Shown here: piece by piece, positions 1 through 64,000 of the stretch
Layout: each line of letters begins with the position of its first letter
Numbering within the stretch: position 1 is the stretch's first letter
Program-made: the position numbers and the translations under genes
Notes under the pieces: model-generated
The model's database searches: none
Told to the model about the DNA's origin: nothing
The model's input: only the letters and a program-made list of their open reading frames with translations
Assembly (NCBI GenBank): GCA_047602405.1
Contig: JASGHJ010000001.1
Location: forward strand, 1,856,001 to 1,920,000
DNA: 64,000 nt
Direction of reading: 5' to 3'
DNA from: Anaeromyxobacteraceae bacterium
Lineage (GTDB): Bacteria > Myxococcota > Myxococcia > Myxococcales > Anaeromyxobacteraceae

Positions 1-1
1 C

Positions 2-322
2 GTGCGCGCAGGCCGGGTGAACGGCGTGCGCGACGGCCTGCCCGTCGTGGACGGGCGCCCGCTCGAGGTCGGCAGCGTGATCTGGTGCACCGGGTTCGGC
101 CCCTCGCTCGACTGGCTCGAGCTGCCCGTGCTGGACGCCCGGGGCGAGCCGGTGCAGGACCGGGGCGTGGTGCCCGGGGAGCCCGGCCTCTACTTCGTGG
201 GCGTCCACTTCCAGTACGCGATGTCGTCCGGGATGATCCAGGGCGTGGGCCGCGACGCGCGCCACGTGGTGGCGCGCATCGCGGAGCGCGTGCGGCGGGA
301 CGGCGCCGCTACTCGACCGTGA
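2..322 (+). CDS. C-terminal part of flavin-dependent oxidoreductase (FMO/TrkA-like), truncated by window edge
   Basis: VIWCTGF...PGLYFVG...SSGMIQGVGRDA motifs typical of flavoprotein monooxygenase C-termini; stop overlaps the glmS 3' end. Confidence 0.7.
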   Translation: MRAGRVNGVRDGLPVVDGRPLEVGSVIWCTGFGPSLDWLELPVLDARGEPVQDRGVVPGEPGLYFVGVHFQYAMSSGMIQGVGRDARHVVARIAERVRRDGAATRP

Positions 323-2144
323 CCGACTTCGCGAGGTTCCGCGGCTGGTCCACGTCGGTGCCCTTCAGGTCGGCCACGTGGTACGCGAGGAACTGCAGCG
401 GCACGATGGTGACGAGCGGGGAGAGCAGCGGGGGGCACGCCGGCACCGGCAGCGCCACCTCGGCCAGCGAGGCGGCGTGCGTGTCGCCCTCCGAGACCAC
501 CGCGAACACGTGGCCGCCGCGGGCGCGGACCTCCTCGATGTTGCCGAGGGTCTTCTCGTACGCCGGCTCGCGGGTGGCGAGCACGACCACCGGGAGCTCC
601 TCGTCGATCAGCGCGATCGGGCCGTGCTTCATCTCGCCCGCGGCGTAGCCCTCCGCGTGGATGTACGAGATCTCCTTCAGCTTGAGCGCGCCCTCGAGCG
701 CGACCGGGAACTGCCCGCCGCGGCCCAGGAAGAGCACGTCGCGCGCGGCGGCGCAGCGCTTCGCCACCGGCATGATGGCCGCCTCCTGGCGGATCATCTG
801 CTCCATCCAGCTCGGCAGGTGCCGGAGCGCCGAGAGGTGCTCGCGGGCCTGGTCCTCGGTGAGCGTGCCGCGCAGGCGGCCGAGCTTCACGCCGAGGAGG
901 AACAGCCCGGCGAGCTGGGTGGTGAACGCCTTCGTGGAGGCGACGCCGATCTCCGGGCCGGCGCGGGTGAAGAGCGTGCCGCCGTCGCACTCGCGGGCGA
1001 TGGCCGAGCCCACCACGTTGCAGATCGCGTAGGCGCGGGCGCCCTTCGCCTTCGCCACCTTCACGGCGGCGAGCGTGTCGGCGGTCTCGCCGGACTGGGT
1101 GATGGCGAGGCAGAGCACCTTCTCGTTCACGAGCGGATCGCGGTTGCGGAACTCGGAGGCGAGCTCGACCTCCACCGGGACGCGCGCGAGCGCCTCGATC
1201 ATCATCCGGCCCGCGAGGCCGGCGTGCCAGGAGGTGCCGCAGGCCACGACGGTGACCCGCTCGATCCCCTTCGCGTACGCCTCGGGCAGCTCCATGCCGT
1301 CGAGGGTCACGTCGCCCTGCTCGAGCGAGACGCGGCCGCGGATGGTGTCGGCGACCGCCCGGGGCTGCTCGAAGATCTCCTTGTGCATGAAGTGCTTGTG
1401 GCCGTCCTTCTCCGCGGCCACCGCGCTCCACTCGATCTTCTTCGGCTTCCTCGCGACCGGCTCGCCGCCCTTGCCGTAGATCGTGACCTTGCCGGCCGAG
1501 AGCACCGCGAGCTCGCCCTCCTCGAGGTAGCTCACCTCGCGGGTGTGCTCGAGGATGGCGGGCACGTCGGAGGCGAGGAAGCTCTCGCCCTGGCCGTGGC
1601 CGACCACGAGCGGGGAGGCGTTCTTCGCCGCCACGATCTCGTCGGGGCGCGCGTCGCTCACCACCGCCATCGCGTAGGTGCCGTGCACCTTGTCGAGCGC
1701 GGCGCGGACCGCGGAGGCGAGGTCCTTCGCGCCGGCGCCGAGGGCGTCGGCGATGAGGTGCGCGAAGATCTCGGTGTCGGTCTCGGACGAGAACTTGTGG
1801 CCCTTCGAGGCGAGCGAGGCGCGCAGCTCGAGGTGGTTCTCGATGATGCCGTTGTGGACCACCGCCACGCCGCCGTAGGCGTGCGGGTGCGCGTTCTCGT
1901 CGGAGGGGCGGCCGTGGGTCGCCCAGCGCGTGTGGCCGATGCCGGTCGTGCCGGGGAGCGGCGCGTCGTGCAGGAGGTTCACGAGGTTCTGCAGCTTGCC
2001 CTTGGCACGCTTCACCTTCAGCGTGCCCGGCCCCACCACGGCCACGCCGGCCGAGTCGTAGCCGCGGTACTCGAGCTTCCTGAGGCCCCCCACGATGAGG
2101 TCGACGCACTGCCGGGGCCCCACGTAACCGACGATGCCGCACAT
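309..2144 (-). CDS. glmS: glutamine--fructose-6-phosphate aminotransferase
   Basis: MCGIVG N-terminus, GHTRWATHG, C-terminal DVDQPRNLAKSVTVE; AAGGAG RBS. Confidence 0.98.
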   Translation of the reverse strand: MCGIVGYVGPRQCVDLIVGGLRKLEYRGYDSAGVAVVGPGTLKVKRAKGKLQNLVNLLHDAPLPGTTGIGHTRWATHGRPSDENAHPHAYGGVAVVHNGIIENHLELRASLASKGHKFSSETDTEIFAHLIADALGAGAKDLASAVRAALDKVHGTYAMAVVSDARPDEIVAAKNASPLVVGHGQGESFLASDVPAILEHTREVSYLEEGELAVLSAGKVTIYGKGGEPVARKPKKIEWSAVAAEKDGHKHFMHKEIFEQPRAVADTIRGRVSLEQGDVTLDGMELPEAYAKGIERVTVVACGTSWHAGLAGRMMIEALARVPVEVELASEFRNRDPLVNEKVLCLAITQSGETADTLAAVKVAKAKGARAYAICNVVGSAIARECDGGTLFTRAGPEIGVASTKAFTTQLAGLFLLGVKLGRLRGTLTEDQAREHLSALRHLPSWMEQMIRQEAAIMPVAKRCAAARDVLFLGRGGQFPVALEGALKLKEISYIHAEGYAAGEMKHGPIALIDEELPVVVLATREPAYEKTLGNIEEVRARGGHVFAVVSEGDTHAASLAEVALPVPACPPLLSPLVTIVPLQFLAYHVADLKGTDVDQPRNLAKSVTVE

Positions 2145-2213
2145 GTTCCGCTGACTCCTTCGGGGCCGCGCGGAGCCGCTTCGGCCCGCCCGCCCTTGTT
2201 CTCGTGACCGACG

Positions 2214-3617
2214 TTACTTCTTCGGTGCCTTCTTCGGCGCGTGCGCCTCGACCCACCCGTCCTTCACCACCTGCCGGGCGCGGCCCAGCGCGAGCGCGCC
2301 GGGCGGCACCGGGTCGGTGAGCGTCGAGCCGGCCGCGACGTAGGCGCCCGCGCCGATCTCGATCGGCGCGACCAGGATCGAGTCGGAGCCGACGAACGCG
2401 CCGTCGCCGATCTTCGTGAGGTGCTTCGCGGCGCCGTCGTAGTTGCAGGTGATGGTGCCCGCGCCCACGTTCACGCCCGCGCCGAGCTCGGCGTCGCCGA
2501 GGTACGACAGGTGGTGGGCCTTCGTCTTCCGGCCGAGCTTCGCCTTCTTCGTCTCGACGAAGGCGCCGAGCTCGACCTCCGGGCCCGCGTCGGAGCCGGG
2601 CCTCAGGTGCGAGAAGGGGCCGATCTTCGCGGCCGGGCCGATCACCGACTCGCGCGCGACCGTGTAGGGGAGGAGGGTCGCGCCGTCGGCGACCTCGGTC
2701 CGGTAGAGGATCGTGCCCGCGCCCACCCGGCAGCCGCCGCCGACCTTCGTGCCCTCGAGGAGGCGCACGTTCGGCTCGATGACCGTGTCGGCGCCCACCG
2801 AGACGTCCACGTGGCAGTCGAAGCGGTCCGGGTCCTCGATCGTCACGCCCGCCTTCATGAGCGCGCTCGCCATCCGGCGCACGAGCCGGCGGCCGGCCCG
2901 GGCGAGCTCCTCGCGATCGTTCACGCCGGACGCGTCCTCGGCCGGGACCTCGACGGTCGCGGCGCCGCCCGCGGCGGCGGCCATGGCGACGAGGTCGGTC
3001 AGGTAGTACTCGCGCTGCGCGTTCGAGGAGCCGATCCTGCCGAGCGAGGTCCAGAGGAACCCGGCGTCCACCGCGTACAGGCCGGTGTTCACCTCGTCGA
3101 TGGCGCGCTCGGCGTCCGAGGCGTCCTTCTCCTCGACCACCCGCTGTGCCCGGCCCGCGGCGTCGCGGACGATGCGGCCGTAGCCGCGCGGGTCCGGGAG
3201 CCGCATGGTCCCCATCGAGAGCTTCGCGCCGCCGTCGAGCCCGGAGAGCACCGCCTGGACGGTCGCGGTGGTCAGGAGCGGCGTGTCGCCGGAGAGGATG
3301 AGCACGCGCCCGCGGTGGCCCTCGAGGGTCGCCCGCGCCGAGAGCACCGCGTGGGCCGTCCCGAGCTGCTCGGCCTGGCGCGCGAACCGGAGCGGGGCCC
3401 CCGGCAGCACGGCGCCGAGGGCCGCCTCGACCGCGTCGGCCTGGTGGCCGACCACCACGACCACGGGTGCGGCCCCGGCCTCGAGCGCGCGGCTCACCGG
3501 GAAGAACGCGAGGGGGCGGCCCGCAGCCTCGTGCAGGACCTTGGCCCGGTTGGACCTCATCCGGGTGCCCTTGCCGGCGGCGAGGACGACCGCTGCCAGG
3601 GGCTGGTTGGAAGCCAT
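2214..3617 (-). CDS. glmU: bifunctional UDP-GlcNAc pyrophosphorylase / glucosamine-1-P acetyltransferase
   Basis: LAAGKGTRMRS, GTITCNYDG, hexapeptide repeats; start placed at MASNQPL (3617). Confidence 0.97.
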   Translation of the reverse strand: MASNQPLAAVVLAAGKGTRMRSNRAKVLHEAAGRPLAFFPVSRALEAGAAPVVVVVGHQADAVEAALGAVLPGAPLRFARQAEQLGTAHAVLSARATLEGHRGRVLILSGDTPLLTTATVQAVLSGLDGGAKLSMGTMRLPDPRGYGRIVRDAAGRAQRVVEEKDASDAERAIDEVNTGLYAVDAGFLWTSLGRIGSSNAQREYYLTDLVAMAAAAGGAATVEVPAEDASGVNDREELARAGRRLVRRMASALMKAGVTIEDPDRFDCHVDVSVGADTVIEPNVRLLEGTKVGGGCRVGAGTILYRTEVADGATLLPYTVARESVIGPAAKIGPFSHLRPGSDAGPEVELGAFVETKKAKLGRKTKAHHLSYLGDAELGAGVNVGAGTITCNYDGAAKHLTKIGDGAFVGSDSILVAPIEIGAGAYVAAGSTLTDPVPPGALALGRARQVVKDGWVEAHAPKKAPKK

Positions 3618-3681
3618 CCCGGGAGAATGCGGCCTCCGAGCATCCGCGATCAACCCCGTCCTCGTGTGATACGGGGGGAAA

Positions 3682-5340
3682 ATGTCCCAGGTCCTCGCCC
3701 TCCTCCTGGCCGCGAGCGCCATCTCCCCTCGGGGGGCCGCGGCGACCGCCAGCCCACTCGCCAGCCAGGTCGCCGCCGACGTCCTCGCCGCCGGCGGGAA
3801 CGCGGTCGACGCCGCGGTGGCGGCCGCGTACGTGCTCGCGGTGGTCGCCAACACCTCCTCCGGCCTCGGCGGAGGCGGCTACGCCCTCGTCTACGTCGCG
3901 AAGGAGGGCCGGGTGCACGCGGTCGACTTCCGCGAGGTCGCGCCGGCCGCGGCGACGCCGACGATGTTCGCGGGGGCGCCGCGCGAGCCCGGCCGGCCGA
4001 GGCCGTCGCTCGACGGCGGGCTCGCGGTGGCCGTGCCGTCCGCGGCCCGCGGCTACGCCTGGCTGGCGCGCACCTTCGGGACCTGGAAGCCGCCGGCGCT
4101 CGTCGAGCCGGCGGCGCGCATCGCCGAGCGCGGCTACGCGGTCGGCACGAAGCACGCGCTCTACGCGAAGGAGCGGCTCGAGTGCCTGCGGGCGCGCCCG
4201 GCGGCCGCGGCGGAGTACCTCGTGAAGGGGCCGGACGGCGCGTGGGTTCCGCCGCAGATCGGGGACCGGGTCGTCCGCAAGGATCTCGCCCGCACGCTCC
4301 GCGCGCTGGGGAAGGACCCCGACGCGCTCAACCGCGGACCGCTCGCCCGCCGGATCGTGGCGGCGGCCCGCGCCGACGGCGGGATCCTGACCGAGGCCGA
4401 CCTCGCCGCGGTGACGGTGCGCGAGCGCACGCCCATCGAGGGCCGCTACCGCGGACACCGGGTCGTCTCGATGCCGCTCCCGTCCTCGGGCGGCGCGATC
4501 GTCATCGCGCTCCTGCAGGCCCTCGAGGCGGAGGACCCGAAGGCCGGCGGCTACCGGGGCGACCGCTGGCTGCACGCGATGGCGGAGCTCGAGAAGCGGC
4601 TCTTCGCCCGCCGGGCCACCCTCGGCGACCCCGACTTCGTGCCCGGCGCCGAGGCCGCCGTGCGGGAGCTCGTCTCGCCCGCGTTCGCGGCCCGCCTGCA
4701 CGCGGAGGTCGGCGAGCGCGCGTCCGACCCGCCCGCCGGCGGCGGACCGGAGGAGGGCGAGCACACGAACCACATCGCGGTGGCCGATCGGGACGGCAAC
4801 GTGGTCTCGCTCACCACCACCGTGAACGTCCCCTTCGGCTCGTGCGTGGTGGTGCCCGGCACGGGCGTCCTGCTCAACGACCAGATGGACGACTTCGACG
4901 CCGCGCCCGGCGTGCCCAACTACTTCGGCGTCGTCGGCACCGGCGCGAACCTGCCCGCCCCCGGGAAGCGCCCGCTCTCGTCGATGGCGCCCACCCTCGT
5001 CTTCGACGGCGAGGGCCGCCCGATCCTCTCGGTGGGCGCGGCGGGCGGCTCCACCATCCCGACCACCCTCGTCCAGGCGATATCCAACGTCATCGACCTG
5101 GGGATGCCGCTCGAGCAGGCGCTCGGCGCCCCGCGCATCCACCACCAGTGGAGGCCGCCCACGCTGCGCGTCGAGCCGTTCGGGCTCGAGGCGGCGACGA
5201 TCCGCGCGCTCGAGGCCCGGGGGCACGTGCTCGACCTCAGGAAGGCGCCGTGGGGCGAGGCCGCCGCTGTGGGCCGGCTGGGGACCATGTGGGAGGCTGC
5301 CTCCGACCCGAGATGGGAGGGTCGGCCCGCGGCGCCGTGA
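3682..5340 (+). CDS. ggt: gamma-glutamyltransferase (secreted)
   Basis: GGNAVDAAVA, DFREVAP, HTNH nucleophile Thr, LNDQMDDF, KRPLSSMAPT. Confidence 0.93.
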   Translation: MSQVLALLLAASAISPRGAAATASPLASQVAADVLAAGGNAVDAAVAAAYVLAVVANTSSGLGGGGYALVYVAKEGRVHAVDFREVAPAAATPTMFAGAPREPGRPRPSLDGGLAVAVPSAARGYAWLARTFGTWKPPALVEPAARIAERGYAVGTKHALYAKERLECLRARPAAAAEYLVKGPDGAWVPPQIGDRVVRKDLARTLRALGKDPDALNRGPLARRIVAAARADGGILTEADLAAVTVRERTPIEGRYRGHRVVSMPLPSSGGAIVIALLQALEAEDPKAGGYRGDRWLHAMAELEKRLFARRATLGDPDFVPGAEAAVRELVSPAFAARLHAEVGERASDPPAGGGPEEGEHTNHIAVADRDGNVVSLTTTVNVPFGSCVVVPGTGVLLNDQMDDFDAAPGVPNYFGVVGTGANLPAPGKRPLSSMAPTLVFDGEGRPILSVGAAGGSTIPTTLVQAISNVIDLGMPLEQALGAPRIHHQWRPPTLRVEPFGLEAATIRALEARGHVLDLRKAPWGEAAAVGRLGTMWEAASDPRWEGRPAAP

Positions 5341-5468
5341 GCGCCGGGCGCCGCGGGCGTCCCGCGGACCGTGGAGTGGAGACCACCCGCGAGAGCACGG
5401 TATCCTCGCGGGTGGCCCGAGGGCCGCCGCGCGGGGGCGCGGCGGCGTGAGGGACCGAGAGGCGCCGC

Positions 5469-6020
5469 TTGGGGACGTCCGCACAGCCGCGTGAGATTGA
5501 GGGAGGCGCCCGCGCCGCGCTCCTGGCGGAGCTGCGTTCGCTCGAGGACCGCGCCCGCCGCGCCCGCGCCGAGCTCGTCGCGCTCGGCGTCGACGCGCTG
5601 CCGGGGCTGCACCTCGTGCTCGAGGTCGCCGGCCAGCGCGCGCTCCTCTCCGCGCAGCGCGTCGCCGAGGTCGTCCAGCTCGTCGGGCTCGGGCCCCTGC
5701 CCGGCGCGCGCGCCGAGGTCGCGGGCGACTTCCTGTGGCGCGGCACGCCGGTCGTGGTGGTCGACCTCGCGGCGGTGCTCGGCCGGCCCCGGCTGCCCGC
5801 GCTCGACGCGCGCATCGTCGTGCTCGCGTCGTCGCCTCCGGTCGGCCTGCTCGTCGACGCCGTGGAGCGGCTCGTCGACACGCCCCGGGTCTTCCGAGGC
5901 GAGGCGCCCGCCGGCGCCGAGGCGTTCGGGGGCGCGCTGTCCGCGGGCCTCTGCGTCGACGGCGGCGACGTGCTGCCGCTCCTCGAGCCCGGGCCGCTCG
6001 CCGCCGGGGTGGCCCCGTGA
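5469..6020 (+). CDS. cheW: CheW-like coupling protein
   Basis: VAEVV..LPGA..VAGDFLWRGTPVVVVDL..VGLLVDAV CheW pattern; TTG start uncertain. Confidence 0.75.
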   Translation: MGTSAQPREIEGGARAALLAELRSLEDRARRARAELVALGVDALPGLHLVLEVAGQRALLSAQRVAEVVQLVGLGPLPGARAEVAGDFLWRGTPVVVVDLAAVLGRPRLPALDARIVVLASSPPVGLLVDAVERLVDTPRVFRGEAPAGAEAFGGALSAGLCVDGGDVLPLLEPGPLAAGVAP

Positions 6021-7414
6021 GCGCGCGGCCCCAGGGCGCCGCGCTCCAGCGCGAGGGCGGCCGCGAGGACCGCGAGCCCGCCCTGCGCACCGTCGAGCAG
6101 GCGCTGCGCGACGCGTGCGGCATCACGCTCTCCGAGGGGCTCCGCGCCACGCTCACCGACGCGCTCGCCCGCGCCGCGCGCGACGCCGGCCAGCCCGAGG
6201 CGGCGTTCCTCGCGCGCCTCCACGGGCGGGACCCCGCCGCGCTCACCACGCTCGTCGAGGCGTCGGTGATCGGCGAGACCTACTTCTTCCGCCACCCCGA
6301 GCAGTTCGAGGCGCTGCGCGGCGAGCTGTTGCTCGGCGCGCCGCTCGACCGGCCGCTCCAGGTCTGGTCGGCGGGCTGCGCCACCGGCGAGGAGGCGTAC
6401 TCGCTCGCGATGGCGCTGCTCGACGCGGGCCGGACGGGCGCGGGCGACCGGATCCTCGCCACCGACGTCTCCGCCCGTGCACTCGCGGTCGCGCGGGAGG
6501 GCGTCTACGGCGAGTGGTCGATGCGGCGGGTGAGCCCCGCCGCCCGGGCGCGTCACTTCGAGCAGCGCGGCCCGCTCGTCGCGGTGCGGGCCGAGGCGCG
6601 CGCGCCCGTGGCGTTCGACCGGCACAACCTCGTGCGCGACCCGGCCCCCGCGAGCGGGCTCGACCTCGTCGTCTGCCGGAACGTCCTGATCTACTTCACC
6701 GCCGAGGCGGCCCTCGAGGTCGCGAAGAAGCTCGCCGGCGCGCTCCGTCCCGGCGGGCTCCTCGTGCTCGGCCCGGTCGAGTCCTCGGTGGCGAACGCGC
6801 TCGAGCTCGAGCGGCTCGAGGTCGCGGGGGCGATGGTGTTCCGGCGGCCGGAGCCCGGCCGGCCTTCAGGCCGGCCGAAGGCAGGTCCCCGGGTCGCGCG
6901 GTCGTCCCTCGTCTCCGGGCCGCTGCGCGATCCTACGCTCGGGACGAACGGGTTGGCTTCGCCGCAGGAACCGCGGGTCGTAGCGCCCGCGCCCGTGCCC
7001 GCGCCCACCCCCACCCCCGTCGCCGACTTCGCCGCCGCCCGGGACGCCGCCCGGAGGGGCGAGCTGGCGCTCGCCGAGACGCTCGCCCGGGAGGTCGCCG
7101 TCCGGGAGCTCTCGCCCGAGTCCTACCTCCTCCTCTCCATGGCGGCGGACGCCCGGGGGGACGTGGCGGGGGCGGTCGAGGCGGTTCGCCGCGCCCTGTA
7201 TTTGGACCCGGGGCTCGCGATGGGGCACGCTGCGCTCGTGCCACTCTATGGACAGCTCGGCCTCGCCGACGACGCCGCCCGCGCGCGGCGCAACGCGCTC
7301 GAGGCCATCCGCGAGCTCGACGACGCCGCGCAGCTGCGCGGGGTCGAGCCCGTCACCGCGGGCGCGCTCCGCAGCGCGCTCGGCGGGCCCCCGCCGTCCG
7401 TCAACAAGGTGTGA
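6017..7414 (+). CDS. cheR: CheR methyltransferase with C-terminal TPR (WspC-like)
   Basis: IGETYFFRH, WSAGCATGEEAYSLA, CRNVLIYF, TPR segment RRALYLDP; GTG overlaps the upstream TGA. Confidence 0.92.
   Translation: MSARPQGAALQREGGREDREPALRTVEQALRDACGITLSEGLRATLTDALARAARDAGQPEAAFLARLHGRDPAALTTLVEASVIGETYFFRHPEQFEALRGELLLGAPLDRPLQVWSAGCATGEEAYSLAMALLDAGRTGAGDRILATDVSARALAVAREGVYGEWSMRRVSPAARARHFEQRGPLVAVRAEARAPVAFDRHNLVRDPAPASGLDLVVCRNVLIYFTAEAALEVAKKLAGALRPGGLLVLGPVESSVANALELERLEVAGAMVFRRPEPGRPSGRPKAGPRVARSSLVSGPLRDPTLGTNGLASPQEPRVVAPAPVPAPTPTPVADFAAARDAARRGELALAETLAREVAVRELSPESYLLLSMAADARGDVAGAVEAVRRALYLDPGLAMGHAALVPLYGQLGLADDAARARRNALEAIRELDDAAQLRGVEPVTAGALRSALGGPPPSVNKV
6903..6951 (+). repeat. 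palindromic REP-like element (family A) inside the cheR linker
   Basis: CGTCCC TCGTCTCC GGGCCGC TGC GCGATCC TACGCTC GGGACG AACGG matches the repeat flanking the GIY-YIG gene. Confidence 0.85.
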
Positions 7415-7417
7415 GCG

Positions 7418-7792
7418 ATGAAGGTCCTCCTCGTCGACGACACCCGCACCCTGCTCTCGCTCATCCAGGTCTACCTGATGGGCTGGGACATGGAGTTCGT
7501 CGAGGCCCGCGACGGCAGGCAGGGCCTCGAGCAGGCCCGCCTGCACCGGCCCTCGCTCGTCATCTCCGACGTGCGCATGCCCGGCATGGACGGGTTCGAG
7601 CTGTGCGCGGCGATCCGCGCCGACAAGGAGCTGCACGGGACGCCCGTCGTGCTCCTCACGTCCCTCAACGACGACCAGAGCCGCCGCAAGGGCCGGCTCG
7701 TCGGCGCGAGCGCGTTCCTCACGAAGCCGGTCTCGGTCGACGAGCTCCGGCGCACGGTGAGCGAGATCCTGCACCTGCCGGCCCGGAGGTAG
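7418..7792 (+). CDS. single-domain response regulator (CheY-like)
   Basis: VLLVDD, SDVRMPGMDG, FLTKP. Confidence 0.92.
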   Translation: MKVLLVDDTRTLLSLIQVYLMGWDMEFVEARDGRQGLEQARLHRPSLVISDVRMPGMDGFELCAAIRADKELHGTPVVLLTSLNDDQSRRKGRLVGASAFLTKPVSVDELRRTVSEILHLPARR

Positions 7793-7794
7793 CG

Positions 7795-8361
7795 GTGGCG
7801 GAGCGCCCGAGGAGCGGCGGAGAGATTGACTTCGCGGCGCTCGAGCGCCGGCTGCTCGAGGCCGAGCGCGCGCTCGGCGACGAGGCCGACGCCGAGGTCC
7901 GCCGCCGCGTGCTCGAGGCCCGCGCCGCCGCGGTGGCGGCCGCGCGCGAGGCGCCCCGGGTCGAGAGCGTGCCGGTGCTCGCGTTCCGGGTGGGCGGCGA
8001 GCGGTACGCGGTCGACGTCGCCGAGGTCTTCCAGGTGATCGAGGCGCGCGGGCTCTCGCCGCTGCCGGGCTGCCCGGCGTGGCTGCTCGGGGCCATCGTC
8101 GCGCGGACCCGGGTCGTTCCGGTGCTGGACCTGAGGCTCGTGCTCGGCCTCGAGGGCGGCGGGATGACCGACCTCTCGAAGGTGGTGGTGGTGGAGCAGG
8201 GCGGGGAGGCGTTCGGCCTCGCCGCCGAGGAGCTCGAGGGGCGGGTGGAGGTGCCGGTCGAGGGGCTCGCGCCCGCCGCCACCGGGCCGTTCCGCTGGGT
8301 CGCGCCCGACCGGCTGGCGCTGCTCGACCTCGAGAAGGTCGGCGCGCAGGGGCGGGGGTGA
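7795..8361 (+). CDS. cheW: CheW-like coupling protein (WspB/D-like)
   Basis: LAFRVGGERYAVD..LPGCPAWLLGAI..VPVLDLR; GTG at 7795. Confidence 0.85.
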   Translation: MAERPRSGGEIDFAALERRLLEAERALGDEADAEVRRRVLEARAAAVAAAREAPRVESVPVLAFRVGGERYAVDVAEVFQVIEARGLSPLPGCPAWLLGAIVARTRVVPVLDLRLVLGLEGGGMTDLSKVVVVEQGGEAFGLAAEELEGRVEVPVEGLAPAATGPFRWVAPDRLALLDLEKVGAQGRG

Positions 8362-8365
8362 GGCC

Positions 8366-10819
8366 GTGGAGCGCTCCCTCCTGCGTCAGATCTGGCCGGT
8401 GTTCTCCGCCGAGGCGCGCGAGCACCTCGCCGCGATCGGCTCGGGCGTGGTCGACCTCGAGCGCGACCCCTCGCAGGAGGGCGTCCTCGAGCGCGTCCGC
8501 CGCATCGCGCACAGCCTGAAGGGCTCCGCCGGGAGCCTCGGCCTCGCCGACGTCGAGCGGCTCGCGCACGCGCTCGAGTCGTCGCTGGCGGGCTTCGACC
8601 CGGCCGCGGGCCTCCGCCGCGAGGTCGTGCAGGCGGCGCTCGACGCGGTGCAGGCCATCGAGGCGGCCGTCTCCGCCGGCGACGCGGGCGGCGACCCGCG
8701 CGTCGCCGACGTCGAGGCGCTCCTCGCAGGCCTCGGGGCCGCGCCGGCCGCGGCCCGGCTCGCGCCCGGGGCCGTGTCGCTCGACGGCCTCGAGGCCGCG
8801 CTCGCCTCCCTCTGCACGCCGCTCGAGCCGGCCGAGCGCGCCCGCGCCGCCGAGGAGGCCGCCGCCGCGGCCGACGCGCTGGCGGTGCGCCTGCCCGCCC
8901 ACGCGCCCGCGCTCACCGGGATCTCCGCGGCGTTCCGGCGGCTCTCGCTCGGCGGCGACGAGGCGGCCCGCGAGGCCGCCGCGGCGGCCGGCGCCCTCAT
9001 CGATCTCCGCGAGGCGCTCGAGGCCCGGGCGCCGCCGGCCTCCGCGGCGCCCGCCGCCGCCCCGCCCGCGCGCGAGGCCCCGGCCGCCGCCCCCGCCGGC
9101 GGCCCCGCCCCCGCCGATCGCTCCATCCGCGTGCTCGCCTCCGCGCTCGACTCGCTCTCGCGGCAGCTCGAGCTGCTCGCGCTCGCCGAGGGGCGCCACG
9201 CCCGTCGCGCCCGGGAGCTCGCCGCGCTGGAGGCGGCCCTCCGCGCCGCCACCGGCCGGGTCGAGCAGGCGGGCACCGCGCTCAAGGTGGCGGGGGTGGA
9301 CGTCGGACGGGCCGAGCTCGAGGACGGCGCCACGCGCCTGCGCGGGATCGCCGGCGACCTCGCCCGGCTCGCGCGCGACGGGCGCCGCGAGTCGGAGGGG
9401 CAGCGGCTCTCCGCGGCGGTGCTGCGCGAGGACCTGCGCGCGCTGCGCATGGTGCCGGCCGCGGTGCTGCTCGAGCCGGTGCGCCGCGTCGCCCGCGAGG
9501 TCGCGGGCCGGGTGGGCCACGAGGTGGAGGTCGAGCTCGCCGGCGAGGACGTGAAGCTCGATCGCCGGGTGGTGGACCTCCTGCGCGACCCGCTGCTGCA
9601 CCTGGTCCGGAACGCGGTCGACCACGGCGTCGAGGCCCCCGACGAGCGCGCCGCCGCCGGCAAGCCGCGCGCCGGCCGGCTCGCGGTGCGCGTCGAGCCC
9701 CGGGGCGGGCGCGTCGCGCTCGTCATCGAGGACGACGGGCGCGGCCTCGACCCCGAGGCCATCCGCGGGGCCGCGGTGCGCCGCGGGCTCGTGTCCCCCG
9801 AGGCCGCCGAGCGGCTCCCGGACGACGAGGCGGTGCGGCTCGTCTTCCGCGCGGGCGTCTCGACCGCCTCCGCGGTCACCGAGATCTCCGGGCGCGGGGT
9901 CGGCCTCGACGTCGTGCAGGAGGTGCTCACGCGCCTGCAGGGCACCATCGACGTCTCCTTCGAGCGCGGCCGGAGCTCGCGCTTCGAGCTCGAGGTCCCG
10001 GTCACGCTCGCCGCCACCGCCGCGCTCCTCTTCCGCGTCGGCCGCGACGTGGCCGCCCTGCCGGCCGAGACCGTGGAGCGCGTCGTGCTCCACGGGGACG
10101 CCGAGCTCGGCGCCGTGGCCGGCAAGGCGCTCCTCGCGGTCGGCGGCGACCAGCTCCCCTACGCCCACGCCCAGCGGCTCCTCGGCGGCGTGCCCCCGCC
10201 CGCGCACGGGAAGCGGCGGGTCGCCCTGGTCCTCCGCCACGCGGATCAGCGCGCCGCCGTGGGCGTCGACGAGATCCTCGGGCAGCAGGAGCTCGTGGTC
10301 TCGCCGCTGGGGTCCCGGGTCGCGTCGGTGTCCCACCTCGCCGGCGCCGCCATGCTCGACGACGGCCGCGTCGTGGGCATGCTCGCCGCCCCCGAGCTCC
10401 TCCGGCGGGCCCGCCCCGCCGGCGCCGAGCGCGGGCCGGTCGCGCGCCAGCGCGTGGTGGTGGCCGACGACGCGCTCACCACCCGTGCCGCCATGAAGGC
10501 GCTCCTCGAGATCGCGGGCTACGCGGTGCTGCCCGCGGCCGACGGCGAGGAGGCGCTCGCGCTCCTGCGCGAGAGCGGCGCGCCGCTCGTCGTCTCCGAC
10601 GTGCAGATGCCCCGCCTCGACGGCCTCGGCCTGTGCCGGGCCGTGAAGGGGGACGCCGCCCTCCGCGACGTGAAGGTGATCCTCGTGACCTCCCTCGACG
10701 CCCCCGAGGACCGCGCGGCGGGCCTCGAGGCGGGCGCCGACGGCTACGTCGTGAAGCGCGAGGTCGAGCGCGGCAAGCTGCTCGAGCTCGTCCGCCAGCT
10801 CCTCCCGGCGCGCGCATGA
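8366..10819 (+). CDS. cheA: CheA-REC hybrid histidine kinase (WspE-like)
   Basis: Hpt AHSLKGSA, HLVRNAVDHG, DDGRG, SGRGVGLDVV, CheW domain, C-terminal receiver. Confidence 0.93.
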   Translation: MERSLLRQIWPVFSAEAREHLAAIGSGVVDLERDPSQEGVLERVRRIAHSLKGSAGSLGLADVERLAHALESSLAGFDPAAGLRREVVQAALDAVQAIEAAVSAGDAGGDPRVADVEALLAGLGAAPAAARLAPGAVSLDGLEAALASLCTPLEPAERARAAEEAAAAADALAVRLPAHAPALTGISAAFRRLSLGGDEAAREAAAAAGALIDLREALEARAPPASAAPAAAPPAREAPAAAPAGGPAPADRSIRVLASALDSLSRQLELLALAEGRHARRARELAALEAALRAATGRVEQAGTALKVAGVDVGRAELEDGATRLRGIAGDLARLARDGRRESEGQRLSAAVLREDLRALRMVPAAVLLEPVRRVAREVAGRVGHEVEVELAGEDVKLDRRVVDLLRDPLLHLVRNAVDHGVEAPDERAAAGKPRAGRLAVRVEPRGGRVALVIEDDGRGLDPEAIRGAAVRRGLVSPEAAERLPDDEAVRLVFRAGVSTASAVTEISGRGVGLDVVQEVLTRLQGTIDVSFERGRSSRFELEVPVTLAATAALLFRVGRDVAALPAETVERVVLHGDAELGAVAGKALLAVGGDQLPYAHAQRLLGGVPPPAHGKRRVALVLRHADQRAAVGVDEILGQQELVVSPLGSRVASVSHLAGAAMLDDGRVVGMLAAPELLRRARPAGAERGPVARQRVVVADDALTTRAAMKALLEIAGYAVLPAADGEEALALLRESGAPLVVSDVQMPRLDGLGLCRAVKGDAALRDVKVILVTSLDAPEDRAAGLEAGADGYVVKREVERGKLLELVRQLLPARA

Positions 10820-11844
10820 GCCCCATCCGCTGCCTCGTCGCCGACGACTCGCGCACCTTCCGCGCGGTGCTCCGGGCGGTGCTCGCGAGGGCCCAGGGGG
10901 TGGAGGTGGTGGGCGAGGCCGAGGACGGGCACCAGGCGGTCGCGGAGGTGCTGCGCCTGAGGCCGGACGTCGTGACGATGGACGTCCGCATGCCGGGCCA
11001 GGACGGCCTCGCCGCGATCGCCGAGATCATGGAGCGCGCGCCCACGCCGGTGATCGTGGTCTCGGCGGAGGTCGGCCGCGAGGCCCAGGGGCTCTCGTTC
11101 CAGGCGCTCGACCTCGGCGCGATCGAGGTGCTCGGGAAGCCGCGCGGCGACGGCGCCGCGTTCGAGCGCGACGCCGAGGCGATCCGCCGGGCGGTCCGGG
11201 CGGTGGCGGGCCTGAAGCTCGTCACCCGGCGGCGGCGCCCGGCCCCGCCGCGGCTGCCCCCCGGCGCGGTCAGCGCCGCGCCGGTCCCGGCCGCGATCGT
11301 CGGCGTGGTGGCCTCCACGGGCGGGCCGCCCGCCATCGCGGCGCTGCTCCGCGGCCTGCCGGCGGGCTTCGCGGCGCCGGTGCTCGTCGTGCAGCACATC
11401 GCGGCCGGCTTCGAGGCGGGGTTCGCGCACTGGCTCGCCGCCGAGGCGGGCCGGACCGTGCGCGTCGCGGCGGGCGGCGAGCCGCTCACGCCCGGCGCGA
11501 TCCTGGTGGCCCCCGACGGGCGGCACCTCGTCGCGCGCAGCGGCCTCGTGCACCTCACGGACGACCCGCCGGTGAAGGGCTTCCGGCCGGCCGGCAACGT
11601 GCTGCTCGAGGCGCTCGCCCGGGAGTACGGCGCCCGCGCGGCCGGCCTCGTGCTCACCGGCATGGGCGAGGACGGCGTGGAGGGCCTGCGGGCCCTGCGG
11701 GCCCGCGGCGCCCCGACCGCCGCCCAGGGGCCGGCGAGCTCCGTCGTCTTCGGCATGCCCAGGGTGGCGCTCGAGTCCGGCGCGGCCGCCGAGGCGGTCG
11801 AGGCGGACGACCTCGCCGCGTGGGTCACGCGCGTGGCGCGCTGA
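10816..11844 (+). CDS. cheB: chemotaxis methylesterase
   Basis: N-terminal receiver; ASTGGP, QHI, LTGMGEDG catalytic motifs; ATGA overlap with cheA. Confidence 0.93.
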   Translation: MSPIRCLVADDSRTFRAVLRAVLARAQGVEVVGEAEDGHQAVAEVLRLRPDVVTMDVRMPGQDGLAAIAEIMERAPTPVIVVSAEVGREAQGLSFQALDLGAIEVLGKPRGDGAAFERDAEAIRRAVRAVAGLKLVTRRRRPAPPRLPPGAVSAAPVPAAIVGVVASTGGPPAIAALLRGLPAGFAAPVLVVQHIAAGFEAGFAHWLAAEAGRTVRVAAGGEPLTPGAILVAPDGRHLVARSGLVHLTDDPPVKGFRPAGNVLLEALAREYGARAAGLVLTGMGEDGVEGLRALRARGAPTAAQGPASSVVFGMPRVALESGAAAEAVEADDLAAWVTRVAR

Positions 11845-11872
11845 GCGGGCCGTCGCGGTACCATCCCGGGCG

Positions 11873-12682
11873 GTGTTCGATCCGCTCCTCCACGCCCGGG
11901 CGCTCACGCCCCGCGACCTCGCCGACCTCGCCTTCTTCGGCGTGACCGGCGCGCTCGTGCCGTCCGACGACTCGGTGGCCGCGGCGACCGGCGCGCGCGT
12001 CCGCGCCGGCTGGGCCGACACCGTCTCCGCCGCGCGCCGGCTGCGCCGGGCGGGCCTCGCCGCGTGGGCCGCGGTCGGGGTGCACCCGGCGCGGATCCCG
12101 CTGCGCGGGCTCGAGGCGCTCCTCGCCGACCTGCCGGGCGAGCTCTCCCGGCCCGAGGTCGCGGCGGTCGGCGCCGTGGGCCTCGGCGGGGGCGGCGAGC
12201 TCGAGGAGCGGGTCCTCGTGCGGCAGCTCGAGCTCGCCCGCGAGCTCCGCAGGCCGGTGCTCGTGGCCGTGCCCTGGCGCGGGCGCGAGCGCGCCGTGAG
12301 GCGCACGCTCGTCCTCCTCCGGGAGGCGGAGCTCGAGCCCGGGCGCGCGCTCGTCCTCGGCGCCGGGCCGGGCACGGTGCGGGCCATCCGGGCCATGGGC
12401 CAGCTCGCGGGCGTGTCGCTCTCGTCCGGCGACCGCGGCGATCCGGTCGAGGCCGCGGTGCGCCTCGTGAAGGAGCACGGCCCGGAGGGCATCGCGCTCG
12501 GCTCCGACGCGGGCCAGGCCGGCGGCGACCTCCTCGCGCTCCCGCGCGCCGCCGACCGTCTCGCGCGCGCCGGCCTCTCCGACGCGGTCATCCGGCGGGT
12601 GTGCGGCGCGAACGCCCTCGCGTTCCTCGGGGTGGACGCGAAGGCGGTCCGCGGGGGTCCTCGCCGCGCGCGGCGCGGGTAG
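11873..12682 (+). CDS. TatD-like amidohydrolase-fold protein with degenerate metal ligands
   Basis: AVGVHP..IP, QLELAREL..PV, GSDAG layout of TatD family. Confidence 0.65.
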   Translation: MFDPLLHARALTPRDLADLAFFGVTGALVPSDDSVAAATGARVRAGWADTVSAARRLRRAGLAAWAAVGVHPARIPLRGLEALLADLPGELSRPEVAAVGAVGLGGGGELEERVLVRQLELARELRRPVLVAVPWRGRERAVRRTLVLLREAELEPGRALVLGAGPGTVRAIRAMGQLAGVSLSSGDRGDPVEAAVRLVKEHGPEGIALGSDAGQAGGDLLALPRAADRLARAGLSDAVIRRVCGANALAFLGVDAKAVRGGPRRARRG

Positions 12683-12687
12683 GGCGC

Positions 12688-13069
12688 TCACCCCTGGGCG
12701 CGGGCCGCCTTCACCTCGCGCAGCCTCGCGTGGGTCTCGAGGTCCTCGAGCTTGCCCTCGAGCGCGTCGCCCGTCGCCCGGAACGACCACAGGACGTGCA
12801 CGCGCGCGTTCCTGAACTCGGCGGCCCACCACCCCTCCGCCGCGCGCGCGAGCTCGAGGTCGAACATGGGCACCTCCTCGCCCTCGAGGATTCTTGAAGG
12901 CGTCCACGCGGACCGTCCCCCCGGGGAGCAGGGTGCAGCGGTACACCACGACCTCGTCCTTGCAGGCGGGGCCCGCGGCGGGCCGCAGGCAGGTCGAGGT
13001 GCCCCTCCAGGTCCCGGCGAGGTCGGGCGGCGTGGCCAGCAGGGTCATGGCGGCAACGAGCGCGAGCAT
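12688..13069 (-). CDS. small secreted hypothetical protein, apparent +1 frameshift at ~12891
   Basis: Removing one base joins MLALVAAM..AFK to ILEGEEVPMFDLEL..AQG. Confidence 0.6.
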
Positions 13070-13100
13070 CGCGAGGCCCTCCGGTGGAGAATGAGCGGCC

Positions 13101-14279
13101 GTGCTCGAGAAGGTGACGAGGGTCTTCCGGGGCCTGCCCGGCCTCTACTGGGTGCTCTTCGGCGGCGTCGCGCTGATGGCGCTCGCGACCTTCGTGTTCC
13201 CGTTCCTCGCGCTCTTCCTGACCGCGCGCGGCTACTCGGTCGAGGAGGCGGGGCTCCTCGTCTCGCTCTTCGGCGCGGGGTCCATCCCGGCGGGCCCCAT
13301 CGCGGGGACGCTCGCCGATCGGCTCGGCCGCCGGCCCACGCTCGTCGGCGCGCTCGTCGCGGGCGCGGCGTGCACGGCCGCGCTGCCGTTCCTCGAGCAC
13401 CCGGCGGTCGTCGCCGCCGGCGTGCTCGTGCTCGGCGTCGCCATCCACGCCTACTTCCCGGCCGCGAACGCGATCGTCGCGGACGTGGTCCCGCGCGAAC
13501 GGCTCGGCGACGCGTACGGTCTCATGTACTGGGAGCGCAACGCCGGGATCGCGATCTCCTTCGCGCTCGGCGGCGCGCTCGCCGCGCGGGGCTACGGGCT
13601 GCTCTTCCTCGCGGACGCCGCCACGACCTTCCTCTTCGCGCTCGTGGCGTGGCGCTTCGTGCCGGAGACGCGGCCGGCCGGGGCGGCGGCGGCCGGCGGG
13701 GGCGCGCCCCGCGGCTACGGGGTCGTGCTCCGCGACCGGCGCTTCGTCGCGCTGATGGCCCTCGCGCTCCTCTGGATGGTCGGGCTCTTCCAGTTCATGG
13801 TCGCGCTGCCGGTGCACATGAGGGCGATCGGCCTCGACGAGGCCCGCTACGGCGCGGTGATGGCCGTGAACGGCGCGATCATCCTGCTCCTCTCGCCGTG
13901 GGCGGGCCGGCTCGGGGAGGCGTTCGACCCGGCGAAGGTGCTCGCGGCGGGCGCGCTCCTCACCGGCACCGGCTACGGCGCGTACGCCGTCTGCACGACG
14001 CCGCTCCAGTACGCCGCGGCGACCGCCGTCTGGAGCCTCGGCGAGGTGACGACCATCCCGACCCTCCCGGCGCTCGTGGCGCAGCTCGCCCCGCCGGACC
14101 TGCGCGGGCGCTACCAGGGCGCGCTCGGCACGACCTTCGGGACGGCGCTCGCGGTCGCGCCGGCACTCTCGGGCGTCGTGCTCGGCCGGCTCGGGGCCCA
14201 CGCGGTCTGGACCGGGACCGCCGCGCTCTGCCTCGTGGTCGCCGCGGGCCACCTCGCGGCGGGGCGCGCGCGGCCCTGA
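13101..14279 (+). CDS. MFS transporter
   Basis: GTLADRLGRR motif A, about 12 hydrophobic segments. Confidence 0.92.
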   Translation: MLEKVTRVFRGLPGLYWVLFGGVALMALATFVFPFLALFLTARGYSVEEAGLLVSLFGAGSIPAGPIAGTLADRLGRRPTLVGALVAGAACTAALPFLEHPAVVAAGVLVLGVAIHAYFPAANAIVADVVPRERLGDAYGLMYWERNAGIAISFALGGALAARGYGLLFLADAATTFLFALVAWRFVPETRPAGAAAAGGGAPRGYGVVLRDRRFVALMALALLWMVGLFQFMVALPVHMRAIGLDEARYGAVMAVNGAIILLLSPWAGRLGEAFDPAKVLAAGALLTGTGYGAYAVCTTPLQYAAATAVWSLGEVTTIPTLPALVAQLAPPDLRGRYQGALGTTFGTALAVAPALSGVVLGRLGAHAVWTGTAALCLVVAAGHLAAGRARP

Positions 14280-14321
14280 GCCCCTTGCCAGGGCCGTGCG
14301 GGTTCGGCTTCAATCGCCCGC

Positions 14322-14543
14322 ATGACCCGACTCCTCGGCCTCGCGGGGCTCCTCCTCGGGCTCTCCGCCTGCGGCGTCTGCGAACCGAACGTGCAACGCT
14401 GCACGGACAACCGGATCGAGGTCTGCGAAGACGGCACGCGCTGGCGGACGGCGGACGACTGCAGCGCCGGCGCGAAGACCTGCACCGTCGGGGACGCGTG
14501 CCCGTTCGACCTGAAGGGGGTCGACCCGGTCTGCTGCCTCTGA
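14322..14543 (+). CDS. small cysteine-rich lipoprotein
   Basis: Lipobox LSAC; 8 further Cys in the mature part. Confidence 0.7.
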   Translation: MTRLLGLAGLLLGLSACGVCEPNVQRCTDNRIEVCEDGTRWRTADDCSAGAKTCTVGDACPFDLKGVDPVCCL

Positions 14544-14553
14544 CGCCCGGAGG

Positions 14554-15048
14554 TCAGCGCTTCCGCTTCGCCGCCGCGGCGCGCGCCTTCCTCGGCTGCG
14601 CCGCGGGCGGCGCGCCCTCGCGCAGCCACAGCCCGGTCCGGCCGCCGTCCTTCCGCGAGAGCTCGACGCGCTCGATCACCATGCCGTGCTCGTAGCGCTT
14701 CAGCATGTCGTAGATGGTGAGGAGCGCCGCCATCACCGCGGCGAGCGCCTCCATCTCGACGCCTGTGCGGTCGACCGTCTTCACGGTCGCGACCACCTCG
14801 ACCCCGTCCGGGCCGGGCGTCGCCTCGACCTCGATGTTCGAGAGCGCGATGGGGTGGCAGAGCGGGACGATGTCCGGCGTGTGCTTCGCCGCGAGCACGC
14901 CGGCGAGCCGGCAGGCGGCGAGCACGTCGCCCTTCTCGACGTCGCCGCGCACGATGCGCGCGACCGTCTCCGGCTGCATCACGATGCGGCCCCGGGCGAT
15001 GGCCACCCGCTCGGTCTTCGGCTTCGCGCCGACGTCGATCATCTTCAC
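14554..15048 (-). CDS. moaC: cyclic pyranopterin monophosphate synthase
   Basis: MIDVGAK, KGDVL, PLCHPI, TGVEMEAL, IYDMLK, KDGGRTG. Confidence 0.95.
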   Translation of the reverse strand: MKMIDVGAKPKTERVAIARGRIVMQPETVARIVRGDVEKGDVLAACRLAGVLAAKHTPDIVPLCHPIALSNIEVEATPGPDGVEVVATVKTVDRTGVEMEALAAVMAALLTIYDMLKRYEHGMVIERVELSRKDGGRTGLWLREGAPPAAQPRKARAAAAKRKR

Positions 15049-15074
15049 GGCGGATCCCCTCCCAGGGCGCGGCG

Positions 15075-16019
15075 TCAGTCCCACTTCTCGGTCGCGTGCT
15101 CGCCGAGCCACCGCTCGGCGTCGATCGCGGCCATGCAGCCCGAGCCCGCGGCGCTGACCGCCTGGCGGTAGGTCGGGTCGGACACGTCGCCCGCGGCGAA
15201 GACGCCCGGGACGCTCGTGTAGGTCGAGGGCGCCTTCACCTTCAGGTACCCGACCTCGTTCATGTCGAGCTGGCCCTTGAAGAGCTTCGTGTTCGGCTCG
15301 TGGCCGATGCCCATGAAGACGCCCTTCACGCGGAGCTCGCGGGTGGCGCCGGACTTCACGTTCTTCAGGCGCACGCCGGTGACCGCCCGGCCGTCGCCGA
15401 GGATCTCGTCGATGGTCTCGCCGAGGGCGAAGCCGATCTTCGGGTTCGCCTTCGCGCGGTCGGCCATGATCTTCGAGGCGCGCAGCTCCTCGCGGCGGTG
15501 CACGATGGTGACCTTGGTCGCGAACTTCGTGAGGAAGCTCGCCTCCTCCATGGCCGTGTCGCCGCCGCCCACCACGACGATCTCGGTGTTCTTGAAGAAG
15601 AAGCCGTCGCAGGTCGCGCAGGCCGAGACGCCCTTGCCCTGGTAGGTCTTCTCGGAGGGGAGATCGAGCCACTTCGCCGAGGCGCCGGTGGCCACGATCA
15701 CGGCGTCGGCCGTGTAGAGCTGGTCGTCCTGCCAGAGGGAGAACGGCCGCCTCGAGAAGTCGACCCGGGTGACCTCGCCCGAGACGAAGCGGGTGCCGAA
15801 GCGCTCCGCCTGCTTGCGCATCCGCTCCATGAGCTCGGGGCCCATGATCGCCTCTTCGAAGCCGGGGTAGTTCTCGACCTCGCTCGTGATCGTGAGCTGG
15901 CCGCCGGGCTGCAGGCCGTCGAAGACGAGCGGCTTCAGGTTCGCGCGGGCGGCGTAGAGGGCGGCGGTGTAGCCGGCGGGGCCGGTGCCGATGATGACGA
16001 GGCGTTCGTGCTGGGCCAT
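15075..16019 (-). CDS. trxB: thioredoxin-disulfide reductase
   Basis: GTGPAGYTAA, CATCDG, GGGDTAMEEA, YRQAVSAAGSG. Confidence 0.97.
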   Translation of the reverse strand: MAQHERLVIIGTGPAGYTAALYAARANLKPLVFDGLQPGGQLTITSEVENYPGFEEAIMGPELMERMRKQAERFGTRFVSGEVTRVDFSRRPFSLWQDDQLYTADAVIVATGASAKWLDLPSEKTYQGKGVSACATCDGFFFKNTEIVVVGGGDTAMEEASFLTKFATKVTIVHRREELRASKIMADRAKANPKIGFALGETIDEILGDGRAVTGVRLKNVKSGATRELRVKGVFMGIGHEPNTKLFKGQLDMNEVGYLKVKAPSTYTSVPGVFAAGDVSDPTYRQAVSAAGSGCMAAIDAERWLGEHATEKWD

Positions 16020-16127
16020 GGGGGCGTTCTCCGGGGCGGTTCTTTTATCGCCTGAGAGCCGGGTCTGTCACGGGAAGGTTCCGGGGGCGGCGGGGCGGGG
16101 GTCGGGGCGTGCTAAGCTCCCGGACGC

Positions 16128-16592
16128 ATGGACCCTTCGGCGCTCCGCGCGTGCACGCTCTTCAAGGCCCTCCCCGCCGACCGGCTCGCGAAGATCGCCG
16201 CGGTGGCCACCCACCGCGATCACCGCGCGGGCGAGGTGATCTTCAAGGAGGGCGACGGCGGCGACGAGATGTTCGTGGTCGTCGCGGGCAAGGTGCGCAT
16301 CTCGAAGCAGGTGCCGGGCGTCGGCGAGGAGGCGCTCGCCGTCCTCGAGCCGGGCGCGCATTTCGGCGAGATGGCCATGGTCGACGACGCCCCCCGCGCC
16401 GCCGACGCGAGGGCCCACACCACCTGCGCGCTCGCGGTCATCAAGCGCGAGGACCTCGACCGGGTGATGTTCCTCGACAAGGAGCTCGCCTACGACCTGC
16501 TCTGGACCTTCGTCCGCACCCTCACCGCGCGCCTGCGCGAGACGAACGACAAGATCCAGTCGTTCTTCGCGATGACGGGCGGGTTCAAGTAG
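16128..16592 (+). CDS. cyclic nucleotide-binding domain protein
   Basis: IFKEGD, FGEMA, PRAADARA phosphate-binding cassette. Confidence 0.9.
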   Translation: MDPSALRACTLFKALPADRLAKIAAVATHRDHRAGEVIFKEGDGGDEMFVVVAGKVRISKQVPGVGEEALAVLEPGAHFGEMAMVDDAPRAADARAHTTCALAVIKREDLDRVMFLDKELAYDLLWTFVRTLTARLRETNDKIQSFFAMTGGFK

Positions 16593-16611
16593 GGCGGCGG
16601 CGTCCGGGGCC

Positions 16612-16980
16612 TTACCGGCGCCGGGAGACCCACCGCGCCGACGTTGCGGCGGTTCGCCTGGCCGGCCCCCGCGATCGCGCGGAGCGTCGCCTCGTCTTCA
16701 CGAGCCGCACCTCGGCCCCGAGCGCGCGGGCGAGCGCGGCCACCGTCCCGACCGTCGGGTTGGCGTGCGCCGCCTCGATCCGGCTGATCTCGCTCTGCTG
16801 CACGCCGGCCAGTTGCGAGAGCTGGCGCTGGGTGAGGCCGCGGGCCTTGCGAAGCGAGAGCAGCTCGCCGGCGAGACGGAAGTGGGCGTCGAACGCGGCG
16901 AGCTCCTCGACCGCCTTCGGACCCTCGCGGCGCGCCTCCGCCTCCAGCTCGCGCATGAAATCCTGGAACTTGCGGGTCAT
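16612..16980 (-). CDS. XRE-family HTH antitoxin (HigA-like)
   Basis: RKARGLTQRQLSQLAGVQQSEISRIE HTH, directly downstream of the toxin. Confidence 0.85.
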   Translation of the reverse strand: MTRKFQDFMRELEAEARREGPKAVEELAAFDAHFRLAGELLSLRKARGLTQRQLSQLAGVQQSEISRIEAAHANPTVGTVAALARALGAEVRLVKTRRRSARSRGPARRTAATSARWVSRRR

Positions 16981-17040
16981 CGAGGCGCTCCGGGTGCCGG
17001 AGGAGGCACCCGGCAGATATGGGCTTTACCCCATCAGATG

Positions 17041-17466
17041 TCAACCGGCCCCGCCCCGATGCCGCTTCTGCCAGTCCTTCAGCCGGCTTCGCGCCACGGC
17101 GATCTCCTGGCTCTGTCGCTTCGCCGAAGAGGCCTCGCCCTTGTCGTACCCTGCGAGGAGCAGGATGAGCTTGTCGCCGTGCGCGTGGCAGAAGACCCGG
17201 AGGAGCATCTTCGCCTCGCCGGGATCGCGTGCGCCCGTCACGACCTCCGCGAGGTCCGAACCTCGAAGCCTGAACTCGAAGAGTCCCTGCCCGAGCTGTC
17301 GTCCGAACTTCGTGTTGCAGACGCCGACGCCGAGCTCCTGGAGCACGCGGTTCATGGCGGTGCCCAGCGCGCGGCGCTTCCGAGGCGAGAGCTCCTCGCG
17401 CAGCCACCGAAGAACGGGCGCGTCGCCGTGCGCGTCCTCGTAGAACTCGATCTCGTAGGCCGCCAC
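17041..17466 (-). CDS. RelE/ParE-superfamily (HigB/Gp49-like) toxin
   Basis: YEIEFYED..G..PV..WL, LGQGLFEFRL, ILLLAGYDK, EIAVAR; start 17466 or 17487. Confidence 0.8.
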   Translation of the reverse strand: MAAYEIEFYEDAHGDAPVLRWLREELSPRKRRALGTAMNRVLQELGVGVCNTKFGRQLGQGLFEFRLRGSDLAEVVTGARDPGEAKMLLRVFCHAHGDKLILLLAGYDKGEASSAKRQSQEIAVARSRLKDWQKRHRGGAG

Positions 17467-17553
17467 GAACGTCAGCAGACCACGCACCGCTGACGGTCTC
17501 GGCCGTGACCCGGCAAGCCAGATACCGGCCAGAGGTGCATGGAGAATGCGAAG

Positions 17554-18702
17554 TCACCAGGCGCGGGCGTCCCGGAGTTCGCCACGCTTCACCTCGACGC
17601 GGAACCTGCGCACGTCTTCCATGGTGTCTGCGCGTGTGAACGACACCGTCCAGGCACTGAGGACGCGCCAGCCGAGCATCTCCCGCGCGGCGGTCACCGC
17701 GTAGGTGATGCCGCCGACGGTTCGCTGCGATGCCTGCGGGCCTTCGGCGCGTTCGGCGTGGGCCTCGTAGAGGCCGGCGACGACGCTCGCCGCGGCTTCG
17801 CGGAACGGAGCGCAGGTGCCGTCGCGGCAGTCCTCGGGAACCCTATTGCTGGAGGCCTCGAAGGTGAGCCGGTAGCGGAGGCGCAGCTCGCAGGGGGCGC
17901 CGAACCGGTCGCCGTCCCAGCGGGACAGCCAGACCGTATCCTCGAGGTCGTACGGTGACGTCGCCGCTTCGACGGCGACGACCGCGTCGCCTAGGGACGC
18001 GAAGCCGCGGGTCGTGAGGCAGCCCGCTGCCTCGTCTTCGACGAACCAGGAGGGAGGGCTGTTGGCGGGTCGGGCGTGGCCGTCCACGTTCCGGAAGAAG
18101 GCCATCGTCCAGCAGAGGAGGGTTCCCCCTTGGGTCGCAGCCGCATACACCGCAGTTCCAGGGACCCGGTGGATGCGGATCGCCTGTGCCCGGTCCCCCG
18201 AGAAGGGCTCCTCTTCGAACGCGATGGGCGGTCGCTCCTGAGCACCCCAAGCGTTCCACGCCGAGAGCGTCGGCTCGCTCGGACCGGGAAGCGGTGGCGC
18301 GATCGGGACCAGCTCGGCGCGCGCGGAGGTCGGCGCCGAGCGCGCATGCGCGGCGACGTCCGTGCAGAGCGGGAGGGCCTGGCGGGCGGGCGGCTCCGAG
18401 AGCTCGGCGATGCGGCGGTCATAGAGGTTTCCCAGGCATCGGACGTCGTCCTCGCCGCATACCCGGTCGCGCTCCTCGAGCCAGACCCCCTGCGAGCGCT
18501 GCAGGGAGCGCCGCGCGGAGGGCGACGCGCGCAGGGCGGTCCGGTACGTGTCCGCGAGCTCGAGATCGAGCGCGGCGAGCGCCGGGGTCCGGCAGACGAG
18601 CCGCTCGACCTTGGTGGATGCGCGCGCGCAGTCGAAGCTCGGGCCGGCGTCCGGGGCGGACGCCAGGAGCGACGCGACGAGCATTGCCTCGAGGTGGGTC
18701 AT
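17554..18702 (-). CDS. LprI/DUF1311-type lysozyme-inhibitor-like secreted protein
   Basis: PSFDCARAST.VE.LVC..P.LAALD.EL..Y..SQ..WL.ERD.C motif. Confidence 0.75.
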   Translation of the reverse strand: MTHLEAMLVASLLASAPDAGPSFDCARASTKVERLVCRTPALAALDLELADTYRTALRASPSARRSLQRSQGVWLEERDRVCGEDDVRCLGNLYDRRIAELSEPPARQALPLCTDVAAHARSAPTSARAELVPIAPPLPGPSEPTLSAWNAWGAQERPPIAFEEEPFSGDRAQAIRIHRVPGTAVYAAATQGGTLLCWTMAFFRNVDGHARPANSPPSWFVEDEAAGCLTTRGFASLGDAVVAVEAATSPYDLEDTVWLSRWDGDRFGAPCELRLRYRLTFEASSNRVPEDCRDGTCAPFREAAASVVAGLYEAHAERAEGPQASQRTVGGITYAVTAAREMLGWRVLSAWTVSFTRADTMEDVRRFRVEVKRGELRDARAW

Positions 18703-18854
18703 GGCCGTCTCCGAGCGCGGACCGCGCGGGAGGCCGCCCGGTTGCGCTCGTGACCGCGAGTATGCACCCGGCGCGCCCGCCGGAACGCCCGGAACTTCGG
18801 CGTATTACCAGGCCGGTGGCCAGCGGGACACGGACCGCCGCCGCCGGAGAACCC

Positions 18855-19964
18855 TCACCCCGCCGCGGCGGTCGGCTCGAGCGCGGCGTCGCCGAGGGGG
18901 ACCTCGCGGCAGCCGTCGCCGGCGGAGCGGTAGGCGGCCTCGATGATCTCGATGCAGCGCTCGGCGTCCTGGGCGTCCTTGCCGGCCCACTCGCCGCGGC
19001 GGACGGCGCCGAGGAAGCGATCGAACATCGCGTTGAACCAGCCCGCGTGGCTCGCGTCCATCCAGTCGGAGCGGACCTTCCGGCGCTCGACGTCCCAGGT
19101 GACGGCGCCCTGGGCGACGTCGGGGCCGCCGGTGGCGCGCTGGGTGGCGACCTGGAGGTCGTCGTCGTCGACCGTCACCGCGCCCCGCTCGCCCTGCACG
19201 GTGTAGACGACCTTGCGGACGCCGGCGGTCCAGGTCAGGTGGACGTGCGCGAGGACGGCGCCGGGGAAGGTGAGCACCGCGGAGAAGTTGTCCTCGGTGT
19301 CCCAGCGCGCCGGCTCCTGGTTGACCATCTTGGCGGTGACCGAGACCGGCCACGCGTCGAGCCAGTCGAAGGTCAGGTAGAAGGTGTGGCTCCCGTGGTC
19401 CATGGCGATGCCGCCGCCGGAGGTGTGGACCTTGCGCCGCCAGTGGGTGTCGAACTCGGGCACGCCGCGCGCGTGGGTGTTCCGGAAGGTCTCGAGCGTC
19501 ACCGCGCGGACCGCGCCGATGCGCCCGGAGTCGATGACGTCGCGGATCGCCCGGACGACCGGCGCGTGGCGGTAGTTGTGGCAGGGGAAGATCACCCGGC
19601 GGGTGCGGCGGGCGTGCTCGAGGATCGCGGTCGCCTGGGCGTGCCGGACGGCGAGGGGCTTCTCGCAGAGCACGTGGAGGCCCGCGTCGAGGGCGCGGTG
19701 CGCGATCTCGGCGTGGTCGCACGGCGGGGTGGCGACGTCGAGGAAGTCGAGCCGGCCGGCCTCGGCGGCGAGCAGCGCCTCGGCCGAGGGGTACACCCGC
19801 GCGTGCGGCAGCCGCTCGCGCACGAGCGCGAGCCGGGCGGGCGTGGTGTCCGCCACCGCGACGAGCTCCACGTCGCGCCGCGCCTGGTACGCGGGCACGT
19901 GCCCGAGCGCGCCGATGAAGCCGTAGCCGACGAGCGCCCCCCGCAGCCGACCTTCGCGAGCCAT
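18855..19964 (-). CDS. Gfo/Idh/MocA family NAD(P)-dependent oxidoreductase
   Basis: VGYGFIG, ATPP..H, HVLCEKPL, GGG..MDHGSH. Confidence 0.9.
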   Translation of the reverse strand: MAREGRLRGALVGYGFIGALGHVPAYQARRDVELVAVADTTPARLALVRERLPHARVYPSAEALLAAEAGRLDFLDVATPPCDHAEIAHRALDAGLHVLCEKPLAVRHAQATAILEHARRTRRVIFPCHNYRHAPVVRAIRDVIDSGRIGAVRAVTLETFRNTHARGVPEFDTHWRRKVHTSGGGIAMDHGSHTFYLTFDWLDAWPVSVTAKMVNQEPARWDTEDNFSAVLTFPGAVLAHVHLTWTAGVRKVVYTVQGERGAVTVDDDDLQVATQRATGGPDVAQGAVTWDVERRKVRSDWMDASHAGWFNAMFDRFLGAVRRGEWAGKDAQDAERCIEIIEAAYRSAGDGCREVPLGDAALEPTAAAG

Positions 19965-20029
19965 GGTGCACCTTTCGGATGTCTGCTCGACCGAGGTTCC
20001 TCGAGACGACGACGTGCGTCCGTGCCCCT

Positions 20030-21370
20030 TCAGCGCCAGCGGCCCCCGTCCCGGAGCCAGGTGAACGCCTCGTCCAGGATCGCGAGCCCCTCGAGCGCGG
20101 TGTCCGCGTCGATGGTGAGCGCCGGCTGCAGCCGCACGTGCGGCGTGTAGACCATCGCGAGGAGCCCGCGCCGGACGCACTCCGCGTAGAGCGCCCTCGT
20201 CACGGCGGCGTCGAGAGGCTCCCGGGTCCTGCGGTCCTTCACGAGCTCCACCCCGAGGAAGAGGCCCGCCCCGCGCACGTCGCCGATGAACGGGTGCCGC
20301 TCCTGCATGCGCCGGAGCTCGTCGAGCATGCGCGCGCCGACGTACTCGGCGGCGTCCCAGAGCCGCTCGTCGCGGATGGTCGTGACCGAGGCGAGCGCCG
20401 CCGCCGCGGCGAGCGCGTTCCCGCCGTAGCTCGAGGACGCGCCCGACGGGTCCGCCCAAGGCCTCGTCGCGGCGATCTCGGTGCGGGTGAGGACGCCGGA
20501 GATCGGGAAGCCCGAGCCGAAGGCCTTGCCGAGCGTCACGACGTCGGGCCGCGCGCCGGTGTGGTCGACGCCCCACGGCCTCCCGGTCCGGCCGAAGCCG
20601 GTGATCATCTCGTCGGCGACGAACAGCGCGCCCGCCTCGTGCGCCGCCTCGGCGACGGCGGGCAGGAACTCGCGCGGCGGGATGACGTTGCCGGCGGTGC
20701 CCTGCATCGGCTCCGCGACCACCGCGGCGACCGGGCCGGCCCCGCCCTGGCGGATCGCCCTTCGCGCGAGCTCCGCGCAGGCGAGGCCGCACGACGGGTA
20801 GGCGAGCCCGAGCGGGCACCGGTAGCAGTCGGCGTAGGGCGTGAGCGCCGCCCCGGAGGGCAGCGGGCCGAAGGCGGCGCGGGCGGGCGAGCCCATGAGG
20901 GCCGCGGCCCCGGCGGTCTTGCCGTGGAACCCGCCCCAGAAGCCGACGACCGCCTCGCGCCGGGTGAACTGGCGGGCGAGGCGCAGCGCGGACTCCACCG
21001 CCTCGGCGCCCGACGAGTAGAGCTGCAGCCGGTCGAGGCCCGCGGGCGCCAGCGCGCACACGGCGTTCACGAGCTCGGCGCGCGGCGACGAGGTGAAGCT
21101 GCCCACGGTGAGCTTCGCCGCCTGCGCCTGCAGCGCGGCGACGTGCCGGGGATGGCAGTGCCCCAGCGCGTTCACGCCGATGCCGCCGACGAGGTCCACG
21201 AAGACGTTGCCGTCGACGTCGGTGAGGAGCGAGCCCTCGCCACGCTCCATCGCGACGCCGGCCCAGAGCGCGAAGCCCTGCAGGCCAGGCGCGAGGTGCG
21301 CCTGCTCGCGCGCGACCACCTCGCGCGAGCGAGGGCCGGGGACTTCGGTGCGGATGCGGACCTGGGCCAT
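20030..21370 (-). CDS. class III PLP-dependent aminotransferase
   Basis: SSGAEAVE, FHGKT, EPMQGTAG, DEMITGFGRTG, PDVVTLGKAFGSG. Confidence 0.92.
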   Translation of the reverse strand: MAQVRIRTEVPGPRSREVVAREQAHLAPGLQGFALWAGVAMERGEGSLLTDVDGNVFVDLVGGIGVNALGHCHPRHVAALQAQAAKLTVGSFTSSPRAELVNAVCALAPAGLDRLQLYSSGAEAVESALRLARQFTRREAVVGFWGGFHGKTAGAAALMGSPARAAFGPLPSGAALTPYADCYRCPLGLAYPSCGLACAELARRAIRQGGAGPVAAVVAEPMQGTAGNVIPPREFLPAVAEAAHEAGALFVADEMITGFGRTGRPWGVDHTGARPDVVTLGKAFGSGFPISGVLTRTEIAATRPWADPSGASSSYGGNALAAAAALASVTTIRDERLWDAAEYVGARMLDELRRMQERHPFIGDVRGAGLFLGVELVKDRRTREPLDAAVTRALYAECVRRGLLAMVYTPHVRLQPALTIDADTALEGLAILDEAFTWLRDGGRWR

Positions 21371-21526
21371 GGCCCTCCGGGGGCAGGCGGGAGTCGCCTC
21401 CGTCAACGTAGCGAGCGACGGTGCATTCCTGCCGCTGCGTTCTGCAATGGGGACGCCCCACCTCGACACGCGGTGCTCCGTGAGGGGCGTGTTGCCGGAC
21501 GGTCACGCACGGGATAACTGCGGGGC

Positions 21527-22303
21527 GTGCTGCGCTCGGTGCTCGAGAGCCCCGTCCTGCGCTGGGGTCCCCCGGCGCTCACCGCCTTCTTCCTCGCGGC
21601 GGTCGCGGCGTACGCGGTGAAGGCCGCGCTCTTCGGGCGGACGCGCGTGGCGCGCGTGGACCAGCTCGGCGGCAGCGCGGTGCTCTCGAAGGCGGTGATG
21701 GAGTCGTGGTTCTGGGCGACGACGCCCATCGTGCGGGGCTCGATCAAGGCGGGGCTCCACCCCGACGTCTTCACCTGGACGTCGCTCGTGCTCCAGGGGC
21801 TCGCGGCGCTCCTCGTCGCGGCCGGGTACTTCGCGCTCGGCGGCTGGGTCCTCGTCTTCGGCGCGTTCTGCGACGCGCTCGACGGCGCGGTGGCCCGCGC
21901 CCGCGGCCTCGCCTCCGACGCGGGCGAGGTGCTCGACGCGGCCGTCGACCGCTGGGCGGAGATGTCCGTCTTCGCCGGGTACGCCTACTACTACCGGGAG
22001 CTCCCCTGGGCGTTCGCGCTCGCGGCCGGGGCGAGCGCCGGCGCGGTCATGGTCAGCTACGCCCGCGCGAAGGCCGAGGGCTACGGCATCGACGCGAGGA
22101 TGGGGCTCATGCAGCGCCACGAGCGCGCGGCCTGGCTGTCGGTCGCGACGGTGTTCTCCGGCGTCTGGGAGACCTGGCACCCGTCGGCGGGCCCCGCGCT
22201 CCACCCGCTCGTGCTCGTCGCCCTCGGCGCGATCTGCGTGCTCGGCAACTGGACCGGCTGGCTCCGCACCCGGTACACGCGGGCGGAGCTCCGCAGGCGA
22301 TGA
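21527..22303 (+). CDS. CDP-alcohol phosphatidyltransferase
   Basis: DALDGAVARARGLASDAGEVLDAAVDR matches the DxxDGxxAR...GxxxDxxxD signature. Confidence 0.92.
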   Translation: MLRSVLESPVLRWGPPALTAFFLAAVAAYAVKAALFGRTRVARVDQLGGSAVLSKAVMESWFWATTPIVRGSIKAGLHPDVFTWTSLVLQGLAALLVAAGYFALGGWVLVFGAFCDALDGAVARARGLASDAGEVLDAAVDRWAEMSVFAGYAYYYRELPWAFALAAGASAGAVMVSYARAKAEGYGIDARMGLMQRHERAAWLSVATVFSGVWETWHPSAGPALHPLVLVALGAICVLGNWTGWLRTRYTRAELRRR

Positions 22304-22737
22304 GCGGACGGCTCCTCCTCGAGGCGGGCCGGTTCGTCCGGTCGAACCTGTCTTCGCTCGTCGCGACCGGGCTCGAGTGGCTGCTCGTGACCGGGCTCGT
22401 GGTCGCCCGCGCGCATTATCTCGCGGCCGCGGCGGCGGGCGCGGTGCTGGGCGCGGGGGTGGACTTCGGCCTGAAGCGCCACTGGGCCTTCCGCCGCGCG
22501 CGGAAGGGCCGGGTCCACCAGGAGGCGGCGCGCTACCTCGTCGTCTCCGCCGGCTCGCTCGCGCTCAACCTCGGGCTCTCCTGGCTCCTGGTCGACGGGC
22601 TCGGGCTGCCGAAGGTCCCCGGCATCATCGCCGCCTCGGTGAGCGTGGGCGCCGCCTTCAACTACCCGCTCCACCGGCACTTCACCTTCCCGCATGGCGT
22701 CCACCGCCCGGCCGAGGAAGGCGGCGGAGCGCGGTGA
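22300..22737 (+). CDS. GtrA-family membrane protein
   Basis: Four TM segments, F.LKRHWAF and NYPLHRHFTF motifs; ATGA overlap. Confidence 0.8.
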   Translation: MSGRLLLEAGRFVRSNLSSLVATGLEWLLVTGLVVARAHYLAAAAAGAVLGAGVDFGLKRHWAFRRARKGRVHQEAARYLVVSAGSLALNLGLSWLLVDGLGLPKVPGIIAASVSVGAAFNYPLHRHFTFPHGVHRPAEEGGGAR

Positions 22738-23403
22738 GGCCGCTCGCGGTGGTCTGCGACTTCGACGGGACCGCGACGGTGGACGACCTCGCCGACGCGC
22801 TCTCGATCGCGCACCTCGGCGAGGCCCGCTGGCGGGCGGCGAACGACGCCTTCCAGGCGGGCGCGTTCCCGTTCGAGGAGCTCTTGCGCCGGATCTTCGA
22901 GGCCCATCGCCGCGACCCGCGAGGGGCTCGCCGCGTTCGCGCGCGCCCACGCGCGCTTCCGGCCCGGGTTCGAGCGGCTCCTCGCCGCCTGCCGCGAGCG
23001 CGGCGTGCGCTTCGTGCTCGCCTCCGGCGGCCTCGACGTCTACCTCGAGCCCGCGCTCGCGCTCCTGCCGCCCGCGCTCGTGGCCGGGCTCGAGGTCCGC
23101 GCGAACCACGCCGAGCCGGTGCCGGGCGGGCTCGCGCTCTCGTTCCCGTGGAAGGACGCGCCCGGGGCGTGCGGGCGGTGCGGCTCCTGCAAGGGCGCGA
23201 TCGTGAAGGAGCTGCAGGCGGCGGGGCACCGGGTGATCGCCGTGGGCGACGGCAACGCCGACCGGTGCATGGCGGGCGTGGCGGACGTGCTCTTCGCCCG
23301 AGGCCGGCTCCTCGCGTGGTGTGCGCGCGAGGGGATTCCGTGCGAGCCGTTCGAGACGTTCGAGCCGGTGGTGGCGAGGGTCGAGGCCCTCGCCGGTTCC
23401 TGA
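22734..23403 (+). CDS. HAD-IB phosphatase (MtnX-like), apparent +1 frameshift at ~22901
   Basis: CDFDGT motif I, then SGG, CK and GDG..D motifs after removing one G. Confidence 0.8.
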
Positions 23404-23457
23404 GCCGCGACGCTTCGCCGCTCCCGCGGAGCGCCGATCCGGCGTAGACGGCGGGGC

Positions 23458-24240
23458 ATGGCCCTCCACGCGCTCCGCCCCGACTTCGAGGCCCGCCTCG
23501 CCGAGGAGCGCGCCGCGCACCCGGCCCGCGCGCTCCCGCCGCTCGAGGAGGCCAACCTCGCCCCGCTGCCGCCGCCGGTGCAGCATTTCCTGCGCCGGAC
23601 CGGCGCGGTCGGAAGGCCGCGGGTCGATCGCGTGCGCGTGGAGTGGGGCGCGCGCATGTGGCGGAAGCCCGGCGGCGCGCCCATGGACGCGCCCGCGGTG
23701 CAGCACTCCTGGTTCGGCGAGCGGCCGGCGCGGCTCTTCTTCATGACCGCGCGGATGTTCGGGCTGCCGGTGCAGGTGTTCCACGACTACCGCGGGGCCG
23801 AGGCCTCCATGCGCGTGCGGCTCGCCTCGCTCGTCGACGCGGCGAACGTCTCGGGCGAGGTCATGTCGCGCGGCGAGACGGTCACGATCCTCAACGACAT
23901 GTGCTTCCTCGCCCCGGCCACGCTGGTGGACCCGCGCCTCGCCTGGGAGCCGGTCGACGACCGGCGCGCGCGGGTCACCTTCCGGAACGGCCCGCACGCG
24001 GTCCGGGCCGAGCTCGTGTTCGACGCCGCGGACCAGCTCGTGAACTTCTTCTCCGACGACCGGCCCGCGCTCGTGGACGGGAAGCTCCAGCCCTACCGGT
24101 GGTCGACGCCCATCGCGGACTATCGCGAGGTGGACGGGCGCTTCCTCCCGCGCACCGGGCGCGCCGTGTACGCGTACCCCCAGGGCGACTTCACCTACGG
24201 CGACTTCGAGGTCCGCGCGCTCGCGTACGACGGCGTGTAG
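23458..24240 (+). CDS. conserved hypothetical protein (DUF6544-like)
   Basis: LPPPVQHFLR..G..G.P, GETVT.LND, WSTP..DYR pattern; strong GC3 bias. Confidence 0.65.
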   Translation: MALHALRPDFEARLAEERAAHPARALPPLEEANLAPLPPPVQHFLRRTGAVGRPRVDRVRVEWGARMWRKPGGAPMDAPAVQHSWFGERPARLFFMTARMFGLPVQVFHDYRGAEASMRVRLASLVDAANVSGEVMSRGETVTILNDMCFLAPATLVDPRLAWEPVDDRRARVTFRNGPHAVRAELVFDAADQLVNFFSDDRPALVDGKLQPYRWSTPIADYREVDGRFLPRTGRAVYAYPQGDFTYGDFEVRALAYDGV

Positions 24241-24386
24241 CCGGGGGCCAGGCCCTCGCGAACAATCGGTCAACCGCGCCAGATCGTCCGTGAGCCCGCG
24301 GGGATCGGCGTGTCCGGCACCGCCGGTCGCACCGCGGGTCGCGGGCGCCCGGGAACGGACCGCCGGGGCCGCGCGTCGTACCGGAC

Positions 24387-25019
24387 GTGCTGCCCCTGCC
24401 CGAGAACGTCGCCTCCACCCCGCCCGGCCCCGTGCCGGACGCGCTCCTCGCGGCCGTGCGCGGGCTGCTGCCGCTCGAGGCCTCCGTGCTCGACCCGCGC
24501 CCGCGGCGCCGCCGCAACGCCGCGCGGTGGGTCCTCCCCGCCCGCCAGGCGGCGGCGCTGGTCGACGCGCTCGCGTCCGGACACGGCGTGCTCGTGTCGA
24601 ACGGGCGCCGCGTGTTCACCGACATCCTCCAGCACGGCGACGGGCTGCGCTCGCTCTCCGCCCGCGCCACGCTCGTGCAGCTCGAGGGGCGCGGCCGCGT
24701 GGTGGTGCGCCTCGGCGTCCGGCTCGAGCGCGCGCCGCTCACCCGCCGCCTCCCGGGGCTCGCGCTCGTCGTCCTCGAGGACGAGGCCGGCGCCGCGGCC
24801 GGCGCCGCGGTGCGCGCGCTGCGGTCGCTCGGCGGCCGGCGCTGCTCGGCCGGCGTCGACGCCGTCGCGGCCGCGCTCGCGTCGGCCTCGCCCGGCGCGG
24901 GCCGCCTCGCCCCGGCCGTCCGGCTCGTCGAGGCGCTCGCCGGCGAGAACAATCCGTCACACGTCCGTCGAACGGACGCACGCGGCGCGCAGGAGAACCT
25001 CATGCAGGAGGAAGCCCCC
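24387..25019 (+). CDS. hypothetical protein; no stop before the downstream gene (reads through in frame)
   Basis: Strong third-position GC codon bias up to ~24945; 3' boundary uncertain. Confidence 0.4.
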
Positions 25020-25460
25020 GTGAACTTCATGAAGACCGTCGCCACCGTCACCCGCGCCGCCGCCGCCGCGGCGCTCCTCGCCACCGCCGGCCACGCCGCC
25101 GCCCAGGAGGGCCCGCCGCCCGGCCCGCCCCGTCAGCCGCCGCCCGAGGCCATCCAGGCCTGCAGCGGCAGGGCCGCGTCCGACGCCTGCCAGGTCAGCC
25201 TCGGCGGGCGCAGCGAGTCCGGCACCTGCTTCGCCTTCGACGGCACCACGCTCGCGTGCCGCCCCGCCCACGGCCCCGGCGGCCACCGCGGTCCGCCGCC
25301 CGAGGCGGTCGAGGCGTGCAAGGGCGTCGCCGAGGGCGAGGCCTGCGCCGTGACGCTGGGAGGCAACACGCTCGACGGCACCTGCGCGAAGGGCCCCGAC
25401 GGCTCCGGCACGCTCGCGTGCCGCCCGTCGAGGATGCCGCCGCCGCCGGACCGCCGCTGA
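25020..25460 (+). CDS. secreted protein with two PPPEA-x-AC...C...C...C repeats
   Basis: AGGAGG RBS, signal peptide ending AAA-Q, duplicated 4-Cys module. Confidence 0.7.
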   Translation: MNFMKTVATVTRAAAAAALLATAGHAAAQEGPPPGPPRQPPPEAIQACSGRAASDACQVSLGGRSESGTCFAFDGTTLACRPAHGPGGHRGPPPEAVEACKGVAEGEACAVTLGGNTLDGTCAKGPDGSGTLACRPSRMPPPPDRR

Positions 25461-25466
25461 GCGAAC

Positions 25467-25498
25467 CCGTTCGTCCCGGGCGCCCGTACGCCCGGGAC
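25467..25498 (-). repeat. degenerate REP-like hairpin, possible terminator
   Basis: CCGTTC tag followed by GTCCCGGGCG..CGCCCGGGAC hairpin just after a stop codon. Confidence 0.4.
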
Positions 25499-25762
25499 AG
25501 GAGGAAGCCGCGCCGCACGATCGCGCCGCCGAGCCCCAACCGCTGCGTTCCCGTCTCCGAGCCGGGGCCGCGCGGTCGGCGAGGGCGAGAGGAGAGACAC
25601 CCGGTCCCCCCTGGTGTTCGAGCCCTCGCTGGTGATCGTGCGGTGCGGTGTTGTACCGCCGGGCCGTTCGGGCCGCCGTCGAGTCGCGTGCGCGAGTTCC
25701 GGTTGCGGGAGGCGTCCTGCCGTGGTGCACTCCGGGTCCTGGTCGGGCCCCGGAGGTTCGTG

Positions 25763-26881
25763 ATGTCACGGACGGTGGCGGTCGTCGTCGCGGTGCTGCT
25801 GGTCGGTGTGGTGGCCGCGGTCTGGCGAGCCCGCTCGTCGGCGAAAGCGGGCGCCGTGTCGATGGCGCCTCGCCCCTCCGGCTTCACGGATCCGATCGAC
25901 GCCTTCTGGGCCTGGTGGAGGGAGGCCGGGCCGCGGCTGGCAGCCAGGATCGACGCCGGGAAGGCCGCGGAGATCGAGCCGGAGCTGACCCAGCACGTCC
26001 ACGCCATCGACGAGGGGCTCGCGTGGGAGACGGGCAAGGGCCTGCGAGGCGCCCGCCATCACCTCGCGCTCTCGGCGGAGGGGGACGCACGGCTCCGCGT
26101 CGTCACCGAGCGGTGGGTCTCGCGGGCGCCCGCGGCCGACGCCGCCTGGGAGTACTACCCGGCGAGGCAGGCATGGCACACCACAGGCGCACGCCTCACG
26201 ATGCACGACCCCGACTTCACCCTCGAGGAGGCCACGATGCGCGTCTCCCCGACGGTTGTCCCCGAGCGCGAGGTCCTCGACGTCCGGATCTACAGCCCGG
26301 CGTTCGCGAAGATCCCGGAGGACGCCAGGCTTCGGGGGACGTACCTCCTGCTCGACAACCTGCTCGGCGAGGATGCCGTGGAGAAGTGGCTCGGGCGGAT
26401 CGAGCCGGTCACGGAGCCGGTCGCGCCGAGCGAACCCCTCGTTGCCCTCCGGGAACAGGTGGCCCGCCTCGCGAGCACCGCGATCGGCGACCGCTGGGTG
26501 ATCCTGAAGGAGACCGACCCCGAGGGCGCTCCGATCTTCCACACGGTGAACCTCGCGCTGAAGCGCGTGGACCACCTGCTCATGGATCAGCACCTTGCCG
26601 TGACGCTCCCCCTGAAGACGCCCACCGCGGAGGGGCTGACCACCGACGCCGAGGCCGAGCGGCTGAACCAGCTCGAGGACGCGCTCCTCGCGGACCTCGG
26701 GCACGATGCAGTCCAGATCGGGCGGCAGACGGGGCACGGGCGGCGCACCATCCATCTGCACGCCGCGGCGGTCGGCCCTGCCGAGCAGCGGGCCCGGGAC
26801 TGGGCGAGAGGGGTGAACGGCTACGCGGTGGAGATCGACTCTCGCCCCGATCCTGGCTGGGAAATCCTGAAGCGGTACTGA
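25763..26881 (+). CDS. membrane-anchored DUF695-like protein
   Basis: N-terminal TM, FWAWW, LLLDNLLGE, GL....E...L..LED; GGAGG RBS. Confidence 0.65.
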   Translation: MSRTVAVVVAVLLVGVVAAVWRARSSAKAGAVSMAPRPSGFTDPIDAFWAWWREAGPRLAARIDAGKAAEIEPELTQHVHAIDEGLAWETGKGLRGARHHLALSAEGDARLRVVTERWVSRAPAADAAWEYYPARQAWHTTGARLTMHDPDFTLEEATMRVSPTVVPEREVLDVRIYSPAFAKIPEDARLRGTYLLLDNLLGEDAVEKWLGRIEPVTEPVAPSEPLVALREQVARLASTAIGDRWVILKETDPEGAPIFHTVNLALKRVDHLLMDQHLAVTLPLKTPTAEGLTTDAEAERLNQLEDALLADLGHDAVQIGRQTGHGRRTIHLHAAAVGPAEQRARDWARGVNGYAVEIDSRPDPGWEILKRY

Positions 26882-27113
26882 GCCCTTCCGCCTGGCTCCC
26901 CCGAAAGAAACGTCCGCCGAATCAAGTTACTAATGGTGAATGTCGCGCCTGGCGCCGAAGGGCCTGGCGCGGCCGCCCGGGCGCGCCGTTCGGCGGCTCT
27001 GGGCCCGCCGGTCGCGCTTCGCCGGGCTCGGAGCGAGCATTTCCGGGCCTCTGCAGGGGTTCCAGCGGCCGTGTGGCCGGAACATTCGGCCTCTCGGGGC
27101 CGCCGGCGCCCGC

Positions 27114-28073
27114 CTACTTCTTCTTCCCCGCCTGGCCGCCCTTCGCGGGCGGAGGCTGGACGTCCGGCATCTTCAGGTAGACCTCGAGCGCCTCGGCGCG
27201 CAGGTCGTCGAGCGCCGCGTCGTCGAGGCGCAGCAGCTTTCGCGCCTCGGCGATGAGCTCGGGCGGGTTCGCGTCCGGGGCGCCGGGCGTCGGCACCGGC
27301 GGCGAGCCGTCGTCCTCCTCGGGCCAGACCACCGGCGAGATGCCGGCGTCGAGCTCGAAGGCGAGGAGTTCCGAGACGATCAGCACCGCCACGAGCGGGG
27401 GCGCGCTCGGGCCGAGCCGGTGGTGGCGCGAGATGACGTCCAGGATCGGCGCGTGCAGCTTCCAGAGCTTGCCGACGAGGGCGGTCGCCTCCTCGTGGTA
27501 GGCGGCCACGGCGGGCGCCATGTCCTCGTACTGCAGCCGGTCGCCGGACGACTTGTTCTCGACGAGCGCGAGGATGCCTGCGGCGTAGCCGACGTCGTGG
27601 AGGAGCCCGCAGATGAACGCGTGCTCGGCGTCGACGGAGGTGCGCTTGCAGACGACGCGCGCGATCTGGGCGGTCACCGCGGAGTGGCGGCGCAGCCGCT
27701 CCATCGGCTCCTCGTAGCCCGGCACCCGGAAGACGCGGAGGTTCATCGCGGCCTCGAGCACGAGGTCGCGCAGGGTCTTCAGGCCGAGTCGCACCGCCGC
27801 CTGCTTGAGCGAGGTGACCTGGCTCATCCCGGCGTAGAGCGCGGACGATGCGGTGGAGAGCACCCGCGCCGCGAGGAGCGGGTCCTTCTCGAGCACCGTG
27901 ACCACCTCGTCGAAGGTGACCTTGGGGCGCTGCGAGAGCTCCATGATTTGGATGGCCACCGTCGGGAGGACCGGCGGGCGGTACTGGGGCGAGGCGAACA
28001 GGCCCTGCAGCCGCTCGACCAGCGTGTCCGAGATCTCGTGCTGCTCCAGCGTGACGGTCGAGGCGAAGGCCAA
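27114..28073 (-). CDS. HDOD domain protein
   Basis: PVLPTVA, DPLLAARVL, HS..TA, AFICGLLHDVG; TTG start with GGAGG RBS. Confidence 0.88.
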   Translation of the reverse strand: MAFASTVTLEQHEISDTLVERLQGLFASPQYRPPVLPTVAIQIMELSQRPKVTFDEVVTVLEKDPLLAARVLSTASSALYAGMSQVTSLKQAAVRLGLKTLRDLVLEAAMNLRVFRVPGYEEPMERLRRHSAVTAQIARVVCKRTSVDAEHAFICGLLHDVGYAAGILALVENKSSGDRLQYEDMAPAVAAYHEEATALVGKLWKLHAPILDVISRHHRLGPSAPPLVAVLIVSELLAFELDAGISPVVWPEEDDGSPPVPTPGAPDANPPELIAEARKLLRLDDAALDDLRAEALEVYLKMPDVQPPPAKGGQAGKKK

Positions 28074-28210
28074 GGCGATTCCTCCAGCCCGCCTGGATTG
28101 CGGCGTCCGTGCCAGCGGCGCGTCCGGCGGCGGAGTCGCAAGCGACCGGTCGCTCAGGAGGTTTTCGTGTCCGGCACCCGCGGGATGGGGCCCTGCTCGT
28201 GCCCCCCGGG

Positions 28211-29023
28211 TCACCAGCGGGAGGTCGCGGCGACCCCACCGGGTGGCAGGCGCGCCCACATCAGGATGCGCCGGAAGGTGAAGAGGAACGGGCGCTCGTC
28301 GGGGAGCTGCGCGAAGAGCCGCTCGCGGTAGCGCGCGAGGAAGCGGCCGAACGCGTCGGGCGTCAGCCGGGACTCGTAGGCGGTGAGCGTCGTGCCGCGG
28401 ACCCAGTCGACGACGTCCTCCCGCGACTCGAGCGGGTGGCTGTAGATCTCGGCGCGCACGCGCTGCTCGGCGAAGCCGAGCCGGTGGAGCACGCGGGCGT
28501 AGGCCTCGGGCGAGAGCACCGGCGAGATGCGCACGAACCCGCCGAGCGCGGCGGCGTGCTCGAGCTCGCGGGCGACCTCGCGGGCGGTGAGGTGCGACGG
28601 CTCGGCCTCGTTCGCCGGCAGCTGGAGGGCGAGCTGGCCGCCCGGGGCGAGCAGGGCGGCGAGCCGGCCGAGCAGCTGCTCGTGGTCGGGCGCCCAGTGG
28701 AGCGCCGCGTTCGAGAAGATCACGTCGAACGGGCCGGGGGGCGGCGCGGTCAGCTCACCCAGCGTGAACGTGAGGCCCGGGGCGGCGTGCGACGCGGCGC
28801 GCTCCAGCATGCGCGGCGAGCCGTCGAGCCCGACCGTCTCCCGGGCGCCCAGGCGCTCGTGCAGGAGCCGGGTCAGCTCGCCCGCTCCGCAGCCGAGATC
28901 GAGCACGCGCGGCGCCTTCGCGGGCGCGAGCAGGGCGGCGAGGTCGTGGAACGGCCGCGCCCGCTCGGAGCGGAATTTTCCATAAAGATCCGGGTTCCAG
29001 GCGTCAGCGGCCGGCACACCCAT
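28211..29023 (-). CDS. tam: trans-aconitate 2-methyltransferase-like SAM methyltransferase
   Basis: WNPDLY.KF..ER.RPF.DL, DLGCGAG, SNAALHW. Confidence 0.85.
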   Translation of the reverse strand: MGVPAADAWNPDLYGKFRSERARPFHDLAALLAPAKAPRVLDLGCGAGELTRLLHERLGARETVGLDGSPRMLERAASHAAPGLTFTLGELTAPPPGPFDVIFSNAALHWAPDHEQLLGRLAALLAPGGQLALQLPANEAEPSHLTAREVARELEHAAALGGFVRISPVLSPEAYARVLHRLGFAEQRVRAEIYSHPLESREDVVDWVRGTTLTAYESRLTPDAFGRFLARYRERLFAQLPDERPFLFTFRRILMWARLPPGGVAATSRW

Positions 29024-29095
29024 GGTGGTTGACCTCCTGCCCTGGATCAGGGGAATCTCCCGCCCTCGCTTCCCATTCATAAACCCCGGAGTCCC

Positions 29096-30148
29096 ATGAA
29101 CACCCGTTTTCTCACCGTCGCCGCGCTCCTCGCGCTCGCCGCCTGCAAGTCGCAGGCGGGCGCCCCCGCCGGGGCGCAGCCCGCGCAGGTCGACCCCAAG
29201 GCCGCCGCCGCCAAGTTCGACGGCGTGACGATCACCAACGCGGAGGTCGACGAGCACGCGAAGGACGGCCTCAAGAAGATGGATTTCGACTACCTGAAGG
29301 GGCGCCACGAGCTCCGCCGGCAGTCGCTCGACGACCTCATCATCCGCAAGATCCTCGCGAAGAAGATCGGCAAGGCCGAGGTCACCGACCAGGATCTGCA
29401 GGAGTTCCTCGGCAAGGAGGTCGCGAAGCGGACCCCGGAGCCGACGGACGTCGAGATCCAGGCCGTCTACGACCAGGCGAAGGCTTCCGGCCGTCAGGTC
29501 CCGCCGCTCGACGCGGCGGTGAAGGCGCAGATCGCGCAGGGCCTCAAGGGCCGCCGCATGCAGTCCGAGGCCGACGCGTACATGGCCGACCTGAAGAAGG
29601 ACGCCAAGGTCGAGGTCCTCATCCCGGCGTTCACGATGCCGGTCAAGGTCGACGGCGGCATGGAGAAGGGCTCGAAGAGCGCGAAGGTCACCATCGTCGA
29701 GTTCTCCGACTTCGAGTGCCCGTACTGCGCCCAGGCCGAGCCGACCGTGAAGCAGATCCTCGGCGCCTACGGCGACAAGGTCCGCCTCGTCTACATGGAC
29801 TTCCCGCTCGAGTTCCACAAGCGCGCGCCGAAGGCCTCCGAGGCCGCGCACTGCGCCGGCGACCAGTCGAAGTACTGGGAGATGCACGAGCGCCTCTTCT
29901 CGTCGCGCAAGATCGACATCGCCGATCTCAAGGCGCACGCGAAGGACCTCGGCCTCGACACGGCGAAGTTCGACAAGTGCCTCGACTCCGGCGAGAAGGC
30001 CAAGGTCGTCGACGCGTTCAAGAAGCAGGGCGAGGAGAACGGCGTCTCGTCGACCCCGGCCTTCTTCATCAACGGCCGCCCGGTCGCCGGCGCGCTCCCG
30101 TTCGAGGAGTTCAAGAAGATCATCGACGAGGAGCTGGCGAAGTCCTAG
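29096..30148 (+). CDS. DsbA-like thioredoxin-fold lipoprotein
   Basis: Lipobox LAAC; EFSDFECPYC, GVSSTP cis-Pro. Confidence 0.9.
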   Translation: MNTRFLTVAALLALAACKSQAGAPAGAQPAQVDPKAAAAKFDGVTITNAEVDEHAKDGLKKMDFDYLKGRHELRRQSLDDLIIRKILAKKIGKAEVTDQDLQEFLGKEVAKRTPEPTDVEIQAVYDQAKASGRQVPPLDAAVKAQIAQGLKGRRMQSEADAYMADLKKDAKVEVLIPAFTMPVKVDGGMEKGSKSAKVTIVEFSDFECPYCAQAEPTVKQILGAYGDKVRLVYMDFPLEFHKRAPKASEAAHCAGDQSKYWEMHERLFSSRKIDIADLKAHAKDLGLDTAKFDKCLDSGEKAKVVDAFKKQGEENGVSSTPAFFINGRPVAGALPFEEFKKIIDEELAKS

Positions 30149-30154
30149 CTCCGC

Positions 30155-30204
30155 CGTGCCTCGTCTCCGGCGCGCATTCGCGCGCCTACGCTCGGCACGA
30201 ACGG
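30155..30204 (+). repeat. palindromic REP-like element (family A)
   Basis: CGTGCC TCGTCTCC GGCGCGC ATTC GCGCGCC TACGCTC GGCACG AACGG. Confidence 0.85.
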
Positions 30205-30295
30205 TTGGGGTAGGGATTGCGCGGACGGCGGCAGGGCCCTAGAACAGGCCCGGCCGCCGTTCGTTTTTTCCGAGGCCGGTGAGAGGTCGATCGCG

Positions 30296-31414
30296 ATGGG
30301 TGCATACGGGCAGGGTGCGTCGGCGAGCCTGGGCGAGCGCAGGAAGACCCGGGGCCTCAAGGTCGGGAACGTGCCGATCGGCGGGGGTGCCCCGATCGCC
30401 GTCCAGTCGATGACGACGACCGAGACGTCCGACGCCGCGGCCACGCTCGGGCAGATCCGCGCGCTCGCCGAGGCGGGCGCCGACATCGTGCGGCTCGCGG
30501 TGCCGGACAAGGACGCCGCGGCCGCGCTGCCGGCGATCGTGAAGGCGACGCCCATCCCGCTCGTCGCGGACATCCACTTCGACTACCGCCTCGCCCTCGC
30601 CGCCCTCGACGCCGGCATGCACGCCATCCGGCTCAACCCCGGCAACATCGGCTCCCGCGAGCGCGTGCGCGAGGTGGTGAAGGCCGCCTCGGCGCGCCAG
30701 GTGCCCATTCGCATCGGCGTGAACGCGGGCTCCCTCGAGGAGGACATCGTCGAGAAGCACGGCTGGCCCACCGCCGCGGGCATGGTCGAGAGCGCCGAGC
30801 GGCACATCAAGTTCCTCGAGGACGAGGGCTACCGGGAGATCAAGGTCTCCCTGAAGGCGCACGACGTCGCGATGACGGTGCAGGCGAACCGGCTCTTCGC
30901 CGAGCGCTTCGACTACCCGCTGCACCTCGGCGTCACCGAGGCGGGCACGCTGCTCGCCGGCACGGTGAAGTCGAGCGCCGGCCTCGGCATCCTGCTCGCT
31001 GAGGGCATCGGCGACACCATCCGCATCTCCCTCACCGCCGATCCGGTCGAGGAGGTGCGCGTCGCGCGGCTCCTCCTCAAGTCGCTCGGCCTCAAGTTCG
31101 GCGGCGCGACGATGACCTCCTGCCCGACCTGCGGCCGCTGCTCGGTCGCCATGATCCCGATCGCCGAGCGCGTCGAGAAGCGGCTCTCGCACCTGAAGGG
31201 CGAGGTGGCGGTCGCGGTGATGGGCTGCGAGGTGAACGGGCCCGGCGAGGCCTCCGCCGCCGACGTCGGCGTCGCCTACGGCCACAACGGCGTGGGCCTG
31301 CTCTTCAAGGACGGCAAGATCGTGAAGCGGATGAAGGCGGAGGAGCTCGAGGAGGCCGTGGTCTCCGAGGCGATCGCCATCTCCGAGTCGCGCGCGGCGA
31401 AGCCCGGCGCGTAG
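30296..31414 (+). CDS. ispG: 4-hydroxy-3-methylbut-2-en-1-yl diphosphate synthase
   Basis: VQSMT, ADIHFD, RLNPGNIG, CPTCGR, MGCEVNGPGEA. Confidence 0.97.
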   Translation: MGAYGQGASASLGERRKTRGLKVGNVPIGGGAPIAVQSMTTTETSDAAATLGQIRALAEAGADIVRLAVPDKDAAAALPAIVKATPIPLVADIHFDYRLALAALDAGMHAIRLNPGNIGSRERVREVVKAASARQVPIRIGVNAGSLEEDIVEKHGWPTAAGMVESAERHIKFLEDEGYREIKVSLKAHDVAMTVQANRLFAERFDYPLHLGVTEAGTLLAGTVKSSAGLGILLAEGIGDTIRISLTADPVEEVRVARLLLKSLGLKFGGATMTSCPTCGRCSVAMIPIAERVEKRLSHLKGEVAVAVMGCEVNGPGEASAADVGVAYGHNGVGLLFKDGKIVKRMKAEELEEAVVSEAIAISESRAAKPGA

Positions 31415-31524
31415 GCCGCCGCCTCCGGACGGTACGTCCGCGCGCGTCAGGCCGTCCCCGAGGCCCCAAGGGGCGCACCCCTCCGCCGGAGGCGCGCGGG
31501 GCGCCGCTGCGGAATAACCGCGCC

Positions 31525-31965
31525 ATGGGACTCCTCGACGATCTCGGCAAGGTGGTGGGCGCGGTGACGGGGCAGGCGGCCGGCACGGGTGCGCCGGCGC
31601 AGGGCCTCCCGGCGGCGCTCGGCGGCGTGAACCCGCAGCTCGTGTCGGCGGTGATCGGCATGCTCGGCAACGGCGGGCTGCAGAGCATCCTCGGCGCGCT
31701 CCAGCAGAAGGGGCTCGGGAGCGTGGTCGGCTCCTGGGTCGGCACCGGTCAGAACCTGCCCGTGAACCCGACCGACCTCGCGCACGCGCTCGGCGCCGAC
31801 CGCATGGGCCAGCTCGCGCAGGCGACCGGCCTCGGGCACGGCGACCTCGCCGGGCAGCTGTCGAACCTCCTGCCGGGCCTCGTCGATCACCTGACGCCGC
31901 AGGGCGGCGTGCCCGACCACTCGGCGCTCGAGCTGGGCCTCGGCGCGCTCAGGAAGTTCCTCTAG
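31525..31965 (+). CDS. YidB/DUF937 family protein
   Basis: GLG..VGSWVGTGQNLPV, LP.LVDHLTPQG. Confidence 0.85.
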   Translation: MGLLDDLGKVVGAVTGQAAGTGAPAQGLPAALGGVNPQLVSAVIGMLGNGGLQSILGALQQKGLGSVVGSWVGTGQNLPVNPTDLAHALGADRMGQLAQATGLGHGDLAGQLSNLLPGLVDHLTPQGGVPDHSALELGLGALRKFL

Positions 31966-32080
31966 CCACTCCCCCCGGCGGCGGGCTTCAGAATATCGGG
32001 CGACCGCCGTCCGTCCCCGGTGCGCGCCTCACCACGCGCCCGGGCGGCTCGCCCGGCACACACGAAAGGACTCCATCCCC

Positions 32081-32479
32081 ATGAAGCTCGCCACCATGTT
32101 CGCCGCCGCCTCCATGTTCGCGTTCACCGGGCCCGCGCTCGCCGACGACAAGCCGGCCGACGCCGCCGCCAAGGAGGTCAAGGAGGCGAAGGAGAAGGCC
32201 GACGAGGGCGCGAAGAAGGCCCACGAGCACCACAAGGAGATGAAGGGCAAGGCCGAGCACCACGAGAAGGAGATGAAGGAGCACGCGGCCGAGGCGAAGG
32301 AGAAGGGCGAGGGCCACGCCGAGCACGGCAAGGCGAAGGGCAAGGAGAAGGCCGAGAAGATGAAGAAGCACGGGAAGGCGATGTCGAAGGAGGCGAAGGA
32401 GAGGGCCGAGAAGGCCCCCGCCGCCGCCCCGGCCCCCGCCGCGCCCGCGACGCCCGCCGCCCCCGCGCCGGCGAAGTAG
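32081..32479 (+). CDS. secreted low-complexity Lys/Glu/Ala/His-rich protein
   Basis: Signal peptide ending ALA-D; HHKEMK/HHEKEMK repeats; Pro/Ala tail. Confidence 0.75.
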   Translation: MKLATMFAAASMFAFTGPALADDKPADAAAKEVKEAKEKADEGAKKAHEHHKEMKGKAEHHEKEMKEHAAEAKEKGEGHAEHGKAKGKEKAEKMKKHGKAMSKEAKERAEKAPAAAPAPAAPATPAAPAPAK

Positions 32480-32617
32480 CCCCCGGTCGAGGCCCGCCCC
32501 GTCCCGTCCTCGGACGGGCCGCGACGGACGGAGCCTTGCCGTGCACCGCGCCCGCCCGGCGAACGTCCGGGCGGGCGCATTCCTTTCCGCGCGCCGCGTG
32601 CACACCTTGCCGGTGCC

Positions 32618-33304
32618 GTGGATCTCCGCGCCGAGTTCGCCCTCCACCTCCTCGCCGCCCTCGGCGCCGGCGCCGGGATCGGGCTCGAGCGCAGCATCCA
32701 CGGCCGCCCGGCGGGGTTCCGCACCCACGCGCTGGTCTGCATGGCGGGCTGCCTGCTCATGCTGCTCGCGGTGCACGAGGCCGACTGGTTCCCGCGCGCC
32801 GGGGACTCGGTCCGCGTCGACCCGACCCGCATGGCGCAGGGGATCATGACCGGCATCGGCTTCCTCGGCGCCGGCGTCATCTTCAAGGAGGGGCTCTCGG
32901 TCCGGGGGCTCACCACCGCCGCCTCCATCTGGATCACCTCGGCCATCGGCGTCGTCATGGGGGCCGGGCTCTTCGTCGAGGGCGCGCTGGCCGCGCTCGC
33001 GACGCTGGGCGTCCTCTCCGGCTTCCGCTGGATCGAGGAGGCGGTGCCCGCGCAGCAGTACGCCCACCACCGCGTGCGCTTCGACCGCGAGGACGTGCTG
33101 GCCGAGCCCGCGCTCCTCGAGCTCCTGCGCGGGCAGGGCTTCGACGTGTTCGGCGTGTCGTACCGGCTCACCGACGAGGGGAAGCGGTTCGAGTACCGGA
33201 TGACCATCCGCACGAGCGACGCGCGCAACTACGCGCGCCTCGCCCAGGCGCTCTCCGGCCTCACGCAGGTGCGGGAGTTCCACATCTCGCCCGCGGGCGC
33301 GTGA
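32618..33304 (+). CDS. MgtC/SapB family membrane protein
   Basis: IGLER, AGFRTH, GIGFLGAG, GLTTAASIW. Confidence 0.92.
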   Translation: MDLRAEFALHLLAALGAGAGIGLERSIHGRPAGFRTHALVCMAGCLLMLLAVHEADWFPRAGDSVRVDPTRMAQGIMTGIGFLGAGVIFKEGLSVRGLTTAASIWITSAIGVVMGAGLFVEGALAALATLGVLSGFRWIEEAVPAQQYAHHRVRFDREDVLAEPALLELLRGQGFDVFGVSYRLTDEGKRFEYRMTIRTSDARNYARLAQALSGLTQVREFHISPAGA

Positions 33305-33345
33305 CCGCGGCGCGAGCGGGGCGGTTGCGCTAAGGTTCCCGCTCC

Positions 33346-34368
33346 ATGACGCCTCGCTTCCGTCCCCGCCGCCCGCTCGGCCGCACCGGCTTCGTCGCCA
33401 CCGTCATCGGCCAGGGAGACCTCGCCGACCGCGCCGTGCCGCGCGAGCGCTGCGTCGCGACCCTGCGCCGCGCGCTCGACGCCGGCGTGAACGTGCTCGA
33501 CACCGCCCCGATGTACGAGGACGGGTACTCGGAGGAGCTCGTGGGGGAGGCGGTGCGGGGCCTCGTCGGCGCGGGCGGCCGCCGCGAGGACGTGTTCGTG
33601 GTGGACAAGCTCGACGTGCTCGACGCGCCGGTCGCGCCGCAGCTCGACGCGAGCCTCGCGCGGCTCGGGCTGCCCGGCGTCGACCTCGCCGCCTTCCACG
33701 CCGTGAAGAAGCTCGCGCAGTGGGAGGCGCTCGCGGCGAAGGGCGGCGGGCTCGACCAGCTCGAGGCGGAGGTGCGGCGCGGCCGGGTGCGCTTCCGCGG
33801 CATCTCGAGCCACGATCCGGACGTGCTCGCCGCCGCGCTAGACGACGGCCGCTGCGACGTCCTCATGTTCCCGGTCGGCCTGTACGTGGCGCGCCGGTAC
33901 GTGACCGAGATCCTCCCGCGCGCCCGCGCCGCCGGCGTCGGCACGATCTGCTTCAAGACCTTCGGCGCGGGGAAGCTCCTCGGCGACACCGAGGGCTACG
34001 GGCGGCCGCTCGCGAGCCGCCCGCGCGGGAAGGTGAGCTCAGGCGGGGGTGGGGCCCCGACGAGCTCTGCTCGGCGGGGCGGGGGTTCTACCCCCGGAGA
34101 TGCAGCCGGGGAGGACGCGGCGAGCCCGACGCTCCCCCGCCTCGACGTCGCCACGTGCGTCCGCTACACGCTCACCGTCGATCCGGACGTGGCGCTGCTG
34201 GGCCTCTCGTTCGCGAACGAGCAGGACGCGGCGTGGGCGGCCGTCGAGGCGTTCACGCCCATGGGCGAGGACGAGCAGCGGGCCGCCCGCCTCGCCGCCT
34301 GGGAGGCCGCGAAGGACAAGGGGGAGATCTGGTGGAACCCGCCTCCGCAGATCCCGGGCCGTACCTAG
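33346..34368 (+). CDS. aldo/keto reductase
   Basis: RRPLGRTG, DTAPMY..G.SEE.VG, GRVRFRGISSH. Confidence 0.85.
   Translation: MTPRFRPRRPLGRTGFVATVIGQGDLADRAVPRERCVATLRRALDAGVNVLDTAPMYEDGYSEELVGEAVRGLVGAGGRREDVFVVDKLDVLDAPVAPQLDASLARLGLPGVDLAAFHAVKKLAQWEALAAKGGGLDQLEAEVRRGRVRFRGISSHDPDVLAAALDDGRCDVLMFPVGLYVARRYVTEILPRARAAGVGTICFKTFGAGKLLGDTEGYGRPLASRPRGKVSSGGGGAPTSSARRGGGSTPGDAAGEDAASPTLPRLDVATCVRYTLTVDPDVALLGLSFANEQDAAWAAVEAFTPMGEDEQRAARLAAWEAAKDKGEIWWNPPPQIPGRT
34044..34096. repeat. palindromic element (family B) in frame within the aldo/keto reductase
   Basis: GCCCCGACGAGC TCT GCTCGGCGGGGC hairpin plus GGGGG TTCTA CCCCC hairpin. Confidence 0.55.
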
Positions 34369-34404
34369 ATTCGCCCCACGCGAACTTTCCGCGGGAGGCG
34401 AGCC

Positions 34405-34830
34405 ATGACGGTCGGCGAGGCGATGACGAGGAACCCGGTGTCGTGCCCGGTGGAGGCCAAGCTGGGTGACGTCGCGAAGCAGATGGTGGAGCACGACTGC
34501 GGGGCGATCCCGATCGTCGAGGGCGGCCGCGCGATCGGTATCGTGACCGACCGCGACATCGTCGTCCGGGCGGTGGCGCAGGGGCGCAACCCGCTCGAGT
34601 GCACGGCGAGGGACGCGATGACCGAGGGCGTCCTCACGGTGCGCGAGGAGCAGGACCTCGAGGAGGCCGCCGAGCAGATGCAGGCGCAGCAGGTCCGGCG
34701 CGCGGTGGTGGTCGACGCGCAGGGGAAGATCTGCGGCATGCTCGCGCAGGCCGACATCGCCGAGGAGGACGAGGACCTCGCGGGCGAGATGGTCCAGGGC
34801 GTGTCGCAGGGGCCCGGGCTCCAGCACTGA
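34405..34830 (+). CDS. CBS domain pair protein
   Basis: MTRNP, DCGAIPIV, GIVTDRDIVVR, QVRR; GGAGG RBS. Confidence 0.92.
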   Translation: MTVGEAMTRNPVSCPVEAKLGDVAKQMVEHDCGAIPIVEGGRAIGIVTDRDIVVRAVAQGRNPLECTARDAMTEGVLTVREEQDLEEAAEQMQAQQVRRAVVVDAQGKICGMLAQADIAEEDEDLAGEMVQGVSQGPGLQH

Positions 34831-34841
34831 CTTCGTCGAGC

Positions 34842-34880
34842 GCTCCGTTCGTCCTGAGCATGTCGAAGGACGGACGGAGC
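34842..34880 (-). repeat. short REP-like element lacking the inner hairpin, within a longer terminator-like stem
   Basis: Reverse strand reads CGTCCT TCGACAT GCTC AGGACG AACGG. Confidence 0.65.
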
Positions 34881-34934
34881 ACCCGAAAGCGAACGCGGCG
34901 TCCGGGGGCCCGCCCGGTTATCCTGGCGGGCACC

Positions 34935-35916
34935 ATGAACGAAGCCGAACGCAGCGCCACGCTCGCCATCTGCCTGCTCGCGGCCCGGGCCGACGGCAAG
35001 ACCGACGACCGGGAGCGCGCGCAGCTCGCCGCGATCTCGGAGACGGTCGCCGCCGGGGCCGACCTCGCCCGGGCGCACGCGCTCGCGCGCGCGTACAACG
35101 AGGTCCTGCTCGGGAAGGTCACGCTCGAGAAGGCCGCCGCCGCGCTCACGACGCCGGAGGTGAAGCAGCTCGCCTTCGAGCTCGCGGTGGTGATCTGCGA
35201 CGCAGACGGCGTGCGCGTCCCGGAGGAACGGCAGTTCCTCGAGCGGCTCCGCGGCGCGCTCGGGCTCGAGCTCGCCGCGACCGAGCGGTTCGCGCAGTCC
35301 GCGGACGCGCTCGCCACGGTGCCGGCGGTCCCGCTGCAGGCCGGGCCGGCCACGGCGGTCGCCCCCGCCTCGCCGGCGGTGGACCCGGCCGCGCTCGACG
35401 AGAAGATCCGCAACTACGCCGTGCTGAACGGTGCGCTCGAGCTGCTCCCCGACTCGCTCGCCACCATGGCGATCGTGCCGCTGCAGCTCAAGATGGTCTA
35501 CGAGCTCGGCAAGGCGCACGGCTACGAGCTCGACCAGGGCCACATCCGCGACTTCATCGCCACCGCGGGCGTCGGCCTCGGCGCGCAGTACGTCGAGCAG
35601 ATCGGCCGGAAGCTCGTCGGCGGGCTCCTCGGGAAGCTCGCGGGCGACCTCGTGGGCGGGCTCGCCGGGCAGGCGCTCGAGTCGGGCGTCTCGTTCGCGA
35701 CGACCTACGCGCTCGGCCAGCTCGCGCGCCGGTACTACGCCGCCGGGCGCAACATGACCCCCGAGCTCCTCCGCGAGACGTACCAGGGGCTGCTCGCCGA
35801 GGCGCAGGCGCTCCGGGGGAAGCTCGCCGGCCAGATCGAGGACCGCGCCCGCGGCATCGATCCCCTCCCGCATCGGCGAGCTCGTCCGCGCAGCTGGGCA
35901 GTCGCGGCCCGCGTAG
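34935..35916 (+). CDS. TerB-like plus DUF697/YcjF-like protein, apparent +1 frameshift at ~35862
   Basis: AARADG...ER, CDADG...E..FL TerB motifs; removing one C gives IDPSRIGELVRAAGQSRPA-stop. Confidence 0.7.
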
Positions 35917-35936
35917 CCCATGCGCGAGGAGGGCGC

Positions 35937-36530
35937 GTGCTGCTCTTCCAGAAGCGCTTCCACGCCGGGCTCGTCGACGGCTCGGTCGAGCTGACCTTCC
36001 GGCGCTGGGACCGCCCGCACGTGAAGCCGGGGGGGCGCTACCGCGTGCACCCGATCGGCGTCGTGGAGGTGGACGCGCTCGAGGAGGTGCCCTTCGGCGC
36101 GGTCGGCGAGGCCGACGCGCGGCGCGCGGGCTTCACGGGGCTCGCCGAGCTCCGCGCGTTCCTCGCCGAGCTCGGCCCGCTGCGCGCCACGACCCGCGTC
36201 TGGAAGGTCGCCCTCCACCACGCCGGCCAGGACGACCGGGTGCCGCTCGCGCTCGAGGCCGAGCTCACCGACGCGGACGTCGACGCGATCGCTGCCCGGC
36301 TCGCGAAGCTCGACGGCCGGGGCGCCTGGACCCGCGAGACCCTCGCCCTGATCCGCAAGCACCCGCAGACCGCCGCCTCGCGCCTCGCCGCGAAGCTCGG
36401 CAGGGAGACGCTCCCGTTCAAGGTGGACGTCCGCAAGCTCAAGCGGCTCGGCCTCACCATGAGCTTCGAGGTCGGCTACGAGCTCTCGCCTCGCGGGAAG
36501 GCGTTCCTCGCGCGGCGGAAGCGGTGGTGA
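35937..36530 (+). CDS. ASCH/PUA-like domain protein with C-terminal winged-HTH-like segment
   Basis: GAGGAGG RBS; G.V.LTFRRW.RP.VK.G, DARRAGF, FKVDVRKLKRLGLT.S.EVGYELSPRG. Confidence 0.7.
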   Translation: MLLFQKRFHAGLVDGSVELTFRRWDRPHVKPGGRYRVHPIGVVEVDALEEVPFGAVGEADARRAGFTGLAELRAFLAELGPLRATTRVWKVALHHAGQDDRVPLALEAELTDADVDAIAARLAKLDGRGAWTRETLALIRKHPQTAASRLAAKLGRETLPFKVDVRKLKRLGLTMSFEVGYELSPRGKAFLARRKRW

Positions 36531-36531
36531 G

Positions 36532-36580
36532 CGCCCCTCGTCTCCGGGCCGCTGCGCGGCCCTACGCTCGGGGCGAACGG
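36532..36580 (+). repeat. palindromic REP-like element (family A)
   Basis: CGCCCC TCGTCTCC GGGCCGC TGC GCGGCCC TACGCTC GGGGCG AACGG. Confidence 0.9.
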
Positions 36581-36609
36581 TCGAGAGGAACGCGGAACAC
36601 CGGCGGGCG

Positions 36610-36707
36610 GGACACGGGGCACACGGTCGGCAGGAGCACGGGGCACACGGGTGGCAGGAACACGGGGCACACGGGTGGGCAGGAACACGGGGCACACGGG
36701 GGGGCAG
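36610..36707. repeat. minisatellite, 4 x 24-25 bp
   Basis: Unit GA(A/G)CACGGGGCACACGG(G/T)nGGCAG repeated four times. Confidence 0.9.
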
Positions 36708-36727
36708 GAGCGGACTCGGTCTTTCCC

Positions 36728-36778
36728 CCGTTCGTCCCGAGCGTAGCGGCCACGCAGTGGCCGCGGAGACGAGGGACG
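36728..36778 (-). repeat. palindromic REP-like element (family A), inverted
   Basis: Reverse strand reads CGTCCC TCGTCTCC GCGGCCAC TGC GTGGCCGC TACGCTC GGGACG AACGG. Confidence 0.9.
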
Positions 36779-36787
36779 ACCCCTGGA

Positions 36788-37096
36788 TCACCGCTGGGTT
36801 CTCCGCTCCCACGCGTTTTTCCCGCGCGCGGCCCGCTTCAGCTCCGCCCAGTCGCCGCGGATGAGCGCCTCCTTCTTCCGGCGACTCCACGGCTTCACCC
36901 GCTGCTCGGTCTCCTTGGCCTCATCGCGGGTGGGGCAGTCGCACGCCCAGACGAGCTCGACCGGGCGACGGCGAGAGGTGAAGCCCGGGAAGATGCCCTC
37001 CTGGTGTTCCCAGACGCGCTTCTCGAGCTCGTCGGTGTGGCCCACGTAGAACGACCCATCGGCGCAGCGGAGCATGTACGCGTAGAAGGCAGGCAT
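36788..37096 (-). CDS. stand-alone GIY-YIG nuclease (UPF0213/YhbQ-like)
   Basis: FYAYMLRCADGSFYVGHT, KRVWEH, TRDEAKETEQRVKPWSRRKKEALI. Confidence 0.92.
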   Translation of the reverse strand: MPAFYAYMLRCADGSFYVGHTDELEKRVWEHQEGIFPGFTSRRRPVELVWACDCPTRDEAKETEQRVKPWSRRKKEALIRGDWAELKRAARGKNAWERRTQR

Positions 37097-37128
37097 GGTG
37101 CCCGAGCGCTGCAAGAGTGGATCCGGGG

Positions 37129-37590
37129 CGCCCCTCGTCTCCGCGGCCGCGGTGCGGCCGCTACGCTCGGGGCGAGCGGGAGCTGTCGAGAAGGGCGAGG
37201 ATCACCGGGGCGCCCCTCGTCTCCGCGGCCGCGGTGCGGCCGCTACGCTCGGGGCGAGCGGGAGCGGTTGAGAAGGGCCAGGACCACCGGGACGCCCCTC
37301 GTCTCCGCGGCCGCGGTGCGGCCGCTACGCTCGGGGCGAGCGGGGAGCTGTCGAGAAGCGCCAGGATCACCGGAGCGCCCCTCGTCTCCGCGGCCTCGGT
37401 GCGGCCGCTACGCTCGGGGCGAGCGGGAGCTGTCGAGAAGGGCCAGGATCAACGGGGCGCCCCTCGTCTCCGCGGCCGCGGTGCGGCCGCTACGCTCGGG
37501 GCGAGCGGGGAGCTGTCGAGAAGGGCAGGATCACCGGAGCGCCCCTCGTCTCCGCGGCCGCGGTGCGGCCGCTACGCTCGGGGCTGACGG
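37129..37590 (+). repeat. tandem array of six family A elements, period 82-83 bp
   Basis: CGCCCCTCGTCTCCGCGGCCGCGGTGCGGCCGCTACGCTCGGGGCGAGCGGG at 37129, 37211, 37293, 37376, 37458, 37540 (copy 4 has one substitution, copy 6 a diverged tail), with related 30-31 bp linkers. Confidence 0.95.
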
Positions 37591-37663
37591 TGGGGGAGAC
37601 CGGCTCTGTTGTGGACGTTGGTCCGTGCGGCAGACGCCTGGTCCGCGCGGCGGCCCTCCGATC

Positions 37664-38027
37664 TCAATATTGCGGCACCCGGCCCGCTCCCAGCTCGGAC
37701 AGCCAGGCGGCGAGGGCGCGGCGGTCGTCCTTCGTGCCGGGGAACGGCGGCATGGGGCGCTTGCCCTCCTTGCCGATGGTCTGGAGCTTCCCGACCACGC
37801 CGTAGGCGTGCAGCGGGTCCCAGCCGGCGACGCGCTTCTGGAGGGGGATGTCCGTGTGGCACGAGTGGCAGCGCTCCCGGTAGACCTTCCGGCCGGCGGC
37901 GACGAGCGCGGGCGTCACGACGATGGGCCTCGGGGGGCGGGTCGAGGAGCCCGGCCTGGTCGACTCCGACCGCCGCCACCACGACCGCCACCGCACCTGC
38001 GAGGACCCACCGCACCCAGGAGCTCAT
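37664..38027 (-). CDS. monoheme c-type cytochrome, apparent +1 frameshift at ~37930
   Basis: N-terminal TM; G..VY...CHSCH; MPPF Met ligand; span is 3n+1. Confidence 0.75.
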
Positions 38028-38085
38028 GCCCCTGTCTCTAGCGTTTCTCGCCCGGCCCGGGAAAGGCTATAAACGCCGCACCGAT

Positions 38086-39855
<1,770 letters not shown>

Positions 39856-39874
39856 GTCCCCCGGAGGAGCGCCC

Positions 39875-40954
39875 GTGCGCCTGAAGCTCGAGGTAGGTCC
39901 GGAGGGCGAGATCACCGTGCCGCCGCACGAGGCGGAGGCGCTCGGCCTCGCCGGCGGCGGGCCGGTGGAGCTCGTCTCGGCGCGCGGGGCCTGCACGCTC
40001 ATCGTGCCGGCCCGCGAGGACGCGCCCACGAACTTCTTCGCCGGCACGCTCTCCTCGCTCACCGTGGGCGAGGTCGTGCAGTCGATCTTCACCTCGCTCA
40101 AGTCCGGCGTGCTCCTGCTGGGGTTCCCGGGCGAGGGCGGCCGCCAGCGGCGGCGCAGCCTCTACTTCCGCGACGGGCAGATCGTCTACGCCTCGTCGAG
40201 CGACCCCCGGGACCGGCTCGGCCCCGTGCTCGTGCGGAAGGGGCTCATCACCGACGAGGCGCTGAAGCGGGCCTCCCAGCTGGTGAAGTCCGGCCGGCCG
40301 CTCGGGCAGGTGCTCGTGGACGAGGGCGTGCTCACGCCGGCGCGGCTCTACGAGGGCGTCTCGGCGCAGGTGAAGGAGCTCTTCCTCGCCTCGTTCGAGG
40401 AGGTGGACGGGAAGTTCGCCTTCCTCGAGGGCCAGACCGACGAGGCCTCGAGCGTGAAGCTCCCGGAGCGCATGCGCGACCTCCTGCTCGAGGGCATGCG
40501 CCGCCTCGAGGCGGCCGAGCAGCGCCGGCTCGCCGCCGCGCCACCGCCGGACGAGGAGGAGCTGGTGGTGGAGGTCGAGCCGCCCGCGCCGGTGCACCAC
40601 GGGCCGTTCGAGACCTACCGGCGGATCCTGAAGCACGTGCACGGCGCGCTCGCCTCGCACGCGCCGGACGCGGTCGCCCGCATCAACGGCTGGTTCGAGG
40701 GGCTCCCCGCGACGAAGCGGCCGCTCTTCCAGGGCGTCGTCATGAGCGCGGCGGGCGAGCTCGAGACCACGAAGGTCCTCGAGAACGCGAACGCGACCGG
40801 GACGCACCCGGGCGCCGCCGGACGCGCCCGCGCGCTCGAGGCGCTCGAGGAGCTGCTCTCCTTCGTGCTCTTCGAGGCCAAGAACCGCCTGCCGAAGGCC
40901 GAGGCCGAGCGCCTCGTCCGCGAGGTGGGCCGCATGCAGATGGGGAAGGCGTAG
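39875..40954 (+). CDS. DUF4388 domain protein
   Basis: [30 protein letters not shown]...RLG.VLV. Confidence 0.8.
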
Positions 40955-40979
40955 CGCGCCGAAGGCGCCGAGGGAGCAC

Positions 40980-41666
40980 ATGGAAGCCCGCGAGCGGATC
41001 TGCGCAGCGATCGACACGCCGTCGTGGGCCGAGGGCGAGGCGTTCGCGCGCGCCGTCGCGCCGCACGTCGGCATGCTCAAGGTGGGGCTCGAGCTCTTCA
41101 CGGCCGAGGGCCCCGCCGCGGTGAAGGCGGCCGCGGCGCTCGGGCGGCCGGTGTTCCTGGATCTCAAGCTCCACGACATCCCGAACACCGTCGAGGGCGC
41201 CGCGCGGTCCGCCGCGCGGAGCGGCGCCGCGCTCCTCACCGTGCACGCCGAGGGTGGCGCCGAGATGGTGCGGGCGGCCGTCCGCGGCGCGGGCCCGGGC
41301 GTGCGGATCCTCGCGGTGACGGTGCTCACGAGCCTCGACGGCGCCGCGCTCGAGTCGATCGGCCTCGCCGGCCCGCCGGAGGCGGCGGTGGTCCGCCTCG
41401 CGAGGCTCGCGGTCGGCGCGGGCGCGGGCGGGCTCGTCTGCTCCCCGCACGAGGTCGCGGCGGTGCGCGCCGCGGTCGGGCCCGGGCCGCTGCTCGTGGT
41501 GCCGGGGGTCCGCCCGCCGGGCGCCGACAGGGGCGATCAGGCCCGCGTCGCCACGCCGGCCGAGGCGGTCCGCGCGGGTGCGGACGTGCTCGTGATCGGC
41601 CGCCCGCTCCGCTCGGCGAAGGACCCGGCGCAGGCCGCGCGGGACCTCGCCGCCTCGCTGTCATGA
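40980..41666 (+). CDS. pyrF: orotidine-5'-phosphate decarboxylase
   Basis: [35 protein letters not shown]. Confidence 0.97.
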
Positions 41667-42298
41667 GGCGCCTCGCGCTGCTCGCCGCCGCGCTCGCGGC
41701 TGGCTGCGTCACCTCACCGCCGCCCCAGCCCGCGCCGCGGCCGGTCCGGAAGGCCTCGACCACCCCGGCCCCGGCCAGGAAGCCCGCCCCGGCGCCCGCG
41801 CCCGCGCCGTCCGGCCCCGGGCCGGTCACCGCGACGAACTGGCGGAGCCACCCGAGCGTCGAGGCCGTGAGCCGCCTCGTGGCCGACGGCGACGCCGCGC
41901 TCGCCGCCCACCGCTGGACGCGGACCCAGAGCCAGATCTGCGCGCCGGAGAAGAGCCCGCGCGGCTACGGCCTCGAGCGCACCGTGGTCCTCGACGAGCG
42001 CGGCAAGATCCGCCGGTACGTCGTCGCCGAGGGCGACGACCACGCCACCTTCAAGGTCGAGCACCACTACGACGAGGCGGGCCGGCTGCGGTACGCGGTC
42101 GGCACCGCGGGCGCCGACACCGGCGCCTCCGAGCGCGCGACGCTGTTCGTGGGCGAGGACGGCGCGACGCTCTGGGTGGATCGCAGCCACAGCGGCCCGC
42201 CGTACGCGTTCCCGGTGGCGTGGCCCGAGGGCTCCCTCGTACGCGATCCGGCGAAGGACTTCGTCGCGCCCGGGCCGAAGGGGTGCAGGGTGAGGTAA
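41663..42298 (+). CDS. hypothetical lipoprotein
   Basis: Lipobox AAGC, Pro-rich linker; ATGA overlap with pyrF. Confidence 0.7.
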
Positions 42299-42391
42299 GC
42301 GTTTGCGCGCCCCCTCGCGGGCACTCGCCGGCAGGCGCGAACGTGCATACCTGGGACCCCGCCGAGCCACCGGCCGGCGGGGGGACTCGAC

Positions 42392-45236
42392 GTGAAGGAA
42401 CACCGCGAGCGCGGCGAGCCCGTGGAGGTGGCGGGTCCCGGTCGGGAGGCACTCGAGCTCCTGCGCGTCACGCTCTCGAGCATCGGCGACGGCGTCATCT
42501 CCACCGACGACGAGGGGCGCGTGTCCTACGTGAACCCGGTGGCCGAGGCGCTCACCGGGTTCAGCCAGGCCGACGCCCGCGGGCGCCCGTTCACGGAGGT
42601 CTTCCGGATCGTCAACGAGGAGACGCGACGCCCGGTCCAGGACCCGGTGGCGCGGGTGATCCGGGAGGGCAGGATCCTCGGGCTCGCGAACCACACCCTG
42701 CTGCTGCGGCGGGACGGGTCCGAGACGCCGATCGACGACAGCGCGGCCCCCATCCGCGATCGAGAGGGCCGGGTGCGCGGCGTGGTGGTCGTCTTCCGGA
42801 GCGTGGCCGAGCGCCGGCGCGCCGAGCGCGAGGCCGCGCGGCTGGCCGCCATCGTGGAGTCGTCGCAGGACGCCATCGTGAGCAAGGATCTCGACGGCTT
42901 AGTCCTGACCTGGAACGGAGGCGCGGAGCAGGTCTTCGGCTGGCGGGCGGACGAGATCATCGGGCGGAGCATCACGCTCCTCATCCCGCCCGACCGGCTC
43001 GACGAGGAGCGTCAGATCCTCGAGAGCGTGCGCCGCGGCGAGCGCGTCGAGCACTACGAGACCGTGCGTCGCAGGAAGGACGGGCGGCTCATCCAGGTCT
43101 CGCTCGCGATCTCGCCGATCCGGGACGGCGCGGGCCGCATCGTCGGCGCGTCGAAGGTCGCGCGGGACATCAGCGCGCGCGCGGAGGCCGAGGCCCGGAT
43201 CCGCGAGAGCGAGGCGCAGTTCCGCTCGCTCGCGAACGCGCTGCCCGCCATCGTCTGGACCGCCACGCCCGAGGGCGCCATCACCTTCGCGAACGACGTC
43301 TGGTTCGACTACACGGGCCTCGCGCGGGAGGGCGGCATGAGCGGCTGGGCGGAGCGCGTCCTCCACCCGGACGATCGCGACGCGGCGGTGGCCGCCTGGA
43401 GAGCGTCGCTGCGCGACGGCGCGCCCATCGAGACGGAGCTCCGGAACCGCCGCCACGACGGCGCCTACCGGTGGTTCCTCTCGAGGGGGGTGCCCGTCCG
43501 CGACGCGGCGGGTGGGATCACGCGGTGGGTCGGGTCGATGATCGACATCGACGACCGAAAGCGCCTCGAGGGCCGCGCCCGGTTCCTCGCCGGCGCCAGC
43601 GCCGCGCTCGCCGCCACCGTGGATCGCGAGACGGCCCTCCGGCGGCTCACGCGGCTCGCGGTGCCGACGTTCGCCGACTGGTGCGCGGTCGACCTGCTCG
43701 AGCCGGACGGGAGCATCCGCCGGGTCGAGGTCGCCCACGTCGATCCGGCGAAGGAGGCGTACGCGCGTGAGCTCCACGCGCGGTATCCCGCCCGTAGGAC
43801 CGACGCGCGCGGGGTCGGGCTGGTCCTGCGGGAGAAGCGATCGGACCACGAGGCCTTCATCACGGACGAGCTCCTGGAGCGCGGCGCTCGCGACCCCGAG
43901 CACCTCCGCATCGCCCGCTCCCTCGGCCTCCGCTCGTACGTGAGCGTGCCCCTGCGCCTGCGCGGGCAGGTCCTCGGCGCGATCACCTTCGTCACGGCGG
44001 AGTCCGGCCGGGAGTACGGCCCGGACGACGTGGCGGTCGCGGAGGACCTCGCCGCGCGCGCCGCCGTGGCACTCGAGAACGCCAGCCTCGTCGCCGCGAT
44101 GCGCGACGCCGATCGGCGCAAGGACGAGTTCCTCGCGATGCTCTCCCACGAGCTGCGAAATCCGCTCGCCCCGATCTCCAACGCCGCCGCGCTCCTGCGC
44201 GCCGCGGGGCCGGGCGTTCCGGGGACGGACCGGGCCGTGGAGGTGATCGACCGGCAGGTGCGACACCTGGCACGGCTGGTGGACGACCTGCTCGACGTCT
44301 CCCGGATCACGTGGGGGAAGGTCGAGCTGAGGAGGGAGGTGGTCGAGCTCGGGACCGTGATCCGCGCCGCGGTCGAGGAGAGCCGGGGCACGATCGAGCG
44401 CCGGGGCCACGCGCTCGCGCTCGAGCTGCCAGGGGAGCCCATCGCGCTCGACGCCGACCCGATCCGCCTGGCGCAGGTCCTCTCGAACCTCCTCGTGAAC
44501 GCCGCGAAGTACACCGATCCAGGTGGACACATCCGGCTGTCCGCCGCCCGGGACGGGGACGAGGCGCGCGTGACCGTCCGCGACGACGGGATCGGCATCC
44601 CCGCGGCAGCGCTGCCCCGCATCTTCGAGCTTCTTCTCGCAGGTACCCGGCACGCACGGGCGCTCGGAGCGGGGGCTCGGCCTGGGCCTCACGCTGGTGC
44701 GGCGGCTGGTGGAGCTGCACGGCGGGTCGGTGATCGCGACGAGCCCGGGCCCGGGACGGGGCAGCGAGTTCGTCGTGCGGCTCCCGGTGGCGCGAGCGAG
44801 CGCACCCGCGACGGCGGCGACGGCGGAGGCGCCCCGGGCCCGCACCGGCCGTCAGCGGATCCTCGTCGTCGACGACAACCGCGACGCGGCCGACAGCCTG
44901 GCCGCCCTCCTGGAGCACGGAGGGCACGAGGTCCGGGTGCTCAACTCCGGCGCCGAGGCGGTGGACGCGTGCGCCCGGCTGCGCCCCGACCTCGTCCTGC
45001 TCGACCTCGGGCTGCCTGGGATGGACGGCTACGAGGTGGCGCGGCGCATCCGGGCGCTGGAGCACGGCCGCGGCGTCTTCATCGCGGCGCTCACCGGCTG
45101 GGGGCAGGCCGAGGATCGTCGCCGCACCCGGGAGGCGGGCTTCGACCGGCACCTCACGAAGCCCATCGACGTCGAGGTGCTCTCCGAGGTCCTGCGGTTC
45201 GTGCAAGACGGTGGTCCCGCAGCCCGGGGAGCCTAG
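42392..45236 (+). CDS. hybrid sensor kinase (3x PAS, GAF, HisKA, HATPase, REC), apparent +1 frameshift at ~44631
   Basis: LSHELRNPL, NAAKYT, DDGIG; removing one T restores FELFSQ..GLGLGL and the C-terminal receiver. Confidence 0.88.
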
Positions 45237-45504
45237 GGCGGGCGCAGCCGGGGGCTCCGCAGACCGGGACCGCCTCGCCACGGCACACGCAAACGAGCGT
45301 CGCGTAGCCGTCGCACGCGCACCACTCGCCTTGCTCGTATCCCGTCCGGCGACACTGGATCGCGCAGACGGCGTCCACGTCCTCGACCCGCTTCGAGCCG
45401 GGCGTGAGCTCCGCGACGGGCGCGGCGCGCTCGGGCGCCGGGTCGCCGCAGGCCGCGAGGACGAGCGCGAGGATGAGGCCAGGCAGCGGCCTTGCCCTGC
45501 TCAT
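45154..45504 (-). CDS. small cysteine-rich lipoprotein; true 3' end may be near 45233
   Basis: GGAGG RBS, lipobox LAAC, 8 Cys in the mature part. Confidence 0.55.
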   Translation of the reverse strand: MSRARPLPGLILALVLAACGDPAPERAAPVAELTPGSKRVEDVDAVCAIQCRRTGYEQGEWCACDGYATLVCVCRGEAVPVCGAPGCARPRLPGLRDHRLARTAGPRRAPRRRWAS

Positions 45505-45725
45505 GGGGTCCTCCCTTCATCCAGGGACCTCGCTCGCCTCGATCAGACGAACACCTGGCGGCGGAATCAACACACAGTCCGGGCTGACTCCGGGAGGTGC
45601 GGTGACACCGCGCCCGGGCGCGTCGGCGCAGGGGCCGATGGGACGGACCGTGAACCGTGCCGCGGGTCAGCCGGCCTTCGCGGCCAGCACCTGCACGCGC
45701 CGGGCGCGGGTCTCGGGTCCGGAGG

Positions 45726-45908
45726 CTACTCGTCCTGCCGCGCGACCGCCACCGCGTACCCGCCCGCCTCCTCCTCGCGGGCGAACACGTTCCAGGGGCG
45801 GCAGCAGACCGGGCAGTCCTCGACGTAGCTCTGGCTCTCGCCGCCGCCGGGGTCCACGAAGATCGTCACGAGCTCGCCGCAGTAGGGGCACTCGATCTCG
45901 ATGTCCAT
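45726..45908 (-). CDS. CPXCG-motif cysteine-rich protein
   Basis: [19 protein letters not shown]. Confidence 0.88.
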
Positions 45909-45932
45909 GCCGCTCGCCGTTATAGTCGGTCC

Positions 45933-46619
45933 GTGGCCGCGAAGCCCTGGAACAACCCGTTCGGCGAGCTGAAGGCGCTCAAGAAGGCGGCGGAGGCCGA
46001 GGCCGAGGCCGCCCGGAAGAAGGCCCGCGAGCCGCCCCCCCCGCCCTCGCCCGTGGAGCCCCCGCCGGAGCGCCCGCGCAGCGAGGCCGAGCTCTGGGCG
46101 GAGGCCACGCTCGGCGCCCGGCCGGTCGAGCGCGGGACCGAGCGCGTCTCGCGCGCCGCGCCCAGCCTGCCGCCCGACAAGTACTGGCACCCGGACCTCG
46201 AGGCCGTGGACGCCCTGCGCGCCCTCGTCTCGGGCGACGCGCCCTTCGACCTCTCCGACACGGACGAGTACGTGGAGGGCTGCGTCGCGGGGCTCGACCA
46301 GGCCGTCGTGAAGAAGCTCCGCCGCGGCGAGTTCGCGGTGCAGGGCCACGTCGACCTGCACGGGCTCACCCGCGGCGAGGCGAAGGCCGCGGTCGACGAC
46401 TTCCTCAGGAAGGCCCGCGGCGCGGGGAAGCGCTGCGTGCTCGTGGTGCACGGGCGCGGGCTGCACTCGAAGGACCAGCTCCCGGTGCTGAAGGACGCGC
46501 TCCGCAGCTGGCTCGCCTCGGCGCGCTTCGCGCGGCACGTGCTCGCATTCGCGACCGCCCGCCCCGCGGACGGCGGGGCGGGGGCGGTCTACGTGCTGCT
46601 GCGGCGGCCGGGGCGCTAG
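45933..46619 (+). CDS. Smr/MutS2 domain protein
   Basis: [33 protein letters not shown]. Confidence 0.92.
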
Positions 46620-47116
46620 CGCAGCTCGACCATCTGCCCGCGGAAGGCGACCGCCGCCGGGTCGTCCCGCACGCTGGTGCTCCCCGGCTCGGCCTGCACG
46701 CGGAGCTCGCCCTCCGCGCCCGGGGGGAGGTGAGGCTGGCCGGGCTGCGCGCGGCTCCACCCTGCGTTGCCCGAAGGAATGGCGTACCCGCGCGTCTCGG
46801 TGCCGGAGCGGGTGCGGATGCGGAACCCGTCGGTGAGGGCGGTCCACGGGAGGGGCGTCGTGCCCCGGTTCACGGCCGATGCCTTCACCACGTTCAGCCA
46901 GGAGCTCTTCCCGAACGCCGTGTGGTGCTCCTCGACCAGCACCTGGTGCACGCGCACCTCGACGTCGCCGCTCCGGAACGTGAACGGCGCGGCGCTCACC
47001 GGGTGTTCGTCGACGTAGACCTTCCAGCCGGGCTTCGCGGCCTTGCCGGAGCCGGATACCGTGCAGCCGGCGGCGAGGAGGCCGGCGAGGGCGAGCAGCG
47101 AGGTGGTCGAACGCAT
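46616..47116 (-). CDS. hypothetical lipoprotein
   Basis: GGAGGAG RBS, lipobox AAGC. Confidence 0.7.
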
Positions 47117-47186
47117 GCGGTGACTCCTCCAGGTTGCGGCCCGATTGTACCTCCCCCGGGGCGGCCTCCTCGGCGCCCCCGGCAGG

Positions 47187-50100
47187 TCATCGCCCCACCG
47201 CCTCCGGCTCCCGCACCTCCGCGAGCCACGCGTCCACGAAGGCCCGGTCGGCCTCCGGCGCCGCCGCGCGGAGCCGCGCGTGGAGCTCCCGCGCCGTCGC
47301 CCGCCCCCCGGGCCCGCGGTGGGCGGCGGCGAACGCGGCCAGCACGCCGTCGAGGCGGTCGGGGCCGAGCCGCTCGCGCAGCGCCTCGAAGGCGACGAGC
47401 GCCTTCGAGTAGTAGAGGTGCGGGACGTCCCCGGTGATCTCGACGAGCGGCGCCTCCTCCGACCCTCCGCGGCGGCGGAGGTACCGTTCGAGCTCGAACG
47501 CGCGCAGGCTCCGGACCTGCTCCGGGCCGCGCAGCGCCTCGAGCACCCGCGCCTCGGCGTACTTGGTCACGCCCTCGACGAGCAGCGCCGCGCCCGGCCC
47601 CGCGGCGGGCGCGACCTCGTGCCCCCACCACTGGTGCGCCACCTCGTGGGCGACCCGGCGCACCACGAGATCGATGGGCTGCTCGCGCCGCCCGTTCACG
47701 GCGAACACGCGGTGCTCGCCGAGCAGGACCACGCCCGGCATCGCGTAGCCGCCGAAGTCCCAGGTGGACGGCACCTCCACGAGCCGCAGCGCGGCGTGGG
47801 GGTACGGGCCGAAGCGGGCCTGCAGCACCTCGAGCGCGCCGCGGGCGGCCTCGAGGATCGCGGCCCGGTTCCAGGGGTGGCCGGGGTGCGCGTACAGCTC
47901 CACCTCCACCTCGCCGTGGCGCGCGCGCGTCACCTCGTACCGGGCGGAGGTCACCGCCAGGGCCCCGTGCACGGGGCGGTCGGTGCGCCACCGGGACAGT
48001 GCGCGGCCACCCTCCGTCCACGCCTGCTCGAGCCGCCCGGGCGCGACCGCGACCTGGTCGAGGTCGGTGGAGACGGTGAGGTCGAGGTTCACCCACGGCG
48101 AGACCGGAGCCCCGTCGCCGTCGCCGGGGATGGCGCGGGCGCGGCCGCGCTCCGGGAGCCCCGCGGCGCGCCGCTCCCGCGGCTCCACGAGCTCGTACGA
48201 GCCGCGGTAACCCACGCCCGGGAACGCCCGGTGGCCGAACACGAGCGAGCCGTTCGCGACGACGTCGGCGTCCGACGGATCACCGGGCGGGTGCTCGAGG
48301 TCGAAGGCGAGCGCGGTCCGCTCCCCGGGGGCGAGCGGCGGATCGAGCGAGAAGGTGAAGACGCCGTGTCGGGCATCGGCGGCGGGCGGCCCGGCGCGGT
48401 CGAGCGCGAGCGAGACCACCCGGGCCTCGCGGCGCACGGTGACGTGGACGCTCGCGATCGGCCGGGCGCCGTCGTTGACGAGCCGGAGCGTGCCGCGCGA
48501 CCGGTAGCGCCCCGCCCCGGGCTCGAGCTCGAGCCGTGCCTCGATCGTCTCGATCCGCGGCTGGGGCGCGTCGGCGACCGCGCCGTAGGTGCGCTCGTAG
48601 GCGGCCTTCCCGGCGCTGACCTCCGCCCGCGTGCGGTGGCCGCCCTGCGCCGCGAGCCCCGCGTGGAGCCGTACGCCGGCCGCGACGGCGACGAGCGCGA
48701 GCGCCGCGGCCGCGGCGAGGAGCCCGCGGGTCGCGCGGGCCGGCCGGGCGCCCCGCCGGACGAGGAGGCCCGCGCCGGCGAGGAGCAGCCCGAGCACGGC
48801 GGCGCCGTACGCCCCGCGGAGCGCGAGGTCCGGGAGCGTCGCGCCGAAGCCGGCGAGGTCGGACCAGCGGAGGCGGGGGAGACTTCCCGGGCGCAGGAGG
48901 GGGTGCTCCACCCCGAGGAGGTCGGCCCGCAGGAGCAGCGCCGCGAGGGGGAGCGTCAGGAGGAGCCCCACGTGCCGCGCCGGCGCGAGCACGTGGACGG
49001 CCGCGCAGCCGGCCGCGAGGAGCACGAGCTCCGCGGCGCCGCCCGCGGCGAGCGCCAGGGTCACGCCGGGCTGGAAGGCGGGGGCCCGGAAGAGGACCTG
49101 GGTGGCGAGGACGGTCGCGGCGCCGGCGAGCGCCAGCGCCGAGGCGAGCGCCGCGAGCGCCCCGACCTTCGCGAGCAGGATCACCTCGCCGGGGACGGGG
49201 GCCGCGTGGACGATCCCCTCGACACCCACCGTGCGCTCCCGCCAGAAGATCTCGGAGGCCCAGAGCAGCACGGCGACGGTGCCGAGCACGGTGAGCGGCT
49301 CGTCCAGGCGAGGGGCGAGGAGCCCGGCCAGCGGGAGGAAGCCCGACCCGTACTCGCCACGCGTCACGGCCGGCCAGAGCTCCGGCACGAGGTAGACGAG
49401 GAAGCAGCCGACGAGCAGCGGGAACGGGAACCCCCGCAGCGCGAGCCGGGCCTCGAGCGCCGTGGACGAGGCCAGCGAGGCGATCCAGCGCGGGCGCGGC
49501 GGTGAGCCCCGCCGGACGGGCGGCGTCGGGACCGGTCCGGACTCCGGCTCGCGCCGCAGGCGACCGCCGGGTTCGAGGAGGCGGAACGGATGGCGCCACG
49601 CGGTCGCGCCGAGGACCGCCGCCGACACGGCGACCCACAGGAGCCGGTTCGCGAGGAGGGCGCCCGCGAGCGGCGGCAGGCGGCCGTTGCGCTCGGCGAG
49701 CGTGAAGTGCCGCGTCGCCTCGAAGAACGCGGACAGGCCCACCGGGTCGAGGAGCGCGGCGAGCCGATCCGGCCCGGCGCCGGGCGAGGAGGCGGCCATG
49801 ACGGGCGAGGAGGTCAGGGTGGCCGCGACGAAGTAGAGGACGTAGAGCGCCACGCTCGTGACGTGGCAGGCGGCGGCGCTGCGGGTCAGGGCGCCCACCG
49901 CGAAGAGCGCGGCGGCGGCGACGAGCACGCCGGGCAGGGCGAGCACGGCGAGCGCCCAGAGGTAGGGCCCGACGCCAGGCGCCCCGAGGCGGTCCAAGGG
50001 GATCGCGCCGGACAGCGGCGCGGCCACCATGCCCGCCACCCCCGCCGAGAGCACCGCGAGCGCGGCGAGGAGGGCGCCCGCGAAGCGGCTCCCGAGGAAC

Positions 50101-50378
50101 GCGCCGCGGCGGACCGGGGTCGAGAAGATGACCTCCTCGAGGCGGTGCTCGCGGTCGCGGAGGATGGCGCCCGACACGAGGACGCCGAGCGGGAACACCG
50201 TGGCGAGCGTGAGCAGGCCCGTGATCTCCGCGACGAGGTAGGGCGAGTTCGCGTGGGCGTCGCCGCCCCCGAGGCCCGCGGTCAGCGCGAACCCGAAGAG
50301 GGCGAAGAGCGCCGCGGCAGCGGCGAGCGCCGGCTGCCGGAGCTGGGTGCGGAGCTCGAAGAGGAGGAGGGATCCCAG
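47187..50378 (-). CDS. ABC-2-type permease fused to M1-family metallopeptidase
   Basis: Two permease halves (RDRE...EE.IFSTP, ER...VE.I..A.P); HEVAHQWWG...EG HEXXH-E; probable CTG start at 50378. Confidence 0.85.
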   Translation of the reverse strand: MGSLLLFELRTQLRQPALAAAAALFALFGFALTAGLGGGDAHANSPYLVAEITGLLTLATVFPLGVLVSGAILRDREHRLEEVIFSTPVRRGAFLGSRFAGALLAALAVLSAGVAGMVAAPLSGAIPLDRLGAPGVGPYLWALAVLALPGVLVAAAALFAVGALTRSAAACHVTSVALYVLYFVAATLTSSPVMAASSPGAGPDRLAALLDPVGLSAFFEATRHFTLAERNGRLPPLAGALLANRLLWVAVSAAVLGATAWRHPFRLLEPGGRLRREPESGPVPTPPVRRGSPPRPRWIASLASSTALEARLALRGFPFPLLVGCFLVYLVPELWPAVTRGEYGSGFLPLAGLLAPRLDEPLTVLGTVAVLLWASEIFWRERTVGVEGIVHAAPVPGEVILLAKVGALAALASALALAGAATVLATQVLFRAPAFQPGVTLALAAGGAAELVLLAAGCAAVHVLAPARHVGLLLTLPLAALLLRADLLGVEHPLLRPGSLPRLRWSDLAGFGATLPDLALRGAYGAAVLGLLLAGAGLLVRRGARPARATRGLLAAAAALALVAVAAGVRLHAGLAAQGGHRTRAEVSAGKAAYERTYGAVADAPQPRIETIEARLELEPGAGRYRSRGTLRLVNDGARPIASVHVTVRREARVVSLALDRAGPPAADARHGVFTFSLDPPLAPGERTALAFDLEHPPGDPSDADVVANGSLVFGHRAFPGVGYRGSYELVEPRERRAAGLPERGRARAIPGDGDGAPVSPWVNLDLTVSTDLDQVAVAPGRLEQAWTEGGRALSRWRTDRPVHGALAVTSARYEVTRARHGEVEVELYAHPGHPWNRAAILEAARGALEVLQARFGPYPHAALRLVEVPSTWDFGGYAMPGVVLLGEHRVFAVNGRREQPIDLVVRRVAHEVAHQWWGHEVAPAAGPGAALLVEGVTKYAEARVLEALRGPEQVRSLRAFELERYLRRRGGSEEAPLVEITGDVPHLYYSKALVAFEALRERLGPDRLDGVLAAFAAAHRGPGGRATARELHARLRAAAPEADRAFVDAWLAEVREPEAVGR

Positions 50379-50482
50379 GCGCGGCCTCCGCGGTCGCCGG
50401 AACTACGGAGGGCCGCAGCCGGTATTTCGAGGCCCGGCCCCCGGGGCGGACGCGAGCCGGGCAGGGGGCTCGCCGGGCGGGC

Positions 50483-53400
50483 TCACGGCGGCCGGCCGCA
50501 CCAGTAGCGCTCGACCGCGGACGGCGTCGCCGGCACCGCCACGAAGAAGCCGGCGGGGGTGGCCCCGCCGACCGGGTGCCCGGGCGCGGTGGGCTGGGCG
50601 TGGCAGCCGATGCAGGACGCGAGGGTGTTGCCCGCGAACGAGATCGTGGAGTGGTTGATCCCGTTCACGGCGAGATACGCCGCGTCGGCGCGCGCCTGGT
50701 CGCACCGGAAGTAGCCGACGTTCACGGTGAACGCCGCGGTCGCGGTCCCCTCGTTGCCCGCGGCGTCGACGACCCGGATGTTGAAGCTCACCGGCGAGCC
50801 CGAGACGGGCTGCAGCGCCGGGGAGGCCGGGTTGTAGGCCGGGAGCGCCGTGCTCGTCGTGTCGACCACGGTGAGGCCGGTGTCGAGGGACGCCTCGTAG
50901 CAGTTCGCGCCGCAGACGTTCGACGGCGTGACCACGAGCGGGGTCGTCCCGCGGCGCAGGCTGATCGACTCCCCGGCGCCGAGGGCGCCCGAGAGGGTGA
51001 ACCGGAAGATCGGGGTCGCGTCGTCGGTGTTGCCGCCGTTCGCGATGAGGTTGCTGGCCGGATTGGTCGCGCCGGCGGGTGCGGTCGTGGGCGCGAAGTC
51101 GCTCCGGACCTGGTTGAGGGTGATGGTCTGGGCCGGCGCGACGGTGTCCACGGTGAGGCTGTACGTGCCGCTCGCCGTGCCGGCGATGGGGCCGGCGAGG
51201 GTGTGCACCGTGTACGCGTGCAGGCCCTGGGTCGCGCCGGAGTCCGTGAACGTGCAGGGCGACGCGCAGGTCGAGAGGGGCGTGCCGGCCTGGGCGCCGT
51301 CGCGCAGCACCTCGACCTGGTAGCCGGCCGGGAGCGCCGCGGCGAGGGTGACCGTGAGCGTGGGCGTCGTGTCCGGGATCGCGCCGCCGGAGGCGACGAC
51401 GGTCCCGTTCGGCCGGGTGGGGCTCCCCGTGCCGGACACCGCCGCGCTCGTGATCGTCGCGTTCGGCAGGCTCGTCGCGAGGATGAGGTTCACCGTGTGC
51501 GTCGGGCTCGCCGCGGCGGTGCCGCCGTTGCCCGCGTCGTCGCGGACGTCCGCGCCGTAGGCATGCGAGCCGAGCGCGACCGCGGCCGGCTCGACGTAGG
51601 ACCAGGTGGTGCCGGCCGGCCGGAGCTTCGCGATCTCGACGCCGTCGCGCGTCAGCCGGAGGTAGTCGGTCGCGGCGAGGGCCGCGGTGAGCGTCCCGTC
51701 GATCCGCGGCGTGACGTCGGTCGAGTACGTGTCCGTGCGGACCGCGAGCGCGCCCGAGTCGTCGTAGATCGTGGAGATCGTCGCCCCCTGGGTGGGCGCG
51801 GTGCCGTCGATGGGATCGGAGACCGACGCGCTCGTGAGCCCGAACACCGCGGCGTTCGCCGCCTGCTCGATCCGGGCGCGGAACGCGTAGGTGCCGTCGG
51901 CGAGCGAGGCGCTCGTGAAGGTCCAGCTCGTGGTCGTGACCGTCCCGTTCCCGACCGCCACGTTGTCCCGGTAGACCTTCACGACCTCGCCCGCGACGAG
52001 CGCGCGCTGGAGCGTGCCGGCGAGCACCGGGGTCCGGACGTTGTTGAGGGCCACCGCGCTGTTCACCGGCGCGACCCCGTCGATCGTCGCGAGCGTGGTC
52101 GCCGCGCCGATGAGCGGCACGGAGGAGGTGTTCACCACCACGCTGCGCGAGGCGCCGGAGGCGGGCCCGAGCTGGCCCGCGGCGTCGAGCACCCGGGCCG
52201 TGTACGCGTAGGTGCCGTTCGCGAGCGAGGTGGGCTCGGCGAAGCCGAAGGTCAGGCCCGAGGCGGCCACCGTGGCCACGGCCACCCCGCCCCGGAGCAC
52301 CTGCACCTGCTCCCCGGCGCCGAGCGCCGCGGAGAGCGTGCCGGACACGAGCGGCGTCGGGTCGGCGGTGGTGGCGCCGTCGGCGAGCGCGCCGTTGAAG
52401 TCGTCGGCGATGCCGGTCACGTTCGCGACCTGCGCGGGCGGGACGGTGTCGACCGTGGCGGACCACGGCCCGGAGAAGTTCCCGAGCACGAGCCCCGCCT
52501 CGACCCGCGCGGTCCACGCGTACGTGCCGTCGGCGAGGCTCGAGTCCGTGAAGCTCCAGGTCGTGCCGGTCGCGGCGGCGGCGCCGGCGTCGACGCCGTT
52601 GCGGCGGATGCGCAGCGCGTAGCCCGGCTGCAGCGCCGCCGTGAGGGTGCCGGACACGACCAGCGTCCTCGAGGTGGTCGAGGCGCCGCTCGCGAGCGGC
52701 GCCCCCCCGGCGGTCACATGGGTGATCGAGGCCCCCGGGAGCGCCCCGACGGCCGTGTACGTCGCGGCGGGCGAGCTCGCGCCGACGTTGCCGGCGAGGT
52801 CGATCACCCGCGCCGCGTACGCGTGGGCCGCGAGGGTGAGCGCCGCGGCCTCGGCGTAGGTCCAGCCGGTGCCGCTGACGGTCGCGCTCCCCACGAGGCT
52901 CCCGTCGCGCAGCACCTGCAGCGCCTCGTCCGCGGCGAGGCCCGCGGTGAGCGTACCGTTCACGACGGGCGTCGTGTCGGTCCCGAAGCCGCCCGGCGTC
53001 ACCGCGCCGAGGAGGTCGTCCTGGAAGCCGGTGATGGCGGCGAGCTGGGCGGGCGGGGTCGCGTCGATGCTGAAGGTGAAGCCGTTCGAGGTGGCGCCGA
53101 AGTCGACGCCGGAGACGACCCGCGCCGTGTACGTGAACGTGCCGTCTGCCGGGGCGGCGTCGGTGAACGTCCAGGCCGTGCCGGTCGCGTTCGCCGTGCC
53201 GGCGACGGCGCCGCTCCGGGAGACCTCGAGCGATTCGCCGGAGTCGAGCGGCGCCGAGAGCGACCCGTAGATCACCGGCGCGCGGGTCGCGACGAGGCCG
53301 CCGGGCGGGATGGGCAGCGCTGCGGCGTCGGTGGCGCCGGTCACCGTCGCGGTCGTCTCGAGCGTGGGGAGCAGCCCCGAGCTCGGCTGCGCGCAGGTGG

Positions 53401-55921
53401 GGACCATCGTGTTGAGCGGGCGCGCGAGCACCGACTGGTGGCAGGTGGCGCACACCGTCCCGGGCGGTGTGAACGTGTGGCGCGGCGGGATGGTGCAGGG
53501 ATCGGTGATGAGCGGCGGATCGACGAAGCCGCGCGGAACGAGGCCCGCCGGTGGCGCGCAGCTGGGCCACGCACCCGAGGCCTGGAACGGCTGCTTCCCG
53601 TCCGGGGTCGTGATCGGGTAGTCGATGCGCGCCGGGTTGTGGCACTGCACGCAGACCGTCTCGGCGCGGATGAGGTAGCCGAGCGGCCCCTCGTGGATGC
53701 CCGGCGGGATCTGGCACGCGGGCAGCCCGGTCGTGCTGGGCGCGAGCGCCTGGTACTCGACGAGCGGCCGGTCGAGGTACTGGTGGCACGCGATGCAGTC
53801 GACGCGCGGCCCCTGGCCCTGGGGCCGGTGCTGGCTCGCAGGGTTCGCGGGATCGAACGCCTCGGCGACGCGGCCGCGGACCTTCCAGTAGCCGCCCGCG
53901 TAGTCGACGCCGAGCCCGGTGAGCCGGTCGAACGCGCGCAGGCCGTAGCCGATGTAGCCGCCGGGGAGGAGGTCGCGGAGCGGCGGGAGCCCGAGGACGC
54001 GCACCGGGGTGAGATCCCTGAGGACCATGCCCGCGGTCATGTCGAAGTGCACGCCCCACGCCCAGACCTGGCCGTCGTCGAGCAGCGCCGCGAACACGGC
54101 CTGCTCGGTGAGGAGCTTGCGGATGCCCACGCCCGCCGGGAACCCGGTGATCTGCGTGGGCACGAGGTTGCCGCCGGTGTACGGCAGCGAGGGATCGTGG
54201 GCCACGAAGGCCGGATCGGGCGCGGGGAAGCTGCCCCACTGCCACACCGTCCCGTCGGCCTTCACGACCGCGACGTCGAGGTCGCGCGCCGCGAGCTGCG
54301 TGACGCCCGCGAGCCCGGGGACCTTCGCCGGCGAGGTGGAGCGCCCGTTCCGCAGGCCGTCGCCGAGCAGGCCGTAGCCGGCCTCCGAGCCCCACGCCCA
54401 GACGGTGCCGTCCGCGAGCAGCGCGTAGCTCGCGACCGTCGTCGCGCCGACCGTGAGCGCCTTCGCGGGCAGCGTCACCTGGAGCGGCGTCGTCGAGCGG
54501 CGCAGCTCGGCCCCGGTCTTGCCCTGGCCGAGCTGGCCGTAGGCGTTGTCGCCCCACGCCCAGACGGTGCCGTCGGCGAGCCGCGCGACCGTGTGCGCGA
54601 ACCCGCCCGCCGCGAAGGTGAGCGTCGCGCCGGCGGGGAGCGTCGTGAGCTCGATGCCCGAGCCGCCGGTGGAGGACCGGTTGCCGAGCCCGAGCTCGCC
54701 GTTCACGTTGTCGCCGAGCGCGTAGATCCTGGGCGTGCCGCTCGCCGCGTCCGCCTTGAAGTACCCGCCGCCGTGCCCCATGTTCGCGAAGAGCCCCGCG
54801 GTGCGGGTCACGAAGGAGACCTTCTGGTCGGTGTTGCCCGGCTGCTTGCCGAGGGCGTTGCCCGCCACCCAGCCGGCGACCGTCGAGTACGCCTGGCCGC
54901 CGCTCGTGACCGAGCCGTCGAAGAGGTAGCCCTGGTAGCGCGTGTTGCCGAAGCTCACCAGCGGCGGGAGCTTCTGGGTGACCTCGGCCTTGCCGTAGCG
55001 CTCCACCTGCTGCGCGAGGCCGGAGACGAGCTCGGTGCCGAAGGCGCCGGGCTCGTAGGCGCGCCGGTCGGCGGGCGCGGCGGGGAGGGTGCCGTTCAGG
55101 CCGTCGAGGCGCCCGTCCTTCAGGTCCTCCGCGAGCTCGTCGGTGGCGTCGAGGCCGGGCGAGGTGGACGCGCCGTTCGCGCGCTGGGCGAGCTTCGTGA
55201 GGGCGCCCTCCACGAGCGCATAGCGGCCGCGGGCGTCCGAGCCGAGGCTGCCGGCCGCGTTCTTCGCGTTCCGCTGGCCCGGCAGGCGGGTCAGATCGTC
55301 GAGCTGCAGCGAGGCCGGAAGGAAGGCGTTCAGGACGCCCCGGACGCGGTCGTTCGCGGCCTGGAGCTGCGCCGCCGTGGGCACGCCGTCGACGCGCTCG
55401 GGTGTCGAGCCGGCGGTGAGGACCTGGTGGGCCGCCTCGGTGAACGCGGTGACGCCGACGTTGCGGCGCAGGATCGGCACCCACGCGTGGAGCACGCGGC
55501 CCTCGGGGAACGGCACCGCCGCGTCGAGGCCCTCGTCGTGGATCGTCGCGCTGGCGGTGCCCTTCACGACGACGTGCAGCCAGCCGGTGTAGGTCGGCGA
55601 GGGCTTCGCCGTCACGAGGCCGGTGGTCGCGTCGGTGGGCGCGCTGCCGAGGAGCTCGCCGTCGGCGAGCCACGCCTCCACGGTCGCGCCGAAGAACTTG
55701 CCGCCGATCGCGATCCCGCCCTGGCCGTCGGCGCCGGTGCCGACGCCGTTCACGCCACCGTCCGCGAGGTCCCAGTCGAGGTCGCCGGTGAAGCCGGTGG
55801 AGAGGAGGTTCTTCGCCTGCGGCGGCGGGGAGCCGTCCGGCGCCGGGTCGAGCTTCACGGTGCAGCTGGCCACGGCCAGCGGCATCGCGGCCAGGAGGGC
55901 GAGGCGGGTCGGTGCGCGCAT
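50483..55921 (-). CDS. large surface lipoprotein: RCC1 repeats, 3 CXXCH, 8 Ig-like repeats, terminal CXXCH
   Basis: Lipobox VASC; DGTVWAWGDN.YGQLG repeats; CIACH, CVQCH, CATCH, CIGCH; TP...GTL..W..T..LADGTY repeats. Confidence 0.85.
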   Translation of the reverse strand: MRAPTRLALLAAMPLAVASCTVKLDPAPDGSPPPQAKNLLSTGFTGDLDWDLADGGVNGVGTGADGQGGIAIGGKFFGATVEAWLADGELLGSAPTDATTGLVTAKPSPTYTGWLHVVVKGTASATIHDEGLDAAVPFPEGRVLHAWVPILRRNVGVTAFTEAAHQVLTAGSTPERVDGVPTAAQLQAANDRVRGVLNAFLPASLQLDDLTRLPGQRNAKNAAGSLGSDARGRYALVEGALTKLAQRANGASTSPGLDATDELAEDLKDGRLDGLNGTLPAAPADRRAYEPGAFGTELVSGLAQQVERYGKAEVTQKLPPLVSFGNTRYQGYLFDGSVTSGGQAYSTVAGWVAGNALGKQPGNTDQKVSFVTRTAGLFANMGHGGGYFKADAASGTPRIYALGDNVNGELGLGNRSSTGGSGIELTTLPAGATLTFAAGGFAHTVARLADGTVWAWGDNAYGQLGQGKTGAELRRSTTPLQVTLPAKALTVGATTVASYALLADGTVWAWGSEAGYGLLGDGLRNGRSTSPAKVPGLAGVTQLAARDLDVAVVKADGTVWQWGSFPAPDPAFVAHDPSLPYTGGNLVPTQITGFPAGVGIRKLLTEQAVFAALLDDGQVWAWGVHFDMTAGMVLRDLTPVRVLGLPPLRDLLPGGYIGYGLRAFDRLTGLGVDYAGGYWKVRGRVAEAFDPANPASQHRPQGQGPRVDCIACHQYLDRPLVEYQALAPSTTGLPACQIPPGIHEGPLGYLIRAETVCVQCHNPARIDYPITTPDGKQPFQASGAWPSCAPPAGLVPRGFVDPPLITDPCTIPPRHTFTPPGTVCATCHQSVLARPLNTMVPTCAQPSSGLLPTLETTATVTGATDAAALPIPPGGLVATRAPVIYGSLSAPLDSGESLEVSRSGAVAGTANATGTAWTFTDAAPADGTFTYTARVVSGVDFGATSNGFTFSIDATPPAQLAAITGFQDDLLGAVTPGGFGTDTTPVVNGTLTAGLAADEALQVLRDGSLVGSATVSGTGWTYAEAAALTLAAHAYAARVIDLAGNVGASSPAATYTAVGALPGASITHVTAGGAPLASGASTTSRTLVVSGTLTAALQPGYALRIRRNGVDAGAAAATGTTWSFTDSSLADGTYAWTARVEAGLVLGNFSGPWSATVDTVPPAQVANVTGIADDFNGALADGATTADPTPLVSGTLSAALGAGEQVQVLRGGVAVATVAASGLTFGFAEPTSLANGTYAYTARVLDAAGQLGPASGASRSVVVNTSSVPLIGAATTLATIDGVAPVNSAVALNNVRTPVLAGTLQRALVAGEVVKVYRDNVAVGNGTVTTTSWTFTSASLADGTYAFRARIEQAANAAVFGLTSASVSDPIDGTAPTQGATISTIYDDSGALAVRTDTYSTDVTPRIDGTLTAALAATDYLRLTRDGVEIAKLRPAGTTWSYVEPAAVALGSHAYGADVRDDAGNGGTAAASPTHTVNLILATSLPNATITSAAVSGTGSPTRPNGTVVASGGAIPDTTPTLTVTLAAALPAGYQVEVLRDGAQAGTPLSTCASPCTFTDSGATQGLHAYTVHTLAGPIAGTASGTYSLTVDTVAPAQTITLNQVRSDFAPTTAPAGATNPASNLIANGGNTDDATPIFRFTLSGALGAGESISLRRGTTPLVVTPSNVCGANCYEASLDTGLTVVDTTSTALPAYNPASPALQPVSGSPVSFNIRVVDAAGNEGTATAAFTVNVGYFRCDQARADAAYLAVNGINHSTISFAGNTLASCIGCHAQPTAPGHPVGGATPAGFFVAVPATPSAVERYWCGRPP

Positions 55922-56104
55922 GGATGTCGGTTCCCCCACCGGGGAAACGGCCCCCGGGCCGGCCGCCGGGCGGGCGTCCGTACCAGGGTGTCCGATGTAA
56001 GCGAGGCGTTTCGCCGCACTCGAGCCATCGGGGGGTCCCGTGAGGGAGTGAACCCCGTACGGGGCCCGCAGGGAGGGCGCGATCCGCCCGCCCCCGGGGT
56101 CCGG

Positions 56105-56148
56105 TCACTCAGTTCAGTCTTGACTGAACCGAGTGAACTCTCTAGACC
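56105..56148 (+). promoter_or_regulatory. palindromic operator overlapping a sigma70-type promoter
   Basis: TCACTCAGTTCAGTC TT GACTGAACCGAGTGA; -35 TTGACT (56120), 17 bp, -10 TAGACC (56143). Confidence 0.75.
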
Positions 56149-56155
56149 GGGGCAC

Positions 56156-56734
56156 GTGACCGAGCACGAGCGCCACCTCCGCGAGTGGGTCGAGGAGCTC
56201 GCCGCGCAGCTGGAGGGCGACGGCCTGCCGCGCATGGGCGGGCGGATCTTCGCGTGGCTCCTCGTGTGCGAGCCGGCGGAGCAGTCGATGGAGGCGCTCG
56301 CCCGCGCGCTCGGGGGCTCGAAGGCCTCCATGAGCACGATGACCCGCCTCCTCGTGGGCGCGGGCTTCGTCGAGCGCGTTCGCCGGCCCTTCGAGCGGCG
56401 CGACGTGTTCCGGGTGCCGGAGGGCCAGTGGGGCCGGTTCTGGCAGGCGCAGATGGCCCGGCTCCACCAGGTCACGCAGATCCTGACCCGCGGCGCCGGG
56501 CTCGTCGCCGCCCGGCCCGCGCCGGTCCGCCGCCGTGTCGAGGACACGCTCGAGCAGTACCGGTTCCTCGAGGGCGAGCTCGAGCTGCTCGCGCAGCGCT
56601 GGCGGGAGCGCTTCCTCGCGGCTGAGCTCCGCGCCGCCGCCGGCGCGCCGGCCGGGGCGCCGCGGGATGGGGCGACCCCACGCCGCACCGGCAAGCCGCG
56701 CGCCGGTCGACCGCGGCCGCGGCCCCGCGCCTAG
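56156..56734 (+). CDS. GbsR/MarR-family transcriptional regulator
   Basis: GLPRMGGRIFAWLLVCEP..QS..LA..L..SKAS.STMTR.L...G.VER. Confidence 0.85.
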   Translation: MTEHERHLREWVEELAAQLEGDGLPRMGGRIFAWLLVCEPAEQSMEALARALGGSKASMSTMTRLLVGAGFVERVRRPFERRDVFRVPEGQWGRFWQAQMARLHQVTQILTRGAGLVAARPAPVRRRVEDTLEQYRFLEGELELLAQRWRERFLAAELRAAAGAPAGAPRDGATPRRTGKPRAGRPRPRPRA

Positions 56735-56786
56735 CATCCGCACCACACCCTCAGCGAAGCCCCAGCACGCAGCACCCGGAGCCCAA

Positions 56787-57487
<701 letters not shown>

Positions 57488-57491
<4 letters not shown>

Positions 57492-59677
57492 CGCCGAAGA
57501 GGGACAGCATCCGCATCCTCCTCACGATCGCCTTCCGGAACCTGCTCGCCTCGCCGGTCCGGACCGCGATCCTGGGTGGGATCATCCTGCTCGGCTCGCT
57601 CATCGTGGTGGTGGGCACGTCCGTGCTCGACTCCATCGATCGCGGCATGCGCACGAGCATCCAGGGCAGCCTCGGCGGCCAGCTCCAGCTCTACGACGGC
57701 CGCTCGGAGGACCAGCTCGCGCTCTACGGCGGCATGACCGGCGAGTCGCGCCTCGAGCCGATCGAGGACTTCTCGGTCGTGAAGGCGGCCCTCGAGAAGG
57801 TCCCCGGCGTGAAGCAGATCGTGCCGATGGGCATCGACCAGGCGATGGTCGCGACCGGCAACGCCTTCGACCTCGCCCTCGAGCGGCTGCGCAACGACGT
57901 GCGGCGCCTGGAGGCCGGCGAGCGGGGCCCGGAGCTCGAGCGTTCCTACACGGCGCACGTCGCGCACGTGAAGCGGATGATCGAGCTCCTCGCGGCGGAC
58001 TACGCGCAGGCGGCGGTCATCGTCGACCTCGACTCGAAGGAGGGCGCCGAGCGCCGCGCCGAGGCGAAGAGCCTGACCCGCGTGCGGGAGCCGGAGTTCT
58101 GGGAGGGCCTCGACCGCGACCGCTACGCCCGGCTCGAGTTCCTCGAGAACAAGATCGCGCCGCTCGTGATGGACGGCGGGTTCACCTTCCTGCGCTACGT
58201 GGGGACCGACCCGAAGGCGTTCTTCGAGGCGTTCCCCCTCGCCGAGGTCTCGAAGGGCCAGATGATCCCGGAGGGCAAGCGCGGCATCCTCGTCGGCGAG
58301 CAGTACGCCGACGAGTGGCTGAAGCTCAAGAACGCCCGCCGGCTCGACCAGATCCGCGACCGGCGGCGGGACCGCGGCAAGAAGATCGCCGACGACGAGG
58401 AGCTGCAGCGCTGGGTGCGCGAGAACCGGAGCGGGATCCGCGAGATCCAGCTCCAGCTCGACCCGGTGCGCGCCGAGGAGGTGGCGGCGGCCCTCAGGCC
58501 GGCGCTCGGCGGCGAGGGCGACGACCTCGAGAAGCTCCTCCAGAAGCTCTTCGCCACCACCGACCAGGACTTCGACCAGAAGTACAAGCTCTTCTACGAC
58601 GTGGTCGCGCCGAGGATCCGGCTCTACCAGGTGAACGTCGGCGAGACGATCACCATCAAGGCCCCGTCGAAGAGCGGCTACTTCAGCTCGATCAACGTGA
58701 AGGTCTACGGCTTCCTGCGCTTCAAGGGCATCGAGAAGTCGGGCATCGCCGGGATGATGTCGGTGATGGACATCCACTCCTTCCGCGACCTCTACGGCTA
58801 CCTCACGCCGGAGAAGCAGGAGGAGATCGCGGCGATGAAGGCGAAGCTCGGCGCGCGCGAGGTCTCGCGCGAGGACGCCGAGGCCGCGCTCTTCGGCGGC
58901 GGGGCCGCGCCGGCGGTGGAGGCGGAGGCGCGCTCGACCACCATCGACGACGCGAAGCTCGTGGCCGGGGCGGGGAGGGCGAACGCCCAGGCCGCGGCGT
59001 CCGCCGACCGCGTCTACACGGCGGCCGAGGTCGAGAAGGGCGTCGCGCTCAACGCGGCCGTCATCCTGAAGGACCCGGCCCACATGGCCGAGGCCCGCGA
59101 CGACATCGAGCAGGCCCTCGCCGCCGCGGGCCTGGGCTACCACGAGGAGAAGGACGCGAAGGGCGAGGTGGTCTCGAAGGCGGGCGTGAAGGTGCTCGAC
59201 TGGCAGACCGCCTCGGGCATCGTCGGCCAGTTCGTGACCCTGCTCCGGGTGGTGCTCTTCACCGCGGTCCTCATCTTCTTCGCCATCGCGCTCGTCATCA
59301 TCAACAACGCGATGGTCATGGCGACGCTCCAGCGCGTGAAGGAGATCGGCACCATGCGCGCCGTCGGCACGCAGCGGCGCTTCGTGGTGGTCATGCTGCT
59401 CGTCGAGATCGTGTCGGTGGGGCTCGTCTTCGGCCTCGGCGGCGCGGTGCTCGGCGGCGTGGTGGTGGGGCTCATCCGGCTCGCGGGCGGCATCCCCGCC
59501 ACCACCGACATGCTCTACTTCGTCTTCTCCGGCCCGGCGCTCTTCCCGCGCCTCGGCGCGCTCGCGGTGGGGACCTCGCTCACCATCGTGCTGCTCGTCG
59601 CGATCCTCTCCGCCCTCTATCCGGCGCTGCTCGCCATGAAGGTCTCGCCCGTCGAGGCGATGGCCACGGAGGAATGA
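57488..59677 (+). CDS. FtsX/MacB-type ABC permease with large periplasmic domain
   Basis: AFRNL, R.KEIGTMRA.G, C-terminal A...SPVEAM. Confidence 0.9.
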
Positions 59678-60993
59678 CCGTGCTCCTCATGGACCTCGAG
59701 CTCGCGGGCCGCAACCTCGCCCGCCACGCCCGCCGGAACCTGTTCCTCGGCGGCGCGCTCGGCGCGGTGACCTTCCTCCTCGTGCTCCTCGGCGGCCTCA
59801 CCACCGCCATGGAGCAGGCGATGATGCAGTCCGCCGAGACGCTCCTCACCGGCCACGTCAACGTGGGCGGCTTCTTCAAGGTGACCGCCGGCAGCGCGGC
59901 GCCGCTCGTCTCGGACTACCCGAAGGCGCTCGAGACCCTGAAGAAGGAGGTGCCGGACATCGACTTCTACACCTCGCGCGTGCGCGCCTGGGCGAAGGCG
60001 GTCTCCGAGACCTCCTCAATGGACCTCGTGCTCGGCGGCATCGAGGTCGACGAGGAGCCGGCGCTCCCGAAGGTGCTCAACGTCATGGAGGGCAGCCTCG
60101 ACGAGCTCCGGAAGCCCGGCACGCTGCTCCTGTTCGAGGCGCAGGCGAAGCGGCTCAAGGTGAAGGTGGGCGACGCGATCACCATCTCCGCCCCGACCGC
60201 CCGCGGGGTTAACAACACCGCCGACGTGCGGGTGGCCGCGGTCGCCCGCGACGTGGGGCTGCTCTCGTCCTTCTCGGCGCTCATGGAGGCCTCCTCCGTG
60301 CGCGCGCTCTACGGCCTCAACACGACCACCACCGGCGCCATCCACGTGTACCTGAAGGACGCCTCGCCCGAGCACCTCAAGGCCGTCGCCGCGCGGCTGC
60401 GCACCGCCTACTCGAACGCGGGCTGGCGGGTGATGGAGCCGGAGGCGCAGCCGTACTGGATGAAGCTCATGCAGACGGTGCCGGCGGAGGACTGGACCGG
60501 CCAGAAGCTCGACATCACCACCGCCGACGACGAGATGGGGCAGTTCAAGCAGTTCATCACGGCGCTCCGGGTGGTGACCGGCCTGCTCGTCTTCATCCTC
60601 ATGATCGTGGTGGTCATCGGCATCCTCACGACGCTCACGATCGCGGTGCGCGAGCGGACGAAGGAGATCGGCACGCTGCGCGCCATCGGCATGCAGCGGA
60701 CGAAGGTGCTCTGGCTCTTCGTGCTCGAGACCGGGCTCCTCGGCCTCCTCGGCACCCTGGCCGGGGCCCTGGGCGCGGCCGCGCTCGCCGGCCTCGTCAA
60801 CCGCGCCTCCATCGCGCTGCCCGCCGCGGTCCAGGTGTTCCTCGCGATGGACCACCTCCGCATCGCGCTCGTCCCCGCCGCGATCCTCGGAAACATCGTG
60901 TTCCTCACGGTCGTGACCGTGTTCGCCTCGATCTTCCCCGCCCGCCGCGCCGCGCGCCTGAAGCCCGTCACGGCCATGCACCACATCGGATGA
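59674..60993 (+). CDS. FtsX/MacB-type ABC permease
   Basis: RNLARH.RR, ERTKEIGTLRAIG, PARRAARLKPV. Confidence 0.9.
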   Translation: MTVLLMDLELAGRNLARHARRNLFLGGALGAVTFLLVLLGGLTTAMEQAMMQSAETLLTGHVNVGGFFKVTAGSAAPLVSDYPKALETLKKEVPDIDFYTSRVRAWAKAVSETSSMDLVLGGIEVDEEPALPKVLNVMEGSLDELRKPGTLLLFEAQAKRLKVKVGDAITISAPTARGVNNTADVRVAAVARDVGLLSSFSALMEASSVRALYGLNTTTTGAIHVYLKDASPEHLKAVAARLRTAYSNAGWRVMEPEAQPYWMKLMQTVPAEDWTGQKLDITTADDEMGQFKQFITALRVVTGLLVFILMIVVVIGILTTLTIAVRERTKEIGTLRAIGMQRTKVLWLFVLETGLLGLLGTLAGALGAAALAGLVNRASIALPAAVQVFLAMDHLRIALVPAAILGNIVFLTVVTVFASIFPARRAARLKPVTAMHHIG

Positions 60994-61775
60994 CCGCCAT
61001 GAACCGCCTCGCCACCGCCGCCGCCCTCGCCCTCGCCGGCCTCCTGGCCGGGCCCGCCCGCGCCCTGACCGACGCGGAGCTCGCCTCCATCGTGAAGGTC
61101 ATCGACGACCGCCAGCGCAACTCCGGCGACTGGAAGGCGCTCTGCTGGATGGAGGCGAAGGAGAAGGGCAAGACCGACGTCGTCTACGAGCTGCTCGTCT
61201 ACCGCCGCGACGCGGACGACAAGCAGATGTTCCTGTTCACGAAGCCGAAGGCGGAGGCGGGGAAGGGCTACCTGCGCCTCGACAAGAACCTCTGGCTCTT
61301 CGACCCCTCGACCGGCCGGTGGGAGCGCCGCACCGAGCGGGAGCGCATCGGCGGCACCGACACCCGCCGCGGCGACCTCGACGAGTCGCGCCTCGCCGAG
61401 GAGTTCGACGCGAAGTACCTCGGCGAGGGCACCCTGGGCGCCTTCACCGTCCAGAAGATCCAGCTCGACGTGAAGCCGAACGTGGACGTCGCGTTCCCGC
61501 GCATCGAGCTGTGGGTCGACAAGGCGACGCTCAACGTGCTGAAGCGCTCGGAGTACGCGCTCTCCGGGAAGCTGATGCGCACGAACTACTACCCGCGCTG
61601 GAAGAAGATCTACTCCGAGTCGAAGAAGGGCGAGGTCTGGTTCCCGGAGGAGATGCGGATCTTCGACGAGATCGAGAAGGGCAACTCGACGACCATCCTG
61701 ATCAAGGAGGTCGACCTGAGGCCCCTCGAGGCGAACATGTTCACGAAGGCGTGGCTGGAGTCGAAGTCCAGGTAG
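60990..61775 (+). CDS. outer-membrane lipoprotein-sorting (LolA-like) protein
   Basis: Signal peptide; F..P..EAGKGYL...NLW..DP; GTD...D; Y..SGKLMR. Confidence 0.8.
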   Translation: MTAMNRLATAAALALAGLLAGPARALTDAELASIVKVIDDRQRNSGDWKALCWMEAKEKGKTDVVYELLVYRRDADDKQMFLFTKPKAEAGKGYLRLDKNLWLFDPSTGRWERRTERERIGGTDTRRGDLDESRLAEEFDAKYLGEGTLGAFTVQKIQLDVKPNVDVAFPRIELWVDKATLNVLKRSEYALSGKLMRTNYYPRWKKIYSESKKGEVWFPEEMRIFDEIEKGNSTTILIKEVDLRPLEANMFTKAWLESKSR

Positions 61776-61780
61776 CCACC

Positions 61781-63371
61781 ATGAGAACCTTCGCGCTCGT
61801 CGTCGTCGCTGCGCTGCCGGCGCTGGCTCTCCCTCAGGAGCGTCCCACCGAGGACGAGCTTCTTCGGGAAGCCCGCCGCGCCCGCGGAGCCCTCCACGCA
61901 GAAGCCGCCGCCCGACCCGGGCGACCGCGCCGCGCACGAGGCCGAGATGTTCGGCTCCACTGGCGCGCCCGCCTCGCAGCCGCCGCCGCCCGAGGGGCTC
62001 ATCAAGAAGGACCAGGAGGATCCGCTCAAGATCGGCGGGCAGGTCTACCTGCGTGGCCAGGCCGCCTGGTACGAGCGCCAGTCGGGCTCGGAGGGTCCGC
62101 TCTCCACCCCGAACCTCGTCGACCTCTTCCTCGACGCGCGCCCCAACGACCGCGTCCGCGCCTTCGCGCTCGCGCGCACGAGCTGGAATCCCACCGGCGG
62201 CGGCTCGGCCGGGCCGTTCCAGGACCTCCTCGGCGCGCTCGGCGTGCCGCCGGCCTCCACCGCGAGCACGCAGCCCCGCGCCGTGCTCGACCAGCTCTGG
62301 CTCAACTTCGACGCGGACCGGAAGGTCTTCGTCACGGTCGGCAAGCAGCACGTGAAGTGGGGCGTGGGCAAGTTCTGGAACCCCACCGACTACCTCCACC
62401 CCACGAAGCGCGACCCGCTCGCCGTCTTCGACGCGCGCACCGGCACGACGATGATCCGCGCGCACGTGCCCTGGGAGAAGTACGGCTGGAACTTCTACGG
62501 CATCGGCCTCCTCGAGGACGCCTCCGGCGCGGCGCAGCCGGTCGACACCGTCGGCCGGGTCGGCGGCGGCGCGCGCGCCGAGCTCGTCCTCGGCGCCGCG
62601 GAGCTCGGCCTCGACGCGCTCGTGCAGAAGGGCAACCACCCGCGCTTCGGCGTGGACCTCTCCGCCGGCATCTGGGAGCTCGACCTCTACTCCGAGCTCG
62701 CGGTGCGCACGCAGACCGACGTCGGCCGCTGGAGACAGGTGGACGCGACGGCCGGGCTCAACCAGCGCTACGCGCGGGTGGAGAGCTCCGGCTTCGAGCC
62801 GCAGCTCGTGGTGGGCGGCAGCTGGACGCGGCAGTACGGGAAGGACCAGGACACGTTCACGCTGGGCCTCGAGTACTTCTGGAACGGCTTCGGGTACGAC
62901 GACCCGCACATCTACCCGTTCCTCCTCGTCGGCGCGCCCGCCTGGAACGGCAAGGAGCCGGTCGTCGGAGGCGTGCCGAGCGACTACCTCACGTTCCGCG
63001 ACCCGCGCGCGTTCACGTCCTTCTACCTGGGCCGGCACTACCTCGGCGCGTACGCGATGCTGCCGCAGCCCGGCTCGTGGAACGACACCACCTTCACGCT
63101 CTCGGCGCTCGGAAACGTCACCGACAAGAGCTTCGTGGTCCGGCTCGATCACTCGGTGCTCGTGAACACCTACCTGCGCGTCGAGACCTTCGTGTCCGTG
63201 AACGGCGGCGCGAAGGGCGGCGAGTTCCGCCTGGGCCTCGACCTCGAGCCGCAGCTCGTGGTGAAGGGCGTGGCGCCGGACCCGGACATCTACTTCCCGG
63301 CGCAGGGGTCCACGCTCTCCATCCCGGCCCCGGTCGTGTCGGCCGGCGTGGCGTTGAGGGTGAGCCTCTAG
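61781..63371 (+). CDS. predicted outer-membrane beta-barrel protein, apparent +1 frameshift at ~61860
   Basis: Signal peptide from ATG 61781 joins the 61947 ORF after removing one T; GKQ.VKWG.G.FWNPTD; amphipathic C-terminus LRVSL. Confidence 0.7.
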
Positions 63372-63464
63372 ACCGAGATCTTTGTCAGGAACGCCTGCAG
63401 GACGAGCTCCGGGCCACGTCCCCCTGCTCCCCCGGCACAGCTGGGGCTCGGATACACTGCGGGT

Positions 63465-64000
63465 ATGTGTCCCGCCTCCGCAGCTGCCGCGCGCTGTACC
63501 CGCCATCCGGGTGTCAGGGCCGGCTGGCGCTGCACGGCGTGCGGCTCGGCGCTGTGCCCCGGCTGCACGTACGTGGCCCGGGCAGGTGGGCTCGACCTCC
63601 CATCGTGCGTGTCGTGTCGCGGCCTCGCCGAGGTGCTGAAGGCGCCGCGCTCCGAGCTCACGTCCTACCTCCAGCACGTGGGCCGGGCGCTCCGCTACCC
63701 AGTGAAGCCGGCGTCGATGCTGGCCATCTTCGGGTGTGCGCTCGTGATGCTGATGGTGTCGTTCGTGCCCCTCATCGGTGGGTTCGCCGCCTTCGGGATC
63801 CGGTGGTCGTTCCTGCTCGCGATCATCCGCCAGGCCTCTCGCGGCGCGGACGAGTTCCAGGCGCCGGAGGCGGCGGACCCGTGGGATGGCATCCTGGCCC
63901 CCGGCGCGCGGGGCCTCATGGCGCTCGCGATCCTGTGGGTGCCGGCCATCTTCCGCGCGGGGAGCCTCCTCGCCTCCGGGCGAGTGGAGTCGGCCGCCGA
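63465..64000 (+). CDS. B-box-type zinc-finger membrane protein, runs off the window
   Basis: CTRHP...WRCTACGSALCPGC...CVSC followed by hydrophobic segments; absent from the ORF track because there is no stop. Confidence 0.7.
   Translation, partial: MCPASAAAARCTRHPGVRAGWRCTACGSALCPGCTYVARAGGLDLPSCVSCRGLAEVLKAPRSELTSYLQHVGRALRYPVKPASMLAIFGCALVMLMVSFVPLIGGFAAFGIRWSFLLAIIRQASRGADEFQAPEAADPWDGILAPGARGLMALAILWVPAIFRAGSLLASGRVESAA

Follow-up and report, generated by a model that had tools for sequence, protein, structure and literature searches.

The DNA analysed here is a 64,000-nucleotide stretch, referred to below as the window, of the genome of an Anaeromyxobacteraceae bacterium (6.16 Mb in two contigs, 74% G+C). 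Starting 6 nt after the TAG stop codon (30146–30148) of a DsbA-like gene, and upstream of ispG, lies a 50-base repeat copy made up of a 6-bp outer stem, an 8-nt left loop (L1), a 7-bp inner hairpin, a 7-nt right loop (R1), the closing arm of the outer stem and a 5-nt tail. The pattern TCGTCTCC-N10-30-TACGCTC is found ten times in the window, against 0.00 expected from 100 shuffles, at 6909, 30161, 36538 and 36739 (reverse strand) and at six positions within an 82-nt tandem array (37123–37584). The array and the copy at 36728 lie on either side of a small gene encoding a GIY-YIG nuclease, 6.6 kb from the copy at 30155 (Table 1).

Table 1. Repeat copies and the GIY-YIG gene of the window
Feature	Position	Strand	Remarks
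Repeat copy, decayed inner stem	6903–6951	+	Inner stem GGGCCGC/GCGATCC, two non-Watson–Crick positions
Repeat copy under study	30155–30204	+	Outer stem CGTGCC/GGCACG; L1 TCGTCTCC; inner hairpin GGCGCGC-attc-GCGCGCC; R1 TACGCTC; tail AACGG
Repeat copy	36532–36580	+	Begins directly 3' of the TGA that ends the preceding + strand gene
Repeat copy, right-hand bracket	36728–36778	−	About 10 nt 3' of the GIY-YIG gene stop, in gene sense
Small GIY-YIG nuclease gene, type 1	36788–37096	−	102 aa from ATG at 37096; open frame to 37114
Tandem array of six copies, left-hand bracket	37123–37590	+	82-nt unit (repeat plus 30-nt conserved linker), 5.6 units; first copy antisense to the GIY-YIG gene, about 30 nt before its start

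A preliminary description of this DNA had proposed a repeat with a two-stem fold around conserved loops, and this is borne out by the ten copies in the window and the roughly 284 in the genome. Every outer- and inner-stem variant that it listed is present in the alignment of the window copies. Its statement that the tail is lost in the last array copy proved mistaken: read in register, this copy has GGGGCT followed by GACGG, a recurrent variant, and the tail is kept. The six copies of the array carry the hairpin GCGGCCGC-ggt-GCGGCCGC, and the corresponding site of a sister genome holds a single copy with a different inner hairpin, GGGCCGC-ttc-GCGGCCC. The sister-genome counterpart of the 36532–36580 copy has an identical inner stem, with loop TTC versus TGC, and the site corresponding to the 36728–36778 copy carries a tandem duplicate. 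A reading of the 82-nt array as a CRISPR was rejected, the whole unit including the linker repeating at 94% identity with no unique spacers.

Two further features of the window adjoin these copies. Between the facing copies at 36532 and 36728, positions 36590–36709 are occupied by 4.9 copies of a 24-nt tandem unit, ACGGGGCACACGGGTGGGCAGGAAC, with 86% matches, and the counterpart in a relative is a different short repeat, GGGCTGACGG-like. The spacers beside the GIY-YIG gene also gather other short repeats. Positions 30226–30269, between the 30155 copy and ispG, form a GC-rich hairpin (cggcggcagggccc tagaaca ggcccggccgccg) with a T run after it. Most of the 16 orthologous spacers read retain a comparable structure whose loop is of the CTAGA type; its role may be that of a terminator or of a leader for ispG.

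Exact L1 and R1 blocks gave 105 regular-expression matches genome-wide, including two overlapping duplicates. A relaxed search (L1 as TCGNCTNC, R1 as NNCGCTC, G–T and A–C treated alike in scoring the stems, score of at least 8) returned 284 copies, compared with 5 in a reversed-genome control. Among these, L1 is TCGTCTCC in 126, TCGACTCC in 98, TCGACTTC in 33 and another sequence in 27, and R1 is TACGCTC in 221, TGCGCTC in 21, CACGCTC in 19 and another sequence in 23. The loops had been described as invariant; this holds within the window, and across the genome they are near-constant only, with the consensus TCG[T/A]CT[C/T]C and [TA/TG/CA]CGCTC. The tail is AACGG in 96 copies, AGCGG in 72 and GACGG in 29. 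In the 187 copies with hairpins of 17 or 19 nt the apical loop is most often TGC (81), TTC (60) or TCC (16), which on the purine-rich strand gives G-N-A (GCA 81, GAA 60, GGA 16). When the search was repeated on structure with the loop letters free, 95 hits were obtained, of which 79 contain TCGNCTNC and 78 NNCGCTC; the recurrence of the loop letters in an unconstrained search indicates that their conservation is no artefact of the search. A first, looser structure-only scan was dropped as uninformative (2331 hits against 2095 in the control).

The inner stem pairs almost without exception and is freely variable in sequence: its first six pairs are Watson–Crick in 1650 of 1698 cells (97%), and the first pair is G–C in 278 of the 284 copies. 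Compensatory covariation, which the preliminary description had noted in the window copies, was confirmed in a larger alignment of 111 copies from several genomes (109 distinct rows), although this alignment was fitted to the covariance model and so leans towards it. Of its stem cells 96.1% are paired, compared with 74.2 ± 0.7% after shuffling, a level that none of 500 shuffles reached. Both sides have changed in 12 of the 14 pairs, double-change cells number 306 against 102.8 ± 10.3, and the covariation score is 0.513, against 0.150 for shuffled alignments and 0.054–0.090 when the partner is slid by one to three columns. All but one of the 150 own-genome candidates scored match the covariance model. 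The purine-rich strand is predicted to be the more stable in 235 of the 284 copies, by 0.8 kcal/mol on average.

The repeat also occurs in a short form. The outer stem of this form, which takes in the tail and the complement of the tail, extends to as many as 11 bp (CCGYTCGYCCT/AGGRCGARCGG) and closes an 11-nt loop, TCGACAGGCTC, without an inner hairpin. The two forms have in common the outer stem, the loop ends TCGAC...GCTC and the tail RRCGG. The own genome contains 23 short forms against 4 in the control, about 19 net, for example at C1:46390–46425 and C2:3577940–3577975. Short forms were also recorded at loci L073, L075, L081 and L082. In some species they are arrayed downstream of the GIY-YIG gene, and in-frame read-through gives peptide repeats such as RPSTSSGRT or FDRLSTSG. 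Nested copies were seen near C1:650474 and C2:3689066 and in the pre-ispG spacer of a 95% identical genome (L018), the exact position of the inner hairpin being taken by a second copy or by an oppositely oriented short-form-like sequence. These nested copies suggest that the loop of the repeat is an insertion point.

The repeat is unevenly distributed, both among genomes and among equivalent sites. Among the matches listed per genome (at most 129), the covariance model finds the repeat in 22 of 24 genomes of the same genus, and in 3 of 16 sampled from other genera of the order (G039, G027 and G032). Public records that contain the exact pattern bear titles naming Anaeromyxobacter. Further matches to it in Acidimicrobiaceae, Micromonospora, Solirubrobacteraceae and Protaetiibacter were set aside because they lack the stems and appear chance-like; one in Chloroflexia is ambiguous. 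Sixteen spacers between the DsbA-like gene and ispG were read, with 14 further loci on the other strand left out. The own genome and the 95% identical one carry the element in this spacer, with the inner part replaced in the latter by the nested short-form-like sequence; one further genome has a degenerate copy elsewhere in the spacer, and in 13 of the 16 the element is absent. A wider comparison was made at 52 sites of a 90–95% identical Anaeromyxobacter MAG, 27 of which could be mapped by both flanks. About 10 of these 27 are empty in the own genome (gap of at most 44 nt), 4 have an identical inner hairpin, 6 differ, and the remainder have longer gaps, beyond the resolution of the pattern. 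Differences between matching sites include paired changes in both stems, as in GGCCGGC/GCCGGCC against GGCCTGC/GCAGGCC together with CGTCCC/GGGACG against CGCCCC/GGGGCT; another is a swap to the other subfamily. Since equivalent sites in so close a relative may hold a copy or lack one, the repeat is DNA that either moves or has been gained and lost recently. The compensatory pattern need not come from slow selection on individual copies: with whole stems and subfamilies swapped and about 10 of 27 sites empty, turnover or replacement of copies contributes. The joints of filled and empty sites are too diverged to define a target-site duplication, and there is no conserved flank in the 20 nt upstream or past the tail.

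The placement of the copies relative to genes was assessed from the GC periodicity of flanks 200–350 nt away, taken as a measure of coding state; a crude GC3 gene caller, which covered 71–82% of the genome, was applied to gene ends in the window only. By this measure 68 copies lie between convergent genes, 67 are antisense and 50 sense between tandem genes, and 14 lie between divergent genes; at least one flank is not clearly coding for the other 85 of the 284. These counts imply that both orientations are used and that promoter-only (divergent) spacers are avoided. Where a sense gene lies upstream (120 copies), the outer stem starts 0–19 nt past the stop codon in 75, at a variable offset, and either an insertion preference or selection could produce this proximity. 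Distances on the tail side are broad, 88 of 133 falling at 20–159 nt. No replication-strand bias was evident in 100-kb bins compared with GC skew.

Proximity to stop codons on one side and broad distances on the other would be expected of a structured RNA motif at mRNA 3' ends, read on the given strand, that binds protein or stabilises or terminates the transcript, and the excess of G–T (129) over A–C (29) among the non-canonical pairs of the outer stem points the same way. However, 101 of the 129 G–T pairs occur at one position of one subfamily, and so are inherited, and the inner stem has G–T and A–C in equal measure (15 and 16 in the 284 copies). The tandem-gene copies are antisense somewhat more often than sense, copies are gained and lost between near-identical genomes and form tandem arrays, and the associated Ssn nuclease family, discussed below, acts on ssDNA and leaves RNA unbound (PMC11893778). 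The Rfam search that had been proposed gave no match at the gathering score over the 64 kb of the window, and within 36400–37700, which holds eight of the ten copies, a search up to E = 10 gave one irrelevant hit. We consider an RNA motif very improbable. Of the two media, ssDNA or RNA, left open by the preliminary description, it is ssDNA that these observations favour.

The GIY-YIG protein consists of a single domain (Pfam PF01541, E = 3.5e-15, residues 10–81 of 108); its Atlas record starts at residue 7. Homologues at least 47% identical were classed as type 1, a paralogue being 33–42% identical. Among 18 type-1 proteins (93–102 aligned residues), Y7, R27 and E64 are found in all 18 and Y17 in 17, so that the catalytic-type Tyr of GIY (Y7), Tyr of YIG (Y17) and Glu (E64) are retained. 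The nearest solved relatives are the UPF0213 proteins 1zg2 (profile E = 5.8e-22) and 1ywl (3.4e-18). The type-1 gene occurs in 13 of 31 genomes of the genus, the paralogue being more widespread.

Read along the gene, the unit in the window is antisense copy–gene–sense copy, and both tails point away from the gene. This arrangement recurs. The covariance model finds a copy within about 150 nt of the gene at 10 of 14 type-1 loci and at none of 16 paralogue loci, and the other four type-1 loci have short-form copies alongside with the same polarity. The nearest long-form copy upstream is antisense at all 10 loci that have one, and that downstream is sense at 10 of 12. Brackets on both sides with uniform polarity are found at L070, L071, L078, L079, L097, L160, L165 and, weakly, L163, and at L073 by the short form. 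Since 12 of the Anaeromyxobacter loci represent one syntenic site beside a moxR-like gene, they are not independent; the window locus lies elsewhere, and in one relative the window-type site and the moxR site each carry a bracketed gene. Counted by genomic context, the bracket occurs in at least five: the window locus, the moxR-adjacent locus, G039, G055 (weakly) and the Vulcanimicrobiota genome G047. The moxR site of the own genome (C1:878200–878900) is without the gene and carries one solo long-form copy together with runs of a 13–16-nt repeat, CGATTCACGA....

Beyond the genus, the bracket recurs in two other genera of the order and in a Vulcanimicrobiota MAG. G039, from another genus of the order, has a bracketed gene and 65 model matches. 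G055, chosen beforehand for the presence of the gene, then gave 30 matches and a weaker bracket. Among the 16 other-genus genomes, G032 has the gene and 2 matches and G026 a weak homologue of the gene. The Vulcanimicrobiota MAG G047 was reached through the repeat pattern alone, and has a 49% identical gene, a bracket of the same kind and 10 matches. Within the genus, 12 genomes with the gene have a median of about 66 matches and 12 without it a median of 9, among the matches listed (one-sided Mann–Whitney p = 0.007, kinship ignored). At least 9 matches are found in 11 of the 12 with the gene and 7 of the 12 without (Fisher p = 0.08, kinship again ignored). Five genomes (G006, G012, G015, G020 and G023), two of them complete single contigs, have 37–67 matches and no type-1 gene at E ≤ 1e-28.

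The association could also arise if the repeat were selfish palindromic DNA of the MITE-like kind with no protein of its own, its stems kept complementary by template switching inside the hairpin or by conversion between copies, and the GIY-YIG gene were simply a hot spot for insertion. Inner stems that are 97% Watson–Crick yet hypervariable, the wholesale replacement of copies at matching sites, the nested copies and arrays, and the gathering of further short repeats in the spacers beside the gene would all suit such an element. Against it, different genera and two other phyla have conserved the loops, the tail and the layout of the outer stem, which calls for a reader that is specific for sequence, and an insertion hot spot sits poorly with the consistent polarity of the bracket and with the absence of copies from the paralogue loci. 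We regard this explanation as unlikely.

The placement of the copies also recalls the REP elements, which typically lie after gene ends and are rare in divergent spacers. REP/BIME elements, REPINs and RAYT transposases are reportedly the subject of work by Nunvar in 2010, Bertels and Rainey in 2011 and Ton-Hoang in 2012. The likeness extends to short GC-rich extragenic palindromes that number in the hundreds, occur in both orientations after gene ends and sometimes form arrays, to a cognate gene between inverted copies, and to GTAG beside the hairpin. In a classical REP system the element here would be moved by a RAYT of the HUH Y1 class that reads GTAG 5' of the inner hairpin on the opposite strand (GAGCGTAG...), and GTAG does abut the inner stem on that strand wherever R1 is TACGCTC (221 of 284 copies), although GAGCGTA and the G that completes GTAG belong to a longer conserved block. 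The own genome contains 11 HUH/Y1 open frames (L047–L057), several of them near-identical and multi-copy and none tied to the repeat, that score below the cut-off for NCBIfam NF047646 (25.9–67.7 bits, cut-off 80). None of the 11 is flanked by copies; one has a single copy 246 nt away, where about 0.3 would be expected by chance, and the others are 4.5–28 kb from the nearest. Two of the candidate proteins were compared with the repeat across genomes, and neither tracks it: both are missing from G013 and G023 despite 71 and 67 matches, and G017, G018 and G024 carry protein A with 0–1 matches. Moreover, the gene that is flanked encodes a GIY-YIG nuclease rather than an HUH Y1 enzyme, the RAYT-like genes being unflanked, and the loop blocks are not complementary, so that a copy is not a REP doublet. 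Despite the resemblance in gene-end placement and avoidance of divergent spacers, a classical REP element moved by a RAYT is therefore, in our judgement, very unlikely.

To our knowledge, the Ssn nucleases, of which four have been assayed, are the sole described site-specific nucleases that cut only ssDNA. The bracketed gene of the window has the layout reported for them by Chenal et al. (Nat Commun 2025; PMC11893778). In that study, SsnA of Neisseria meningitidis is a 94-aa single-domain GIY-YIG protein whose gene is flanked by copies of a hairpin repeat in the order NTS-ssnA-NTS. Binding of SsnA to the NTS requires ssDNA, the cut falls a few nucleotides upstream, RNA is not bound, and the mutations Y6A, Y17A and E64A abolish cutting; the identity of the NTS loop is dispensable and extensions of it are tolerated (PMC11893778). 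The likeness to the present locus lies in a protein of about 100 aa that consists of one GIY-YIG domain, in the closely matching positions of Tyr, Tyr and Glu, in a gene set between inverted copies of a hairpin repeat that occurs in tens to hundreds, and in the orientation of the repeat by non-palindromic conserved bases beside the stem. The G-N-A apical loop of the purine-rich strand compares with the NTS loops GAAA or GCAG, and the strand opposite the purine-rich one has CGTC before the hairpin, as in the NTS; either strand may be the active one.

There are also differences from the published account. The repeat described here has two stems, the hypervariable inner hairpin splitting the conserved loop into blocks of 8 and 7 nt, and it has a conserved 3' tail, RRCGG. 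The published SRM pattern (HGTCWY N0-2 YYVSBRH N0-5 WNVSBRG N0-2 RNCYNB) gives 72 matches in the genome and fits 28 of the 284 copies, and the SRM is not enriched in Anaeromyxobacter in the published table: Supplementary data 4 of PMC11893778 gives enrichments of 0.44–0.78 for four Anaeromyxobacter genomes, of which one is flagged for a tblastn homologue, two for cd10448 by psiblast and none for a CDD score above 100. [quoted passage not shown] No link to natural transformation is known for the present system. The UPF0213 proteins (BH0048, PDB 1zg2; EF2693, PDB 1ywl) are likewise single-domain GIY-YIG proteins of equal size; judged by the titles given by their depositors, they come from structural genomics and have neither a function assigned to them nor a known repeat partner. 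Full-text searches pairing GIY-YIG or Anaeromyxobacter with repeats found no description of the repeat.

Because the gene is bracketed by inverted copies in the layout of NTS-ssnA-NTS, gene and repeat form a candidate Ssn-like pair, and we think it probable, by analogy, that a repeat copy such as that at 30155–30204 is the cognate ssDNA recognition site of the small GIY-YIG nuclease encoded at 36788–37096. That the fold is a protein recognition site, as proposed in the preliminary description, fits all the findings, with the bracketed nuclease now the candidate for that protein; its binding to the repeat is predicted from the association of gene and repeat. By comparison with the Ssn enzymes, the protein would bind the repeat only as folded single-stranded DNA and nick nearby, reading the outer stem, the bases of the split loop and the tail. 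The inner hairpin would be an insert tolerated in the apical loop of the target, which would allow it to vary freely while still folding back and would account for the short form as well; copies of the short form, which lacks that hairpin, lie beside the gene as well, and this makes such a reading of the inner stem a likely one. The nuclease may spread the repeats in the transposon-like unit of repeat, gene and repeat or, once domesticated, cut ssDNA that carries them. The proximity of 75 of 120 copies to a stop codon is left unexplained by this model.

A bolder proposal, which we offer tentatively and think rather less probable than recognition itself, is that the GIY-YIG nuclease copies or moves the hairpins, as a REP/RAYT-like 'domesticated transposon' with a GIY-YIG enzyme in place of an HUH enzyme. 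Its target would then be modular, a constant frame of outer stem, split loop and tail around an exchangeable inner hairpin, into which any hairpin might be loaded with recognition kept. Overall, we conclude from the parallels in gene, residues and layout that the system is likely a variant of the published Ssn kind with a new target architecture.

The pair offers a target of different architecture, in which a conserved loop is split around a free inner hairpin and a natural short form is at hand for comparison, in a lineage where the published SRM search found nothing (PMC11893778). It is well suited to asking which parts of the target the enzyme reads, and whether inserts in the loop are tolerated naturally, as they are in vitro. 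Near-identical genomes that have recently gained or lost copies could be used to ask whether such nucleases spread their own repeats. For annotation, about 280 intergenic hairpins per genome would be explained, together with spurious peptide repeats in open frames.

Follow-up and report, generated by a model that had tools for sequence, protein, structure and literature searches.

As described in the available text of Chenal et al. (2025, PMC11893778), the Ssn proteins are GIY-YIG nucleases (cd10448 in CDD) whose genes are flanked by NTS/SRM hairpins and whose cleavage activity is specific for single-stranded DNA (ssDNA). SsnA, with its catalytic set Y6, Y17, and E64, does not act on RNA, and the Discussion of that article already draws the analogy to REP sequences and their RAYT transposases (PMC11893778). 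Both the association of a stand-alone GIY-YIG gene with hairpins of its own on either flank and the comparison with REP/RAYT are thus known, as far as this text goes. CGTC repeats are stated to lack a dedicated transposase (Di Nocera et al., 2013, PMC3733652), and a word search of the main text of that article yields no mention of GIY-YIG.

The locus considered here lies in a stretch of 64,000 nucleotides (hereafter, the window) from the genome of an Anaeromyxobacteraceae bacterium. The original prediction was that a nuclease encoded there recognizes, nicks and propagates the palindromic repeat by which it is bracketed. All three computational predictions that follow from this idea are borne out below, while the general idea itself was already in print for Ssn (PMC11893778, in the text available). 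What is new is a different protein branch in combination with a different hairpin; the pair is of the same kind as Ssn and its hairpin, and does not constitute a new category. A literature search covering few subscription papers returned no description of this nuclease clade paired with this hairpin.

The locus resembles the Ssn loci, as far as they are described (PMC11893778), in its single-domain GIY-YIG gene (102 aa and hence <150 aa, compared to about 95–100 aa), in the inverted copies of a dispersed hairpin on both sides, in the tyrosine/tyrosine/glutamate set (here Y7, Y17, and E64), and in its wide, patchy spread. However, the hairpin is not the CGTC-tagged simple stem described for Ssn (PMC11893778), but reads GAG...CGA with C-GNA-G arms. 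The proteins differ as well: in a quick tree, which holds no SsnA row, the 11 Ssn-like rows fall on one side of a branch with 99% SH-aLRT support that excludes the nuclease clade, and the clade, whose own monophyly is supported at only 61%, is placed nearer to and on the same side as UPF0213/YhbQ. We take these 11 rows to be Ssn-like on account of their CGTC-type flanks and known motifs. Hyphomonas johnsonii MHS-2 and Kaistia defluvii have small GIY-YIG genes of the nuclease clade only, and in a table of PMC11893778 both genomes appear as NO for SsnA by tblastn and for strict cd10448, and as YES only by loose psiblast. The SRM pattern has no match within window positions 36000–38000, and a single locus among the 95 of the clade has it in its flanks, a result to be read with the pattern's insensitivity, since only 3 of the 11 Ssn-like loci matched it. 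With CGTC-tagged REPs, which are common in Alphaproteobacteria, the hairpin shares its dispersed, palindromic nature and the lack of an associated transposase; compared by description, its interrupted stem and variable inner hairpin differ from their 8–9-bp stem, 4–5-nt loop, and terminal CGTC tag (PMC3733652, in the text available).

The resemblance to REP/REPIN-RAYT systems comprises the bracketed single-copy gene, an inverted repeat with hundreds of intergenic copies, the bias toward convergent gaps, tandem clusters, and persistence after gene loss. However, instead of an HUH transposase (TnpA-REP, Y1 HUH), the gene encodes a GIY-YIG nuclease that acts by hydrolysis, the foot of the hairpin at its 5′ side is CCGYTCR-like and carries no GTAG tag (GTAG is found only inside the first arm), and the copies are mostly single instead of paired (253 of 272 clusters), with ragged ends. 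No Y1 HUH transposase lies between the repeats, as the bracketed gene is PF01541. Six weak Y1_Tnp (PF01797) matches occur elsewhere in the genome, none of which has the repeat on its flanks; a lone copy lies 621 bp from one of them. With UPF0213/YhbQ/YazA, finally, the nuclease shares its best solved-structure matches by sequence (1zg2, E 6.5e-14; 1ywl, E 4.3e-12), a fold match, and the side of the tree. Unlike the nuclease clade, which is patchy (14 of 37 genus genomes; 5 of 151 genomes of a phylum sample) and bracketed, YhbQ-like paralogues of this housekeeping type are near-universal in the genus, 32–43% identical to the nuclease, and bracketed on both sides in none of 18 cases.

The nuclease gene and its surroundings

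The features of the locus are listed in Table 1.

Table 1. Hairpin copies and associated features in the window. The strand of a hairpin copy is the one that reads GAG...CGA with C-GNA-G arms.
Feature	Position	Strand	Remarks
Stand-alone GIY-YIG nuclease gene	36788..37096	(-)	102 aa; open reading frame list and PF01541 match
Downstream hairpin copy	36727..36778	(+)	9 bp past nuclease stop
Upstream hairpin copy	37129..37180	(-)	32 bp before ATG; inverted relative to downstream copy; first unit of tandem array
Five more upstream copies	37211..37591	(-)	Starts at 37211, 37293, 37376, 37458, 37540; tandem array of 82–83-bp units
Second downstream copy	36532..36581	(-)	Directly past stop of ASCH-domain gene; inverted relative to 36727 copy
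24-bp tandem stutter, about 4 units	36590..36703	.	Spacer between the two downstream copies
Dispersed full copy	6903..6952	(-)	Profile from local copies
Dispersed full copy with different inner stem	30159..30205	(-)	Profile from local copies
Dispersed short-form copy, without inner hairpin	34845..34872	(+)	Absent from the original prediction

As originally predicted, the 102-aa gene is bracketed by a repeat of about 50 nt in inverted copies, the two nearest of which are 86% complementary, and one inverted match extends to position 36794, i.e., into the nuclease stop codon. The count of ten full copies in the window, eight of them within about 500 bp of the gene, was reproduced with a profile built from the local copies. 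Six of these eight form one tandem array and are therefore not independent insertions. The flanks of a 95%-identical orthologue contain one copy upstream and three downstream.

The protein matches PF01541 with 56.8 bits (cut-off 22.6), and the GIY-YIG catalytic domain is the sole domain matched. Its membership in the GIY-YIG superfamily is indicated by this match, by the fold, and by the catalytic Tyr/Arg/Glu residues: Y7, Y17, G19, R27, H31, and E64 are all present, and each is conserved to 99–100% in 95 aligned clade members. The conservation of an RRPVELVW block in the clade is partly an artefact of how the homologue set was found. A single-sequence fold was poor (pLDDT 66), and an alignment-based model (pLDDT 89) was used instead, the predicted fold of which matches UPF0213 proteins and Slx1. 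An NCBIfam search with the protein returned no family, and an ESM Atlas search returned GIY-YIG clusters only, with no further lead. The closest named homologue is from an Anaeromyxobacter (95% identity). The gene is under purifying selection, with 28 synonymous and 5 non-synonymous codon differences from the 95%-identical orthologue. A separate YhbQ-like paralogue in this genome is located 15 kb from the nearest hairpin copy.

The neighboring ASCH-domain gene (window 35938–36530, +) is present only in this genome (G000) and in G031 among 37 genus members, and may form a recently acquired patch together with the nuclease gene. Because of this restricted occurrence, no empty site was found for the window's own locus. 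In this assembly, the gene upstream of the ASCH gene runs into it as a 643-aa open frame (34599–36530), possibly due to a frameshift or an assembly error near 35860 (window 35860–35880). Short tandem stutters with units of about 14–24 bp adjoin hairpin copies not only in the window (Table 1), but also at G000:C1:878580-878740, a former cassette site, and upstream of a paralogue on G031:C12.

Structure, distribution and turnover of the hairpin

Read along one strand, the hairpin consists of the 5′ tag, a 4-bp stem, GAG, a C-GNA-G arm, the inner hairpin, a second C-GNA-G arm, A or T, CGA, and the returning stem. A structural pattern with C-G.A-G fixed in both arms and the apical loop left free has 244 matches. 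Of these, 210 have GTA as their first arm and 209 have GGA as their second, the stem pair adjoining GAG is C-G in 184 and T-A in 51, and the apical loop is itself of the C-GNA-G type (CGCAG, CGAAG, or CGGAG) in 155. The variation of the repeat conserves its structure: in 145 distinct inner sequences, the inner stem pairs to 0.90, compared to 0.61 (maximum 0.66) when the halves are shuffled. The sequence can moreover be read as forming a tandem G-A/A-G pair step, which the folding program leaves open. GCGNAGC-type loops are described as exceptionally stable in DNA and far less so in RNA (PMC13037366, in the text available).

Using the local-copy profile after one iteration, the 6.16-Mb genome was found to contain 307 copies (E<=0.01) in 272 clusters. 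The largest cluster is the nuclease locus with its eight copies; the next, with seven copies, has no GIY-YIG gene. A tandem array of seven 157-bp units at G000:C2:3676048-3677042, each unit comprising a hairpin copy and about 100 bp of flank, has no nuclease gene nearby and suggests local amplification that took flanking DNA along. According to a crude gene caller, 274 of the 307 copies lie outside genes or at their ends, and convergent gaps are enriched (85 of 274, compared to 482 of 2730 gaps overall). Of the copies between co-directional genes, 82 have the GAG strand in sense and 69 in antisense orientation, i.e., there is no transcribed-strand bias. Structure, placement, and lack of strand bias together point to an element that acts at the DNA level. 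No replication-strand bias is visible among the copies, as judged without a located origin. An Rfam search of window positions 36400–37800 yielded no family above the gathering score and two sub-threshold chance matches.

Several further observations concern the identity and reach of the repeat. The degenerate Ssn SRM pattern is matched by 24 of the 307 copies on the opposite strand; as this strand shows CGTC and a stem-loop in the A variant but CGAC in the T variant, the match is probably a chance product of one substitution. A second palindromic repeat with the core GGGGGTGGGGCCCC has 15 exact matches genome-wide and is at times fused to the hairpin (3 copies within 90 nt, e.g., G000:C1:1608987 and C1:1765153). 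In viral contigs, 122 pattern loci were found, 7 of them with the full stem, and no nuclease homologue lies within about 600 bp of any of these; 28 plasmid records contain homologue matches, all at <60% identity. A loose phylum-wide repeat pattern was discarded, as it produced thousands of chance matches.

Copies are gained or lost rapidly. In a comparison that covered 2.0 Mb of G031 (about 6.0 Mb in total), where flanks are 93% identical, 48 of 77 mappable copies of this genome are missing at the matching G031 site and, in the reverse direction, 30 of 63 G031 copies are missing here; in this two-genome comparison, each difference may reflect either gain or loss. In 22 single-gap alignments, the extra stretch measures 40–194 nt and includes additional sequence that varies on either side of the repeat, and a duplication of the target is not evident. 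An early impression that the 3′ end of the repeat is fixed was overturned by the larger sample, in which the ends vary on both sides. The A variant, which flanks the window nuclease, had been predicted to be the younger one, but failed the empty-site test: 14 of 24 A copies and 26 of 41 T copies are unshared with G031. At G031:C4:245012 (L158), a 45-nt repeat copy appears to be inserted in frame into a coding region that is uninterrupted here.

Linkage of gene and hairpin across genomes

Across bacteria, a strict structural motif was scored in the 300 nt upstream and the 350 nt downstream of each gene, leaving out seven own-gene or duplicate rows, six Y1 loci, seven long UvrC-like rows (no or negligible match), and the second copy of the window's own locus. 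In this set, for which 80 homologues had been chosen by peptide words from the query and not at random, both flanks contain the motif in 71 of the 95 clade loci, and at least one flank does so in 93; 24 loci lack it on one or both sides, 2 of them on both. By record title, the loci belong to five phyla (Pseudomonadota, Chloroflexota, Actinomycetota, Bacteroidota, and Myxococcota). The hairpins flank the clade genes in a preferred orientation, which is that of the window locus in 58 of the 71 both-side loci, and the motif density amounts to 5.8 per kb near the gene versus 0.32 per kb further out. YhbQ-like genes have the motif on one side in 5 of 18 cases and never on both, and the 11 Ssn-like genes from the same genomes lack it altogether, being accompanied by CGTC-type simple hairpins instead. 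In random windows of this genome, the motif is found on one side in 232 of 600 and on both sides in 26 of 600 cases; as GC-rich random windows often carry a motif on one side, only the both-side count is informative. The expectation of the original prediction that homologues are flanked by cognate repeats is thereby confirmed.

In the held-out phylum sample, a clade member was found in 5 of 151 genomes. For the two members that were new, the strict motif failed, while copies of the family are visible by eye: the first member is bracketed by inverted copies whose inner arms are longer, and in the second, the upstream copy contains a single stem mismatch, while what is left of a downstream copy adjoins an assembly gap. 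None of the seven YhbQ-like matches in the same sample has flanking repeat copies.

The predicted covariation of repeat and protein is found as well. Upstream and downstream copies resemble each other within a locus (similarity 0.64, compared to 0.10 when shuffled; 67 loci, host relatedness kept in), and repeat similarity correlates with protein similarity across 78 loci (rho 0.35, reached in 0 of 500 permutations; Mantel test, which ignores relatedness). Gene and repeat are linked across phyla, and their pairing is not due to chance. In many homologues (L118–L129, L091, L092, and L096), the reading frame continues through the downstream repeats, resulting in open frames of 113–384 aa, and in some, the nuclease stop codon is supplied by the repeat. 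The alphaproteobacterial genomes G001, G003, and G005 (L091–L111) contain this clade together with several Ssn-like genes, and each has a hairpin type of its own.

Within the genus, the clade gene is present in 14 of 37 genomes, and some small GIY-YIG match in 33. Copy number follows gene presence, as had been proposed: the median number of matches, long and short forms added up, is 149 (23–471) with the gene and 7 (1–115) without (p 1.3e-5, a statistic that ignores relatedness), and all 16 genomes with <=16 copies lack the clade gene. Seven genomes without the gene still hold 57–115 copies, including G006 and G011, which are single-contig assemblies and 99–100% complete. Variants are matched as well. 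The variant ending GGAGACGAG, which flanks the window nuclease, has 114 matches here, 88 in G031, and 0–4 in each of the other 35 genomes, and G031 is the sole other genus genome with an orthologue of the window nuclease; since the two are close kin, this sharing counts as one evolutionary event. In G030, the nuclease is flanked by the short form, and the genome has 381 short versus 3 long matches. Moreover, paralogues within one genome (G031, G005) carry different repeat variants, the second G031 paralogue being flanked by the T variant.

In most other genus members with the gene, it occupies one conserved site that is different from the window locus. Judging by the flanking sequence, we assume this site to be moxR-DUF58-like. 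The whole cassette is present or absent at this one site: G007 contains an 845-bp cassette where G006 has 11 bp (flanks 96% identical), G010 has no gap, and G011 as well as the genome studied here keep repeat copies without the gene. Gene loss after spread fits the leftover copies at the cassette site of G011; the site of G006 is clean.

Possible mechanism and alternative explanations

GIY-YIG enzymes hydrolyze DNA with neither a covalent intermediate nor a strand-transfer step, so any spread of the hairpin would require host recombination or repair. In our judgment, it is probable that the nuclease, flanked by and co-varying with a dispersed hairpin, binds this hairpin in single-stranded form and nicks beside it, and that host repair copies it. 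The substrate would be one repeat strand, folded into an outer stem, the tandem G-A/A-G step, two C-GNA-G arms, and the variable inner hairpin. By analogy with SsnA, as described in the text available (PMC11893778), from which both substrate and cut site are borrowed, the nuclease would bind the folded single strand and nick in the flank beside the hairpin. More speculatively, host repair or recombination would then copy the hairpin to new sites with ragged ends, and spread of this kind fits the ragged, duplication-free ends and the flank-bearing tandem arrays. Recognition and nicking of the cognate hairpin appear likely; that the nuclease is the main cause of hairpin spread is also favored, with less confidence. 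A more tentative reading, to which we give somewhat less than even weight, is that, on the UPF0213/YhbQ side of the family, a minimal GIY-YIG nuclease was recruited a second time, independently, as a REP-like mobilizer that reads branched ssDNA with paralogue-specific variants. The structure read would then consist of tandem G-A pairs, C-GNA-G mini-hairpins, and an inner arm that can be exchanged freely, and a nick beside it, followed by host repair, would allow transposase-free spread of the repeat across many phyla.

The nuclease might alternatively recognize the hairpin but be kept as a tool of the host that cuts incoming or recombining ssDNA, as does SsnA in Neisseria, while the repeats multiply by host recombination or through another enzyme. 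Such a role has been demonstrated for the closest system, as described in the text available (PMC11893778), and the conserved site of the gene in most gene-bearing genus members, the purifying selection, and the persistence of repeats without the gene agree with it. However, the patchy distribution in genus and phylum sample, the gain or loss of the cassette, and the match of the variant at the gene to those elsewhere in the genome resemble what a replicating pair would show, and we regard a pure host function as rather unlikely; the two roles are not exclusive. Even less probable is that the nuclease gene is passive cargo that was captured once, with the hairpins and, at times, the DNA between two of them being moved by another enzyme, e.g., an HUH/Y1 transposase. 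The six weak Y1_Tnp matches could provide such an enzyme, nine other inverted hairpin pairs bracket 0.5–1.4 kb in this genome, and the lack of a strand-transfer step in GIY-YIG chemistry points in the same direction, but none of the Y1 matches is bracketed, the catalytic residues of the nuclease are kept, and in five named phyla it is one and the same protein clade that locus-specific variants bracket.

The least probable of the explanations, and a very unlikely one, is that the repeats act as RNA hairpins, i.e., as terminators or mRNA stabilizers, and that the nuclease is linked to RNA or transcripts, or merely autoregulated. Both repeat strands fold well as RNA (-29 to -33 kcal/mol), and the enrichment in convergent gaps (crude gene caller) would agree with such a role, yet these gaps are also where an insertion does the least harm, and the copies show no preference for the transcribed strand. 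Moreover, the C-GNA-G loops represent a stable mini-hairpin motif of DNA whose RNA counterpart is far less stable (PMC13037366), and SsnA is inactive on RNA (PMC11893778), as far as the texts available describe.

The multiplication of REP-like repeats in the absence of a RAYT is an open question that has been stated for CGTC repeats (PMC3733652), and for NTS-ssnA-NTS a hypothesis on the same question of spread has been raised (PMC11893778), both in the text available. The locus described here offers a small and testable pair, consisting of a 102-aa enzyme and a defined hairpin, with two paralogues that differ in their variants in one relative and dozens of filled and empty sites. If the nuclease indeed cuts its own hairpin in ssDNA, it would represent a second family among the site-specific ssDNA nucleases, and since the inner arm of its target is seemingly free to vary, it would be useful as a molecular tool.

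Follow-up and report, generated by a model that had tools for sequence, protein, structure and literature searches.

PgcA of Geobacter sulfurreducens is a lipobox protein whose heme-free N-terminal domain is cleaved in the course of secretion and whose small heme domains are kept far apart by a tether. The cut falls within the secretion domain, the protease is not yet identified, two hemes are His-Met ligated, the tethers are unstructured Pro-Thr stretches and a swinging, tethered redox contact is proposed (PMC10570954). OmcZ, a polymerising octaheme c-type cytochrome with Ig domains in its precursor, is served by a dedicated protease, the subtilisin OzpA, which according to the accessible text removes the C-terminal part of the precursor (PMC9473688). 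The hemes of the OmcZ and OmcS nanowires are continuous and close-packed. LapA, a large repeat protein that is type I secreted and heme-free, has its own extracytoplasmic cysteine protease in LapG, a transglutaminase-like, LapD-regulated enzyme. LapG controls LapA (10.1101/2020.05.11.089839). SiiE (PDB 2yn3) is also type I secreted and heme-free, with 53 Big_13-type repeats and Asp residues at the domain junctions, where, in the available part of the report, interface Ca sites stiffen domain pairs (PMC5466336). Prokaryotic orthocaspases and metacaspases can combine a Peptidase_C14 domain and its His-Cys dyad with WD40 repeats and an export signal; the accessible sections of the surveys treat these features in general terms and name no substrate or partner for the exported forms (PMC3501461, PMC5756287).

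The heme lipoprotein described here is a 1812 aa protein encoded on the minus strand at 50483..55921 (GC3 0.98) of the window, a 64,000-nucleotide stretch of an Anaeromyxobacteraceae genome. A sequence-only reading of the window had proposed a lipobox, RCC1-type repeats, three clustered CXXCH motifs, eight Ig-like repeats and a fourth CXXCH at the tip, all of which were recovered. The translated ORF and aligned rows place a signal peptide and the lipobox V-A-S-C20 at 55862..55921 (minus strand), and among the matches listed the lipobox Cys is kept in all 105 aligned homolog rows, followed by GG in 100, SS in three and TV in two, with Asp in none of the 105. Lipoproteins that lack Asp after the lipidated Cys are sorted to the outer membrane, and the absence of this residue suggests that the protein would be exported as an outer-membrane lipoprotein. 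The sequence-only reading had passed over a 275-residue N domain between the lipobox and the propeller, as well as six further invariant cysteines (C736, C788, C809, C843, C1740 and C1808). Pfam recognises RCC1 and RCC1_2 above their cut-offs together with Big_13, and an RCC1-like domain match lies below its curated cut-off. No match to the c7, c3, MtrC II/IV or paired-CXXCH families was found in Pfam at E 0.1 or in NCBIfam. Look-alikes in the Atlas are cytochromes, with scores of only 0.81-0.84 that serve as leads. In an AlphaFold2 model of residues 21-905 (pLDDT 88.1, pTM 0.89), the N domain, propeller and triheme module are predicted to form one compact head.

The RCC1/UVR8-type beta-propeller spans residues 316-690 (53852..54976, minus strand), and the proposed RCC1-type repeats are borne out both by Pfam and by the fold. 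A structure search aligned 336 residues with UVR8 (8gqe_B; Z 31.9, rmsd 3.7), and a BLIP-II entry was matched at Z 17.5. The fold is the same as in the RCC1, UVR8 and BLIP-II propellers, but none of the matched structures has a c-type heme module, unlike this lipoprotein. The three clustered hemes on the propeller also distinguish it from PgcA.

The triheme module follows at residues 691-855 (53357..53851, minus strand) and comprises three CXXCH motifs, C736, C788, C809, C843, H743 and H815. The motifs lie exactly where they had been placed: CIACH at residue 709 (53783..53797), CVQCH at residue 757 (53639..53653) and CATCH at residue 824 (53438..53452), all on the minus strand. The fourth motif, at residue 1770 (50600-50614), is equally exact in position and belongs to a tip monoheme domain (residues 1738-1812; 50486..50710, minus strand) together with C1740, H1757 and the YWC1808 sequence. 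The composition of the ORF would lead one to expect 0.0025 such motifs, against the four observed. A homolog search with residues 320-860 returned 1579 matches, of which the 120 listed, less 11 that were RCC1-only, left 109 sequences including the query. Loss of the CXXCH motifs in homologs had been named as grounds for abandoning the cytochrome assignment, and they are kept: among the matches listed, 108-109 of 109 have intact head motifs, the triheme module keeps thirteen Cys and His positions in 109/109 and C757 in 108/109, and the tip motif is found in 104/109. Conservation of CXXCH in an exported protein makes c-type heme likely, and the four motifs very probably each bind one.

The genomic surroundings of the family include the maturation genes ccmB/C/E, which adjoin 11 of the 47 homolog loci, all in one clade and probably reflecting one event, and a CycH-type Ig gene, which adjoins five. 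The genome of the window itself has ResB and 31 ORFs with at least three CXXCH motifs by a rough ORF filter, and no match to ccmB/C/E or to the CycH-type Ig gene. It is conceivable, though very improbable, that the Cys and His clusters bind zinc or form disulfides and that the protein contains no heme at all; the six extra invariant cysteines, the missing Pfam cytochrome match and the modest Atlas scores would be in keeping with this. The strict CXXCH order in all four motifs, the CX3CH and CX4CH variants of the tip, the ccm and CycH-type neighbours and the exported location all speak against it.

How the hemes are ligated is less uniform. The sequence around hemes 2 and 3 and the tip follows one order, Cys...His...CXXCH...Cys, and this suggests small bis-His units closed by a Cys-Cys disulfide staple, with H743 and H815 as candidate distal ligands of hemes 2 and 3. 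CxIPPx(x)H motifs had been put forward as the source of the distal histidines; two are indeed present (C736-H743 and C809-H815), but these are too few for three hemes, and with at most two distal His in the head the motif cannot serve all of them. H743 is found in 108/108 aligned rows among the matches listed, and position 752 is His in 85 of the 109 (Arg in the window's copy). In a distant clade H743 is replaced in 11/11 rows and H383 is also absent, and the stretch around H743 lacks any His in 9 of 42 copies, so heme ligation is not uniform across the family. No Met is conserved and Cys pairs flank the motifs, in contrast to the His-Met hemes in the available account of PgcA (PMC10570954). 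The head hemes may instead have His/Cys ligation. Heme 1 has no conserved distal His within its own module. At propeller position 625, 69 of the 109 homologs among the matches listed have His, 39 have Tyr and one has Phe, which makes His625 a candidate ligand; heme 1 would either take His/Tyr625 from the propeller or retain an open site.

In another reading the head would act as an enzyme or a sensor: heme 1, without a distal His of its own, lies against the conserved propeller face and binds or converts a small ligand, hemes 2 and 3 relay electrons and the tip is an independent sensing or binding cap. Such a role has a precedent in cd1 nitrite reductase, which also joins a propeller to heme. 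Among the homologs listed, the propeller has 116 near-invariant positions, and its invariant polar residues are numerous (R328, Y332, D335, R546, D547, D549, R601, K602, E606, D627, R649, D650, Y659, R662, R666, K680, R682 and E687); together with His/Tyr at 625, two distal His for three hemes and the compact head model they lend this reading some weight. On the other hand the structure matches are binding scaffolds of the RCC1/UVR8 type and not enzymes, the invariant residues may merely form the interface between propeller and hemes, and no metabolic genes are conserved near the loci, all of which leaves an enzyme or sensor an unlikely though not negligible option.

Module-to-module profile comparisons aligned the CXXCH cores alone. 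The triheme module was sought in shorter proteins and none was found, and across the 172 genomes of one family the matches to the triheme module and the tip fit this gene only. The tip alignment comprised 105 tails, four having been left out as they are without the domain, and C1740, H1757, the tip CXXCH and C1808 each recur in 103-105 of 104-105 rows among the matches listed. The 104 tip motifs from those matches are CX2CH in 90, CX3CH in three and CX4CH in 11. Both longer spacings also occur in c3-type cytochromes. Some relatives do without the tip, which is absent in 5 of the 109 homologs among the matches listed; three of these five have Calx-beta domains. Its model is of low confidence (pLDDT 65, pTM 0.36), and a structure search with it gave no match at Z of at least 2, which given the quality of the model has no bearing on novelty.

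Between head and tip lies the stalk (residues 856-1737; 50711..53356, minus strand), in which Pfam and a repeat scan resolve the eight expected Big_13-type Ig repeats, of alternating types A and B. Across homologs the stalk has 4 to 12 repeats, and the heme-free gap between heme 3 and the tip, 946 residues in the window's copy, clusters at about 500, 700-750, 950 and 1400 residues, in two-repeat steps. Where 4, 6, 8 or 12 repeats were detected in a protein, a linker Asp ends 267/293 odd versus 7/293 even repeats, and a D-x-[AV]-G motif occurs in 180/293 even versus 4/293 odd repeats. The stalk profile matches SiiE with an E value of 3.8e-14; a direct residue-level alignment to SiiE was not obtained, and the Asp motifs occur at the A-to-B junctions only, that is at alternate junctions of a far shorter stalk than in the available SiiE account (PMC5466336). 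The two alternating repeat types and the change of length in pairs suggest rigid pairs with hinges, and the stalk would thus consist of calcium-clamped A-B pairs connected by freer B-A joints.

It had been pointed out that the tip heme is too far from the others for direct transfer along an extended stalk, and this distance problem proves real and general, with gaps of about 500 to 1400 residues throughout the family. An Ig repeat is roughly 3-4 nm long, so that eight span about 26-32 nm, and electron tunnelling has a range of about 1.4 nm. Contact between the tip heme and the head would therefore need bending of the stalk or a second molecule. Four motifs in 1812 aa are also a density far too low for a nanowire of the OmcZ or OmcS kind. 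The tether differs from the unstructured Pro-Thr stretches of PgcA in being built of folded Ig repeats.

The N domain (residues 40-315; 54977..55804, minus strand) is composed, according to the AlphaFold2 model and profiles, of a Gly-rich segment, a beta-sandwich and a helical part with the motif DxxDGxxDG. It matches no family in Pfam or NCBIfam, its Atlas matches carry no family name, and its profile bears a weak likeness (probability 19) to a generic lipoprotein N domain. The N domain spans 672 clusters at 50% identity, and the hundreds of exported proteins that share it are mostly free of heme: CXXCH occurs in only 7 of 142 new representatives, a lipobox by pattern in 97. In the 44 of these 142 that were scanned, the cargo consists mainly of Ig repeats and of propellers of the RCC1, Kelch, lactonase and NHL types, and one protein (P0246) bears a GH5 cellulase domain in addition to the N domain and Ig repeats. 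A single genome holds up to 11 N-domain matches among the 172 genomes of one family. The domain is also found deep inside proteins and in one non-lipoprotein, which means that lipid release is not its sole use. Four lipoproteins (L054, L055, L057 and L058) have a second, generic N-terminal domain ahead of the N domain, the two showing a weak mutual profile likeness. In another N-domain lipoprotein (L053 5571-7118, plus strand) the cargo is a very long stretch of prolines with Ala-Asn repeats after it, possibly an artefact of assembly.

The usual partner of the heme lipoprotein is a WD40-caspase, a protein of about 1000-1200 aa that joins WD40 repeats to a Peptidase_C14 domain. Scanning of genomes yielded 47 loci; the WD40-caspase was found at 32 and was absent from seven, and the other eight had less than 1 kb of upstream sequence. 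It adjoins the lipoprotein gene in 32 of the 39 loci with upstream context, in four arrangements, lying directly upstream in 29 (one a remnant) and divergent, convergent or downstream in three. The GHG and DTC motifs of the His-Cys dyad are intact in 41/41 WD40-caspases, and the 33 N-termini that were viewed show, by eye, a hydrophobic, export-signal-like stretch ahead of the propeller. Six MAG loci (L008, L011, L023, L029, L031 and L035) contain a protease or lipoprotein gene that is a remnant or has a broken frame, attributable to either sequencing error or decay. Four Methylibium loci (L015, L019, L021 and L022) have two copies of the heme lipoprotein beside one WD40-caspase.

The WD40-caspase is linked to the N domain and not to heme, as it is adjacent to heme-free carriers of the N domain in 8 of 16 regions. 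A reading modelled on the apoptosome, in which cytochrome c on a double WD40 propeller activates the caspase, is disfavoured, since proteins with the N domain but no heme also sit beside this protease. The WD40-caspase is present somewhere in 4/4 and 5/5 of the Burkholderiales genomes checked. The 172 genomes of one family comprise 30 with both genes, nine with the N domain only, four with the protease only and 129 with neither, and in them an N-domain gene lies within 9 kb of 31 of 51 protease genes (many contigs being short); among 222 genomes of the genus Rubrivivax, all 13 with a close protease orthologue fall among the 15 with the triheme module, and the remaining two have truncated protease genes beside it. 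These co-occurrence counts come from kin and MAGs that are not independent of each other, and the profiles were built from some of the same genomes. A mirror-distance test over 16 pairs gave Spearman coefficients of 0.61 for the WD40 part and 0.43 for the caspase part, which shared history could explain. Taken from gene context and co-occurrence, a functional link between N-domain lipoprotein and WD40-caspase in the donor lineages is probable with good confidence, and that the protease actually cleaves the lipoprotein is slightly favoured. The pair resembles OmcZ and OzpA in joining a c-type cytochrome gene to a dedicated protease, but differs from what the accessible OzpA account describes (PMC9473688) in that the partner is a WD40-caspase tied to an N-terminal domain. 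It is likewise set apart from the exported orthocaspases of the surveys, as available (PMC3501461, PMC5756287), by a subfamily that tracks one tag domain.

Two candidate lines of evidence were set aside. The Asp-Gly sites in the Gly-rich loop of the N domain are not supported as caspase sites, since the loop varies and the C14 proteases of non-animal origin characterised to date favour basic P1 residues (PMC5756287); the analysis pinpointed no cleavage site. An apparent fusion of protease and N domain in P0143 resembles frameshift run-through and was left uncounted.

The carriers of the heme lipoprotein are mostly Burkholderiales and not metal reducers. All 47 loci are from MAGs; one is from Anaeromyxobacter and the others are from Rubrivivax, Methylibium, Ideonella, Rhizobacter, Lautropia and further, mostly beta-, proteobacteria. 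A search of 201 genomes in the window's order found the N domain in only two. The window's copy groups with L001 in a quick, midpoint-rooted tree of 47 rows, and their clade nests among 18 rows that are mainly from Rubrivivax (support 100). The gene occupies a slot between smr and lolD; of 10 other congeners examined, seven have these two genes side by side and three hold other inserts between them. The sole congener that carries the gene (G078 C5 462900-478157) has an orthologue that is 77% identical amid flanking proteins that are 91-99% identical, which may reflect either fast divergence or replacement. No cognate WD40-caspase was found among the C14 matches of the window's own genome, which are five other C14 proteins, and one was looked for and not found in the Anaeromyxobacter MAG. 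It is likely that the gene was transferred from a Rubrivivax-like donor without the caspase.

Several neighbours of the gene in the window call for comment. On the plus strand at 56787-63371 are a LolD-like ATPase, two FtsX permeases, a LolA-like protein and a 474-aa protein without family assignment; this cassette was considered as a dedicated exporter and rejected, as its permease is present in 37/37 genomes of the genus and the cassette marks the insertion site only. On the minus strand at 47187-50198 an ABC-2 membrane region is fused to an M1 peptidase domain, with a start that may be truncated or frameshifted; this gene is absent from the same slot in G078, which indicates a separate insertion. 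A multi-PAS/GAF histidine kinase at 42392-45307 (plus strand) has a HATPase match that stops early, and a receiver-like ORF at 44697-45236 overlaps it, which suggests a frameshift.

The copies without a protease provide a natural control for the tag. The three proteins of the Anaeromyxobacter clade have lost 23, 23 and 26 of the 95 N-domain positions that are invariant in the other 106, whereas their propellers have lost 6, 4 and 5 of 116 positions and their heme modules 1-2 of 37. The ratio of N-domain to propeller losses is 4.7-7.0 in this clade versus 0.7-1.2 in nine full-length distant rows, the truncated L032 and the in-sample L013 being set aside, and 2.6-3.0 in the protease-bearing rows L027 and L028. 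The erosion comes from one clade of three sequences and one evolutionary event. It fits relaxed selection on a surface recognised by the protease, with the heme head still constrained.

As a whole, the lipoprotein is best read as a protease-matured, PgcA-like tethered redox protein of short range and not a wire, a reading to which we assign a probability of roughly 0.4. It is proposed that the protein is exported to the outer membrane, that the exported WD40-caspase recognises the N-domain tag and then likely cuts it, and that the lipoprotein is subsequently displayed on, or released from, the cell surface. The four CXXCH motifs would receive c-type hemes, and the hinged stalk would let the tip heme swing back and forth, from a redox partner on the outside to its own head or that of a neighbouring molecule. 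The window's copy, in a genome without a cognate protease, would remain unprocessed and lipid-anchored. That electrons are in fact passed to outside acceptors is a tentative suggestion, held at clearly less than even odds. No porin-cytochrome conduit is a conserved neighbour of the 47 loci, and this counts against a respiratory role; in two of the 47, a 16-19-heme gene and a TPR protein lie downstream in convergent orientation (L023 13113-18150 and L046 13290-17816, the latter on the minus strand).

The orientation of the protein in the membrane bears on this scheme. Were the lipoprotein to face the periplasm, its tip heme would reach a redox partner in the inner membrane, and most of the partner proteases have Sec-type signals and could be periplasmic. 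A stalk that varies from 4 to 12 repeats conserves no fixed span for such a role and the GH5 cellulase domain on one N-domain protein suggests an outside cargo, so that a periplasmic orientation appears very unlikely.

The breadth of the N-domain family raises a different alternative, namely that the protein is mainly an adhesin or surface receptor under display-and-release control resembling that of LapA by LapG, with its heme modules acting as structural staples or as a redox switch controlling whether the WD40-caspase cuts. The scarcity of CXXCH among the N-domain representatives, the predominance of propellers and Ig repeats in their cargo, the many matches per genome and the likeness of the stalk to SiiE all agree with this, as does the control of LapA by LapG in the available part of that work (10.1101/2020.05.11.089839). 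Four costly, near-invariant heme motifs and the ccm linkage nevertheless exceed the needs of a staple, the C-terminal position of the stalk means that an N-anchored protein would hold its propeller near the membrane, and no LapD-like regulator is linked to the genes. An adhesin is thus considered quite unlikely, and the tethered redox lipoprotein is retained as the preferred reading.

Each ingredient of this system has a precedent, whereas the combination and the pairing of tag and protease appear undescribed in the literature searched. Titles and the beginnings of abstracts, in sources free of subscription and exclusive of supplements, gave no description of the heme-lipoprotein family, and the accessible text of PMC11495043 contains no passage on RCC1 or caspase.

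Exported caspase-like proteases are common in bacteria, and the surveys, as far as available, name no substrate for them (PMC3501461, PMC5756287); the N domain offers a specific candidate substrate tag, with protease-less copies and their eroded tag as a natural control. A more far-reaching and rather doubtful possibility is that the N domain and the exported WD40-caspase constitute an undescribed pathway of cargo tagging and processing for surface proteins of Burkholderiales, possibly sortase-like, the heme cargo being a swinging-arm cytochrome that transfers electrons from its tip heme to the triheme-propeller head over tens of nm. The sortase-like variant would have the protease cut the Gly-rich tag and then release or re-attach the cargo, for which PorU and PorZ of type IX secretion provide an analogy. 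The cytochrome architecture itself matches no named heme family and occurs in relatives of Rubrivivax, Methylibium and Ideonella, which are not established metal reducers. Its number of ligands is unusual, and its stalk would make electron transfer by a swinging arm directly testable.
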